Source: Chrysomallon squamiferum
Taxonomy: Eukaryota > Animalia > Mollusca
Reading direction: 5' to 3'
Length of the DNA stretch: 64,000 nucleotides
Assembly: GCA_012295275.1 (NCBI GenBank)
Contig: CM022672.1
Span: forward strand, 10,354,001-10,418,000
In this document: piece by piece, positions 1 through 64,000 of the stretch
How positions within the stretch are numbered: the first letter of the stretch is position 1
Layout: each line of letters begins with the position of its first letter
Notes under the pieces: generated by a model
Told to the model about the DNA's origin: nothing
The model's input: the letters and a program-made list of their open reading frames with translations, nothing else
Databases searched by the model: none
Made by a program: the position numbers and the translations under genes

Positions 1-256
1 ATGCGGGTTTTTTTTATAAATGAATGTATGTGTGTGTGTGTGTGTGTATGTATTGATATATGTATGTATATGTGCGTGCGTGTGTGTGTATGTGCGTATA
101 TATGACCTTATGTGTGTGTAATATGTGTACATAATCTTTAATCAATAATATTGTACTGAGATATTTATTATATTTGTTTTTACAATTTTATTGGTCTTGT
201 TGTTGTTGTTGATATTATTATTATTACCATCATCATCATCATTATCATTATCATCA

Positions 257-287
<31 letters not shown>

Positions 288-356
288 CATCATCATTATC
301 ATCATCATTATTATTATCATCATCATCTTCATTATTATTATTATTATTATTATTAA
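1..356. repeat. (TG/TA)n followed by (ATT/ATC/TTG)n microsatellites
   Basis: Direct reading; explains the poly-N/D and poly-L/S ORFs at 142-402. Confidence 0.95.
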
Positions 357-1056
357 AATTGTTTTTTACTAGGGTATTTTTTCTCTCACTCTCATGAAAC
401 AATCGCTTTTATTAAATTAAGAGCAAATTTTAACTACTGAATTTAAAAAAATAAATAAAAATAACATAAATATTTATATTAAAATGCGACGACAATTCCA
501 TTTCCTTCATTACAAAATGTCTCCTTTCTGTTTCTGCTGGCAGACTCGTCAGTTCTCGATTCAGCCCGCCAAATATGTTTTTTTTTTTTTTTTTTAATTT
601 TGCCACGAAAGATAACTCTTCGTTTACGTTAAATTTCTTGTCTCCCTTCTTGTCCGGCATTCTGGTCACGCGAGTTTTGTCGAGTCTTGTACCCAGATTA
701 AATCAGCTTAACTTTACAAGAATTGTGTAATCTGTTGACACTATTTCATGTTTTCTTTCTGAAACTCAAGCCTCTATGTGAACATTTTAATGAATATTTA
801 AGGAAAAAAGCCGTAATTGTAGATATAATAACTGTCACGCATAAACAGCACTCAATGGCTGCGGTTTTTTTTTTTTTTAAAAGTGTCACAGCGTAAATCC
901 ATCATACTTGACGTCTTCGTTTAATTAAAACTTATACCTCAATGGTGCACGGTGACAGAATATTTCAAAAAAAGAAAATCCTTTAAGCTTTTGTTAGGTG
1001 TTAATAACATTTTTCTTTATACCTGATGTTTGGGGAGTTTTTTGAGAATAAAGATG

Positions 1057-1097
<41 letters not shown>

Positions 1098-1653
1098 TGC
1101 AAAATCGTATCATTTTGAATTATCGTTATCGTTTAATTTTGATTGGGTGATCTTTCATTATTTTTTAATTTAATTTTTTTTTTCATTTTAATTTAATTAA
1201 ATAAAAGTGGTAGTAATAATAAAAATAATAACAACAACAACAATAACAACAACAACAACAACAACAATAATAATAATAATAATAATAATAAAATAAAACC
1301 CGTTTAATTAATATTATTATAATTCGTTGCTTTCTTTATTTTTATTTTTATATATATTACTTTTATTATTATTTTTTTTTGGTTATTTATCTTTTTTTAT
1401 ATTTTTTACAGTGATAAACATGGTCATAATCAACATAATCATCAGTATTATTATTTTTTGTTTAATATTATTATTATCGTTGTTGTTGTCGTTATCATAT
1501 TTGTCAGTTTTGTTATATTTAGTATTAATATTATCATTTTCATCATCATCATCATACTGCTATTGTTGTTATCATCATCACCATTATTAATACTGATATT
1601 ATATTTAATATTATAATTACTACTACAACTACTACTATTACTACTACTACTAC

Positions 1654-1705
<52 letters not shown>

Positions 1706-2004
1706 GTTTTTGTCTGCATGATTGCTATTTTCTTTCTTTTCTTTTCTAAAAAAGAAAGAAAGATCGTATTAAATTTCTGACTGAATGTAACGTATCTATT
1801 GATTTACATTCGAGAACTGGGGTTGCCATTACGACCACGTCTCTATTGTTGCAACAACAGCAGCTGCCACGAAGTTTTTTGTGTGTTTTCTGCTGACTTC
1901 ATGTTGTTTTATTATTATTACTGATGAAGTAGATAGAATAGAAATTAAGATTTGAAAAATATAAAAGCTACCGTAATAAAAACATTTATAAATATAAAAA
2001 GTAA

Positions 2005-2856
2005 ATACGTTCTTTACCCCCTCGCGAATAGCGAAAAACCGCGAATATTGGATGCAGTTTTATAACGTCTATTATGAGATTATATACGGTACTAAATGCT
2101 TCCCAAACACTTTCTAAAGACACTCTTACTCATTAATACAGTAATAATGTAGTAATATTGCATGCAGTTATGTATTTCACTAATGTAGTAATGATAATGT
2201 AAACACATTTTAATTTTGTACTGAAACAATATTTTAATCAGAAAGAAACGTAAGTGCAGGAGGACAGTAACACCGCATAGCATAGTTACCCATACTGTAT
2301 TACTGTACCGTAAAGTCATTTTCTATGCGTACAACATATGTATTAGAATTGACAGAAAGTGGAACAAATTTAAAGGCAAACAGACAGATAAATACAGTAC
2401 GCACAGTTCAGGTAATAATAATACAATTCAGTAATAATATGCAATTAAAAACATTATTAATACACGGTCACAAAAAATTTGCACTGTACATACAGTGTAT
2501 GCATTTATTGTATTGCAATAATAATTGAAAAAATTTGATATTGTTTGTGCTGTCACCAATAATGAATGATAATAAAATGATGATGAAATTTGCAGTGCCA
2601 TACGATGATGATGATAACACTAATGTACAGTATGGCACAGCTTAGCTGCTGCTTTACAGCACTTTAGGTAATTATTCCTACTCTTCAGGCACTTAAAATT
2701 CTATGACCTACAAAAACCCGGTTTACTGAGCATTTGTTTTTATGACGTTATGACGCTAGCCTGGTATACCAGCATACGATGCGATAGGGTTAAGAGCCTA
2801 ACCCGCGAATATGCGGGGCCGCGAATGGGGAACCGCGAATAGGTGAGGGTATACTG
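2005..2856 (+). mobile_element. 5'-truncated non-autonomous pogo/Tigger-type (Tc1/mariner superfamily) MITE
   Basis: Right end ccgcgaatggggaaccgcgaataggtgagggtatactg followed by TA (2857-2858), i.e. a CAGTATACCCTC... TIR. Repeated subterminal cgcgaata motifs at 2023-2047 and 2803-2841. The left TIR itself is missing. Confidence 0.7.
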
Positions 2857-2937
2857 TATATTTATTTTTCATATTTTTGATTTATAAAAACTTGTATAAT
2901 TATTATTAATTAATTTTCCTCAGTTTCTTTAGTACAG

Positions 2938-3011
2938 AAAATAAGTAGATTATTTAGAAAACCAACTCAAAATTATTTATTATTTTGTTATTTTATTTTA
3001 TTTTATTTTAT

Positions 3012-3066
<55 letters not shown>

Positions 3067-3105
3067 GTTATTATTATTTAATTATTCATTCATTCAAGTA
3101 TCTGT

Positions 3106-3149
<44 letters not shown>

Positions 3150-3383
3150 ATTAATTGCGAGTACATATATATTCTATTTTCAATTCGGTATGACGATCAA
3201 ATCATTTCTTTACTATTGTAAAATCAGAAGAAAAAGAAAAAGGCGCTGACATTTATATTTTATATAGAAATTTGTTTTTTCTAATATTTCACTTTGAAAT
3301 CAAAAATATCTTGTTTGTTCGATCTTTTCTGAAAGTTGTGTCAATTATAGCATTCCTTATTAGGAAAACTAAATTGTATACTG

Positions 3384-3445
<62 letters not shown>

Positions 3446-3580
3446 ATTATTATGTTGTAACAGCTGTGATGCTTTTAGAAAGAAAAGTTATTTTTATAAC
3501 CTAATCTTTAAATTATTAAAATAAGTAGATTATTTAGAAAACCAACTCAAAATTATTTATTATTTTGTTATTTTATTTTA

Positions 3581-3585
<5 letters not shown>
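2938..3585 (+). repeat. ~68-bp direct duplication (2938-3005 and 3518-3585)
   Basis: aaaataagtagattatttagaaaaccaactcaaaattatttattattttgttattttatttt occurs twice, 580 bp apart, each running into (ATT)n. Confidence 0.9.
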
Positions 3586-3613
<28 letters not shown>

Positions 3614-3804
3614 CATCATTATTATTATTGTTGTTGTTGTTATTGTTGTTGTTGTTCTTGTTATAATAGTTATTATTATTATCATCATAATAATTATTTG
3701 CATTATTTACTATAACATTATGAAATTTGTTACTGTTATTATTATTATCATCATTAACCACATTATGATTATTATTATTATTATTATTAATGAAATTATT
3801 ATTA

Positions 3805-3851
<47 letters not shown>

Positions 3852-4064
3852 GTAATCATATTCATCGTTGTTATTATCATCATAATAACAATTATTATAA
3901 TTTTTTTAAATGTTTAATGTTGAGTTTTACTTCTTCGATATCTTATTTTCTGTTGGGTTTTTTTCACGGATGAAGTCGTTTGAAAGTAGCTCGTCAGTAA
4001 TCTTAACAACTTTTTACTATAATAATAATAATAATATTAATAATAATAATAATAATAATAATAA

Positions 4065-4103
<39 letters not shown>

Positions 4104-4117
4104 TACCAATAATAACA

Positions 4118-4150
<33 letters not shown>

Positions 4151-4420
4151 TAATAATAAAAATAATATCAGTAATAATAATAACAATAACAATATCAGTA
4201 ATAATAATAATAATTACAACAACAACAACAATAATAATAATAACAATAATAATAAAAATAATAATAGTAGTAGTAATAAGATGTAGAATAAGAATAACAG
4301 AAATTGTAGTAATAACTGCGGCAAAACAAAATAACAACAACAAAAATACTACTACTACTACTACTACTACTCCTAGTAATAATAATAATAATATTAATAA
4401 TAATAATAAAAATAATAACA
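3570..4420. repeat. (ATT)n then (AAT/AAC/ACT)n trinucleotide low-complexity block
   Basis: Direct reading; source of the poly-I/N/L ORFs. Confidence 0.95.
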
Positions 4421-5035
4421 TTAAAACGCATAACCAGATAACTATTTAAATAAGGTTATCAACAAAAACGTGTTCGTGATGTCATGTCAACCGCTTAAAC
4501 ACTCAAGACCTGACAGAGTCGTATCCTGCTGTCGACACAAAACTAAGCTTTACTTCACTTTGTCTGCAGTTTCCATAAACCTAGTCTCCGTATTTCATTC
4601 AAAAATTAACCTAAATATTTATAATTTAAAAAAACCAAGAAAGTAAAAGTGTACGTCACATACAGAGCAATTTATTGAAATTTATTATCTAACTTTACTT
4701 AAAACATATTCTAAATAGAGCAAGTTGATTTTAAAACATTCCTGAGAATAAATCTTATAACTATAACACATTAACCTCTAAAAGTTTCTAATTAAAATGT
4801 TTTAAGTAGCAAATTTTAACTGTAAAAAAAAACTAACATTTAAAAATTACAAATAATAACTGTAAAATATTCTAAACAAAATATTTTGTCTTGCCAGTTT
4901 AACTGTAAAACGTTTTCGTTAAAACATTTTTTAACTATAATAATTTAACTGTAAAACTATTACAATAATTTAACTGTACAATGTATTCTAACGATATGAA
5001 ATTAACTGCAAAATCTTTCAGTTAAACCTTCTGTT

Positions 5036-5850
5036 ATAAATTAACTATAAAGCACTGTATTTAAAATATATTCTATTATGAATTAACTGTGATGCATTGT
5101 ATTTGAAATATATTTTACTATGAATTAATTGTAAAGCACTGTATTTAAAATATATTCTATTATGAATTAATGGTAAAGCACTGTGTTTAAAATGTATTCT
5201 ATTATGAATTAACTGTAAAGCATTGTGTTTAAAATGTATTTTATTATTAATTAACTGTAAAGCACTGTATTTAAAATATATTTTAATATGAATTAACTGT
5301 AAAGCACTGTATTTAAAATATATTCTATTATGAATTAACTGTAAAGCACTGTATTTAAAATATATTCTATTATGAATTAACTGTGATGCATTGTATTTGA
5401 AATATATTTTACTATGAATTAATTGTAAAGCACTGTATTTAAAATATATTCTATTATGAATTAATGGTAAAGCACTGTGTTTAAAATGTATTCTATTATG
5501 AATTAACTGTAAAGCATTGTGTTTAAAATGTATTTTATTATTAATTAACTGTAAAGCACTGTATTTAAAATATATTTTAATATGAATTAACTGTAAAGCA
5601 CTGTATTTAAAATATATTCTATTATGAATTAACTGTAAAGCACTGTATTCAAAAAATATATTTTACTATAAATTAACTATAAAGCACTGTATTTAAAATA
5701 TATTTTATTATGAATTAACTATAAAGCACTGTATTTAAAATGTATTATATTATGAATTAACTATAATGCTCTGTATTTAAAATATATTTTCTATTATAAA
5801 TTAACTGTAAAGCATTGTCTTTGAAATATATTCTATTACGAATTAACTGA
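5036..5850 (+). repeat. 42-bp AT-rich minisatellite, about 19 units, with a 294-bp higher-order duplication
   Basis: Unit tgaattaactgtaaagcactgtatttaaaatatattctatta (starts at 5331, 5373). Diagnostic variants recur at +294 (gatgcattgt 5091/5385; tggtaaagc 5171/5465). Degenerate aactgtaaa units flank it at about 4815-5030. Confidence 0.95.
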
Positions 5851-6038
5851 AACATTCTAGTTAGAAGTATATTATCCGCAAAACATTTTAGAAAAAAAAA
5901 AAAAAAACATATTCTAATTAAAACAAGTTAACTCTGAAATATTCTAGTTAAAATATATTATCCGCAAAACATTTGAACATAAACATATTCATAACAAATT
6001 AACAGTATCACATATTTAATTAATCTCTTTCGTTCCAG

Positions 6039-6152
6039 TAGAAGTTGTCGCTGCCAATATGCCTGAGCTAGTACACATGTCTGCGGGGTTGACGTTGGAC
6101 GCCATAGCCTGTAAAGAAGAGGATGCTGTCGTGGTGGACTATATACTGAAAG
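6039..6152 (+). CDS. Candidate coding exon of an unidentified gene (EVVAANMPELVHMSAGLTLDAIACKEEDAVVVDYILK)
   Basis: Acceptor tctctttcgttccag and strong donor AAG|GTGAGT. 114 nt, open in phase 1-1, GC-rich against the background. Internal AATATG at 6059 could be the start. Confidence 0.6.
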
Positions 6153-6387
6153 GTGAGTGTGGCGTGTTAGTAACAACAACGTGAAGGATCGTTCTGAACA
6201 ACACAGATATTAGCAGTAGAAAATGTCAGCTTCAACGAACAGCGATACAGATTTGCGTTTATGTTCTAAACAGATTAAAGTTTCATTGCATTAAAAATAA
6301 GTTTAACTATTGTAAATGTTGCCAAAGTATTACTTGCAGTTTGGCAATATATATAACGTAAAATGTATCTATCCTACCCCTTCCCGC

Positions 6388-6447
<60 letters not shown>

Positions 6448-7077
6448 ACAATTTCATTACAAAAAAAATTAGTTTAGAATCTTTGTAAACACCGCTAACG
6501 TACTGAATATAATTTGGCGATATAAAATGTAAAATATGTCTTTCCTATACCTTCCCGACCAAAATAGAAAAGAAAAAAAGAAAAAGAAAGAAAAAAAAAA
6601 AAATGCAGTTCAGCAGATCTAATTATTACATTTTCTTATCCTAGATTCGTTATTTGAATCTAAGTGATTTAGTTACTAAAAAGAATAATGATGAGAAATG
6701 TTATGGCTTATACGTGATTGTAGATCTTACCAAACCAATGATATCTTATTTCCATTCAGCTAAATTACTTGATGTCTGAAAGCAGATGGAGAAAACAAAT
6801 GTGTTTTTCCGACTTCGTTTTCTGCTTATTATTATTCAGTATAGATGGACTATTTGTTGTTTCCTTCAATTGCCGTCTTCAAATTGTTTTGCTCATTTTG
6901 TTGTCGTGAAAAGGGAAATCAAAAGTGTTAGAAGCTACGTATCTGTTTTTCATCATTACACCGATTTTTCAGTGTAAAACTAAGATTATTTCACCATAAT
7001 AAATAACTGGAAATGTGGTTATTATTGTAATATATATATATATATATACATAAAATACTGAATTTTAATATATATAT

Positions 7078-7120
<43 letters not shown>

Positions 7121-8137
7121 TTACTTATTTATTTTAGCATAAGCACATTTAACTGTATTTTTAATTCAAACATAATTAATTACATTTCAACATAAACCAC
7201 GAAGATGACGACAATCGGTGATTTTACGAGTTAAACAGAAACGTTATCTGTCGTCACAAATGACATGCATGGTTTACGCTGCAGCATGATCCGGGCTTTT
7301 ATTTAAGTCACTGCAGAGTGTTTTACAGAAGAAACAACGTTTATGAAATAGTTTACAGGCTTTACACAGTTTCCGAAATTTGGATAAAGTTACCAGTATT
7401 CCTGTCAAATGACCTGCGGTATTCTACGTTTGTATAGCATTAAAACAGCAGGAGTTTTTTTTTATACATGCGTTTAATCTGCAGAATTTGTGATAAGATT
7501 CTGTCAACGAAAGAAAGTGCAACTGAACTAGATTGAAAACATGTTGGAAATTAATAAACGCTGAAATAAGCTGTTAATAAAGAGAGAAAAACATTTTAAA
7601 GATAACTGGATAAAAGATATAACATTTTTTTAAATTTATTTATTTATTTATTTTTTAAAGATAGTGAATAGTGAATATATTGTTATGAAAATATTCTTAG
7701 CATTTCTTGTGTCTTTTATTTTAAGTACGAGATAAATTCGTCAGTTTATTAACAAGTGCAAAAAAAATATTTAAATTCAGCTTTTCGTATTGTCTTTTAA
7801 TCTATTTATATTTTTGCCGTCAATGCAGCCGTTAATAAAAACAGAAATAACGAAATGACGTTATTATTTGCAGAGGTTAAAAATAGCCTCTTTGTTTTTT
7901 TTTTTCTTCTTTTCTTCAGATTGCTTTGTCTTTCTTCTTTTTTCTTCACATTTGTAAACATTTACTCACGTGAATTGCTCCGTATTTAGATGTTCAGTAT
8001 TGCTGGCATTTCTTCACAAATCTTTATCGAATTTAAACTGTGATTTCAATGTCAAGGTGCAAATCTTCATTTATAGCGCCTCAGTGGATTTGGGATTTTT
8101 TTTCTAAAAAGTTACTTCATTCATGATCGGTAAGGAC

Positions 8138-8281
<144 letters not shown>

Positions 8282-9157
8282 TCACCGTCCAGCAAAGCCT
8301 TTTAAAACCTGTGAAAATGTTAGCAAACACGTGGATACACGGCATTCATGACATTGAATGTGTTTTCTCTGAATGCGTTTTCACAGCGAGATGTCAAGAC
8401 AGAGAGGAATATCTCTACGAGAGAAGTGTAATATCATACATAACTGACACCAGTGCTGTAATACCCCCACATAAAACTGTGTGTTTTTGCGTAACTTTAT
8501 TTAAAAAAAAAAAATAATAATATTTGTTTATCACCTAAAGGTTTAATATTTGATATTTAAGGGCATGACATTACACTCGGGAATACAGAAAACAATACAA
8601 AGAATAAACAGGATTTCTTTTGTAATATTTAATGTTTTCAATTTTTTCTTTTTTAATATTTTCTACGAGCAGTTTTTATATTTTGTTTCCATAAAAACCT
8701 GAAAAGAAGAGAAGAAGAGAGCTCCCTATCATTAATCCATCCACTTACTCGCGTGATCACACACACACGCACAGACTCAATGACGGGCAAAAAAAAAAAA
8801 AAAATTGTTAAAGGGCCCGAAAGAGCCCATTTAATTCCATAATGTAGTCAGAGGAATCAAATAAAATTAAACGTTTCAAGCAAATAAAATCTTAGACCTA
8901 TTCCCTATTGGTGTAATTATTTATGTTAATTCGTGCATAATACAAATATTAGATAAATTATAATCAAAATTGTAATCTTGTAATAAAAAAAATGAAAGTG
9001 TCAGTCACAGAAAAACCAACCAGAGTAATTTGTAAAGCATAATTAAAAATTGAACATACCTCGTCAAACATTAATCTATTATCTATTGACATAAATTATA
9101 CCATCAAAGGTTGTCTATTGTCTTTTCTCCATTATTTTCAAAACGATGAACCATCAG

Positions 9158-9216
9158 TTTCTGGCACACTAAGAACATTACCCGGTATTCCCCTGGGGCA
9201 GTCCCTTCGCTATTTG
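9158..9216 (+). CDS. Weak candidate internal exon (SGTLRTLPGIPLGQSLRYL)
   Basis: First AG after a pyrimidine tract (9121-9139) and donor TTG|GTGAGC. Open in phase 1 to 0, compatible with the 6152 donor. The acceptor is suboptimal. Confidence 0.3.
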
Positions 9217-9518
9217 GTGAGCAAAGTTGTCACCTGTGCTAATCTCGGGACTAAATGATACTAGACCAAACTTCGTCAGTACTTTCATTTTAATTTTTTT
9301 TTTTTTTTTAATTTTTTTTTTTAAGAAAGGTGATAAAAATTTATAAAATATTGGTTGTTTTCTTTCCGACTGGTGTTGTAAAATCACATTTCAGTGTCAG
9401 GTGTCTCTTTCTCACACGCTAGTAACATGAAGTCGTACATGTGAGTTGTCTTTCTCTCATACACTAGCATTACAACATCATACACCTGGATTAAATGTCT
9501 CTCACACTGTCATTTTAA

Positions 9519-9616
<98 letters not shown>

Positions 9617-10326
9617 GTCGCAAACGTATAAAATCTGTCGTTATAAAATCACATTCCTGTAATTTGCTGTAATAAACTGTCATTATAAAATTAATTTAAC
9701 TGGACTGTTTGTATCTCACTACTATAATGAAGTCATTAGCTGGATTAGCTGTTTCTCACACTAAAATAATTCAACTGGATTAGCTCTCTCATTTACTGTC
9801 TTTATAATTTAAACATTTGCACTGTTTGCCTAGGACGTATATTTGTAGTTATGGTGTTGCTTTGTGACATGGATATCTGTTTTAAATATTAAGCCTGCAA
9901 AACACTCTAACCATGATAACGTCCAGTACACGTTATTTTGCCATCAGCACCATTTCGATAACTCTGGAGCTAAAACAGCACTTAGAAACCTTTGAGAGAA
10001 AATATTTATTTATGACGGCCTCGTTGCATCATGCTTCAGAAAGACAGAAACAGTTCAAATATGAGACAAGCTCTTCAACGCAGTAAATCGTATTTCGAGC
10101 TTATTAACGTAATTCTAGTTTATCTGAGAGAAAACACTGTACGACATGTCTGTCAGAAGTTTAACGTAGCCCCTACGTCATCTTCAAAAACGTAGTTTAC
10201 TTTGTTAGTGCGTAAGCACCAAGTGCTAGACATGCAGTTAGAAACTGAATAAAAGACACGTGTTTTGTTGGGATTATTAAATATATTTTTTCATATAATT
10301 ATTCATCATCATTGTCGTTGTTATTG

Positions 10327-10365
<39 letters not shown>

Positions 10366-10425
10366 TCTTGCTGTTGTTGTTGTTCTTATAGATGTTATTG
10401 TTTATTATTCTTATAGATGTTATTG

Positions 10426-10460
<35 letters not shown>

Positions 10461-10903
10461 CATCATCATCATCATCATTATTACTTAATTTCTTTTGACT
10501 AACGTATTAAGACATCAGAAACAAGATTATTATTTCAGTTCTGTGACCATTTTTAAAATAATTTGATCTGTGAAGGGATAATGAAAATAATTATTATTCA
10601 ACAACAGTACATTGGGAATCTCGAGAAATTCTCATTAACTGAAACGCAAATTGTAACAATATATTCTATCTAGTACTACTATAAATACGTCTGTCTGTCT
10701 GTCTATGTGTGTGTGTAATTATATGTACGTAATTTGTACCTTAAAGTATATATGAATGTTTATAAAAATGAAGATACTAATCACTATAATAACAACAAAA
10801 TAATAATAATAATAATAATAATAATATATGTACGCCTATATGTCTGTATTTGTATGCATTTTGTATCTATGTATGTATGTATACATGTATATATGTCCGT
10901 ATT

Positions 10904-10940
<37 letters not shown>

Positions 10941-11138
10941 GTTGTGTGTTGTGTGTGTGTGATTATGTGTATGTAATCATGTATATATGTTAACTGAATA
11001 TTTGTGTGCTGTTACAACGTGTGTGTGTGTTTCTGTGTGACAGCGTGTGTGTGAGTGTGTGACTATATGAACATGTAGGTATATGTTAATATAATGCGTG
11101 CGCGATCTTGTTATTACTGTCAAATAAATTATAGTAAT

Positions 11139-11580
11139 ACGAGAAAAGTGCTACAGTGTATGTTTATGGATGTACCTGTATTTGTGATGTAGTGATGGAT
11201 ATATGTGTGTGTGTGTGTGTCTGTGTGTGTTTGTGGGGGGGTCTTAAGGTTATCTTTATGTACGACAACACGAGAAAACCGCTACAGTGTATGTATATAT
11301 GTGTTTGTGTGTGTGTAAGTATATGTGTTTCTTTTTTCTTTAAACTTTGGTTTCTCTGCACAGAATAAATCTTTTGCCTTTTACTAGAATATACGTGTTT
11401 ATATATACAGAGTGCGTAGTTTTATGGTAACGATGATATATGACAGCACGAGAAAACTGCTACACGTGTATATGTATATGTGACTTTGCGTGTGTTTGTA
11501 TGTGTGTTTATATGCAGCGATTACAGTTTTACGATGATGTGTGATAACGCGAGAAAACTGTCGCAGCGGTTGAGAAAACT
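11139..11580 (+). repeat. Dispersed cgagaaaa(c)tgctacagtg core repeated 4-5 times, with (TG)/(TA) spacers
   Basis: Cores at about 11139, 11270, 11448, 11549 and a partial one at 11572. Confidence 0.75.
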
Positions 11581-11666
11581 CTCTCTGAGCTAGGTGAATG
11601 AGTACTGCTGTTAGACCTAATATTTGTGTCTCACACAACAACAAACAAATGTTTCTGTTGTCCTAG

Positions 11667-11746
11667 CAGGGTCAGCGAGGACGGGTCTGGCACTGGTCAA
11701 AGTCACGTGGACTCAGCACCGTTCATTAAGGAATAAACTGTTTTGA
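11667..11746 (+). CDS. Weak candidate terminal exon (phase 1: AGSARTGLALVKVTWTQHRSLRNKLF*)
   Basis: Acceptor gtttctgttgtcctag|cag (NAGNAG) and a GC-rich island. All three phases give short open frames, so the frame is uncertain. Confidence 0.3.
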
Positions 11747-12544
11747 GTGGCGTGAAGTTAATGTGCTCTCTGTCTCGTTAGGCGCCAGGATGTTCTTTCA
11801 AACACCCCTCTGAGATGTTGTTGTGATATTCAACGTGATTTTGTTTGTTTATTCAGTTATTTATTTATTATTATCATCAGCAGCATTATTATTATTATTA
11901 TTATTTTTTATTTGTTTGTTTATTATTAAATTATTTTATTTTATCCTTTTTTTTTTTTTTTTTTTTGCACGTTTTTATTATTATTTTTTTTTTTTTTTTT
12001 TTTTTTTTTATTGGTTTATATATTTTTTCATTTGTTTGTTTATTAAATCCTCACACAGTTATGTATTTGCTAACGAAGCGAGGTTTTCTTTCTTTTAATT
12101 ACATATTTAAACATTTAAAATTACATCTCCGATCATATCTCAAAGATATTCATGTTTCGTTGTCTTCGTGCACAAATGCACGCAAGCACTCCAGTCTTCC
12201 TCGTGTTATCACACTGCCAGCGAACACACACTCACTCATTTTAATTAAACTGTTTCGATCTGTGATATTTTTATTACCGACCGAAAAGATGGGGGACGGT
12301 TTTTTTTTTTGCAACGCACAGTCTGTCCCTTTAATGAGCCTAACGATAACTCACAGCACACAGCACACGTTCTTAGATGGTGCACGTTAATAAACATACA
12401 CGTAACGTCAGGCAGCATTTATTTTCATGAAACACCGGGGAACGAATATGCGAAAGCTTAACAACTTCTGAACAGATTTCAAAATTTACACTTTTTTAAA
12501 ATTATTATTTGTTGTGTGTGTTTGTTGTTTTTTTTTTAACGTAC

Positions 12545-12710
12545 ATCATCCCACGAACAAAAGCGGGAAGTGTGTGTGTGTGTGTGTGTCATTGCCTTTG
12601 ATAAATGAACTGTTCAGAAACTGGGATGGAAAGTAATTCTGTGGGAGCATTGAGGAGAATCGATCCGACGACCGATCGCAGCTTGGAAAAACGCTCTGCC
12701 ACCGGGTTAA
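12545..12710 (-). mobile_element. Decayed tRNA-derived SINE, 5' part (Meta/MESC-like core)
   Basis: The minus strand reads taacccggtggcagagcg (A-box-like) ... ggatcgattc (B-box-like) ... tcaaaggc ... gtgggatg, collinear with the other copies in the window. Family name is from recall. Confidence 0.6.
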
Positions 12711-13045
12711 AGTGTCTTCATTGTAATTGGGCAAAATTATGTGTAAAAAGTAATATTTTAATGCAGCTTTAAAGCGGTAATGTACTGACGTCATACAGGT
12801 TTTTTTTTTTTTCGTACAATATACGCAGTCTGAGACAGGAATTAAAATGAAATAAAAACTCCACATCAGCTGTAATTGTGTATTGTGCCATTACTGAACG
12901 AAGCACACCCATAACCCATTAAAAAACAATTTTCATTTTCATTTTTATTTTTTCAATTTACAACCGGTAATTTAACTACACGCAAAATAAAAAATCTTCG
13001 AAAAATTTTAATCATTATTTCATAATGTAGCATTTTATAAAGAAC

Positions 13046-13084
<39 letters not shown>

Positions 13085-13717
13085 CGAGTAACGTTTTGTG
13101 TATAGCATTAAATATTATTCTCAATGTTTAAGAAAACGGTAAAGAAATTTGTTTGAAGGTTAATGATCTTTCTGAAATTTCTGATGATGATTTTGATAAA
13201 GGTTATATGCATCTAGCGATATGAATTTAGTACCTGGCATTGTGACTAATTGCAGGGAATTAATATAATAATCTGTTAATAATCAATTATGTTCATATCA
13301 CGCAAATACAGAGCGACATTAACGCAAAAGTGGAAAATAACTGAATTATCGTTAACTAGTATGTGTAAATCAATGACAAAATTAAATAGGTTTTTAGTTA
13401 TTAACTCTGAAAAGAAAAGAAAAAACTATGACTGGTAGAGAATGAATGCATGGAGAGAACGAACCAATAAAAGGACGAATAAACGAAGGAAAAACGAAGG
13501 AAAGAATGAAAGAAATGACAACACAAAAATGAAGATTATGTTTTATTTTAAAAGCTACTGAAGAAAACTTATAGCAATATATAAAATGATTTCAGTAATA
13601 AATAACACAGGTGACTAATATAACTAAAATCTTCAAATGAAGTATTTCTGTATATTTGTACAGTACATTTATACAATAAAAAGTAAGTTGTGACTCAGTC
13701 GTAGCAATGCAGGGCTG

Positions 13718-13835
13718 TAACAACAATTTTATAAACAGAATTGGTTGACACGAAGTTACACACAAAATTATACAACTGTGACGAACAGATACAAACAGAT
13801 ATATGTGTATATATGTATGTGTGTATGTGTGTGTG

Positions 13836-13897
<62 letters not shown>

Positions 13898-14104
13898 CGT
13901 ACGTACGTATGTATGTATGTATGTACGTACGTATGTATGTCTGTATGTGTGTGTGAATATATATATAAATAGACTTGTGTGCATGTATTTGCGTGTGTGT
14001 GTGTGTGTGTGTATGTATTATAATGACAATTTTATAAACAGAATATGTTGACTCGAAGTAACACAAAAAATTGTATAACTGTGACGAACAGATATATGTG
14101 TGTG

Positions 14105-14137
<33 letters not shown>

Positions 14138-14331
14138 TGTAACGACAATTTTAAAAAAGCAATTAGTCGACTTGAAGTAAGAGGGAAAATCGTACAACTG
14201 CGAAGAATAGATATATATATGTATATTTACGCATGAACTTGTGTGTGTGTGTGTGTATATATTATAATGACAATTTTATAAACAGAACTGGTTGTCTCTA
14301 AGTAACACAAAAGTTGCATAAACTGAAGAAC
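13718..14331 (+). repeat. Four copies of a ~72-bp core separated by variable (TA/TG/TATG)n spacers
   Basis: Core taa(c/t)gacaattttataaacagaa...cgaagtaacac...aactgtgacgaacagat at about 13718, 14021, 14140 and 14265. Confidence 0.9.
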
Positions 14332-14801
14332 GTTAGTTACACACTGAATCAGTGACTAAATACGTTACTTTGAACATCACAGTAAGATATGTAATCTAAA
14401 GAACAGAGAAATATAAGTTACGTAGAATGCAGTTTTAAAATAACTTGATTACAAAAACCTGTAATGATTTGTGGTTTTAAAGAAAAGTTATAAAATGGCG
14501 TCTGAAACAAAATCTATCCCACGATTGATTGAAATACTAATTAATTGTTAAATTAACAACCAACAATTAGACTGATGAAAAAAAAAAGAGGATTAAAATG
14601 TTAATAACTAGTTTGTTACAGACATCATATGAAAACATGGACTGGGAAAGAAATTTTATAGCTTGTTTGAAACAGTTCCTATTTTTTTTTTTTTTTTTTT
14701 GTTTTATATATATATATTTTTTTTTTTTTTATTTTATTTCATTTTTGTATTTATTATTATTATTTTTTTATATATATATATTTTTTTATTATTATTATTA
14801 T

Positions 14802-14838
<37 letters not shown>

Positions 14839-15504
14839 TCATTATGTTTATTGACATATAATGCGAGAGTTACGGAGTTAGTGAGAAAACAGCTAAATTT
14901 TAGAAAGTTACTTTACTAAACATGTTTTTTATATTTTTATTTTTTTTTTTTTTTATTTATAACTTTATTTTTATTATTTTATTTTTTTTTTTAAATTTTT
15001 TAATTTATTTAATTTTTTCATTATTTTTTTATTATTTATTTATTTTTTATTTTTTTTTATTTTTTTTATTTTTTTTGACATACGAAAATATCTATAGAAA
15101 AGTGTTAGTTTATCACAGCTCTAACTCTTTGTATGATAATGCAAACAGAATTAACCGGCTTGACGCGGATAATAATGTGTGAAATGTGTCTGTGAACCTT
15201 TGTGACTGACGTAAAGAAATGTTTCAAATGTATCGCCGTGTGCCTTTGATTCATGTTACAAGCTGCTAAAACTGTTACAACTGATAATGCTGGGAGTTTA
15301 GGCAAGCTTTGTGTCTGTGTTGAGAAAATGTGTTGAAGTGAAACGAGACTTCTAAACTGCTGAGGTTGACGTGCTGAGACTGCTGAATCATTTTTGTTTT
15401 GATGGTGCGAAATATTTCTACCAGAACGGTCATTATGAAGATGTTTGTACTTTACGTATGTTTAATACATAGACATATATATATACATACACACACATAC
15501 AGGA

Positions 15505-16385
15505 ATACATGCATACATACAACATACATACATACATACATACATACATACATACATACATACATACATACATACATACATACATACATACATACATACA
15601 TACATACATACATAAATACATACATACATACATACATGCATACATACACACATACATACATACATACATACATACATACATACATACATACATACATACA
15701 TACATACATACATACATACATACATACATACATACATACATACATACATACATACATACATACATACATACATACATACATACATACATACATACATACA
15801 TACATACATACATACATACATACATACATACATACATACATACATACATACATACATACATAGATACATACATAGATACATACATACACACATACATACA
15901 TACACACACACATACATACATACATACATACATAGATACATACATAGATACATACATACACACACACATACATACACACACACATACATACATACATACA
16001 GATATACATACATACACACACACATACATACATACATACACACATACATACATACATACATAGATACATACATACATACATACATACATACATACATACA
16101 TACATACATACATACATACATACATACATACATACATACATACATACATACATACATACATACATACATACATACACACACACATACATACATACATACA
16201 TACATACATACATACATACATACATACATACATACATACATACATACATACATACATACATACATACACACACACATACATACATACATACATACATACA
16301 TACATACATACACACACATACATACATACATACATACATACATACATACATACATACATACATACATACATACATACATACATAC
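15505..16385. repeat. ~880-bp (CATA)n tetranucleotide microsatellite
   Basis: Direct reading; source of the 300-aa MYVC/YIHT ORFs. Confidence 0.98.
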
Positions 16386-16393
16386 CCATACGC

Positions 16394-16518
16394 ATCTGAC
16401 CGGTTTGTGAGGTCGTGACTGGACTTTCTCCTCCTGTGCCAGTGCGTTCCTGAATGTTGTCTATGTGCAGAGTCTAATCAGACATACATAAGATGAAAAC
16501 ATTCAAATCCTAAAATAC
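16394..16518 (-). repeat. Dispersed repeat, inverted homologue of 58151-58416
   Basis: Reverse complement ttaggatttgaat...gattagactctgcacatagacaacatt...gcactggcacaggagga.aaagtcca.tcacgac...gtcagat matches 58295-58416. Confidence 0.9.
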
Positions 16519-17869
16519 ACACACACACAAACACACATAAACGAGTGAATGAATAAAGTTAAATTAATTCTTTAAATCATTATATTAGAACAGCGCTCTA
16601 ACCACTGGGCCAATATATATCAGATATATAATTTAGCGCTACCCAAGCCCCCCCCCAAAAATAATAATAATATAATAAAAATATTTTCATTGTTCTTTTT
16701 TAAACTAAAATTTATAAAATATATATATATATATATATAAACAACTAAACATCACCAACAATAAAACGAAGCCCAATAAAATAAAGAAAACTGAAAAGCA
16801 AATTGAAAATTCGGGACTGATAATGCAGTTATTAAACATATGTCACATAATTTGATCATATAAAATGATCATTCGACGTTTAAATTCTTAATTTAATTTC
16901 TGTGATAATATCCCATTACGCACATTATGCACATATTCACCAGGTGGTGAAACGGAAACAAAACAAAACCAAATAAAATTTAAATAAACTCAACTGTTAA
17001 ATACTTTTAATAAACAGAACTCTGCTTTATTGAAACTGTTGAAAACTGTCTAATGAAAACAGGACCTCAGTTAATTATTGTTGACGTAAGCGATCTGTCA
17101 TAAATGTGAAACTTTGTCTTGAAAAAAAAAGAAAGAAAGTAAACGTACACATACACACACACACAGACACACAGATGCATACACAGATGCATACACACAT
17201 TCACACACACACACACAAATATACGCACATACATAATATTTGTTCACCACACATTATTAACGGAACTGTGTTCTAACAGTACATTACACATTCTTTGTTT
17301 CGTTCTCATGTACCAAGAACTCGGCAAAACAAAACAAAGGCTTGTTGTGTCTGGTACAAGTAAACACGTGTGTTCAAAGTGTAGAGCGATAAACAAATAT
17401 TGTAAACCCATTGTTATGTATGTATAGACACAGATATAGATACAGATATAGGCCCTATTATAGTAGAATATTGTTTCTTTTGTTTTTATCACTGAGACAA
17501 ACCTTTAATACATCTGTCTTTAAAAAATATACGGAATATTAGTAACAGCATAATATTATATTTTCCAAAAACAAGAGTGCTGGAATGGAGTTCAAACGAC
17601 TGACGTAAAACTGGTTCAATCGTTGGTTTAAACAGAGCTGAACTATACAGATCGAATGTGTTGTCTCTTTCAGCTTTCTCTGATCACCTCTACATAGAAT
17701 GAGACGTAACGCGCCCTTACTACCCACAATACAATTACAATTATTTATGTGTGATGCTTTATCTTTCTGTAACCAGAGTACATTTGTACTTTTGTTGTGT
17801 TTTTTTGTTTGTTTTTTTTTTTTTTTTTTTTTTTTACGTCTCTAACAATGTAAATATTTTCATATATCT

Positions 17870-18252
17870 GCTCGAAATCTGCTTTCAATTCGAGACTCGT
17901 GCGAGAATTCCACACGAAAAGAATTAGCCAGATGCGTGTTGTTTGACTCAATTAGCGACTACACGGACAATAATGTAATATGTCTTTAGTGGAGTGGAGC
18001 GGTCGCATCGTCACCCTGCACGGTAATTAGTCGAGGTCCGCGAGCAGGTTTTGTTCCGTCACGCAACGTTTCGGTCCCGGCGGACTGGCGAATCGGAAGA
18101 ACGAGAGTTTTAAGTTTTCTTCGGTTTCCCGCGACTTGCAATTTAATCGCGAGAAACTCCGACGAACGACGTCTACGACATGATCCGTGTCGCCATCACC
18201 TGATCACAGCTACGACTCTACACCTGAGCGCGAAAACGTAGGCGATTCTAAG
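17870..18252. promoter_or_regulatory. CpG/GC-rich island, possible promoter or first-exon region
   Basis: Marked local enrichment of CG dinucleotides between a poly-T and a poly-A tract. Confidence 0.45.
17980..18022 (+). CDS. Candidate short first coding exon (MSLVEWSGRIVTLH)
   Basis: AATATG start, 14 codons plus G, donor CACG|GTAATT (phase 1), inside the CpG island. Confidence 0.25.
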
Positions 18253-18919
18253 GTTAAAAAAAAAAAAAAAAAAAAAAAAATGAATAAAAAGTGAACAACA
18301 CGATACGAAAGAAAAAGCAAGTAACCAAAAAAAATACTTAAAAAGAATGAAAAAGAAGATGAACGAAGGGACAAAAAAAAAAAAAAAAAAAGGGCCAAAA
18401 ATGACAAAGAGTGTTGAATATTATAAAGATTTATGTAAAATATTAATATAAAGCAACAAAACCATCAAAGGAGATTCTGTGTCCTAATCGTCAGATTAAA
18501 ACCGTATCGGTAACAGATAACATGAACGGAACTGATTTTATACGTAAATGTATGTGTGTATGTATGTATGTATAACGTATGTACGTATGTTTATATCTAT
18601 AGCTATGCATGTAGATAAAGAAAAAGTTTCGAGTGTTAATCGCTTACATTCATGTTTATCTCTTTACCTCTTTGGACTCGTTTCTGTTGTTCGTGTCTGA
18701 TATGTTATACGGTTAAAGTGCTGTAATGCTACACTCATATCATACACTGCAGCATGTTAGATTACGGACTTCAGAAGAAAATATGATTTTACTCTGTGAA
18801 AGACAATATTGTGTAATGTTCATTAGCAAATCTGTCGAGTCATAGAAAGACCAAACTCCAGAACATCAAAGCATTTTTTTTATATCAGTTTTACCGTTAT
18901 CACTGTCGACGAATCATTA

Positions 18920-19110
18920 AATCACCATCATGTGTGACAGATCACTGTGTAATCATCATATGTTAATGATTTCATCATCATGTTATCCTTATGTGACAAA
19001 TTATAAAATCATGACAAATTATGTGACAAACATCATCATGTTATCATAATATGTGACAAATTATATAATAATCATATGTGACTAAATTCATCATGTAATC
19101 ATTATTATAT
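18920..19110 (+). repeat. Degenerate tandem repeat (atatgtgacaaatt...atcatcat motifs)
   Basis: Recurring tgtgac(a/t)aa and catcatg motifs at roughly 25-35 bp spacing. Confidence 0.6.
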
Positions 19111-20425
19111 TATTATTCTATTACGTGTCGTTGTGTCATAATGATATACGACAAATCATTGTTATTACCATATACAAAAATACTGACATACATACTTACA
19201 CACAGATAAATACATACATACAAACATGCAAACACATATATATTCATACACGTACATACATACATACATACATTCAAACGTACGTACATACATACATACA
19301 TACATTCAAACGTACGTATTCAACAACCATACAAAGTTATATAAATGCCCATATTTCTCACCGATACGGTGTTTGCAGACTTGGACTTGGACCTGTTGTT
19401 GCTTTATAATAATATTTGACACGAATACTTTGAGTCTCCTTCAGCGGAATCTAATCAGTCGCAAACAAAACAGAGAATATTCAGTCGTCAAAAATACATA
19501 TACGTATTCACAAATAAATTATACACATTCACACACAGTGGATTTTAATTTGTTTTATTTTATTTAAATTTTAATTTTAATTTTTTTATATTCAATTTTC
19601 CTGGGTCACAAAGGATAGATTCCACGCATATACTGACAATGACAATGAATTATACGATACTCTTGACTTTACGAAAATAATAAAAATGCATTTGTCGTCA
19701 TATTTCAGTGAACTACCCATTCTATTGAAATTAAAAATGTTAATCCCATAATTACGTTTCTAAGGAATCCACAGTGCATATTTGTCGTAATCTTTTTTTT
19801 TTTACAAAATCAGCAACGCTGTAACTAAGTAGTTTTATTAACAAGTAAGAACCGTCTGATAAGATCGCACTGTACACCTTTATCTGTCTGCGTATTAGTA
19901 CCCCATAAACGGAAGCATGTGCCTTCTAGATGGCGCTAAAAGATACGCGCTAAGTTGACAAAAAAGAAAAGTAATTAGAAACCTTTATTACTATGACTAA
20001 CAGTTTCTAGACGTTGCATTTGGTGACTTGTGACTGCCACATAACTGAAATCCAGCACGGCATGTCCGACTGATAAGTGATGTTTTCTTTTTCTTTTCTT
20101 TTTTTTTCCTTCTTAAAGAACTGTTCTGGCTTTTGTTCCGTTAATACTTTCGTTGAAATGTTTAGGAAATCTTTTTTTTTGTGAAGGAGTGAAATTAAGA
20201 TTTAAGTCTGCATGTCACGAATCGGTCTGAGACGGCAGTTTCTTTTTCTTCTTCTTTTCTTTTCTTTTCTTTTCTTTTCTTTCAGTTTTGATAACAGAAT
20301 GAGACAGTGGTTTCAGTAAAACAGAGCTGGGTTTTTTTTTTAGAGATTTCTTTTAACTAAGATTTTCACTAAAAATATGTATTTAAATAATAGCCACATC
20401 TGTACCCAACCGAGAGATATATCTG

Positions 20426-20721
20426 CAAGGCCTCCAAAATAAATATTTTGCAAGGCGGTACAAAACCAATTTAGGGCCCCGAGGCAGGCAAAGATTTTTT
20501 TCAAAATTGAGGATTTGATGAGCAGTAAATCTACATGTAAACCAGGCTTACAATAATTAACAAAAAATACTTACAAAAAAGAAGTAAAATATAAGTATAG
20601 TGATATTTGTGTATGTGAATGTATGTCGGTCGGGCTGAGGGTGGTGGAAAGTGCTTGTTATCTCGGGGGGTGGGGATGTATGTTTGCACGGTTGCTGGAC
20701 CCCAACCTCTCATAGGTCCTG
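20426..20721. mobile_element. Probable hAT-type MITE (296 bp)
   Basis: Ends caaggcct / aggtcctg form an imperfect TIR, flanked by a near-perfect 8-bp TSD: tatatctg (20418-20425) and catatctg (20722-20729). GC-rich interior with gggccccg. Confidence 0.55.
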
Positions 20722-20803
20722 CATATCTGTTGAAAACTTAAACGAAAGCCTGTAATATTTTCATTGTTCCTGTAGTGTTATTGTTAAATAGGTGTGGATT
20801 TAA

Positions 20804-20912
<109 letters not shown>

Positions 20913-21187
20913 TTTATTACAGGCTGCGTCTGTTTTGTACAAGACGGAATGTTAAAGTTGGCGATAATTTAAAAATGAATTACGTAATATTCCATTTTCT
21001 GTCGTAAGAAATTATCAGAAAACCCATGAGCATGTTTAGCGTAAAAAAATAAGTTAAAAAATAAATAAATAAGTAAAAAATTAATATTTAATAATAACAA
21101 TAATTAAAATATTTTTAATAATAATAATTTTCAACGCAAAATGGATCAGTTTTGTCACTACGCAGGTGTTTCTTAAGATAAGAATCT

Positions 21188-21223
<36 letters not shown>

Positions 21224-21749
21224 CAAACGGTATTATCAGAGACATTCAGATATTTATTTTATTACTTTATTTTTTTTTATTTTTTTTTTTTCCTCTTCTG
21301 TTTTTTGTTGCTGGGCTAATATTCAGAGGTATAACGGTGCCCCTTTTGATACTGTTAACATCAGAATGTATTAATTTTATACAACGTGAAATTCGACTCC
21401 CTGGCAGCCTGTTACCTTGCTTAACTGTTACCGGTGTGAATGAATTTCGCCTTAAAAACGTCTCCTCGGCACTTTTCAGTGTTAATGGTTATGAGGTGTC
21501 AAGCGTGTTTTTTTTTTTTTGTGCGATAGTAACACGAGAGAGTAAACTGTTCATTGCTGCTCTTACCGATGTAAGTAGCGAGGGGTCTTTTTTTATAGTC
21601 AGCGTTCCGACGTTAGAAAAGTATTCGTCACGTGTTTTGATAAAACGACAGCGTGACATCGGTTGAGAAAGGAAAGGGTTGTACTTTTTTTTTAACATTT
21701 TGTCTGGGTTTTTTTTTTTTTTTTTTCATAATCTGCTCCTGTTCCGTTT

Positions 21750-22040
21750 CTTTCTCCTTCCTATTTTCCTTCCCATTCTTCTTCTTCTTCTTTCTTTCTT
21801 TTTTTTTTGTTTTTTTTTTTTTTTTGTTTCTTCTTTTTTCTCCTTTCTTCTCCTTTTTCTTCTTTCTCCTTTTCTCCTTTTTCTTCTTTCTCCTTCTTTC
21901 TCCTTTTTCTTCTTTCTCTTTTTCTCCTTTTTCTTCTTTCTCCTTTATCCCATTTCTTCTCCTTCTCGTTCTTCTCCTTTTTATTCTTTCTTCTCCATCT
22001 TGTGTTTCTTGTCCTTTTTTCTTCCTGCTCATCTTCTTTT
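21750..22040 (+). repeat. Homopyrimidine tract with ~24-bp ttctcctttttcttctttctcc repeats
   Basis: Direct reading; source of the K/E-rich and F-rich ORFs. Confidence 0.85.
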
Positions 22041-22525
22041 TTGACACCTGCTGTTATTATTACTAAAACTACTCGTACTACAACACTGTACTATTTTCGT
22101 CGTCAGCTGTCGTTATCACTACTACTACTACTACTTCTACTATTTTTATTTATTTATTTTTATATTATTTGCTTCTTGCACCACTCTGCCTTACTATTTC
22201 TGCTACTACTACTATTATCACTATTACATTATTACCATTGCTATTATTACCACTTTTACTATTACTTTTGTTATTATTATTTTACTATCCATGCTGTTGT
22301 TGGAAGAAGTCTTAGTATAATTATAGTAATAGCAGTGGCATTAGTTATTTTTGTCATAAATTCACAGTTGTTAATTCACATTTTTCTTTTTTGCCTTCTG
22401 TTCCATTCTTTTAAAATTTTGTGTCTTTTTCTTCTATTTTTCTTTCTTCTTCTCCTTCTTTATTTTTTCTTTTATTTTTTTTATTTATTTTTTTTATTTT
22501 TACAAAAGCTTTATGTTCATTCTAG

Positions 22526-22667
22526 GATTATATATGTTCAGAGCGTGAACCAAGGTATCACCACGTTGTCCCACTGGAACACGTGTACAGCCCACGCGTT
22601 TCCAGACGTCTACGACTCAGTCAACGCGGTCTGGAAGCGTTATGAGCAGTTCGCTAATCGCCAATAG
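22526..22667 (+). CDS. Candidate exon in a CpG-rich island (phase 2: IIYVQSVNQGITTLSHWNTCTAHAFPDVYDSVNAVWKRYEQFANRQ*)
   Basis: Acceptor ttatgttcattctag and non-repetitive, protein-like composition. Phase 0 is also open (to TGA 22643-22645), and there is an internal donor AAG|GTATCA at 22555, so the structure is ambiguous. Confidence 0.3.
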
Positions 22668-23018
22668 TTATCGCCTCTTGATCCCCGCAAACAACCGCGA
22701 GCCACGTTAAACACCGTCACAAACACTCGCAGCTTTAGACATTTTTTATTTTATCCCGATAACGTACACTTTGTAACGTTTGTTTATACCGTTTTCCCAG
22801 CTCTTTCACTGCTCACGTTTTTTTTAATTTTTGTATTTTTGCGAAGCGACACATTTTGTTAGAGATAGAAAATGCTAACATCTACAGAGACGAATCAGAA
22901 TTCATATCTGTATAATATGTTTTAGTGTTTAATCTTATTTGTGAAGAAGTTGTTTGTGTTTCCTGTCTGAATAAAGCCATTTTTTAATGTGTCGTGCAAA
23001 AAAAAAGGGTACATTTAT

Positions 23019-23104
<86 letters not shown>

Positions 23105-23396
23105 AAGAAGTTTGAGAGAAAGATCTTATTGTTTGTTATCTCAAGAATGAATATTCGTTTTACGATATTTTCATATATTTTAGAACAATACTTATTGGGT
23201 GTCGGTTAATACCAGAAAGAAATCGCGATGCTGCCATTGTGCAAACGACTTTTGTCGGTTAAAAGAAAATATTTTTTTAATTAAATATTACTCGCAGAGA
23301 TGACTGGTCATTTTTCAGTTAATAACGTTAAATTAGAAGAAGAATCAAGGTAAAACGAGAACGAAGAAATAAAGAATATATTTTAGACCCTCTGAG

Positions 23397-23440
<44 letters not shown>

Positions 23441-23451
23441 CTTCATAACTA

Positions 23452-23538
23452 GAGTGGTGACGTCATTGCGTACATGATCATATTGATAGCGTACACTAGA
23501 AGAAATTTTAAAGCAGTTACGCAATGACGTCACCACTG
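23452..23538. mobile_element. 87-bp TA-flanked inverted-repeat element (mini-MITE-like)
   Basis: Perfect 20-bp inverted arms agtggtgacgtcattgcgta (23453-23472) and tacgcaatgacgtcaccact (23518-23537), with TA at 23450-23451 and 23539-23540. Confidence 0.6.
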
Positions 23539-24958
23539 TATAAATATACTGACGCTATTAATTATGACTGACACGAATAAAAACCTGACTTCAACGTATG
23601 CAGAATGTATCAAGACAAATTCTTCGTATCAAAAAAGATTCCCTTTAAAGAGCTCAGTAATTCAATATCTGACTTTAACCAAACATCGCATCACAGTTTT
23701 CTTCTAACAAGATCGATTCCGTGACGTATCCAGACTCGAGGAAGTGGTTTTTTCATAACTTACCCTAATTATCGATATCGACAACATTATTAGAGACCGA
23801 TCAAGAGAAAGTATAAGTAAGTGTACATTCGATATAGATAATTTTCTTGTAAGAGGAAAATTGCACACAACTGTCTCATTATGTAGCTGAAAAACATATC
23901 GACTGAAAAGAACAATGAATGATAATTTTCTATGCAGCGTTGTAGATACCGAATGTCAAAACAATAACACATTCGTTATTTTTATTATTATTGTTTTATA
24001 TTTTACTTTATTTTGTTCTGGGTTTTTTATTTTTGGTATTTATGTATGTGTATATATGTGTGTGTGTGTGTGTTTTTGCTACAATTTCTATAATCATCAT
24101 TATCATCATTACGATTGTTATCACTGTTGATACAAAAAATAATATTCGTTACAGAAGAAATAATTATCTACCTTAGTTAGAGAGATAATAAATTGGCTAA
24201 ACAGACTAAGTTTGAACTCTGCATGATTATGTTACATGCACTCGTAATTATATATTGCATTTCTATACAAACATACATACACATACATATAAACATACGT
24301 ACATACACACACATGTACATTCATGTAAACATACGTACACACACACACATATAAAAAGTGATACGCACATATATACATATATAACAATAGGGTCAAACAG
24401 CTAGTACAACTGAACTAATTATTGGATTTTGTTTTGTCCGTTCACATCACGCTGTCCTCCAAACAAAGAGTCCTTTGTTATATGTTAATGCAAGGTAAAC
24501 CATATTGGTAAAGTGTTATTTCCCGATCTGACAAGCTCTTTGAAAAAAAACTTAAAGAGTGTGTGCTGTTTCTGTTTGAAGCTGTTCCTAGTAAAGAATA
24601 CTATCTCTCTGATTTGCAGTATTCTAGACCATACATTGTTAACGTTAAAAACCACACAATTATGTGCATTAGTAAATACATGTATACGTGTGTGCCTCTG
24701 TGCTGCTTTGTATGGGTATGTTTGCGTTTGTCTCTGTGTGTGTGAGTGTGTGCTTAACATCTAAATATGCGAACGAAATTGGGAATGTGTTCCTTTCATT
24801 TTTATTGCACATTACAAAAGTAAGAATTTAAATATCAGAAATACTTTGATACTTTGAATTTTTCGAAATCGTATTATATATATCTGTGTTCGTTTCTATT
24901 TTAAACATAATTTAACATTTCAAAATGATCTTTAAAGATCAAATTTATTTTAATAACA

Positions 24959-24989
<31 letters not shown>

Positions 24990-26257
24990 CTATAGCCACT
25001 ATGTTTAAAGACTAAAAAATTGGGTTTTATATATACGTGTTTGATGATGGTGATGATGCAAAATAATAATAATAATAAGAAGAAGAATTATAAAATATAA
25101 AAATAAACATATATTATGTATGCATTAACAAGTATATGCGGAAATACATGTATACGTGTTTACATACATATACCTGCATACATGTGTATGTGTGGGTTTT
25201 TGCGTGCGTGCGGGCATGCATGTGTGTATGTATTTCTGTGAATAAATGGGTACAACCAAACAGAAAAATAATTTAAAAAAAAAAAGATGTTCAAACAAGA
25301 TGCTAAAATTTAAACACGAAATACAAAAAGTATTGAAACACACATTTTCAAGTCCTGCCTCAAATAGCGAGTGATTAATCATTCACGGAGCCTTTGACAG
25401 GATTATTAGGCGAATCCTAAGTCGTTGTGATTAACAATGATAGTGTAATTTCTATCCAGCTGGGCTGTAAACAACTTCTGAATTACACAACTTTTCAAAT
25501 GAAGAAATGAAAGAAAAACCTCTTAGGTAACGGCATAATTGCAGAGCCACTTGGGATGTTAACATTGCGCCGAACATTTCTCTTTTCTTTTCTTTTTTTT
25601 TCTTTTCCCTCATCGGTCTTTCTTTTTCCGTTTTCCGCCCCTCATATTTCTTTCATAAAGATATTTAAACACTTACGGACGTGCAATAAAAAAAATACTG
25701 TTCATCTGATCTACTGTAACTTCGCTGTTTGAAAACATCTCATAGAAAAGCTTTGTTAATTCCTTCATGCATTTTCGGTTTCAGACATTGCGTGTACGGA
25801 CACATTTGCAACAGCAGTTTGAAGAAAGGTTAGCGAAGTACTATCTGTGAGATCGCTTGGAGAGTGTTTTCTTTCTCTCACTCTATTATGTGACTTATTT
25901 TTCCTTAAAGAAAATATTGTAATAATGACAAAGCAAATATTTCCCCACATACTTTTTTTCTGTCACGTTTTTTTACAAAAACAATAATGATATTTTAAAC
26001 AGCAGAATGACCAAATGAACTGCCATCTTCGGAATAGATGTTTCTGTTATTACTCATCATTCTCTTTTTCCTGTTTTCTTTTTCATTAATTTTCTTCTTT
26101 TTTTTTTCTTTTTTTTTTTTCTTCTTCTTCTTTTTTTATTACTACTACTACTAGTGTTGTTGTTGTTATTGTTACGATTCTTCTTCTTTAACTTTTTATT
26201 ACTACTACTATTACAGCTGCTACTGTTGTTATTACTATCCCTATTGTTATTATTATT

Positions 26258-26350
<93 letters not shown>

Positions 26351-26466
26351 TTGTTGTTATTATTGTTATATGTATTTTTTCCTTTATCAGTTTTCCGTTT
26401 GTTTTTCGTCTCTTGATTCAGGATTCATAATTTTTGTTACATATCAACTGAGAGAGGCAGATAGAC

Positions 26467-26549
<83 letters not shown>

Positions 26550-27107
26550 CATCCACAAAATCACACAACTTGACACAGAAATAAGGAGCCCAAATTAACT
26601 TACACACACTGAATAACTGAATAAACGAAACACTACTTCACTTCATTAATTCAGTTAAATATTACACAAACTATTTTTTTTTTATATTTCTTTTTTACAC
26701 ATACGTGACAACGTACTGTAAAAGGCACCTAATTTTTACAAACCCGAACCTTTTATGTTCCTCCCCTTTTTTTTTTTTTTTTTTTTTTTCCTTTTAAAAC
26801 TTATCACATGTAAAATAAATAAAATCAGTGCAACGCGATAAACCACCCGCCTCAGTCAGTGACTTCGTGATTTTCGTATCGAATTAATGTTCACCGAAAA
26901 TCTGACTCCGCTCTGTTACAGCGAGAATATCTGTGCATTATCTGGAGTGTCTTCTTTCAGCAGATCGTCACAAAGCCACTCGTAACCATTCAGCACTTAA
27001 TTACGACGTCTAGCATGCCTTCTGTCTGTCGTTATTGAGTTTCCTTTGAACATGCCCACAGCAAAAAAAGGTTTCTAATATTTCGGAATGGGGATCTATT
27101 GTTCTCA

Positions 27108-27138
<31 letters not shown>

Positions 27139-27287
27139 TGATATTGGAAACAAAATGTGAAGATTGCAAAGATTATTTCATGACAGCCGGGCACTGGTGG
27201 AAAAAAAGGAAAATGCAAGATATCTCAGTTTCGTGGTTTCAGAAATGGAGAAATGTGAATGTTTGGTTGGTTTGCAAATGTTGGGAG

Positions 27288-27399
<112 letters not shown>

Positions 27400-28974
27400 T
27401 TATATGTTTGCATGAGTTTGTTAATCTATTAATCATTCGTTTCACGTTTAATAATTTTTTTTAATTTGTTTTTTTTTATTTTTACATTATATATATATAT
27501 ATATATATTGTTTTATTTCATTTCGAATTTACTTCTACAACTGTTGCTGCTACTATTTCTACTACAACGAATAATAACAATAATAATAGCAGTAATTACT
27601 GTCACTAATTACTACTGTTGCTGCCACAGCTATTTCTTTTACTAGTATTACCACCAGTACTACTACTGATGCTAATAATAATAATTCTATTACTAATATT
27701 GATACTGCTGCTACTACTACTAGCATTAATGTACAACTATCATTACTACTACCACTGCAACTACTACTACTAATAGTAATACTATATATCTTTGTGTCTA
27801 AAGTTTTATTACAAGTCACTATTTCAATTACTGATTATCACTGTTTGATTATACATACATTTGTCACTTTATTTATTTATTCGACAGTGATCCAGTACAG
27901 GTTTTTATTCATGTATGTACACACGAATATATTATTTATTTATTTATTTATTTATTTATATTATATTATATTATATTATATTATATATGAATTGATCCAT
28001 ATATGAATGGAACTCGAGATGGACGGATGGTTGGAATGGTGGGTCGGACGAATATCAGGATATAAAAGTCCATGCGTACCTGTTTGTTCCTATAAAAAGA
28101 CATTTGACAACATAATTATATTAATTTTCAACATCAATATCAATAGCTTATTCAAAAAAAAAAAAAAAAAAAAAAAAATTATATATATATATATATTTTT
28201 TTCAGGTAAAAAATTCAAACCAAATTGGCTCAGTGAAAATATACAAAATCGTTTTTGACTGCTAAAGTGTTCCTCCACCTTTTATCTTGTGCACATGATA
28301 GTCCTTTGACAAAAATCGGATGCCCATATACTAATTACTTTGTCAAAAGCCCGAGGCATTACGCTAAAAAAGAAGCGTTTTTTTAGCGCAAATAAATTAA
28401 CCACCTACGGAGACAGTTGTACATTTTCTTTCAGGTTAGGCCCCTTAAACAGCTAACTGGGTGGTGAAGCACATAAATATACACCAATACAGTGCGACAC
28501 CTTTATGCTTCATTTAAATTAAGTTTTCAGAAAAAATCCGAGAAGATTTAAATGATAAGGAATATTGAAATAAATTTAAAAAGAAGAATAAAAAACAAAA
28601 ACACTTTCATGCGTTAATTATTATTTTTTTTTTTTTTACTTGATTTTTTTTTTTTTTTTTTTTTAATGTTCCTTTATTTTTTCAGAATATCTAAAATGAA
28701 GGGTTTGTTTTTTGCTTTTATGTTATTATCTGTTATATGTTTTTTTTTTTTTTTTAAATTTTGATCAGAGTTGATTGTATTGTCAGTGATATAAATACAT
28801 CAGTTATATAGAATTTACAGTTCATGAGTAAGTCGACAATACGGTGCCGTGCCCACGGTGTTGTTAGTCGTGAACAAAGACATCAAAGTGTAACCTTACA
28901 CTAAACAAACATGAGAGAAAAGTGAAAAAATCCCGTGAAAAAGTCCACGCCTCATAAGTCCTAATTTTAGGTCC

Positions 28975-29600
28975 CATTTTTACATTCTATCACTCTTACA
29001 TCCCACTCTTACATCCCATTTTTACATTCTATCACTCTTACATCCCACTTTTACATTCTACCACTCTTACATCCCATTTTTACATTCTATCATTTACATC
29101 CCATTTTTACATTCTATCTCCATCCCAATATCTCAATTTTAATTCCCACTTTATCTCCCAATCTTAAATCCCACTTTTACATTCCATTCTTACATCACAC
29201 TTTTAAAACCCGTTCTTACATTCCATATTTTCATTCCATTTTTACATTCCACCCATACTTCCACTTTTATATTCCAAACTTATCTCTCACTTTTCCAACC
29301 CGTTTTACATTCCACGCTTAGATCTCACTTCTAAAACACTCTCTTACAATCCACATTTTCATTCCACTTTTGGACCACATTCTTATTTGTCTCTATATCC
29401 CTCTTTAAAAAGACCCACCCTTACATTTCGTATTTTCATTCCACTTTTACATCCCAGCTTTTACATTCCAGTCTTACATTCCATTTTTGCATTACGATTT
29501 TTACATTCCGATTTTTACATTCTACTGTTATCTCTCATTCTAATTTCCTACTTTGACATTCCAATTTAACAGTCCACTTTTACATCCCTAGGTTGTATGT
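28975..29600 (+). repeat. Degenerate ~14-15-bp minisatellite (ttttacat(t/c)ccac)
   Basis: Dozens of ttacatccca/ttacattcca variants; strong C-over-G strand skew. Confidence 0.9.
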
Positions 29601-29716
29601 CATTTGTGCAGTATGCTGTTATATCTCACCACTTTATATCACACTTAAGTCCCACTAATTCTATTTCATTGTTATCATCATATCATCAGATGGACCTAAC
29701 CATAAATAAAGATATA

Positions 29717-29758
<42 letters not shown>

Positions 29759-30511
29759 GAAATTACAGAAAAACCTTATGTACAGATTAACAATGTAATT
29801 AAAAATAATAATTATAAGTATTACATTTATTAGTGGGTTTTTTTTATTATTATTAATTTTACTTACATATTTATTTACTTTTTGCCTATTAATTAATTAA
29901 TTCATTAATTTATTTATTTATTTAGATTTATTTATTTATTTATTTATTTAGTTAGTTAGTTACTTACTTACTTACTTACTTACTTATTAGTATTAATTAA
30001 TTAACATTTTACCACGATTTATTTATTTACTTATTTACTTACTTTTTTTTTTTTTTTTTTTTTTTTTATCATTTTCAGCTTATTCTAACTCTCCAGATTT
30101 TAAATATTTTTGATTAATAAATTATTTATATTTTTATCAGACGTTTTAATGTTGTTTATCCATACATTTATTGTCTGGAAATAGAGTAACTTAGTAACAG
30201 ATAACGTTAGTTAACAAAGCGAAGGGAGGTCACCCAATTCATCAAGTCTGCTCAGTTCTTTATTTACGGACGTTAATGCCAATTAACGGAGTAGTAATTG
30301 TAAAATATTTTGCTTTATTTATTTATTTACAGATCAAAAACAAAAGTCAGGCATTTATGTCTTGTACTGCAGACATTTCATTCGCGAATGCGTGCGTGTT
30401 TGTGTCAATGCCTGAACAATTTCACTTAACGTCGAAAAGTCGAAATTAATTATATAATTATTTTTATTAGGCTGATGTTGTTCCTGCTTTTATTACTTGT
30501 TATTTCTATTA

Positions 30512-30966
30512 TCATTTTAGTATTACTATTACCACTACCACAACTGTTACTGCAACTACTACAGCTACCAGTATTATAACTGCTACTACTACAACAACAA
30601 TTACTGCTGCTGCTACTGTTTCTACTACAAATACTACTGTTACTAATGCTACAACCATTATTGCTATTACTACGACCACTACTACTACAACTGCCACTAT
30701 GACTACTATTACTACTACTACAACTACTATAATCACTACTACAACTATTCTTACAGTACTATTACCATTAGTACTACTACTGCTACTACTTCTATAATTA
30801 CCATCACTACCAAGGCTATTAGTATTTACATTTACTGCAAATACTACCACAACCAGCATTCTGTAACTATTATTTTTCGTTTACTTCTACCAAGAAAAAA
30901 CAGAAAAAAACAGAAAAAAAAATAACCTAATAATTAAGAAGACATAGTTCGTTACATTATAAAAAT

Positions 30967-31010
<44 letters not shown>

Positions 31011-31044
31011 TGAAGTAATAATAATGATAATGATAATAATAATA

Positions 31045-31143
<99 letters not shown>

Positions 31144-31170
31144 ATAATAATAATAATAATAATAAATTCA
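30512..31170. repeat. (ACT/GCT/AAT)n trinucleotide low-complexity block
   Basis: Direct reading; source of the poly-V/L ORFs. Confidence 0.92.
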
Positions 31171-31317
31171 TTCTCATTAATCTGTCAGACACTGATGATT
31201 AAAAAAATAATAATAATAAAAAACAAAAAAAATTATATAACTCGAAACAGAATTTAATTAAATTAAATTAAATCCAAAATGTGTTAAACATTTTTCTTTC
31301 GCCCGTTTTTTCTTCAG

Positions 31318-31377
31318 CCCATAAAACAGCCATAGGCGGTGAACTGGTGATCGATCGCTCTGCGCAGCTCAAATCCA
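31318..31377 (+). CDS. Candidate 60-nt symmetric (phase 1-1) exon (HKTAIGGELVIDRSAQLKS)
   Basis: Strong acceptor tttttctttcgcccgttttttcttcag, donor CCA|GTAAGC, GC-rich and open in phase 1. Confidence 0.5.
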
Positions 31378-31570
31378 GTAAGCAGATAAAGAAAAGGTAT
31401 ATAATTAAACTGTACTCTGATATACCGTTCCAAACAGCTGGCGTGCTAATCGATTTTACAGTCAGACGACACCAAGGACGCGTGACTTAAATTATCGGAA
31501 ATCGAGAGGGGAGATAAATCAGGGGAGATAAATCATCTTCCAAAATTTTTATTACTAAAGTTTGATAAAT

Positions 31571-31601
<31 letters not shown>

Positions 31602-32330
31602 GTTTTCGTGTGTCATTTACTTTACTTTTTTCAGTGATAATCAAATGCATTAAATTAACGTAAATATTAAAAGAAATAGAGGCTATTATAGTCCTTTGTA
31701 TCTGATGTTATTTCCTATTTATATGTGTATTTGGATGGATGCAAGGACGGATGGATGGATGGATCGATCGATCGATGTATAAATTTATGTACATATGAAT
31801 GTATGCAGGTATTAAAGTATATGTGTATGTACAAGTAAGTATTATAATAATGATGATAATGTTAATAAAAGCAGCATTAATAATGATGATAATGTTGATG
31901 TTAATGATAATGATGATAATAATAATATTTTTAATAAAATAATATATAAAAAAAAATAAATAAAAATAATCAAAATATATAAATTTCTTTCAAAAATCAT
32001 AAATAATAGAAAACTATAAAATATTAAAATATAGGAAAACGACCATGCACTATAATTAAGCTGGACGTCTGTTCAAATAACTGAAAAAAAAAAAAAGATT
32101 AAAAATTAAAATTAAAATTAAAAGCGCCTGTTTCAGGCTGCAACGTCAAATTTCGTCTGCTATTTGGGACACGTGCGCGATCTTAAGCAGCAACCGATGA
32201 CACACGGAACACAAAAACAAACAAAACAAAAACAAATTAAAATGATAATGTCACGCAATAAATCAATTATAAAGCGCTTCCAAAAAATTTGAATTAATAT
32301 CGAATAACCGGATATGAACAAAAAAAATAA

Positions 32331-32364
<34 letters not shown>

Positions 32365-33034
32365 TAATAATAATAAAAAAAATTAAAATTCTACATATCG
32401 TATTATTATTGTTCTGTAATGGTTGTTTCTTTCCATAGATATATATAAATTATATCTGCAAGATCTCTAAGCAGCAGCTGTCAAAAAGCAACAAAAGTCG
32501 GTAGAAGCCCCCAGACGATCTCAGTTACTACAAATCCATAAATGACAACTTGTTTAATACCGCAAAATGCATTTGGATACGCACTGTGCACGCATTGTTA
32601 GCTAATGTGCTGCAGATATCACTTTGTTTAGAATCACTGCAACATATTGCATTTAATTTATGTCGTTCCGAGTGTGTTCTTTCTTTCGTTTATTTTTGTT
32701 TTATTTTTTTTATATATATATATATATATATATAAGTTCTATTACTGTTATTATTGTTGTTGTTATTGTTGTTATTATTATTAATTATTACTATTATTAT
32801 TATTATTATTATTATTACTTTTATAATTGTTGTTGTTATTATTAATTAATACAATTACTATTATTATTATTTTTATTATTTTTTTTTTTTTTTTTTTTTT
32901 TTTTCAAATGGAAGTTCCGCAAATTTGTAGCGAATAATCAGTTACAATTAAAATAAATTAAATGTTTTGTCTGTTCCATATTTCAAAACAAATACGTAAA
33001 ATAAAATAAACGACATATTACCTGTTAACACACA

Positions 33035-33130
<96 letters not shown>

Positions 33131-33204
33131 CTCTCTCTCTCTATATATATATGTATTTATCTACCTTTATTTTATGTCTGTCAGTTTCTGTGTTTTCATA
33201 ATAA

Positions 33205-33340
33205 GAGAGGAAACTCGTTTCTGTTAAACTTGCAGGTCACACTTCGATTATGAGAAAGATATTGTATGCATTTATAAACTGAAAGGCAACGACCCAGTCT
33301 TCGATAAACCAGTGGTAGCCAGACATAAGGATCGATCCTG
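33205..33340 (-). mobile_element. Decayed SINE fragment
   Basis: cagtcttcgataaaccagt (33295-33313) is the reverse complement of 34728-34746 with 1 mismatch; ggatcgatcc B-box-like motif at about 33329. Confidence 0.5.
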
Positions 33341-33384
33341 TTACTAAACCATTCTTTACACCAGTGTTTAACCATTCTTCCGAT

Positions 33385-33420
<36 letters not shown>

Positions 33421-34455
33421 TCCACAAATATCAAATCACGAACAATTACATGATTCAGAAAAACTAACTACACACTTTCTCAGTTTCAAAAAATTAAAAA
33501 AAAAAAAAAAAAAAAAAAAATATTTTATAATAAAACAGCCACGTTAATAATAATTCGCCCTGCGGGCAAATAACACATGCTAAAGCACAAATAATTTATT
33601 GAAAATGTTCTAATAGCTTTTCCATTAAACTTTCATAGGTTCCACCACCCAATTAGTTTGCAGTTTCTAACTGCATCTGTGTAAATTACGACGCGCGACA
33701 ACGGTTTCTTTGTCGGTGTGCAACCGTGTTTCAATTAGGCTGGCACTGAACAGAGCTAATCTGCCAGCTGTTGGTCGTTTTTAACATCAGAAGTGAGTTG
33801 AGTGAAAATTCTGGTTTTTAATCCTGTACGCATCAGTTGCCACTCCTTAAACAAGGAGTGGCCTGGGGTTTTTGTGTGTTTTTTTTTTTTGTTTTTTTTG
33901 TTTGTGTGGTTTTTTTGTCAGTATTATCATATAAACCGCAAATGAAACAGAAATTAATATAAATTTGTCGTGTGAAATGGATAAATTGTGAAGTTTGATT
34001 AATGAATGTTACGTAACGATTTATTACCCTGGGGACAAAACGTGCATTCGCCGCGTCTGCTCCATTTGTCACCGTCGTTCACGTGATAAGTCGTTAGTTT
34101 TTTTTTCCTTTTTTTTTTTTTATATATATTTTGTTTGTTGTTGTTTTTTCTTTTTTGTTTTTTTTTTTTTTTTTTTATTATTATTATTATTTTATTTTTT
34201 TTTTTAATTTAAATTTTTATTAATTTGTTTTTTAATTATTTTTCATTATTCTTTTATATATACATGTTTTTTCTTTTTTATTTTCTTTATATTATTTTTT
34301 TAAATATATTTAAAAAATATATATATATTTTTTTTTTTTCACAGCTGTTTATATTCGTTGCAGACTATAATAACACTCATAATAAGAGACCGTTCGTACC
34401 TTTTTTCATTTTCTATTTTTTATTTTTTATTTTTATTATTATTATTATTTTATTT

Positions 34456-34512
<57 letters not shown>

Positions 34513-34659
34513 CAAACATCATAAATATCAAAATTAATTTGTTCAAACCATGTTCTGCTAACCCAGATTTAACTTATTTCCAAACTCTTTGAACTGAAAA
34601 AGAAAGGAATATTATTGTCTGTCCTTAAAATCAAAACATTTTTCAATTAAAATTGAACT

Positions 34660-34865
34660 TCGTCGTGTAAGATCGAATCTTGTCGTCGGACTAATTGCGT
34701 ATTTCTCCGTTCCACCCACTGCCAGTGACTGGTCTATCGAAGACTGTGGTATGTGATGTGGTGTTGATGCCAGTGGGAAATTAAAGCCGTTTTCTTCTAA
34801 AGATTATTGCCAATACTTATGAGAGATAAGTAATTAATTGCCTCTGATGGATTTGTTAAAGTATC
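34660..34865 (+). mobile_element. Decayed SINE (Meta/MESC-like core plus tail)
   Basis: agatcgaatc...tatttctccgttccacccactgccagtgactggtctatcgaagactgtggtatgtg, followed by a ...tgttaaag tail. Confidence 0.6.
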
Positions 34866-35386
34866 ACCTATCTCTGACAAATAATATCAGTTACTCTTAA
34901 CATCAGCATTTTGTAATAAGCTAACTTTTTGTAGTATCAGTGTTGCAATAATAATAATAATAATAATAACATGACAGTTATATATATATTTGTTTATTTA
35001 TTTATCTATACATCCATCCATTCATCCATCTATTCATTCATCCAGCTGTCTGTCTGTCAGTATCCATATATTCATCTGTACATTTATCTATGTATCTGTC
35101 TACCTATTTATCTATCCATCTATCTACATATTCTGCTGCCTACTTGTCTGTGGGAAGGTATATATAAAATTTCAGCAAGTGACAATAGATTAAAACTGCT
35201 GAACGTGTAAAATAAAATATCTCTCTGCTTTCTTGTTTTTTTTTATGACTAATATTTCCGTCCTTGCATCAAACTTTCCAGCATACTTTAAAGATGAAAT
35301 TCGAAGTCTGTTCATTTGATTTTATTGTTTTGTCATTGTTTGCTTTAGTGAATAAATGTATGTGTGTGTGATTGTGAACGTATGTG

Positions 35387-35421
<35 letters not shown>

Positions 35422-35765
35422 GTTATTATTATTATTATTATTTTACCTGTTTTTAATATTTTTGTACACAGAGGAAAACAAATTATATGGAAATGTAAAT
35501 AAAGTACTCAAAATATAACAATTGTGATAAAAAATACCTATAGCGTTTGATACTTTTGTCAGTTTTCTTTTTTTTCTTTTTCCTCCTTTATTTTTTTTTT
35601 ATTTACAACTGTTTTTGCTATTGTTGCTGCTATCACCACTAATTATTACTCAGCATTACTATAACTACTACTACTTCTACTACAACTACTACTACTACTA
35701 CTACTACCATTGTAATTTTCATTATCATATTGTCATCTTCATCATCACTATTATTGTTGTTGTTG

Positions 35766-35796
<31 letters not shown>

Positions 35797-36383
35797 TGCT
35801 GCTGTTGTTGTTACTGGTTATTGATTAAAACAATTATTTTCAAGAAACTGATTATTATCAGGTTGTTTAAATTCTTATTATACGTAACCCACACTGTGCC
35901 CCTGTTACAGATTTATGTTTTGTCTGACGTAAATATTAGTTTTTCTTAACCGAAAAACTGAACATACACACACAAACAAAAATACCACAATATATATGCA
36001 GAAATACAAAACATTACAATTTCACTTAGTACATAAGCTGAAAAATACCCTGTGATTTTCAAATCAACATGAATAGCAACTTCATGTACGTATGTTGTAT
36101 GATGGGTTTTTTTTTATTTGTATTGATTATTATTTTTTATTGTGTGTATACATATATAAATATATATATCGCACAACGAAAGGAATATTTAAAAGATAAA
36201 CTAAAAACCTGCACTGTCAAACGCATTGCATTTCTTTTGATATTATTTCATATTTATTTTTCCTTTTCAAACGCACTCTCAGTCAAAAAGCAGTTGTCAG
36301 TTATTCACTTGTTACACCTCCTTGCACTAGCACAGCTGTCAACTTCTTTCAACTCTTTCCTTCCTAGTTTTTATCTCAGCAAA

Positions 36384-36950
36384 CCACGCCCACAAGCACT
36401 CGAGCTGCATGATGTCATTCGTCTCCTGATGTAATTTACAAACCATCATCACAAATCATTACAGAGACGGATCAACGAGTTTTACGAAGGCATAAAAAAA
36501 AAAAAAATAAAAAAAAAATAAACCAAAAAAGAAAGAAGAAAAATACAAACAAATAAAAACCAGTGCCAGTGATGAGAAGAAATGGACGCGATCAAAAAGA
36601 AGACTGGTTGGTGCCTTAAAGAGAATGAAAAATATATACAGTTATAAAGTAAGTAAACAAATAAGTAGGCGTTGCTGACTCCATTATGTAACTCTGCGCC
36701 TGTAGTGGTAATTAAGGAAAATTTCAGAAACATTTCTAATTTGCTAACGAGTTATACGACACATTTATTAAGCATTAATATTATAATTAATTCTTTTAAC
36801 CGCAACATCAGGTGGAAATTTCACGTTTCGTTAAACACAAACCAGATTTTAATGCGCGCCATTAATTTCCAGCAAATTTAACTGCATATTCATCTCTAAT
36901 TAGAGGAGGAGCCGAATGAAATGGGCGGTGCGGGCTGGGAGGCGGAGCTA
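36384..36950. promoter_or_regulatory. Sp/KLF GC-box cluster, possible promoter or enhancer
   Basis: CCACGCCC (36384-36391), GGGCGG (36923-36928) and GGGAGGCGGAGC (36937-36948) in otherwise very AT-rich DNA. Confidence 0.4.
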
Positions 36951-37139
36951 GAATGAATTCCCTTGACAAGACTACATGTGATTAACTTTCTGGAATAACA
37001 TTTTAAAAATGTGTTTCATACGTCCAAACTTAGGACGATATTTTCTGTAACATCGTTTATTTTTATTTTTTATTTATTTATTATTTTTAAAATAAATTTT
37101 ATATCTTAATAGATTCCAGTTTTATTTATTGTTTTATTT

Positions 37140-37214
<75 letters not shown>

Positions 37215-37920
37215 GATGTTGTTTTTAATTCCATTCTCGATATTTCTGAAAAATATGTAAATTAACTGCTATCATTTTTTCCGAAGAGAATTTATTTTTT
37301 CCAGCAATATAATATTGATTTAATTTTTATTTAATTGAGAAGCATCAATTTAACGTTATATTTATGAATGAAAAGATTGTTGTTGTTGTTTTTATTTATT
37401 TGTATTTATTTATTTATTTATTCAATTTTTAAAATAATTTTTAAATATTTTTCTGTAGTTAAGTTAGCCTTTTTATTTAATATTATTACATTTATTTATT
37501 TGTTTGTTTGTTTGTTTGTTTGTAAATGTTTTTATTTATATCATCATCATCGTTATATATACATCACAGAGTGTTTGCAAGTTTTGAAACAGTTTCGTTT
37601 ATTGTGTATGATTTAAGGACGAAATTAATGGAGCTATAATAAACAAATAAATATTTAGTTTTGATTTATAAAGTATTTTAGTGTCATTTGTTACGTTCTG
37701 ATTGTGTCACCCTCTGAAAAGCGACAAATCGTGCAGCGATTTAATCTTTTTTTTTCCTCTCTGTTTACAATCATGAAAGCAAACGTTTGGGCCTTTTTTA
37801 TGATCTTTAATATTGAATGTATTCGTTTATAATAGTTATAGTAACACAGATTTACTATATTTCCAATTTTGTTTTAAATATAATAATAATTAAGGATGAT
37901 GATGATGATAACAGTAATAA

Positions 37921-38005
37921 TAATAATAATAATAACAGTACTAGTAGTAATAGGTGTTGTAAGAGTTGTAGTAGTAATAATAATGATTATAATAATAATA
38001 ATAAT

Positions 38006-38053
<48 letters not shown>

Positions 38054-38113
38054 AATAATAATAACAGTACTAGTAGTAATAGGTGTTGTAAGAGTTGTAG
38101 TAGTAATAATAAT
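37921..38113 (+). repeat. ~63-bp direct duplication embedded in (AAT/AAC)n
   Basis: aacagtactagtagtaataggtgttgtaagagttgtagtagtaat occurs twice. Confidence 0.9.
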
Positions 38114-38145
38114 AATGGTAATAATAACAAAACAGCAACAACAAC

Positions 38146-38177
<32 letters not shown>

Positions 38178-38239
38178 AGAAGAAGAAGAAAGAAATGTGT
38201 TCTGGTCGAAGCATTCAACAGGTTGTTTAAATTACAGTT

Positions 38240-38765
38240 ATACGGTATCGTTTAGGTTTGAATCTTGTGGGTGATGTGTTCTCTGTAGGAAACACTTCTT
38301 CCTGCCAGTACCAAAATGTAGAAGGTTTCCTTCCCCTCAAGATTTTGTCCGAATTCCCCAAATTAATGTAACGATTAATAAACGACAATTAATTAAAGAC
38401 CTCTAATAGTGTTGTTAAAGTACTGATAATAATATTAGAAATACTTAATAATAATACTTTTTTTTTTTTTTTAAATATATGAGATGCATTTTGTATTAAC
38501 TATCAGTTCTGCATCATAAAAAATGACCCGTTCTGTAATAAAACTTGGAATCCATTTTGTAGTAACATTTGGCCCGTTCTGAAATAATATTATAATATAT
38601 GAAGTGTTATGGAAGATTGTACAGATATATAATATACCCGTTTTTTATACATTAAGGTGGGATTTAACGAGTTTGTTGTGCTTCATTGGCAAGATCAAAT
38701 CGCCTCGGTGGAACTGGTTACAGTTTATTCCGGAACCAGTGCTCCATGACTTGGTCGTGATCAAG
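38240..38765 (+). mobile_element. Two decayed SINE fragments (38240-38422 and 38688-38765)
   Basis: aaaatgtagaaggtttcc...gtgttgttaaag tail and agatcaaatcgcctcggtgg...ccagtgctccatgacttgg core, matching the other copies. Confidence 0.5.
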
Positions 38766-38882
38766 CATATACACGCGCACGCACGCACTTACACATTCGC
38801 AAAAAACACACATACATATGTTTCTGCATCTATGCATTTGTGTGTGTTTATATAGTTTGTATGTACGTACGTGTTCATAATA

Positions 38883-38914
<32 letters not shown>

Positions 38915-38960
38915 CGTGTAGGTGTGTGTTTCTATGTATTATGAGTGTATGTATGTATAT

Positions 38961-38995
<35 letters not shown>

Positions 38996-39499
38996 ACATA
39001 TACAGTTATGATGATTGAATAGATATGTTTGTGTTTAATAATAACAATAATAAAATATTTGTGTGTGCGTTATGTTGGTGTATACGGATTTATAAATGAT
39101 ACATTCTTTAACAAAAGAAAAAAACAACTTGTTCGCACTTTAGTTTATAGTTAAACAGAAAATCTGTTCTGTTTAAATCCGTTCAGTATAATACATATAT
39201 ACATATAGATAACCAGTAATATATAAATTTACCCAGCGTGTTCTATAGATGTAAGATAGATCTTGCCCACATTCGTGTTTATCAATCATTCGTATTGATA
39301 CTAGAATGGTAATTTGTATTTCAGATAACTTATTATTCCGTTTCATACAGAAAAATCAATTTAGCAACAGTTCACTTTATTTTATTAACATAAACATTAT
39401 TTTAATGTATTACTACACCTGAGAGTAATGAATAATTTTAAGTCACTAAATAACATTAGCCCACCTTTTCACTTGTCCTTTCGATGCTCTCTGTTTACT

Positions 39500-39600
39500 G
39501 CAATGTACGCGTGACCTAATTGTTGTTTTGTCGCGCATGCGTACTGTCGGCCAGTGGGTCGGGGACTAGGTTCTCTGATATTTGGCCGTATTAAAATTTG
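39500..39600 (+). promoter_or_regulatory. Probable housekeeping-type promoter with an NRF1/ewg-like site
   Basis: cgcgcatgcgta at 39532-39543 in a CpG-rich patch, about 160 bp upstream of an ATG exon and just upstream of the CpG-depleted domain. Confidence 0.55.
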
Positions 39601-39699
39601 TTATATTGAGGTTCCTTCAAACTGACAGCTATTATTTTCTAAAGAAAATATATGTGTGGATCTCTCTACAATAATTTATGTTGTCTGTAACCAAGAAAT

Positions 39700-39808
39700 A
39701 TGATTCAGACGTCGGAAAAAGCCGATTCCAACCAAGTACATGCATCTTCCGATAACTCTGTGGAAGAACCTGTACCGTCTGCCGACCTAGAGGATAATGC
39801 TGTCGAAG
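39700..39808 (+). CDS. Probable first coding exon of an unidentified gene (MIQTSEKADSNQVHASSDNSVEEPVPSADLEDNAVE), acidic disordered N-terminus
   Basis: AATATG with an in-frame TAA just upstream, 36 codons plus G, donor AAG|GTAAAG (phase 1). Followed by more than 24 kb of CpG-depleted intron-like DNA. Confidence 0.6.
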
Positions 39809-40358
39809 GTAAAGCTAATTTCCAGCACTCTCTGTAGTGAGGGTTTAAATAAAGACTGTGCATAGTTGACGTGGGGCCAATTAAGCACGTGCACCCAATA
39901 ATATATCGCTGTGTTGACATGCACGTGAGAGCGAACTAAGCGGTTGTATAGGTATAGGAAATGGTGTCAACCGGTGTGCAGCCTAACATTCCCTTGTATG
40001 TGCTTCATACCCGTTACCTTTATCGCTTACTAATTTTTAGATTGCATTTTCCCCCTATAAATAAATATTATAAGAGTTGATTTTGAGTGGAAATAGATAT
40101 GAATAATGAATGGGTTTTATTTACTGTTTTTGAAGGTAGTTCTACTTGTAAAACGTCAAACATGCTTTTGGTTTTATGGGAAGTTGGCTATAGTTTGTTC
40201 CAGAATTATTTGGTACGTAAATTATTACTGTAAACAAACGTGATTTTTCCAGTTCCAGTGTTTCAGTTTGACTTTATGAATGTGGGTGACACTGTCATGT
40301 TTATAACAGTAATAAATGCTATTGAATAATGGCCAAAATAAATCTTTTTAATCAGTAT

Positions 40359-40389
<31 letters not shown>

Positions 40390-40899
40390 TATTTATAAAT
40401 TTCACATCCATTTGCTCGTTTTTGTTTCAAAGCATTTGGTAAATCAAAGGAAAATAATATTTTTGTTTTCAGTTTTTATTTTCCAAACAGTACATTTTTA
40501 AATCTAAAGGAACAATCCATGCAGATAACAATCATCAGTAAAAATGTATTGGTAAAAAGTAATAGTTGTCAGTTTGAAGATTTTGTTTATATATATTAAA
40601 ACACTACTCCAGATACCAGTTGTCCCTGACTTCATGGTCGTCAGTTTTTTCATTTGACTAATACGAGTATCTTTGATATAAAACTCATCTATTATGGACA
40701 CAATCTTTTAATGACCACTGTCCAGGGTGTGACAGGTTTTCTCCCTTACAATGGAGTTATTTTTCAAATAAACATCTTTCCTTCATTTATTTTTAGCCAT
40801 GATCATTTTTTTAGCTATAACATGTTTTTTGTGTATTTTCATCAAAGATAGTAATGAGTTCACACAAATTCCTTAAATCACAAGATTAAAGACTTATTA

Positions 40900-41465
40900 C
40901 AGTGGTCCCACATGATAAGGACATATAGTTACTCAGAGATGTTCATTAACTGAACTGTCATCCAAGATATCTGTACTGAGAATGGAAAGTGGGCTGTGGT
41001 GTAGTTGGTTAGAATTGCAGAGGGTTGATGAGTTTGTCAGTTAATTAATAAATTTCTTCCAGTTTCTTGTGAATTAATTAGTTGGGTTTTTGCACTGGTT
41101 TCTGCAAACAACAGTTTTAGAGCAGGCAACTCACTGAATGTTAAACTGCTTGTCAGTCAGAGTGGAATATAGGCAGTGCTTAGATTGATTGCTTGACAAA
41201 TGAATTGCAAGATAAATGTTTCTCAGTGTATCCATTATGCTATGTTATATTTCAATCATTCATTTATTTCTCAAGGACCATCATATGCATGATTATGGCT
41301 ATCTTAATGAACTTAAACTAAGTGGGCATCACTGAAAGTGGTAACAGAAGCTATTTTTTATTTTATATTTATATACTGAAAAAATCTTAATAAATTTATT
41401 AATAATTAAATCACACTGAGATGTAGTTCAGTGTGTGTTGATGTCAGATAATAGATGGACTACTG
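40900..41465. mobile_element. Old pogo/Tigger-type MITE
   Basis: TA|cagtggtcc...gacat at left and atgtc...ggactactg|TA at right form a degenerate TIR pair with TA TSD. Confidence 0.45.
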
Positions 41466-42769
41466 TATTTCTTGTCAGTACAGATGAAAATTAATGTCAA
41501 CAGCACACAACAAAATTCTGGCTCAGTTTGTATGACATTTTTATACAGTTAGTGTTTATCATTTTAAGAACAATTTCAAACAATTTCGAACAGCAGGATG
41601 TAACTTTGACAATGTCTATCAGTATTTGTTTCAGCATTAACATTAATAAATATTTAAATAAATTGTTATAAAACACTGACAACTAAGGTGTATATAACTT
41701 TACAGTGTTAGCCAGATTAACAGTATAAGTTAATGCTTTTGTTTAAGAAAAGACTATATCTGTGTGGTTGCAAAAGATGCAAACCACTGCTTTATGAGTT
41801 GTTTTTTCTGGGTTATTTTCTTTTTTGTGGTGTTGATATTTTTTCTAAGATAGGTTCTTTCAGAAATTTAATAACAGTATAATTAAAACTGTTGTATTAT
41901 TCCTAAATCTAAACTGTCTTATTATAACCGAGCAATTATATAATTACTAAATAATCACTGTTTTGATAAGTAAAGAGTTTTTTAATTATTAGCAACATTA
42001 TGTTCAGTAATTTTAATTTTTATTAGAGATGGCTACGTATTTTTTTTTCCTTGAGGAAAAGTAGTAGTTAATATAAGTTGTCCTCCAGATATTCAGGGAT
42101 ACTGTTAACCTGTTATATTATTTCTTAATTCTAAATAACTTATATTTGTTCCCATACAAAATTTTCATATGTCCCTTCCCCTATCGGTGCACTTTTCTGT
42201 TTGCCTTTTTTTACTATTTTTTTCAATTTGAGTTTCGAAACTAAACTAAAATAAATAAAATAAACAAAATCAAAAACCAGTGTTAAAAGAAACCAGATCC
42301 ATCATAAAACATGGTGTTTTATTTGCTGTACAAGACCTGGTAGGAAAAGATCACATAATACATTAGATGTTATTTATAGTACTTGCAGATGTGCACTGTA
42401 TACACTCATACTGTTTGTAGTTTCTGTTCCTGTAATATATATTATTTAACACACTCAATAGGTAGTAGTATAGAATATCATCAGCTGAAAATATCTGAAG
42501 CATGAATGATAAATCATTAAAGTTATATCAGTATTACTGCTGCGGTAAAACTGGCAAATCCAGCAAAATAGTTGTTAATATAATAATAAGGGTATATTAT
42601 ATTCTCAGATACAAAGAAGAGCTTGATTATGTTTGTACAAAGGAAGATTATAATTGTATCAACTTTTAGAATTAAGACATTCTCAGAGGAATTATTAAGT
42701 TCACTGGTGATCTTTTTAAGCAGTAAATAACAATATGCATATGTACATATGTGTATACCTCCATATACG

Positions 42770-42798
42770 CACACATACACACACACATGTAAACACAC

Positions 42799-42832
<34 letters not shown>

Positions 42833-42844
42833 ATACATACATAC

Positions 42845-42889
<45 letters not shown>

Positions 42890-42898
42890 TATACATAC

Positions 42899-42946
<48 letters not shown>

Positions 42947-42970
42947 ACACACACACACATATATATAATA
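42770..42970. repeat. (TA/CA)n microsatellite
   Basis: Direct reading. Confidence 0.95.
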
Positions 42971-44089
42971 TTTGATATATAATAATGACTAAAGTTGCTG
43001 TTGATTCACTGGCTGAGTGAGATTGGTTAGAAGGCTTGCCCATGCCAGGCATGCTAGATAACGGTTTTCTCTGATTAGAACATCACTTGCTAGCATACTT
43101 TAATGTGTTAATTTACAAAAGAATTAGAAACATTTAAAGATACCTATATACATTTTTATTTGATTTAAAGTACAATTTATTTTATTGAAAGTAGTAGCAC
43201 TGAATGTTTTATATGCATTTTCTTAAAAAATTGGATGATACATTTCATTCCTCTGATATACCATTTGTTGAGCATTGGGCAGAATGGGAATTACAGCTGT
43301 AAAGTTATGTTAAATTACAGTGTTAATGACAACTGAATTTTGAAAAAGTATCAGAAATATTTTTTTTTAAACATCATTTCTCTAAAAATATTTTGATAAA
43401 ATATAAAAAATATTTAATAATAACAATTATTTTATTTTTATTTTTAAAAAAAATCAGTATTGTTATGAAAATAAGTCCTTGGTTTGCAGCTAAGTGCAAA
43501 GAAAGTACTGGTATGTTATTGGTTAATATTAAACAACAAGAAAGATACAAAAATATGCAGTATTTATATTTATAATCTGTTGTCAGTAATCCAGAGTAGT
43601 GAAAGGTATGTCTAATATATCAAAATACCTTGCAAGAAATTTTAATTTTAATTTTAATTTTTTTTTTAATAAAACTGATAAACATGAAATCCGTCATGAT
43701 TTGCCCAGAAAAAAAAAGTCCTTCCTGATTATATTTTCATCCAACAGTCAAAAGAGTACTAAAACTATGTTAATTAAAATTCTGTTCTATTTGCCAGAAG
43801 GATAAAATAAGTACTAACGATAATATTGTATAATAATTTTTACTCCTCAGTTTGAATAGGCCTAAATAAAATTAATAAATTTTAACAAATAGCACAGAAT
43901 TTCATCTTAATAAAAAATTGTTGTTAGGAAAATAATAAAAACAGTTTATGATAATATTGAACTATAATTCTTATTATAATTAAAAAAAAAAAAACCCGCT
44001 GAATATATAAATATAATCTGTAAAGGAAGAAGATCCCTTACTAATATATTTTATTTAAAATATGGGATTGAACATGTTCTATTTAAGAT

Positions 44090-44250
44090 GGTACAGCTTT
44101 AAGGATACAGTTAAGAACTATTCAGATAGCAAGTAAAGAAACTTGTTGAAGCCATTTTCTGAACTGCTCCATCCAGTTAGCAGCAAATAATCTTTTATAT
44201 GCACCTTTGCACATACAGGATCATACACACCACAACCTTGATTACACCAG
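44090..44250 (-). mobile_element. Decayed SINE (Meta/MESC-like core)
   Basis: ttagcagcaaataatcttttatatgcacc...acaggatcatacacaccacaaccttgattacaccag is the antisense of the core ctggtgtaa.caaagg...gtggt...tcctgt...gtgcatataaaagat...ttgctgctaa. Confidence 0.65.
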
Positions 44251-45268
44251 AACCTAACACATCATGACAAGGCACAATAGTGATAAATATAATTGTGATT
44301 TTAAAACTCCCAAGTTGCAACTCCAAGCACTACATTTATCATCGAAACAGCAAAGGGTTTAAAATGCCAGACAGACTATTTATTTCATTCTACAAAAATG
44401 ATACCTGATAGGATTTTAAATGTTTTATTTTTTTTATTTTTTTTAAATTTCTTAAATTTCACACTTCATACCATAGTGTTAAAAAATAACGACATGGATC
44501 ATGTATGTATGTAGTTAGCTTTACTCAGTCCATTTTTTTTTTTTTTTTCTACTTATATCCAAGTTTCAGTTTTACTGTCCCTCACAATTTATTTGTTTTT
44601 ATTTAAAATACATTACTGTTGTTGTTACTTGTTGGAATGTTTTAGAACTGGAAAAGAAAAAAACATCTTTAAAAAAAATTATAAAAACATTCTGTATATA
44701 TACAATACAGCATGTAATACAAAACATGACCACAAAATAGTTGTGTCTGATTCAGAAAAAATGTTTAAAGGTCACTTCAGGGATGCTGACCTGTCCATTG
44801 TCCTGTTACAGATAGCTACAGGCCAGTGAACTACATGCTTTCACATCACTGAACATCACTAAACTAGTTTATATATCTCCACTGCTGTGCTCAGTAAAGC
44901 TATCTGTTACTACTGCAATACATCACCAGCAGTAATGTGTGTGTCTACTCAGTCTGTACAGCTTGGAGGTCACAATGAATGACATATCTCATATCAGTGG
45001 AGATAGCAAATAATTGTTAGTTCATTTATAACTCGATTTGGTTTAAATATGATATACATGAATAAGTGTTGAATTAACATACATATTAAAATACAATTAC
45101 AGTGGACTTGGTCAAAAACCGGATTCGTTTGGGGACAATGTAGGCAGTTTTAGACAGAGTGCTGGTTTATAAAGATTAAAATGACATGAATTGGAATATG
45201 TTTTATTACAAATGTTAAATGTCTATAAAGTGTCAGCTTACAAATAGTCTATCACTGATGGCTGCATG

Positions 45269-45300
<32 letters not shown>

Positions 45301-47172
45301 CTTTTTTTTTTTTTATTATTTCTCTCCAAAGCAAACTCCTCTGTCCTATGCAAAAGTCTGCTTTTGATAGTAGCAGCAAAAGATTTAATTTGTTTTATCA
45401 TTTTAAGAATGTCAGCATCATTGTGTATATTCAGATTTTTGAGTTTATTGGTTTCATACATTTGGTCACTGCATTTTAACATGTCAAATACTGTCTATAG
45501 TTATATTTAAAACAGCATAACCAGGGTTCAGGTGGTGGGTTGACATGAGCAAAATATTCACCCTTTTTATGTTAAATTTTGTTTTACTTTTAACCTATGG
45601 CAAAGTCTAAGTCTTTTGAAAATATATCACTTGGAAGTTGAAATCAAGACCTCATTTTGCCTTCACTTTGTGCTGTGAACTCACTTTGCATTCAGCCAGC
45701 AGACTGTATGAATAGCTGCAAAAAGGGATTCTTTTACTGTTGTGATTACATTTTTTTTAACCTTGTATACAAATAAAGTTAATTACGATGGACCTGTACA
45801 TGTAAAGATTACAGTTAACAAACCAACTTAAGTCGAGGTCTGAGACTTGAGAAAGCAGGCTGCAAGTATTCGTAAACAAGCATAAGAATAAAACTTGTAT
45901 TAAATAATTTTATCACTTATGGCATCAGCCTGTGTACAATATTATATGTTTAAATTTCGGTTATGTCATATTGTCTCATTTCACATTCACTAAACCTCAC
46001 TTCACTCTAAGGTGTCTACCCTGCATAGCTAAATCTTTCTGTTTTACGCAGTGGATTTGATGAAAACTGTTAATTTTTATTTAGAGAGTTTGATACGTTG
46101 CCATTTTTTTAGGCTGCTCTGCCATTACAATGAATTTAATAAGACAATGTAAAATGTGCACCATGCATATTTATGCAGACTTCTGCTTTTGACATTTTAT
46201 CAAAATGAATATATTCACTTAGGTATCAACACACTAATAATAATCTTGTTCATTTAGCTGCTAATGGTAATTACAAAAAGTATGGCATCATTGTTTATCA
46301 AGCCTTCAAAGACAAGCGATAATTTTATCTCCCATGGAAGCCTCATTTAATTATGTGCAAAATTTGCAAAATCATATGCTGATGTTGACAAAACTAATTA
46401 CTATTCAACTTGTTCTTTTGTTCTGGAATTTATACCTAAATCTGAAGTAGACAGCATCCAGATTAGTCAAGGTTTTGTTCATGATAGGTTAACTTGGTGC
46501 TAGTTTATACAGAAATCCAGATTAGTCAGAGGCTGGTTTTCACAGCATCCACTGTATGTGATATAATCAGTGTAATACCACTAAAGTGCATGTGATTTAG
46601 AAGATGAAGGTGATGGTGAATGAGTTGCCATACATTAAAAGAAAAAGTGCATATACATAATTGCATGTTAACATTCTAAAAGGTTAACTGTACACATTTT
46701 GTAATGATATTCCATCTTGCTGTGCTCATATTACTAATATTAGTCTTCATTTCTTACATCATTAAAGGAAGATTTCGATTTCTTACTGATTAATCCAGAA
46801 TTAACACACACACACACACACACACACACACGATGTATTCTGATGACCACCAGGTATCAAGCATTTTTAATACATTTTTGATATATAATATTTAAGTGAG
46901 ATGAAATTTGATGATGCTGTTCTTATTGCTGTTAATATCTTTCAACAACAACGTGTGTATCTTTACTTAAAGTGGAATATACAGATCATTGCCCTTAATC
47001 AAACAGTTGTTAATGATGGCTAGAAGTGAAATAACTCATGAAGACTGCTGAAAAGGGTTGATAATATCTGACTTTACCACCAGTCACATCCTCAAATTAG
47101 GAAAAATATTAAATATTTCACTACATTCAGTTTGTGTTGTAAGATAATTGTTTAATCCTATATGACACTAAC

Positions 47173-47208
<36 letters not shown>

Positions 47209-47894
47209 CAGAGTAAGTTAAAGGAAAAAAGGATACAAAAATGTTCATTTTGTTCAGGATAAAAAATGTTTTATTATATTTTTATTGCATTTGAAAAAAA
47301 AAAAAAAAATTATCTGACATCAGCAATATATTGAGGTTAATGAATATTGTGATTTTTTATCTAATCTTCTGGTTATTTTCAGTTTCCATAACTATTTCAG
47401 TTATATATATATATGTTTTTATTATTATTATTTTTTATTGTTATTATTAATGTCTTAAAAAAATATGGGAATTAGTTGAAATCATTTGTGCATATTCTGG
47501 GTATGCTGCACCTCCATCAAATATGGTTAATTCATGATAAAGTTTCACTCAATAATATAATATTATAATGGAAAAATAACTTCTATTCCCTGCTATGAAA
47601 TACTTTAGGTTTTTTCTGAAATATCTCTGCACACCCCATAGCTAATAGTGACACAATATGGCACAGAGCAGATGGCAAAAATATCAAATGTCAAAAGAGT
47701 AAGATTCTATCAGCAAATCCAATGACAATAACCACAATATGTCACTGGTTGAAACTAATGGTTGTTTCTTGTGCTTCTCTGCATTAGCACAATACTTAGT
47801 ACCAACCCAAATAGGTTCAGTTCTTCCTATCAGCACAGTCTTTTAATCAAAAAGTAACAATATGGTACAAATTAAGTTTTGAAACCAGTATTTA

Positions 47895-49193
47895 TACTTC
47901 ATCAAAAAGAAACAATAGACAAAATATGCAAGGAATCATCTCTTATAATATCATTATTTATGATCATATCACAGTAAAATCTGACATGAGTATGTGACAG
48001 TGTTCTTGCTATGTACTGTTGGTAGTAGAGGCATTTTCATTGAGGATTATTGCAAGAAATGCTGAAATCAGTCTCTTGTTTGGCCACCAGCAGCAGCAAT
48101 CACTGCACAGTATCTTATAGACTAAACATATCTCTGAATCCAGGCACGTGGAATTCTAGCTCATTGTTTGTGTAGTGCATGTGACAGTTGTGATAGAATC
48201 TGAGGCTCCAGGTCATGCTGACGTACACATCTGTCTAGTTCATCCCACAGGTATTCAGTGAGGTAGAGATCTGGTAGTCTTGATGACCATGGCAGCATGT
48301 TATTTGTTCCCATTCTGTAGAAAATCCATTGTCTTAAAGAGTTCTCTCTATCAGTCTAATAAATGGGAAGCATGTGAAGGCAAAGCGTTTCATGCTAGTA
48401 GCATATAGCTGTCATGTTACCATGTGCAAACCAAAGTTTATTTCCTCTGGTCTGTGAAATGGCTCACCACAGTATGATAGTCCTTCCACTGAATTTGTCA
48501 GTTTGAATGATGCAGTTCCTGGGAGAACTTTCTTTGCAGCATCTGAAAACACATTGTCATCCATCACATCACTGTAAAAGGAAACGTGACTCATCACTGA
48601 ATCATATTCACCACCAATTACCCAAGTTCCATCTCTTATACATTCATGCATCAGCAAACATATAAATGTTGAAGTTGATGCACAGGACCAACAAAGTTTG
48701 CTCCAAATGGTTTGTGCAGACACACTTTGCAAATCAGTTACGCATCCAGCAGTGGAAGTTCAGTGGCCCAAGTGCAGAACCCAGATCTTCTGCTGCACTT
48801 CTGGACCAGTCTTCAGCTGACTGAAGTGCTGGTGCCTGTCCCAAAGACACAAAATTGTGCTTTCAGGACTGCAGTTAACCTAAGCCTATTATAATATTTT
48901 GATTTGGCAGGCTTAGCCTTGTTATCTTGTGAGCCATTTACTAAAAATGGAAATGAAGCATCATGGCAAGTATTGCAGTTTTAAATACCCTTCAGTTCTG
49001 CAATCAGTTCTCTGAGTTTCTTGTGCATATGCCAAAATCTGACCATTTCATGCTAATTATCAATGATTGTCACACGACATTAACAATCAATGTCATTCAG
49101 CAGAATTGTACCAAAACAAAAAAACAGTATTTAGTAAAATGAAGCACTTTTCTTCTTTCCCTGTGACCTATGTGTTTCTTTTTTCACAGAGTA
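47895..49193 (-). mobile_element. Decayed Tc1-family DNA transposon (~1.3 kb)
   Basis: Degenerate TIRs tacttcatcaaaaagaaac (left) and gtttctttttcacagagta (right), each next to TA, enclosing a transposase relic. Confidence 0.8.
48068..49030 (-). pseudogene. Tc1 (DD34E-type) transposase pseudogene
   Basis: The minus-strand frame contains FSDESRF (48581-48601), LPWSSRLPDLYLTEYLWDEL (48236-48295; compare LPWPxxSPDLNPIEHLW) and terminal AVIAAAGGQTRD*. Many stops, and the second-Asp region is deleted. The 5' boundary is approximate. Confidence 0.9.
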
Positions 49194-49218
49194 TACACAG
49201 TATTTGTATTTGTATATT

Positions 49219-49318
49219 TGTATGTTTATGTAACGACACCCCAGCTCATAAAATAAAATTGACTAAAGGTAAAAAATAAAATTATTTAACATAAGTCGGT
49301 CTAAATAGCTGACTTACA
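49219..49318 (+). repeat. Dispersed repeat fragment, homologous to 60235-60350 (probable retroposon tail)
   Basis: taa(c/t)gacac.c.agc.ca.aaaataaaattg...aaaggtaaa...ataagtc...taaatagct.acttac is shared by both copies. Confidence 0.75.
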
Positions 49319-50865
49319 ATGTATATGTAGCTATAAAACACATACTATATTGAAACATTTATACTGTCACAAATTTATTATAAAATACAGTGACTTTTAA
49401 AAACTGTATAATAATCTATGGATGAAATCTAAACGACTGCATCATATTCTCATTAAAAAATACATTATCTTTAGTACTTCTACAGAGTCATTATAAAATC
49501 TTTGTGCAGTTATAATATTTCATGATTCCTAATTGTGATGAAAGCAATAAAGAAAGTTATCACTCAAATTTAATGAGGTTCAGCATGAACTAAGAATGAT
49601 TATAATCTCTGCATTAGAATACAGATGTGATTTAGGGCAAATCTGAAAACAAACTGCATAACATATTCGTATAACCTAGAATTGTATTTCATTTAAAAAT
49701 TAACAATCCCAGGAACAAATCTGGTTAAATTTTAATGGGCTATTCCACTTACTTTTTAAATAAATTGATATTATTTTGGATAGAATTGAAATTACAGAAA
49801 AAATACACAGGTAATTTATAATGAGCTGGTGTATTCACTTTTGCAGTAACAATGATATCATTTGTATCATCCATCTATTCTTTCTTGCATTCATTCTCAG
49901 TCATTCATTTGCTTTGACATGATAGTCTATACACTGTATTTAATGCAATGCAGTCAGTCACTTTTGTAGAATATCATATTGTCAGAAATGTTACTCAGTT
50001 TGGATTCCACTGCTACAGGGGACATTTGGATTATATTTTTACAAAGGGCAGAGACTCAGTTTTGACACAAGCCACATTCATGCATTGACATGTGCAAAGT
50101 TTTAGCTAACAATAATTTTTTATATATAAATGACTGTTGAAGTTTTATTTATGGTTATACTTGAACAAGGAGAAAAACAGGAGTTTGAAATATTTTATAA
50201 ACCACAGTAAATGATATTCAGTATTGTATTGTCTTGAATTGTTTGAAACATTCAAATTATTTGTATGTTCACCTTCCAAAGCAATTAAAGGTTGAAGGAT
50301 ATTTTTATACTTAAGAATATTTTTCTAAAGATACATGTATTGAAACACAAAAATAAAATAAAGGACATTTTTTAAAAATTGAACAAGCATTAATAAACAA
50401 CTTAAATTTGCCGTAGAAAGATAAATGATTCGAATCAGCATTAAATAAATTTTTAATTTATTGTTTATTACACTGATTTCAAGTCTTCATTTTTGAGAAA
50501 GACATTTTTAAAATAATATTTAGACTATTATCATTTACACCAATTCAAGTCTTAAATTACACACTGCAGATTAGAAAAAATAGCAAAGAAAAAATATTAA
50601 TATCTTCTTTAATGTAGTTGTTTTCATATTATTTTTCTAACTTTATTGTCAACAAGTTTTTCAAGACGAACATCACGAAATTAATATCATTCTTACACTA
50701 GGTAATAATTAATTTCATTGTCATTAAAACAAAGTAAGTTAAACATAACAAAGCATTTTAAATCATGACTTTTTTTCAACAGTGCCTTAGTAACAAGGTA
50801 GATTTACAAGTTTGGAAAAAGATTTTTTCTTCATGCATAGTATGTAATTAGTAGATGTTTATGTG

Positions 50866-51461
50866 GTTACCAGACAACGTTTTGGACAAATACCCCCTAT
50901 ACATCTACCCCATTAGGACATCTCCCCACTGGACAAGTACCCCCTTGAAAACATAGCTAGTGAAAAAGATAACATGTACTAAAAACATTGTTGGTTGTGT
51001 TTTTAGTACATTTATCTTTTTCACTAGCTATGTTGTTGTTTTGTTGGTTTTAGGGGTTTTTTTTTACTTTTTTTTTATCTGATATATTTTATTTTACATT
51101 TTACAGAGTAACAATAAAAAGGAATTATATACAAAGCAGATGTTAATCATATAGGCTAGATCTGTATATTGTGTGCAAAACCTCGTAAAAAGGCCAAGAT
51201 AGGATGGTTGTCATTGTCAGCTGCTATAGTAGATAAGCACTCACTTATGGCCTCATATTTGCCAGGTTGTGATGGATCTACTTGTATCTGGGTCAAACAA
51301 CTTCAGTGAAAGATTGCCAGATACTAGGCTCTTACATCATACTGTTTAAGATGATGCCAACCTTTTTTTTCAAAAGGCATGGGTGGGGGTGATCTAATGG
51401 ATAGATTTCCTATGTGGTAGTTGTCCAGGGTGTATTTGCCCAGCGGTATTGTCCTGATAAC
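50866..51461 (-). mobile_element. Internally deleted Mutator-like (MULE) element
   Basis: Inverted ends gttaccagacaa / ttgtcctgataac, with subterminal ggaca...cccc repeats on both sides and a transposase C-terminal relic inside. No clear TSD found. Confidence 0.7.
51156..51362 (-). pseudogene. MULE transposase C-terminal fragment
   Basis: Frameshifted GWHH...PSIW...KYEAISECLSTIAADNDNHPILAFLRGFAHNIQI*, matching the animal MULE tail pattern EGWH...HPxIW...LxFLRGIAHN (from recall). Confidence 0.75.
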
Positions 51462-52032
51462 ATATTAGGTATATATACTCTGAAGCCTGAGTTTCAGTTT
51501 AAGAAAATAATTTTTTGTGTTAAAATAAGATTATTTAAATGATATATTGGACTTTGATTTTCCTATTTAACTCTTAGGAGTAAACTGTACTAAGATGTCT
51601 TGTGATTTTGTCAGTCAGTCTTCTTTCTGTTTGAGTGAATGAATTTTAAAATGTCGATCCTCGAAGAATATTGAAACTAATTAATTCTGTGCAGTTTTGT
51701 TTACAAAATTAGCAAGTCTGGAATACAACAATGTTTCGACTCTATGATGTACTCTGCTGATAGGCATGGCAAGAATATGGAATAACATGAAACAACTGAC
51801 CCATTCAAGTAATATTCTGTAGGGCAATACTGGTAGGACATAATCATTTACAAATGTGGCTTTTAGGATAGGAAATTCTGTTCTTAAATGGAAGAATTCC
51901 ATTGTTCCTAGAGACTGAGTTTGCTCTTTATTTTTATTTTAAACTCCTAACAGCTGCAAAATGTTCATTATCTGAAAAGAAATGGTCCTTCAAAATATCT
52001 TCTTTATGTAGAAAGAGAGAGTATCACAATTA

Positions 52033-52590
52033 CCGTATATACTTGTGTACAAGGAGACCTTACGTATAAGTCGATGTGTATTTTAAGACCAAAAATTGCG
52101 TCATTTTAGGTATTACTTGTGTATAAGTTGACTGTAGATTCCAGGCACCGTCACTATTTTTAGACCAGTGTGACAGTGCCATGAAGGCCTACATTGTACG
52201 CCTACTGTAACATAACTTGCACGAGCTGTAACTTGCACGTGCAATTCAAAGTAAGATAATTTCGGAACCTCAGCAATATTTTTTTCTATCGAAACTCTGC
52301 TACAAGACACGCCCCCGATCCTATTCCTAGCGTGCTAATTGGCCGAGGCTTCGCGCATTTGGCAACCGACTAGAATAACAAATATGGCGAGAAGTTGAAC
52401 TGATTATTGTTGCAGAACGTTTATAGAAATTTAGTTTGTTTTCGATTTGTCGGTAGTGAATATTAATGACGATTGCAATATTATTTCACCAAATTCTTTA
52501 CAATTACACAAGTGAGTTTTGTTTATGACCCCCAAAATATTACCTTAATATAGTCTCCCAAAAATTCGACTTATACACAAGTATATACGA
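52033..52590. mobile_element. pogo-type MITE, 558 bp, TA TSD
   Basis: TA|ccgtatatacttgtgta ... tacacaagtatatacga|TA; subterminal tataagt(c/t)ga repeats; CpG-rich interior with a YY1-like aatatggcg. Confidence 0.85.
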
Positions 52591-53893
52591 TACTTATCAG
52601 AGGCACAGAGAAACCAACACTTTCTGGATTTTACCCATCCACCAACCCCCAACACCAGCCACTGTTTTATCCACATGTGTTCCAAAGATTCTCAATGAAA
52701 TACAATTTACCTATAATTTAATTTTATAAAATTCTTCATGTGTTATCAGCAGTTATTTTCTTTTTATCATAAACCCTCATGATCTTTCCTACCACCTGGA
52801 TATAAAACCTTTGGTCAGAGAACATTAATTCTCAGGCCATTATCTCCATTAGTATTTTTCATCTTATGACACTTGACGATGCACTGCCAAAACACGTACA
52901 CAAACAGGATCTGTCTTGTCTGGTTCAATATGGAAAGGATCTATTTCATTTTATATTTATATTTATTTTCCTTCACCCTCAGTAATCAAGTATCAACTGT
53001 AATGGAAGTTAGTGCAGTTCCAAAAATATTGCGATCCTGATACTAAAATATAGCATTTAAAAAGCAGAAACATTTTTATACGAGTCCAGCAAAGAAGAAA
53101 GGTCAGAAGAGTTTAGGAATAAATGAAAGAAAATAGACATTAGTAAATCATTGCTCAAAACTGAAAAAGCCAGAAAAACATCTGAAAGCTTTACCCATTT
53201 ACAGCTGTGACTCCATCACATACACAGTAGTATATAGGGCTGATTTTGTTTTTCCCTGAATGTAAAAATGTCATCACTACAGAAAAATGGCAGTACCCAG
53301 TTATTTGAAAACTGTACTCTTATATTACATATACGTTGGTAATAGTTGAAATCATATAATAGAAAACAAATAAAAATAATTTTGAAGTATGCATGTAGAA
53401 GACTATTTCTGTATGTCACCAAAGTTATACTTTAACTTTTAATAAGGTATCAAACATTAAAATATTTAAGACTAATCCACTAATAGTGCAGCATGATCAG
53501 TAGACAATACAAATCTGTCCATGGTATATAATACATTTGGTCTTTTCTGTATTGGAGAACAAGACCTGCAAAATAATTTTTTTGTGACAGAATAAAAAAT
53601 ATATATAAAAAATAAATATAAAAAAAATATATAAATAAATAAATGAAAAATCAAATATGATGGATAAAATATAGACTTTCAGCTTGGAAGTGTCTTCATC
53701 TTTTTAGAACAGTTGTGTTTTTACTGGATTGCATTTTGTCCCAGGCATAACAGAAATTTACCTTTAATGTAATTTTTGTCTTTGTTAATATAAAATTACT
53801 TTTATTTTGTGACTCCTTTAAGTTTATGTAGTATAAATGCATAATCCAGAAAGCAGTATATATTCAGAACTGATGGGCATATTTTTAGAATAT

Positions 53894-53929
<36 letters not shown>

Positions 53930-55110
53930 TCTAATTGGTGATTAATGTTAAAAGAAAATGAATGTTTTTCATTTAAAAAAAAAAAAGAGTCAAGAAACAG
54001 AATTTACTTGTTAGTGAATTAATGGATCAATTTTTATTTTAACAAAGTTTATTAGATTTAACAAAAACAATTTAAAAATAGAGTACATGACATTAGCTTT
54101 TCAATTACGTATTGTGAATTTATTTATCTAGTTTTGTAAATAAATTCTTTCATTTTATTTTGATATTAAACATGTATAATTGGAATAATAAATAGATGTT
54201 TTAATGGAGTCGTTCTTATTTTATCCCAAAACCAAATATTTATATCTTAATGATGGGATGCCATCCCAAAACCATTTATTTAGTGTTGACTTTGTCTCAG
54301 ACTCAAATAAATGGAGGCATAAACACCCCACAACAGTGTCCTCCTAACAAGTCTCTTCCTATGAGCTACTGTTACTAACATGTAAAAAGAGATCTTTTAT
54401 ATCTGTGACTGAGTGTGCAAGAAATCATTTGAATAATGCACAAACTTTGGATATCATGTTTACCTATTCTAAAACACAAGTACTCACTCTACCATTAGGC
54501 CTCAGACCTGACAACCAGTTGTTGTTTTTCAAAACACGCCTGATGGGCTGAGTTTTCAGTAACAGGTTAAATGGAGAGTAATTTGTCTGTGTTGATATTT
54601 ACATAACAATTTATAACAGTTTGGGTTTGATGAAGTGTAGTAAAATTTAAATAAAAAAACATTTTTTCATGTGAATTTCAACCATTTTCTCCTCAATTTT
54701 GAATCATGTATGTGAATGTGTATGTGTATATTATCATCATATGTATCTGAATGTATATATGGCTACATAAAAATTGGCATGAAAAGACATTTTTAACTGT
54801 TACTGAAATATACAGATACACTTATCCGAGAAGATAATGATTTGATGAATGGAATTATCAGATACATTTCAGTACATACATACAGTCGGTTTGTCTTATC
54901 TGCAGATATTGGATCCCCAGCAGATGAAATTTGAAATATCTAAACAAATTACTATTTCAAAAAAATAAGGAAAAAACCGTCCTTGACATGTACTGCCATC
55001 TAAGAATTTACCATCTGTTATAACACACATTTTAATTCTTTGGTTATGTTGGTATTATTATTAGTAGTAGTTTTGAAAAGGCATGTCCATTCATAAAATA
55101 TTTATATGAT

Positions 55111-55157
55111 AACTAATATTTAAAAACACCTTTTTTCTTTTTCTGTTGCAGGTAAGT
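55111..55157 (+). other. Candidate recursive splice site (ratchet point)
   Basis: CTAAT branch-like motif (55113-55117), AG-free tract ccttttttctttttctgttg, then CAG (AG 55150-55151) directly followed by GTAAGT (55152-55157). Confidence 0.65.
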
Positions 55158-55184
55158 TTCATGCTGGTCATTCTACAGCAGTCT

Positions 55185-56505
55185 TGTGTGTGTGAACCTA
55201 CAGGTAAAGTAATTGTCACAGATAACTCAGGTTTGTGTGAACCTACAGGTAAAGTGATTGTCACAGAGATAACTCAGGTTTGTGTGTGAACCTACAGGTA
55301 AAGTAATTGTCACAGATAATTCAGGTTTGTGTGTGAACCTACAGGTAAAATGATTGTCATAGAGATAACTCAGGTTTGTGTGTGAACCTACAGGTAAAAT
55401 GATTGTTACAGAGATAACTCAGGTTTGTGTGAATCTACAGGTAAAATGATTGTCACAGAGATAACTCAGGTTTGTGTGTGAACCTACAGGTAAAATGATT
55501 GTCACAGATAACTCAGGTTTGTGTGTGAACCTACAGGTAAAATGATTGTCATAGAGATAACTCAGGTTTGTGTGTGAACCTACAGGTAAAATGATTGTTA
55601 CAGAGATAACTCAGGTTTGTGGGAATCTACAGGTAAAATGATTGTCACAGATAACTCAGGTTTGTGTGTGAATCTACAGGTAAAGTGATTGTCACAGAGA
55701 TAACTCAGGTTGGTGTGAATGTACAGGTAAAATGATTGTTACAGAGATAACTCAGGTTTGCGAATCTACAGGTAAAGGGAATGTCATAGAGATAATTAAT
55801 TTTTATGTGTGAATCTACAGGTAAAATGATTGTCATAGAGATAACTCAGGTTTGTGTGTGAATCTACAGGTAAAGTAATTGTCACAGATAACTCAGGTTT
55901 GTGTGAACCTACAGGTAAAGTGATTGTCACAGAGATAACTCAGGTTTGTGTGTGAACCTACAGGTAAAGTAATTGTCACAGATAACTCAGGTTTGTGTGT
56001 GAACCTACAGGTAAAATGATTGTCATAGAGATAACTCAGGTTTATGTGTGAACCTACAGGTAAAATGATTGTTACAGAGATAACTCAGGTTTGTGTGAAT
56101 CTACAGGTAAAATGATTGTCACAGAGATAACTCGGGTTTGTGTGTGAACCTACAGGTAAAATGATTGTCACAGATAACTCAGGTTTGTGTGTGAACCTAC
56201 AGGTAAAATGATTGTCATAGAGATAACTCAGGTTTGTGTGTGAACCTACAGGTAAAATGATTGTCATAGAGATAACTCAGGTTTGTGTGTGAACCTACAG
56301 GTAAAGTGATTGTCACAGATAACTCAGGTTTGTGTGTGAATCTACAGGTAAAGTGATTGTCACAGATAATTAAGGTTTGTGTGTGAATCTACAGGTAAAG
56401 TGATTGTCACAGATAACTTAGGTTTGTGTGTGAACCTACAGGTAAAGTGATTGTCACAGATAACTCAGGTTTGTGTGTGAATCTACAGGTAAAATGACTG
56501 TCATA
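55185..56505 (+). repeat. 45-49-bp minisatellite, 28 units, with a 666-bp (14-unit) higher-order duplication
   Basis: Unit gtgtgtgaacctacaggtaaaatgattgtcacagagataactcaggttt; length varies by GT/AG slippage. Variant order repeats at +666 (GT at 55204/55870 and 55249/55915). Confidence 0.97.
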
Positions 56506-58150
56506 AAGAGAACTGGAGGTATCCATAATGGGAGCTTTTCCCATATGTTGCCAACTTTGATTTTGTTTCATTTTAAACATATACTGATAATACTGTTTGA
56601 ATACTGTTTGGAAATGTCATCACACAGTCATATAGACTTTTTAAAATGTATATTACTTAAGAATAAGCAGTTTTTGTTTGTAAGAACTTTCTGTTCATTG
56701 TTTAATGCAATATAAATAGGTAATTACGTTACGGTGTTGTTGGATATATAGTGTGACGTGGTATAAATAATTCTTCCAAAAATTAGAAATGTTGTTACTC
56801 TGGTGTTGTCTGGTGCCTTGATACACCAAACATTACTGTTCCTGTTTTCAAATTATTTAAATATTTGTGGAAAAGCTTTCATATCAAGAATGAAACATTT
56901 TTAAACATCTGATGGTAAATTTTAATAATGTAAGGAAATGTGTGTATGCATTTTTGTGCAGTTCACATGCCCCAAACAATCTGCAAGAATCTCTTAGGTG
57001 ATGAATATAAAAGAGACACATATTAAGATACGCAATGTAGATTATATTAATTATGAAAATTACAAACATCCTTCTCCGTGACATGATGTCAGCATGTTTT
57101 TTCTTTAACTAATACTGTTAGGCTGTCTGTGACAGTCTTTATTTGTAACAAAATCTGTAGGAATGTGTACTGAAGATGGATCTGCAGTAAACTCTTGATG
57201 TGATGTATTTAGAGGACACAAATGTTGGAGATTAGGGACACCCATATGAGTGGTGACACCCTTGCAAGATGCCAGTTTATTCTTGGCCATATCCTTGGTT
57301 CACAGCAAAGGTCTGATGAACTAAAAAAACATTTTATTCACTATTTCAGTATTGAAATTATATTTTTAAGATACAGATATGATTTCTCCAGCAAGTTTGG
57401 GTCCAGATTTCTAGTTCTTGGAATCTAGTATACATCAGGTAATTCAGTTATAATAAAAAACAATGAAACGTTACAACATGCTGGTACCTGTAGTCTGTTA
57501 AACTGAGGGTCTAGTGTAGTGAACTGTAATGTGGACTAGTACTTACTAAACACTAATACACTGTTACTCAAGTCTGATGTTTCCAACCAGCTGGTTCTTT
57601 TAAATATCAAACTGATTCATTACAGGATGCAGAAGATATCAATAATGGACTAAACAAATTTAACTGCTCTAAATAGAGACAAATAATTCAAAAAGAAATT
57701 ATGTGTGGCATTGTGTAACGTTACTCATATTTTATTTATTTATATTTTATTTTTTTATTTCTTCTCATTTTGTTATTTGTTATCATTTGTATTTTATTTA
57801 AAACATCAGTTTGTTGTGGGGAGAAGTTTCTTATATTATTTATTATTGTTTCTTTGGGGTTTTTTATACATCATTTCACCATATAAATCTATTTCAAGTG
57901 CTAAGTCTATATACGAAGATAAACTATCAGTAATTCTATAACACAAAATATCACTTTGTACTGATAGTAAAGCTCTTAACTTCAAAATCATGTCAACTTG
58001 ACATGGATTGTTTACAAACTTTTTTTATAGTTATGCACTTCTATGTGTATATGTATGTGTATGTGTATCTGTGTATATGTATATGTGTGTATGTGTATCT
58101 GTATATGTATGTTAGTATGGATGTATGTATGTATGTATGTGTGTATGTAT

Positions 58151-58416
58151 GTATTTTAGGATTTGAATATTCTCTGTCTTACGACCGTTTGATTTGACTC
58201 TGTGCACAGAATGAAGAATGTATGACAGTTTGTGTGTGGGTGTCTATATGTATGTGTGTTTGTATGTGTGTATATATGTATGTATGTATGTAGTTTAGGA
58301 TTTTTAATATTCTCTGTCTTATGTACGTTTGATTAGACTCTGCACATAGACAACATTTGAGAATGCACTGGCACAGGAGGACAAAGTCCAATCACGACTC
58401 ACAAAGCCTGTCAGAT
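58151..58416 (+). repeat. Tandem pair of a dispersed, apparently coding-derived repeat (pseudo-exon-like)
   Basis: Copies start at about 58151 and 58295, separated by (TG/TATG)n; a third copy is inverted at 16394-16518. Confidence 0.85.
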
Positions 58417-59292
58417 CTGCTGATGAAGACTTGAACATATGGCACCCATTCACCTGCACTCCAAAGGCAGATGATGTTACTGTTCAGCCATCAAGACAAC
58501 CTTAACTTTAAAAACCACACACAAACAGAAAAACTTAAATTTTGTTTTAAATTTAAAATCATCACAGTTATTTCATGAGTGTCACTATGTATGGAATTTA
58601 ATTTTTTGAGCACGTACTTTCCCACCAGTTGCGTTCTTTTCATATTCAGAATAACATTCATTTTTTTTTTTTAAAATATCAGATACTGTCAAAATGTCGA
58701 TTCCAAATTTCTCAGCTGACTTTTTTTCGGTGTAATTTGGGCACAGATTTGGAATCCTGTAGTAAATTAATTTTAGGTTCTAACAAAAGTTCAATTCACC
58801 AACATTTTGCATGCAGGTGACTGTACATTTTACAGAGATATATATTTGTTTCTGTGTCTGAACTTGTTTATGGGTATCTGTGAAATAAATGATAAAATAT
58901 GTGAATTGTAGATGTTTACATTTGATTTGTAAATTGTGAATAAAATGTGACAGTGAGTAGGGGGCTGTGTTAGTTTTAATTTGTCTGTTATCACATCCAT
59001 AAATCCATGAGATGATTAACAAACTTAGTCGTAACTTCACAGCGAGCATCTAAAATGTGATTACAGGTGTAAGGTGCTAAGATACCAACTGATGACTAAT
59101 TATCAGATAGGCAAAATATCTAATGGGAGATATCTAAAGTTTACCTGGCTTACTTTTTGCCGAGGGTAATTAACCAGCAACTTAAGCATTTGGGAATATA
59201 CAGGATTCGGTTCATTAATGGTTCATGTAAATTCATGACCAGTGTAGATGGTAATCTGGGATAACCAGGGACTGGTTTTGCTAGTTTACATT

Positions 59293-59315
59293 CTATATAT
59301 ATATATAGATGTATG

Positions 59316-59363
<48 letters not shown>

Positions 59364-59517
59364 TACATGTATATATATATATTTATATATGTATATATGT
59401 GTGTGTATATGTGTATATACATGTGTGTATATATGTATATATATATATATGTGTGTGTGTCTGTATATGTATAAATGTGTGTGTATGTATGTGTGTGTAT
59501 ACATATATATATATATA

Positions 59518-59561
<44 letters not shown>

Positions 59562-59795
59562 ATATATATATATGTGTGTATTTATATATGTATATATGTG
59601 TGTATATATATGTGTGTATATAAGTATATGTGTGTATATATGTATATGTGTGTGTGTGTATATATATATAATATGTGTGTGTGTCTGTGTATATGTATGT
59701 GTATAAATGTGTGTGTATGTATAATGGGTGTGTGTGTGCATATATATGTATGTATGTATGTATAGTATGTATAGTATGTATGTATTTATATATAT
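59293..59795. repeat. Compound (TA/TG)n microsatellite
   Basis: Direct reading. Confidence 0.95.
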
Positions 59796-60234
59796 GAGGT
59801 GTATTACAGACAAACGAATATATGCATTTTATATTCCTAGGTAGTACTCAGTCAAGTAGTAATGAAAGCATCGTGTAATGTGATCTGTATGTGTACTTCT
59901 ATATTCCTGTATTCAGTATTTTTGTTTTTTCAATGTAAGAAAGAGAGAGAGAGAGGAACATTACTTACTACCTTCCGTTCTTTTTATGCTTGGTGATTAA
60001 CAGTCAGGTGTAATTTAATTTTCATCTGCTGTTTTGATTTCAAAAGCTGTCCTTAATATTCCTTGCCTATATAAATACAGAGATACGTACTTTTACATAC
60101 ATGCACACACATGCATACATGCGTACATACATGACATACATGTAACTTATAATAACAAATCCACAATTAAATAATCAAATATTTGTTTTCCAAGTTACAC
60201 ACACACCCATGTACACACCCATGTAACATCTGTT

Positions 60235-60350
60235 GTATTTATTTGTTTAATGACACTCTAGCACAAAAATAAAATTGTATATTGCATGTTATTCAAAGGT
60301 AAATAAAATATAATTATTTTAAAATAAGTCATTGTAAATAGCTAACTTAC
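60235..60350 (+). repeat. Dispersed repeat fragment, homologous to 49219-49318
   Basis: Shared blocks as listed for 49219-49318. Confidence 0.75.
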
Positions 60351-60533
60351 TTCAGACACACACACGAACACACACACACGTTAAAAAATATAGTTACCAC
60401 AGAAACCTTTTTAAATTTCTTACAAAATGTAGCAGCCTTTACAATTTTTTGAAATAAAATCTAAACAGCAGTATCATCACTTCATTACAAATTGCATTAT
60501 CTCTAACTAGAACACAGATGCCTACACATGTGT

Positions 60534-60574
<41 letters not shown>

Positions 60575-61251
60575 CACACAAAACAGTTCATGTCAATCCT
60601 TTATCTACAGGTATGTATTTGTGGAAAATGTTTGCTGATAAATGAAGAACACATTATAAATGTTTGCATACTCACACGAACATGTACATTACAGCTGCCT
60701 GTGCTTTGATAACATCAGTTGTCTAAACACGCTGTTTCTTTTCACTTGCACACAGAGAAAACACCATACAGCAATATATTTTCTTGAAATGATTATCTCT
60801 TTATATTACACAGTACATGTGAAACATCACATTAATTCTATTAATGATTGTTAAATTGTGCTGGTTAATCATGTATGTGTCTATTTATAAACATACAGAC
60901 ATCCATGGATGCATTTATTTAATACATGCATATATACACACATGCACACATGCATGTAAACTCTCACACATGCATGCATACACGCACAGACAGTAAATAT
61001 TCATTCTTAAAATTCATACTTAACAGTGCCAGATTTCCAACAAAAGTAAGTGCAAAACACAAAATGAAAAAAGACAAAGTATGGCATGCTTTGATTATTT
61101 CAGCAACTTTTTTAAAGGTTGTCTTGATGGCCTAGCAGTATCACTGTCCACCTACAGAGTGTGGGTGAATGGATGCCATATGTTCAAGTCTTGTCATTGG
61201 CATCTGTCATTTGTGAGGTTGTAATTGGACTTTGTCCAGCATTCATTTATA

Positions 61252-61293
<42 letters not shown>

Positions 61294-62020
61294 TGTATTG
61301 GAACATACACACCTATGTTTTCCAAAGTGGGGCAAATGACTGCTTCCTGAACTTTCACCTGTTGTTAAACTCTGTTTTGTTTTACAACAAACATATCATA
61401 AATTTGAAATGAAAGTTCATTCTTCTGTCTTTTTTTCTGTCAATCTGAGGTGTGCCAGTGTTTCAAAAAGTGGATAAAAATGAGTATTTATCTAGCACTC
61501 TCTCAGCCATTACTAACATAACATACACACATATTTATTATAACAAACCTATTCAACACTCATTTATCAACTGAAAGAATCACTTTAACTCGTCCACATT
61601 CTGAGATTTCTTGATGAAGTCCACTTTTTCCTTAATGATCCCTGACAACATATCTGACGTTTCCAAACAGTTAATTGAAGGGTTTTATTGTTCTTGTTTT
61701 TTAAACGTGCTATAGTATTGCTCTTAAACAGTGCATGCTTCACTGAGTAGTACTGAAAATATCACCTCCAGAGAATCGGATATATTGTTGTATTTTATTC
61801 ACCTTGGATACATTTTGTTTTTCAACGTGTGTGTAATTAATTTAGCAGGGATCAGGCAGTAGTTCACTAATAAAACATAATGAGACACAAACTCCTTGAC
61901 AATTCGTTCTTTTATTTCATTTTTTTTTTCTTGTTCCACCTGTATCCTGTAACTAATTTGTTAAAGATGACAATATGTGTAAGAAGAGTATACAAAAAAA
62001 TTCCTTGCCAAAAAAAAGAG

Positions 62021-62063
<43 letters not shown>

Positions 62064-63298
62064 ATCATTAATAAAGTCACATTTATCATATTGTCTGTAT
62101 TTCTGTTTCAGGCTGTATAATCCAAGTATTTTCGTTTTACTAAATATTTCATTCAACCTTTCAGTCATTATGTTTTACTAAAATGGATTGCATTGTTCTG
62201 TATAATCGATTACCTTGCATCTCTATTTGAATATTGATCATGTTTGATCTTCATTTTGAACATAATAATAAATAAATAAATAAATAAATAACATTGACAT
62301 TTTGAATTTATTTTCAATATCTGAGAACTTCTAAACCAACTTTAACTCAGGAGAAAAATAAACCTTTGTTTATAATCCATCATATTTATCTAAACACTCA
62401 TTAACTCATTATACATGGACTTGATAATGTTTTCCTATTTTTTTCAAATTCTGAGCCGCTGTTCTTTATAAGAAATCGAACTGAATCCTGTGTTCAGGAA
62501 TAACCACATATACCACAAGGTTGATTAAGGCCTTTATCCCCTTCACCTGGCCTTATTACTTGTCAGATAAGTTGTCTGACTGAACTGTATACTGAAAATT
62601 ATCTACCTTAGTAATAAGAACATGGCGATTAGTGTAGCTCCAAAAAAAAAAAAAAAAAAAAAAAAGATGGGGTATAGAATTAAGGTATAACTGATTACAG
62701 GATCATCCCTCAACAGAACATCAAATTGGCTATTTTCTAATCTAGATAATGTCAAATATGAGCTTCATCAACAAACAGGCACATCAAGATGCATGTAAGA
62801 GATTTTTTATTGCCTGCTATATAGATTTTTCTTATTATCTTTGTGGTTCATCACATGTATAATGTCATAAAACTGCACATTAGATATGTGCTAAATATAT
62901 TGTTAAATAAAACATTTTTTTCCACAATTTGTTTCTGGTTAAATGAAGATAAATCAATGAAGGAACATTTGTTAAACAGTCCTTTGTCATGTATTTGTTA
63001 ATAATTTAAATAAGAGACCAGGTTTTGAATATTTGATTTTTGAATGGTATGAGAGAAGAAGCCTATTTTTTTGCTTAATTTTGTTAATTAGCAGCAGTGT
63101 ATGTTTGTTTATATGTCTAGACCAACAGACAGAAAAGCAGGTAGCATTCAATTATTGAATCAATTAGTGTACAGGGTGGAATTGGAAATATCCTTAAGCT
63201 TACATTGAAGAGGATTGTTCCTTTGACTTTTCATGCCTCAGGCAATCACTATACCACCGAGTTCAAGCCTTAACCTTCTAGTTACAATACTTTGAATA

Positions 63299-63525
63299 TT
63301 TAAAGACAGCTTAAGCTACAGCTTCACTGATTTGTTTACAATATTTTGTATGTTTAAAGATATCTTGAGCTATAGCCTTATTGTTTGCAGTATTTTGTAT
63401 ATTTAAAGATATCTTGAACTATTGCTTTATTGTTTCTATTAAATTATTTTCTAATTTTAAAGATATCGTGACCTATTGCTTTATTGTTTTTCTGATAATG
63501 TTGGGGGTATTTAGAGATATCACAC
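63299..63525 (+). repeat. Degenerate ~50-55-bp tandem repeat, about 5 units
   Basis: tttaaagatatcttga.cta(t)..c.ttattgttt recurs at about 63299, 63354, 63402, 63456 and 63510. Confidence 0.8.
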
Positions 63526-64000
63526 TTTCTGTATTATTAATCAACTGAGAATGACCTCTCAACTGAGAATGACTTTGTCAGTCAGTTTTTGTAGAGTTTT
63601 TACATCCCGTATTACTTTGCTCCAGTCTGGTTTGGTGCTGCGTAACTACATAGCTCAGTATTATCAATTATCCATTAGTATCATGAGCAGAAAAAGAGGT
63701 GTGCATATGTGTTTACTTATGTACATGCATGCACATGTAATTCTTTACATGTGTATGTAATTTTATTATTAGGTAAATGTGAGAATATTTTCACACTTTT
63801 TTATGTTAAAATACATAATTAAAAATGTGTATGTATGTAATGTTAATCTTGCATAAGTATGTGTCTATATTTTTATTTACGTATATATAAATAAGAATAG
63901 ATATTTGTATATGTGTCATTATATGTATTGTTTGCATGCGTGTTTGTGTACATGTGTGCATGCATGCATGCATGGTGTGTGTGTATGTGTATGTGTATGT

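What the first reader, a model, noticed from the sequence alone, without database searches (positions are those of the whole stretch)
55111..55203. Textbook recursive splice site with a poison RS-exon in a long, probably molluscan intron
Seen: branch-like CTAAT about 35 nt upstream, a clean AG-free polypyrimidine tract, and CAG immediately followed by a perfect GTAAGT donor. It lies about 15 kb downstream of the 39808 donor on the same strand. A second donor CAG|GTAAAG at 55204 defines a 52-nt cryptic exon; joined to the phase-1 upstream exon it reads GKFHAGHSTAVLCV-stop. Established: this AG|GT plus downstream-donor, stop-containing RS-exon architecture defines recursive splicing in Drosophila and vertebrate long introns. 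Inference: recursive splicing operates here. I know of little documentation of it in lophotrochozoans.
Basis: partly seen in the sequence, partly recalled or inferred. Interest (0 to 1): 0.78.

Follow-up and report, generated by a model that had tools for sequence, protein, structure and literature searches.

The report
Likely stepwise splicing in snail FTZ-F1
Inside a long intron of a snail's FTZ-F1-type nuclear receptor gene sits a fused end-of-intron/start-of-intron signal that likely lets the intron be cut out in steps, as in fruit flies; assembled RNA shows that the main message skips it and that one similar signal elsewhere is joined to the same upstream exon, but use of this very site is untested.

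Summary
The motif is real: branch-like CTAAT, 69-nt AG-free zone, 18/20 pyrimidines, TT at -6/-5, CAG|GTAAGT at 55151/55152. It is the best acceptor of 711 YAGs in the intron, and 4-14 of 1000 shuffles match it. The host is a gastropod NR5A/FTZ-F1 gene: exons ending 6152 and 39808 match Gigantopelta isoforms. In 4 of 4 RNA runs (one study) the 39808 donor joins the DNA-binding-domain exon beyond the window, so the intron exceeds 24 kb and the main mRNA skips the site. No join to 55152 was seen, but these contigs also lack the unspliced exon-intron boundary, so this is inconclusive. One run joins exon 1 to a different GTAAGT-starting sequence outside the window, likely a second recursive-type site. 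Fly ftz-f1 has a medium-confidence recursive site. Verdict: likely ratchet point (0.7), unproven; saw-tooth, lariats and conservation untested. My searches found no molluscan report. The scan noted similar candidates on other DNA before (invertebrate CaMKII, sea-urchin nuclear receptor, arthropod Rap1GAP).

The parts
6035..6152 (+). Upstream alternative N-terminal coding exon of the NR5A/FTZ-F1 gene, phase-1 donor AAG|GTGAGT (5' end approximate)
   Evidence: tblastn 89.7% over 39 aa to Gigantopelta NR5A2-like isoform X1, P0136; 83% over 35 aa to Littorina P0003
39538..39808 (+). Proximal first exon (ATG 39700, 36 codons plus 1 base), phase-1 donor AAG|GTAAAG
   Evidence: RNA contigs start at 39538-39558 and leave at 39808 in 4 of 4 runs; 26 of 36 aa identical to Gigantopelta isoform X2, P0025
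39809..64000 (+). Long intron before the shared DNA-binding-domain exon; runs past the window end (more than 24.2 kb)
   Evidence: start of the next mRNA exon is not in the window; no + strand match to 76 molluscan NR5A N-termini between 39809 and 64000 at E<=1
55113..55117 (+). Branch-point-like CTAAT, branch A at 55116 (-35)
   Evidence: fly recursive branch points lie mostly at -36 to -21 (10.1101/006163)
55081..55151 (+). AG-free zone (69 nt), polypyrimidine tract (18 of 20) and acceptor TTGCAG with TT at -6/-5
55152..55157 (+). Donor GTAAGT directly after the acceptor (candidate ratchet point), 15,343 nt from the 39808 donor
55152..55203 (+). Predicted 52-nt cryptic RS-exon with TGA at 55193-55195 in phase 1; no homologue in molluscan NR5A N-termini
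55204..55209 (+). Weaker competing donor CAG|GTAAAG, first of 28 repeat-borne donors
55187..56514 (+). 47-nt minisatellite, 27.9 copies, TG-rich, each unit with CAG|GTAAA(A/G)

Best explanation
The site at 55151/55152 is likely a recursive splice site (ratchet point) in the long intron that leads to the DNA-binding-domain exon of a snail NR5A/FTZ-F1 gene. Shown: exon 1 ends at 39808 and is joined in the main mRNA to a common exon beyond 64000, with nothing from 55152 included. Inferred steps: (1) as polymerase passes 55152, the strong acceptor is defined together with a downstream donor (55204 or another minisatellite copy) and exon 1, or the 6152 exon, is spliced to it; (2) this recreates AAG|GTAAGT, a stronger donor than the repeat-borne GTAAAG; (3) it wins the competition and is re-spliced onward, probably by way of at least one more such site beyond the window, so the stop-containing cryptic exon leaves no trace in mRNA.
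For: Best acceptor of 711 in the intron followed by a perfect donor; 4-14 of 1000 shuffles. TT at -6/-5 as in 196 of 197 fly ratchet points, branch at -35, first segment of 15.3 kb against a fly median of 16.4 kb. The site is inside a transcribed intron and absent from the main mRNA in 4 of 4 runs; homologues join the first exons straight to the common exon. Regenerated donor scores 8.75 against 4.4 for the 55204 donor on a rough recalled matrix. Run X1 has a second contig (112 nt, depth 9.5 against 11.8 for the main join) that links exon 1 to a sequence beginning GTAAGT that is not in the window, so AG|GT-type acceptors appear to be used from this donor. [quoted passage not shown] Fly ftz-f1 (FBgn0001078) has a medium-confidence site in a 33.7-kb intron.
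Against: No exon 1-to-55152 join in 4 of 4 runs. The test is weak, since the unspliced exon 1/intron boundary is also missing in 4 of 4. All four runs are one study and contigs only. No RNA was laid over the site, so saw-tooth and use of 55204 are unknown. No orthologous intron DNA was obtained (2 short loci ending under 1 kb past the 6152-type exon). The X1 join concerns another site, appears in 1 of 4 runs and only 34 of its 82 new letters were visible. The fly site has saw-tooth support only, zero junction reads, and its position relative to the DNA-binding exon was not established.
Confidence: 0.7

Rival explanations
1. Dormant look-alike: a chance strong acceptor followed by GTAAGT that the spliceosome skips; the intron is cut in one step or only by way of sites beyond the window.
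For: No join to 55152 in 4 of 4 runs, while a join to another GTAAGT-starting sequence was visible in X1. The downstream donor is repeat-borne. In vertebrates such motifs are barely enriched (0.9-1.5 fold).
Against: Rank 1 of 711, with branch motif, AG-free zone and TT all fitting; none on the antisense strand or among 34 strong acceptors of 1-39500; invertebrate enrichment of 4-22 fold.
Confidence: 0.17
2. Ordinary poison cassette exon: 55152-55203 is sometimes included by normal alternative splicing, which truncates the receptor before its DNA-binding domain, and is otherwise skipped with no re-splicing.
For: Acceptor, 52 nt, donor and in-frame stop are present. The X1 contig lengths (60 and 112 nt) fit inclusion of a 52-nt GTAAGT-starting exon at another place in this intron (inferred from 30-letter contig overlaps), so such inclusion may occur in this gene.
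Against: No inclusion isoform of this exon in 4 of 4 runs; a perfect donor at the exon's first base is not needed for a cassette exon and would compete with its own donor (PMC8605326).
Confidence: 0.1
3. The GTAAGT is the donor of an unannotated alternative first exon ending at 55151, or 55152 starts a coding exon of another isoform.
For: The gene has several alternative first exons in relatives; the 13-residue peptide recalled the start of a WD40 repeat (from memory).
Against: No match to molluscan NR5A N-termini on the + strand of the intron; low CpG around the site (o/e 0.26-0.36); by eye a stop precedes the phase-1 frame with no ATG; the host is a nuclear receptor, not a WD40 protein.
Confidence: 0.03

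Closest known systems
Drosophila intronic ratchet points with cryptic RS-exons (Ubx-RP, kuz, Bx, luna; 10.1101/006163 whole text; PMC8605326 Introduction and passages; PMC6110457 Results parts 1-2 of 3)
   Same: Juxtaposed strong acceptor and donor, TT at -6/-5, branch at -35, long intron of a developmental regulator, segment of about 15 kb, out-of-frame cryptic exon of about 50 nt with a weaker donor, absent from main mRNA.
   Different: Gastropod; no junction, saw-tooth, lariat or conservation evidence for this site; the cryptic exon's donor is repeated 28 times in a minisatellite.
Candidate recursive site in Drosophila ftz-f1 (FBgn0001078; PMC6110457 supplementary files 5 and 9, rows seen)
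   Same: Same gene subfamily (NR5A); first segment 15,404 nt against 15,343 nt here.
   Different: Medium confidence, saw-tooth only, zero junction reads; whether it is the same intron was not established, and the similar length may be coincidence.
Expressed RS-exons such as Ubx m1/m2 (51 nt; PMC8605326 passages)
   Same: The extra X1 contig would fit an included 52-nt exon that starts with a donor motif.
   Different: Ubx microexons keep frame and are conserved; a 52-nt insert here would shift frame before the DNA-binding domain; its length is inferred, not read.

Membership tests
Recursive splice site (ratchet point) | AG|GT with strong acceptor and strong donor motifs | tested here: met
   rank 1 of 711 acceptors, GTAAGT
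Recursive splice site (ratchet point) | TT at -6/-5 and branch point at -36 to -21 | tested here: met
   against 10.1101/006163
Recursive splice site (ratchet point) | Lies in a long (over about 11 kb) transcribed intron on the sense strand | tested here: met
   intron from 39809 to beyond 64000; strand from splice polarity and protein homology
Recursive splice site (ratchet point) | Leaves no sequence in the main mRNA | tested here: met
   exon 1 joined to the common exon in 4 of 4 runs; for homologues
Recursive splice site (ratchet point) | Cryptic RS-exon of about 50 nt with a weaker downstream donor | tested here: inconclusive
   52 nt, 4.4 against 8.75 on a rough recalled matrix, but the donor is one of 28 repeat copies and its use is unseen
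Recursive splice site (ratchet point) | Junction reads from the upstream donor to the site | tested here: inconclusive
   0 of 4 runs; the unspliced boundary is also absent in 4 of 4, so rare branches are lost; a join to another GTAAGT-starting sequence in 1 of 4
Recursive splice site (ratchet point) | Saw-tooth read density resetting at the site | not testable with these tools
   only assembled contigs were offered and no RNA was laid over the site
Recursive splice site (ratchet point) | Lariats to and from the site | not testable with these tools
   needs raw total RNA or lariat sequencing
Recursive splice site (ratchet point) | Motif conserved in related species | not testable with these tools
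   no genome held; the 2 related loci found are too short
NR5A/FTZ-F1 nuclear receptor gene (host) | Window exons and next mRNA exon match NR5A proteins with C4 zinc finger and ligand-binding domain | tested here: met
   the domains themselves lie outside the window and were seen in the homologues only

The most novel reading that the evidence does not exclude
The long intron before the DNA-binding exon of snail FTZ-F1 is removed through a chain of at least two ratchet points, one of whose 52-nt cryptic exons is kept in a large share of transcripts in some samples as an off switch; with the fly ftz-f1 candidate this would make recursive splicing of this gene an old protostome trait and give the first RNA evidence for it in a mollusc, with a minisatellite that amplified the cryptic exon's donor.
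Probability: 0.2. Interest if true: 0.72.

Novelty: new member of a known kind. Interest (0 to 1): 0.5.

Why it matters
Recursive splicing is shown by RNA in flies and a few vertebrate introns and by motif counts in other insects and sea urchin; my searches of the held library found no report for molluscs or other lophotrochozoans. A named gene, a used donor and a precise site make the question testable with one RT-PCR or with existing total-RNA reads. If it holds, stepwise removal of long introns is general among protostomes, and the cryptic exons offer a way to switch off a developmental nuclear receptor.

Tried and rejected
Whole-genome background and the downstream part of the intron: no genome is held. 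WD40-like coding exon (recalled resemblance): rejected by gene identity and the direct exon 1-to-common exon join. An F-box-like reading of the next exon from ATG 39797: rejected, the phase-1 frame matches P0025. Exon-1 peptide searches found nothing (0 of 5 candidates; 0 hits); the gene was found through the 6152 exon. Pfam on 30 of 98 listed ORFs: one weak hit below cut-off. The X1 extra join as an allele of the 55152 exon: rejected, 31 of 2000 random intron 52-mers score as well and there is no close match in the window. The X1 join as an unspliced allele with an insertion at intron base 5: not excluded but thought unlikely. The bubble reading (30+52+30) is not unique: relatives have further first exons whose junction residue implies a last base other than G, which could also explain the 60-nt contig. 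Metagenome scan for orthologous loci: 2 loci from 499 pattern hits, too short to reach the site. RNA fold of 55090-55300: no special structure (z 1.49). Look-alike stretches in the scan's other genomes: none for 38000-49999, the part looked up. Intron contigs at depth 2-7 in RNA runs were not used as proof of nascent RNA since no silent control stretch was laid. One search was uninformative (30 of 11,119 listed, none with the key term). PMC8136749 supplements gave no fly intron sizes as text; its figure may hold them.

Full report
Observation. The elements described are present. CTAAT is at 55113-55117, with the branch A 35 nt before the acceptor, and the acceptor reads TTGCAG, so TT is at -6/-5. 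The 69 nt before the AG hold no other AG and 18 of the 20 bases before the CAG are pyrimidines. GTAAGT follows at 55152. In the 24,192 nt from 39809 to the window end this is the only AG|GTRAG on the + strand (none on the - strand) and it ranks first of 711 YAG acceptors. Shuffles of that intron without the minisatellite gave an equally good site in 4 of 1000 (strict) and 14 of 1000 (looser) trials, with block shuffles alike. The bare 8-letter motif is expected about 0.8 times, so the signal is the pairing of best acceptor and perfect donor.

The second donor at 55204 and the stop at 55193-55195 lie in the first unit of a 47-nt minisatellite of 27.9 copies, 55187-56514, which holds 28 CAG|GTAAA(A/G) donors and occurs nowhere else in the window. 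The 52-nt exon and its peptide are as stated, but its 3' end is a repeat feature. On a rough matrix recalled from memory the donor recreated after splicing scores 8.75 against 4.4 for the repeat donor.

Host gene. The exon ending at 6152 matched a Littorina 'steroidogenic factor 1-like' protein with C4 zinc finger and ligand-binding domains whose best single-domain matches among solved structures are NR5A proteins. Among molluscan homologues, Gigantopelta aegis NR5A2-like isoform X1 carries the 6152 exon peptide (89.7% over 39 aa) and isoform X2 the 39700-39808 peptide (26 of 36); both continue with the same residues, ASTSGGDGQY, into the DNA-binding domain. The same two N-termini and the same direct join recur in abalone and several bivalves. 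So the window is the 5' part of a gastropod NR5A/FTZ-F1 gene with alternative N-terminal exons. Donors 18022 and 31377 found no homologue among 86 N-termini, and nothing on the + strand of 39809-64000 matched 76 N-termini at E up to 1. CpG observed/expected falls from 1.0 to 0.26 at about 40 kb, as expected if gene-body methylation starts at the proximal promoter (inference).

RNA evidence. Four RNA runs of one study and one run of unknown kind hold this DNA, all as contigs. Laid on 39500-42700, 4 of 4 RNA runs cover 39538/39558-39808 and leave at 39808. The main loose end is the same in all four and, read in phase 1, gives the residues that follow exon 1 in the Gigantopelta protein. It is not in the window, so the intron is longer than 24.2 kb from this promoter and 57.8 kb from the 6152 exon, and the main mRNA has nothing from 55152. 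No contig joins exon 1 to the 55152 sequence (0 of 4). This says little: the unspliced exon 1/intron boundary is also missing in 4 of 4 runs although intron contigs of depth 2-7 begin at 40108-40918, so rare branches are dropped. Run X1 alone has a second branch, a 112-nt contig (depth 9.5 against 11.8 for the main join) in which exon 1 is followed by a sequence that begins GTAAGT but is not the 55152 sequence, is not in the window and is no allele of it. The simplest reading is splicing to another AG|GT site further down the same intron, either a recursive intermediate or an included exon. If contigs overlap by 30 letters, 112 = 30+52+30 and the 60-nt main-join contig fit a bubble with a 52-nt insert; only 34 of the 82 new letters were visible and another first exon could also explain the 60-nt contig, so this is inferred. 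No RNA was laid over 55152 itself, which leaves saw-tooth coverage and use of the 55204 donor open.

Mechanism. Most likely (0.7): exon 1 is spliced to 55152 during transcription, with the downstream repeat donor helping to define a transient exon; the recreated AAG|GTAAGT outcompetes that donor and is spliced onward, so the stop-containing exon is never kept. Shown: sequence anatomy, host gene, donor use, skipping in the main mRNA, one join to a like site. Inferred: every step at 55152. Rivals: dormant look-alike (0.17), plain poison cassette exon (0.10), unannotated first or coding exon (0.03).

Comparison. Duff et al. (10.1101/006163, whole text) define ratchet points by junction reads, AG|GT, saw-tooth density, lariats and conservation; 196 of 197 have TT at -6/-5, introns are 11-133 kb and segments have a median of 16.4 kb. 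Joseph et al. (PMC8605326, Introduction and passages) add the cryptic exon of about 50 nt and donor competition. Pai et al. (PMC6110457, Results parts 1-2 of 3, passages, one Methods section, supplement rows) find sites in 63-70% of fly introns over 40 kb, enriched in first introns and developmental genes, and list a medium-confidence, saw-tooth-only site with zero junction reads in FBgn0001078, which is ftz-f1 (PMC1847479, one passage); its first segment is 15,404 nt against 15,343 here, possibly a coincidence. Arthropod FTZ-F1 also uses alternative starts upstream of the DNA-binding exon (PMC8136749, passages). Shepard et al. (PMC2773006, passages) report 4.0- to 21.7-fold sense-strand enrichment of such motifs in five invertebrates and 0.9-1.5 in vertebrates; no mollusc was included. 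If snails behave like those invertebrates, most strong sense-strand sites are selected; that is untested. The sequence-level criteria are met; the functional ones are inconclusive or untestable here, so this is a strong candidate and not a proven member.

Novelty. Searches of the held library: 'recursive splicing' with 'mollusc' 0 papers; 'recursive splic' with 'mollus' 2, with 'cephalopod' 1 (listings only, single mentions, other topics); with 'lophotrochozoa' 0; ftz-f1 with recursive and ratchet 0. Most subscription journals are not in the library. The scan has noted similar unproven candidates in other genomes. The mechanism is known; the clade and gene would be new. Interest 0.5.

Noticed in passing
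window 39808, run X1: Exon 1 is joined to a GTAAGT-starting sequence outside the window at nearly the depth of the main join, in 1 of 4 runs; contig lengths fit a 52-nt frame-shifting insert. This is better RNA evidence for an AG|GT acceptor than anything at 55152.
   Followed up: partly
window 55187-56514: 47-nt TG-rich minisatellite that starts inside the cryptic exon and repeats its donor 28 times; TG runs could bind silencers of cryptic exons (recalled for TDP-43/CELF, untested).
   Followed up: partly
window 6059-6151: Isoform-specific N-terminal motif (LTLDAIACKEEDAVVVDYILK) nearly invariant in gastropod and bivalve NR5A proteins (22 hits from 76 N-termini at this place) with no Pfam match; probably a conserved cofactor-binding site.
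   Followed up: partly
window about 40000: CpG observed/expected drops sharply from 1.0 (1-39500) to 0.26 (40001-55151), suggesting that gene-body methylation begins at the proximal promoter and that the upstream promoter is used less.
   Followed up: partly
window 39533-39541 and 39652-39755: GCGCATGCG palindrome (NRF1-like, recalled) at the RNA start, and two upstream ATGs (39652, 39678) with short frames, the second overlapping the main ATG.
   Followed up: no
window 52028-52595: CpG-rich 570-nt element with 26-nt terminal inverted repeats: likely a recent non-autonomous DNA transposon in the intron.
   Followed up: partly
window 48164-48355, - strand: Frame that resembles a decayed Tc1/mariner transposase piece (recalled); no Pfam hit at E 0.05.
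   Followed up: partly
window 17900-18200: Strongest CpG patch of the window with a short phase-1 frame (ATG 17980) and donor at 18022/18023; could be a lineage-specific first exon, no homologue found.
   Followed up: partly
window 5029-5849: 42-nt minisatellite of 19.5 copies just upstream of the 6035-6152 exon.
   Followed up: no
L001:4359-4465 and L002:7692-7800: Two metagenome contigs carry the same N-terminal exon with a phase-1 G|GTA donor at the same place; host-animal DNA in metagenomes.
   Followed up: partly
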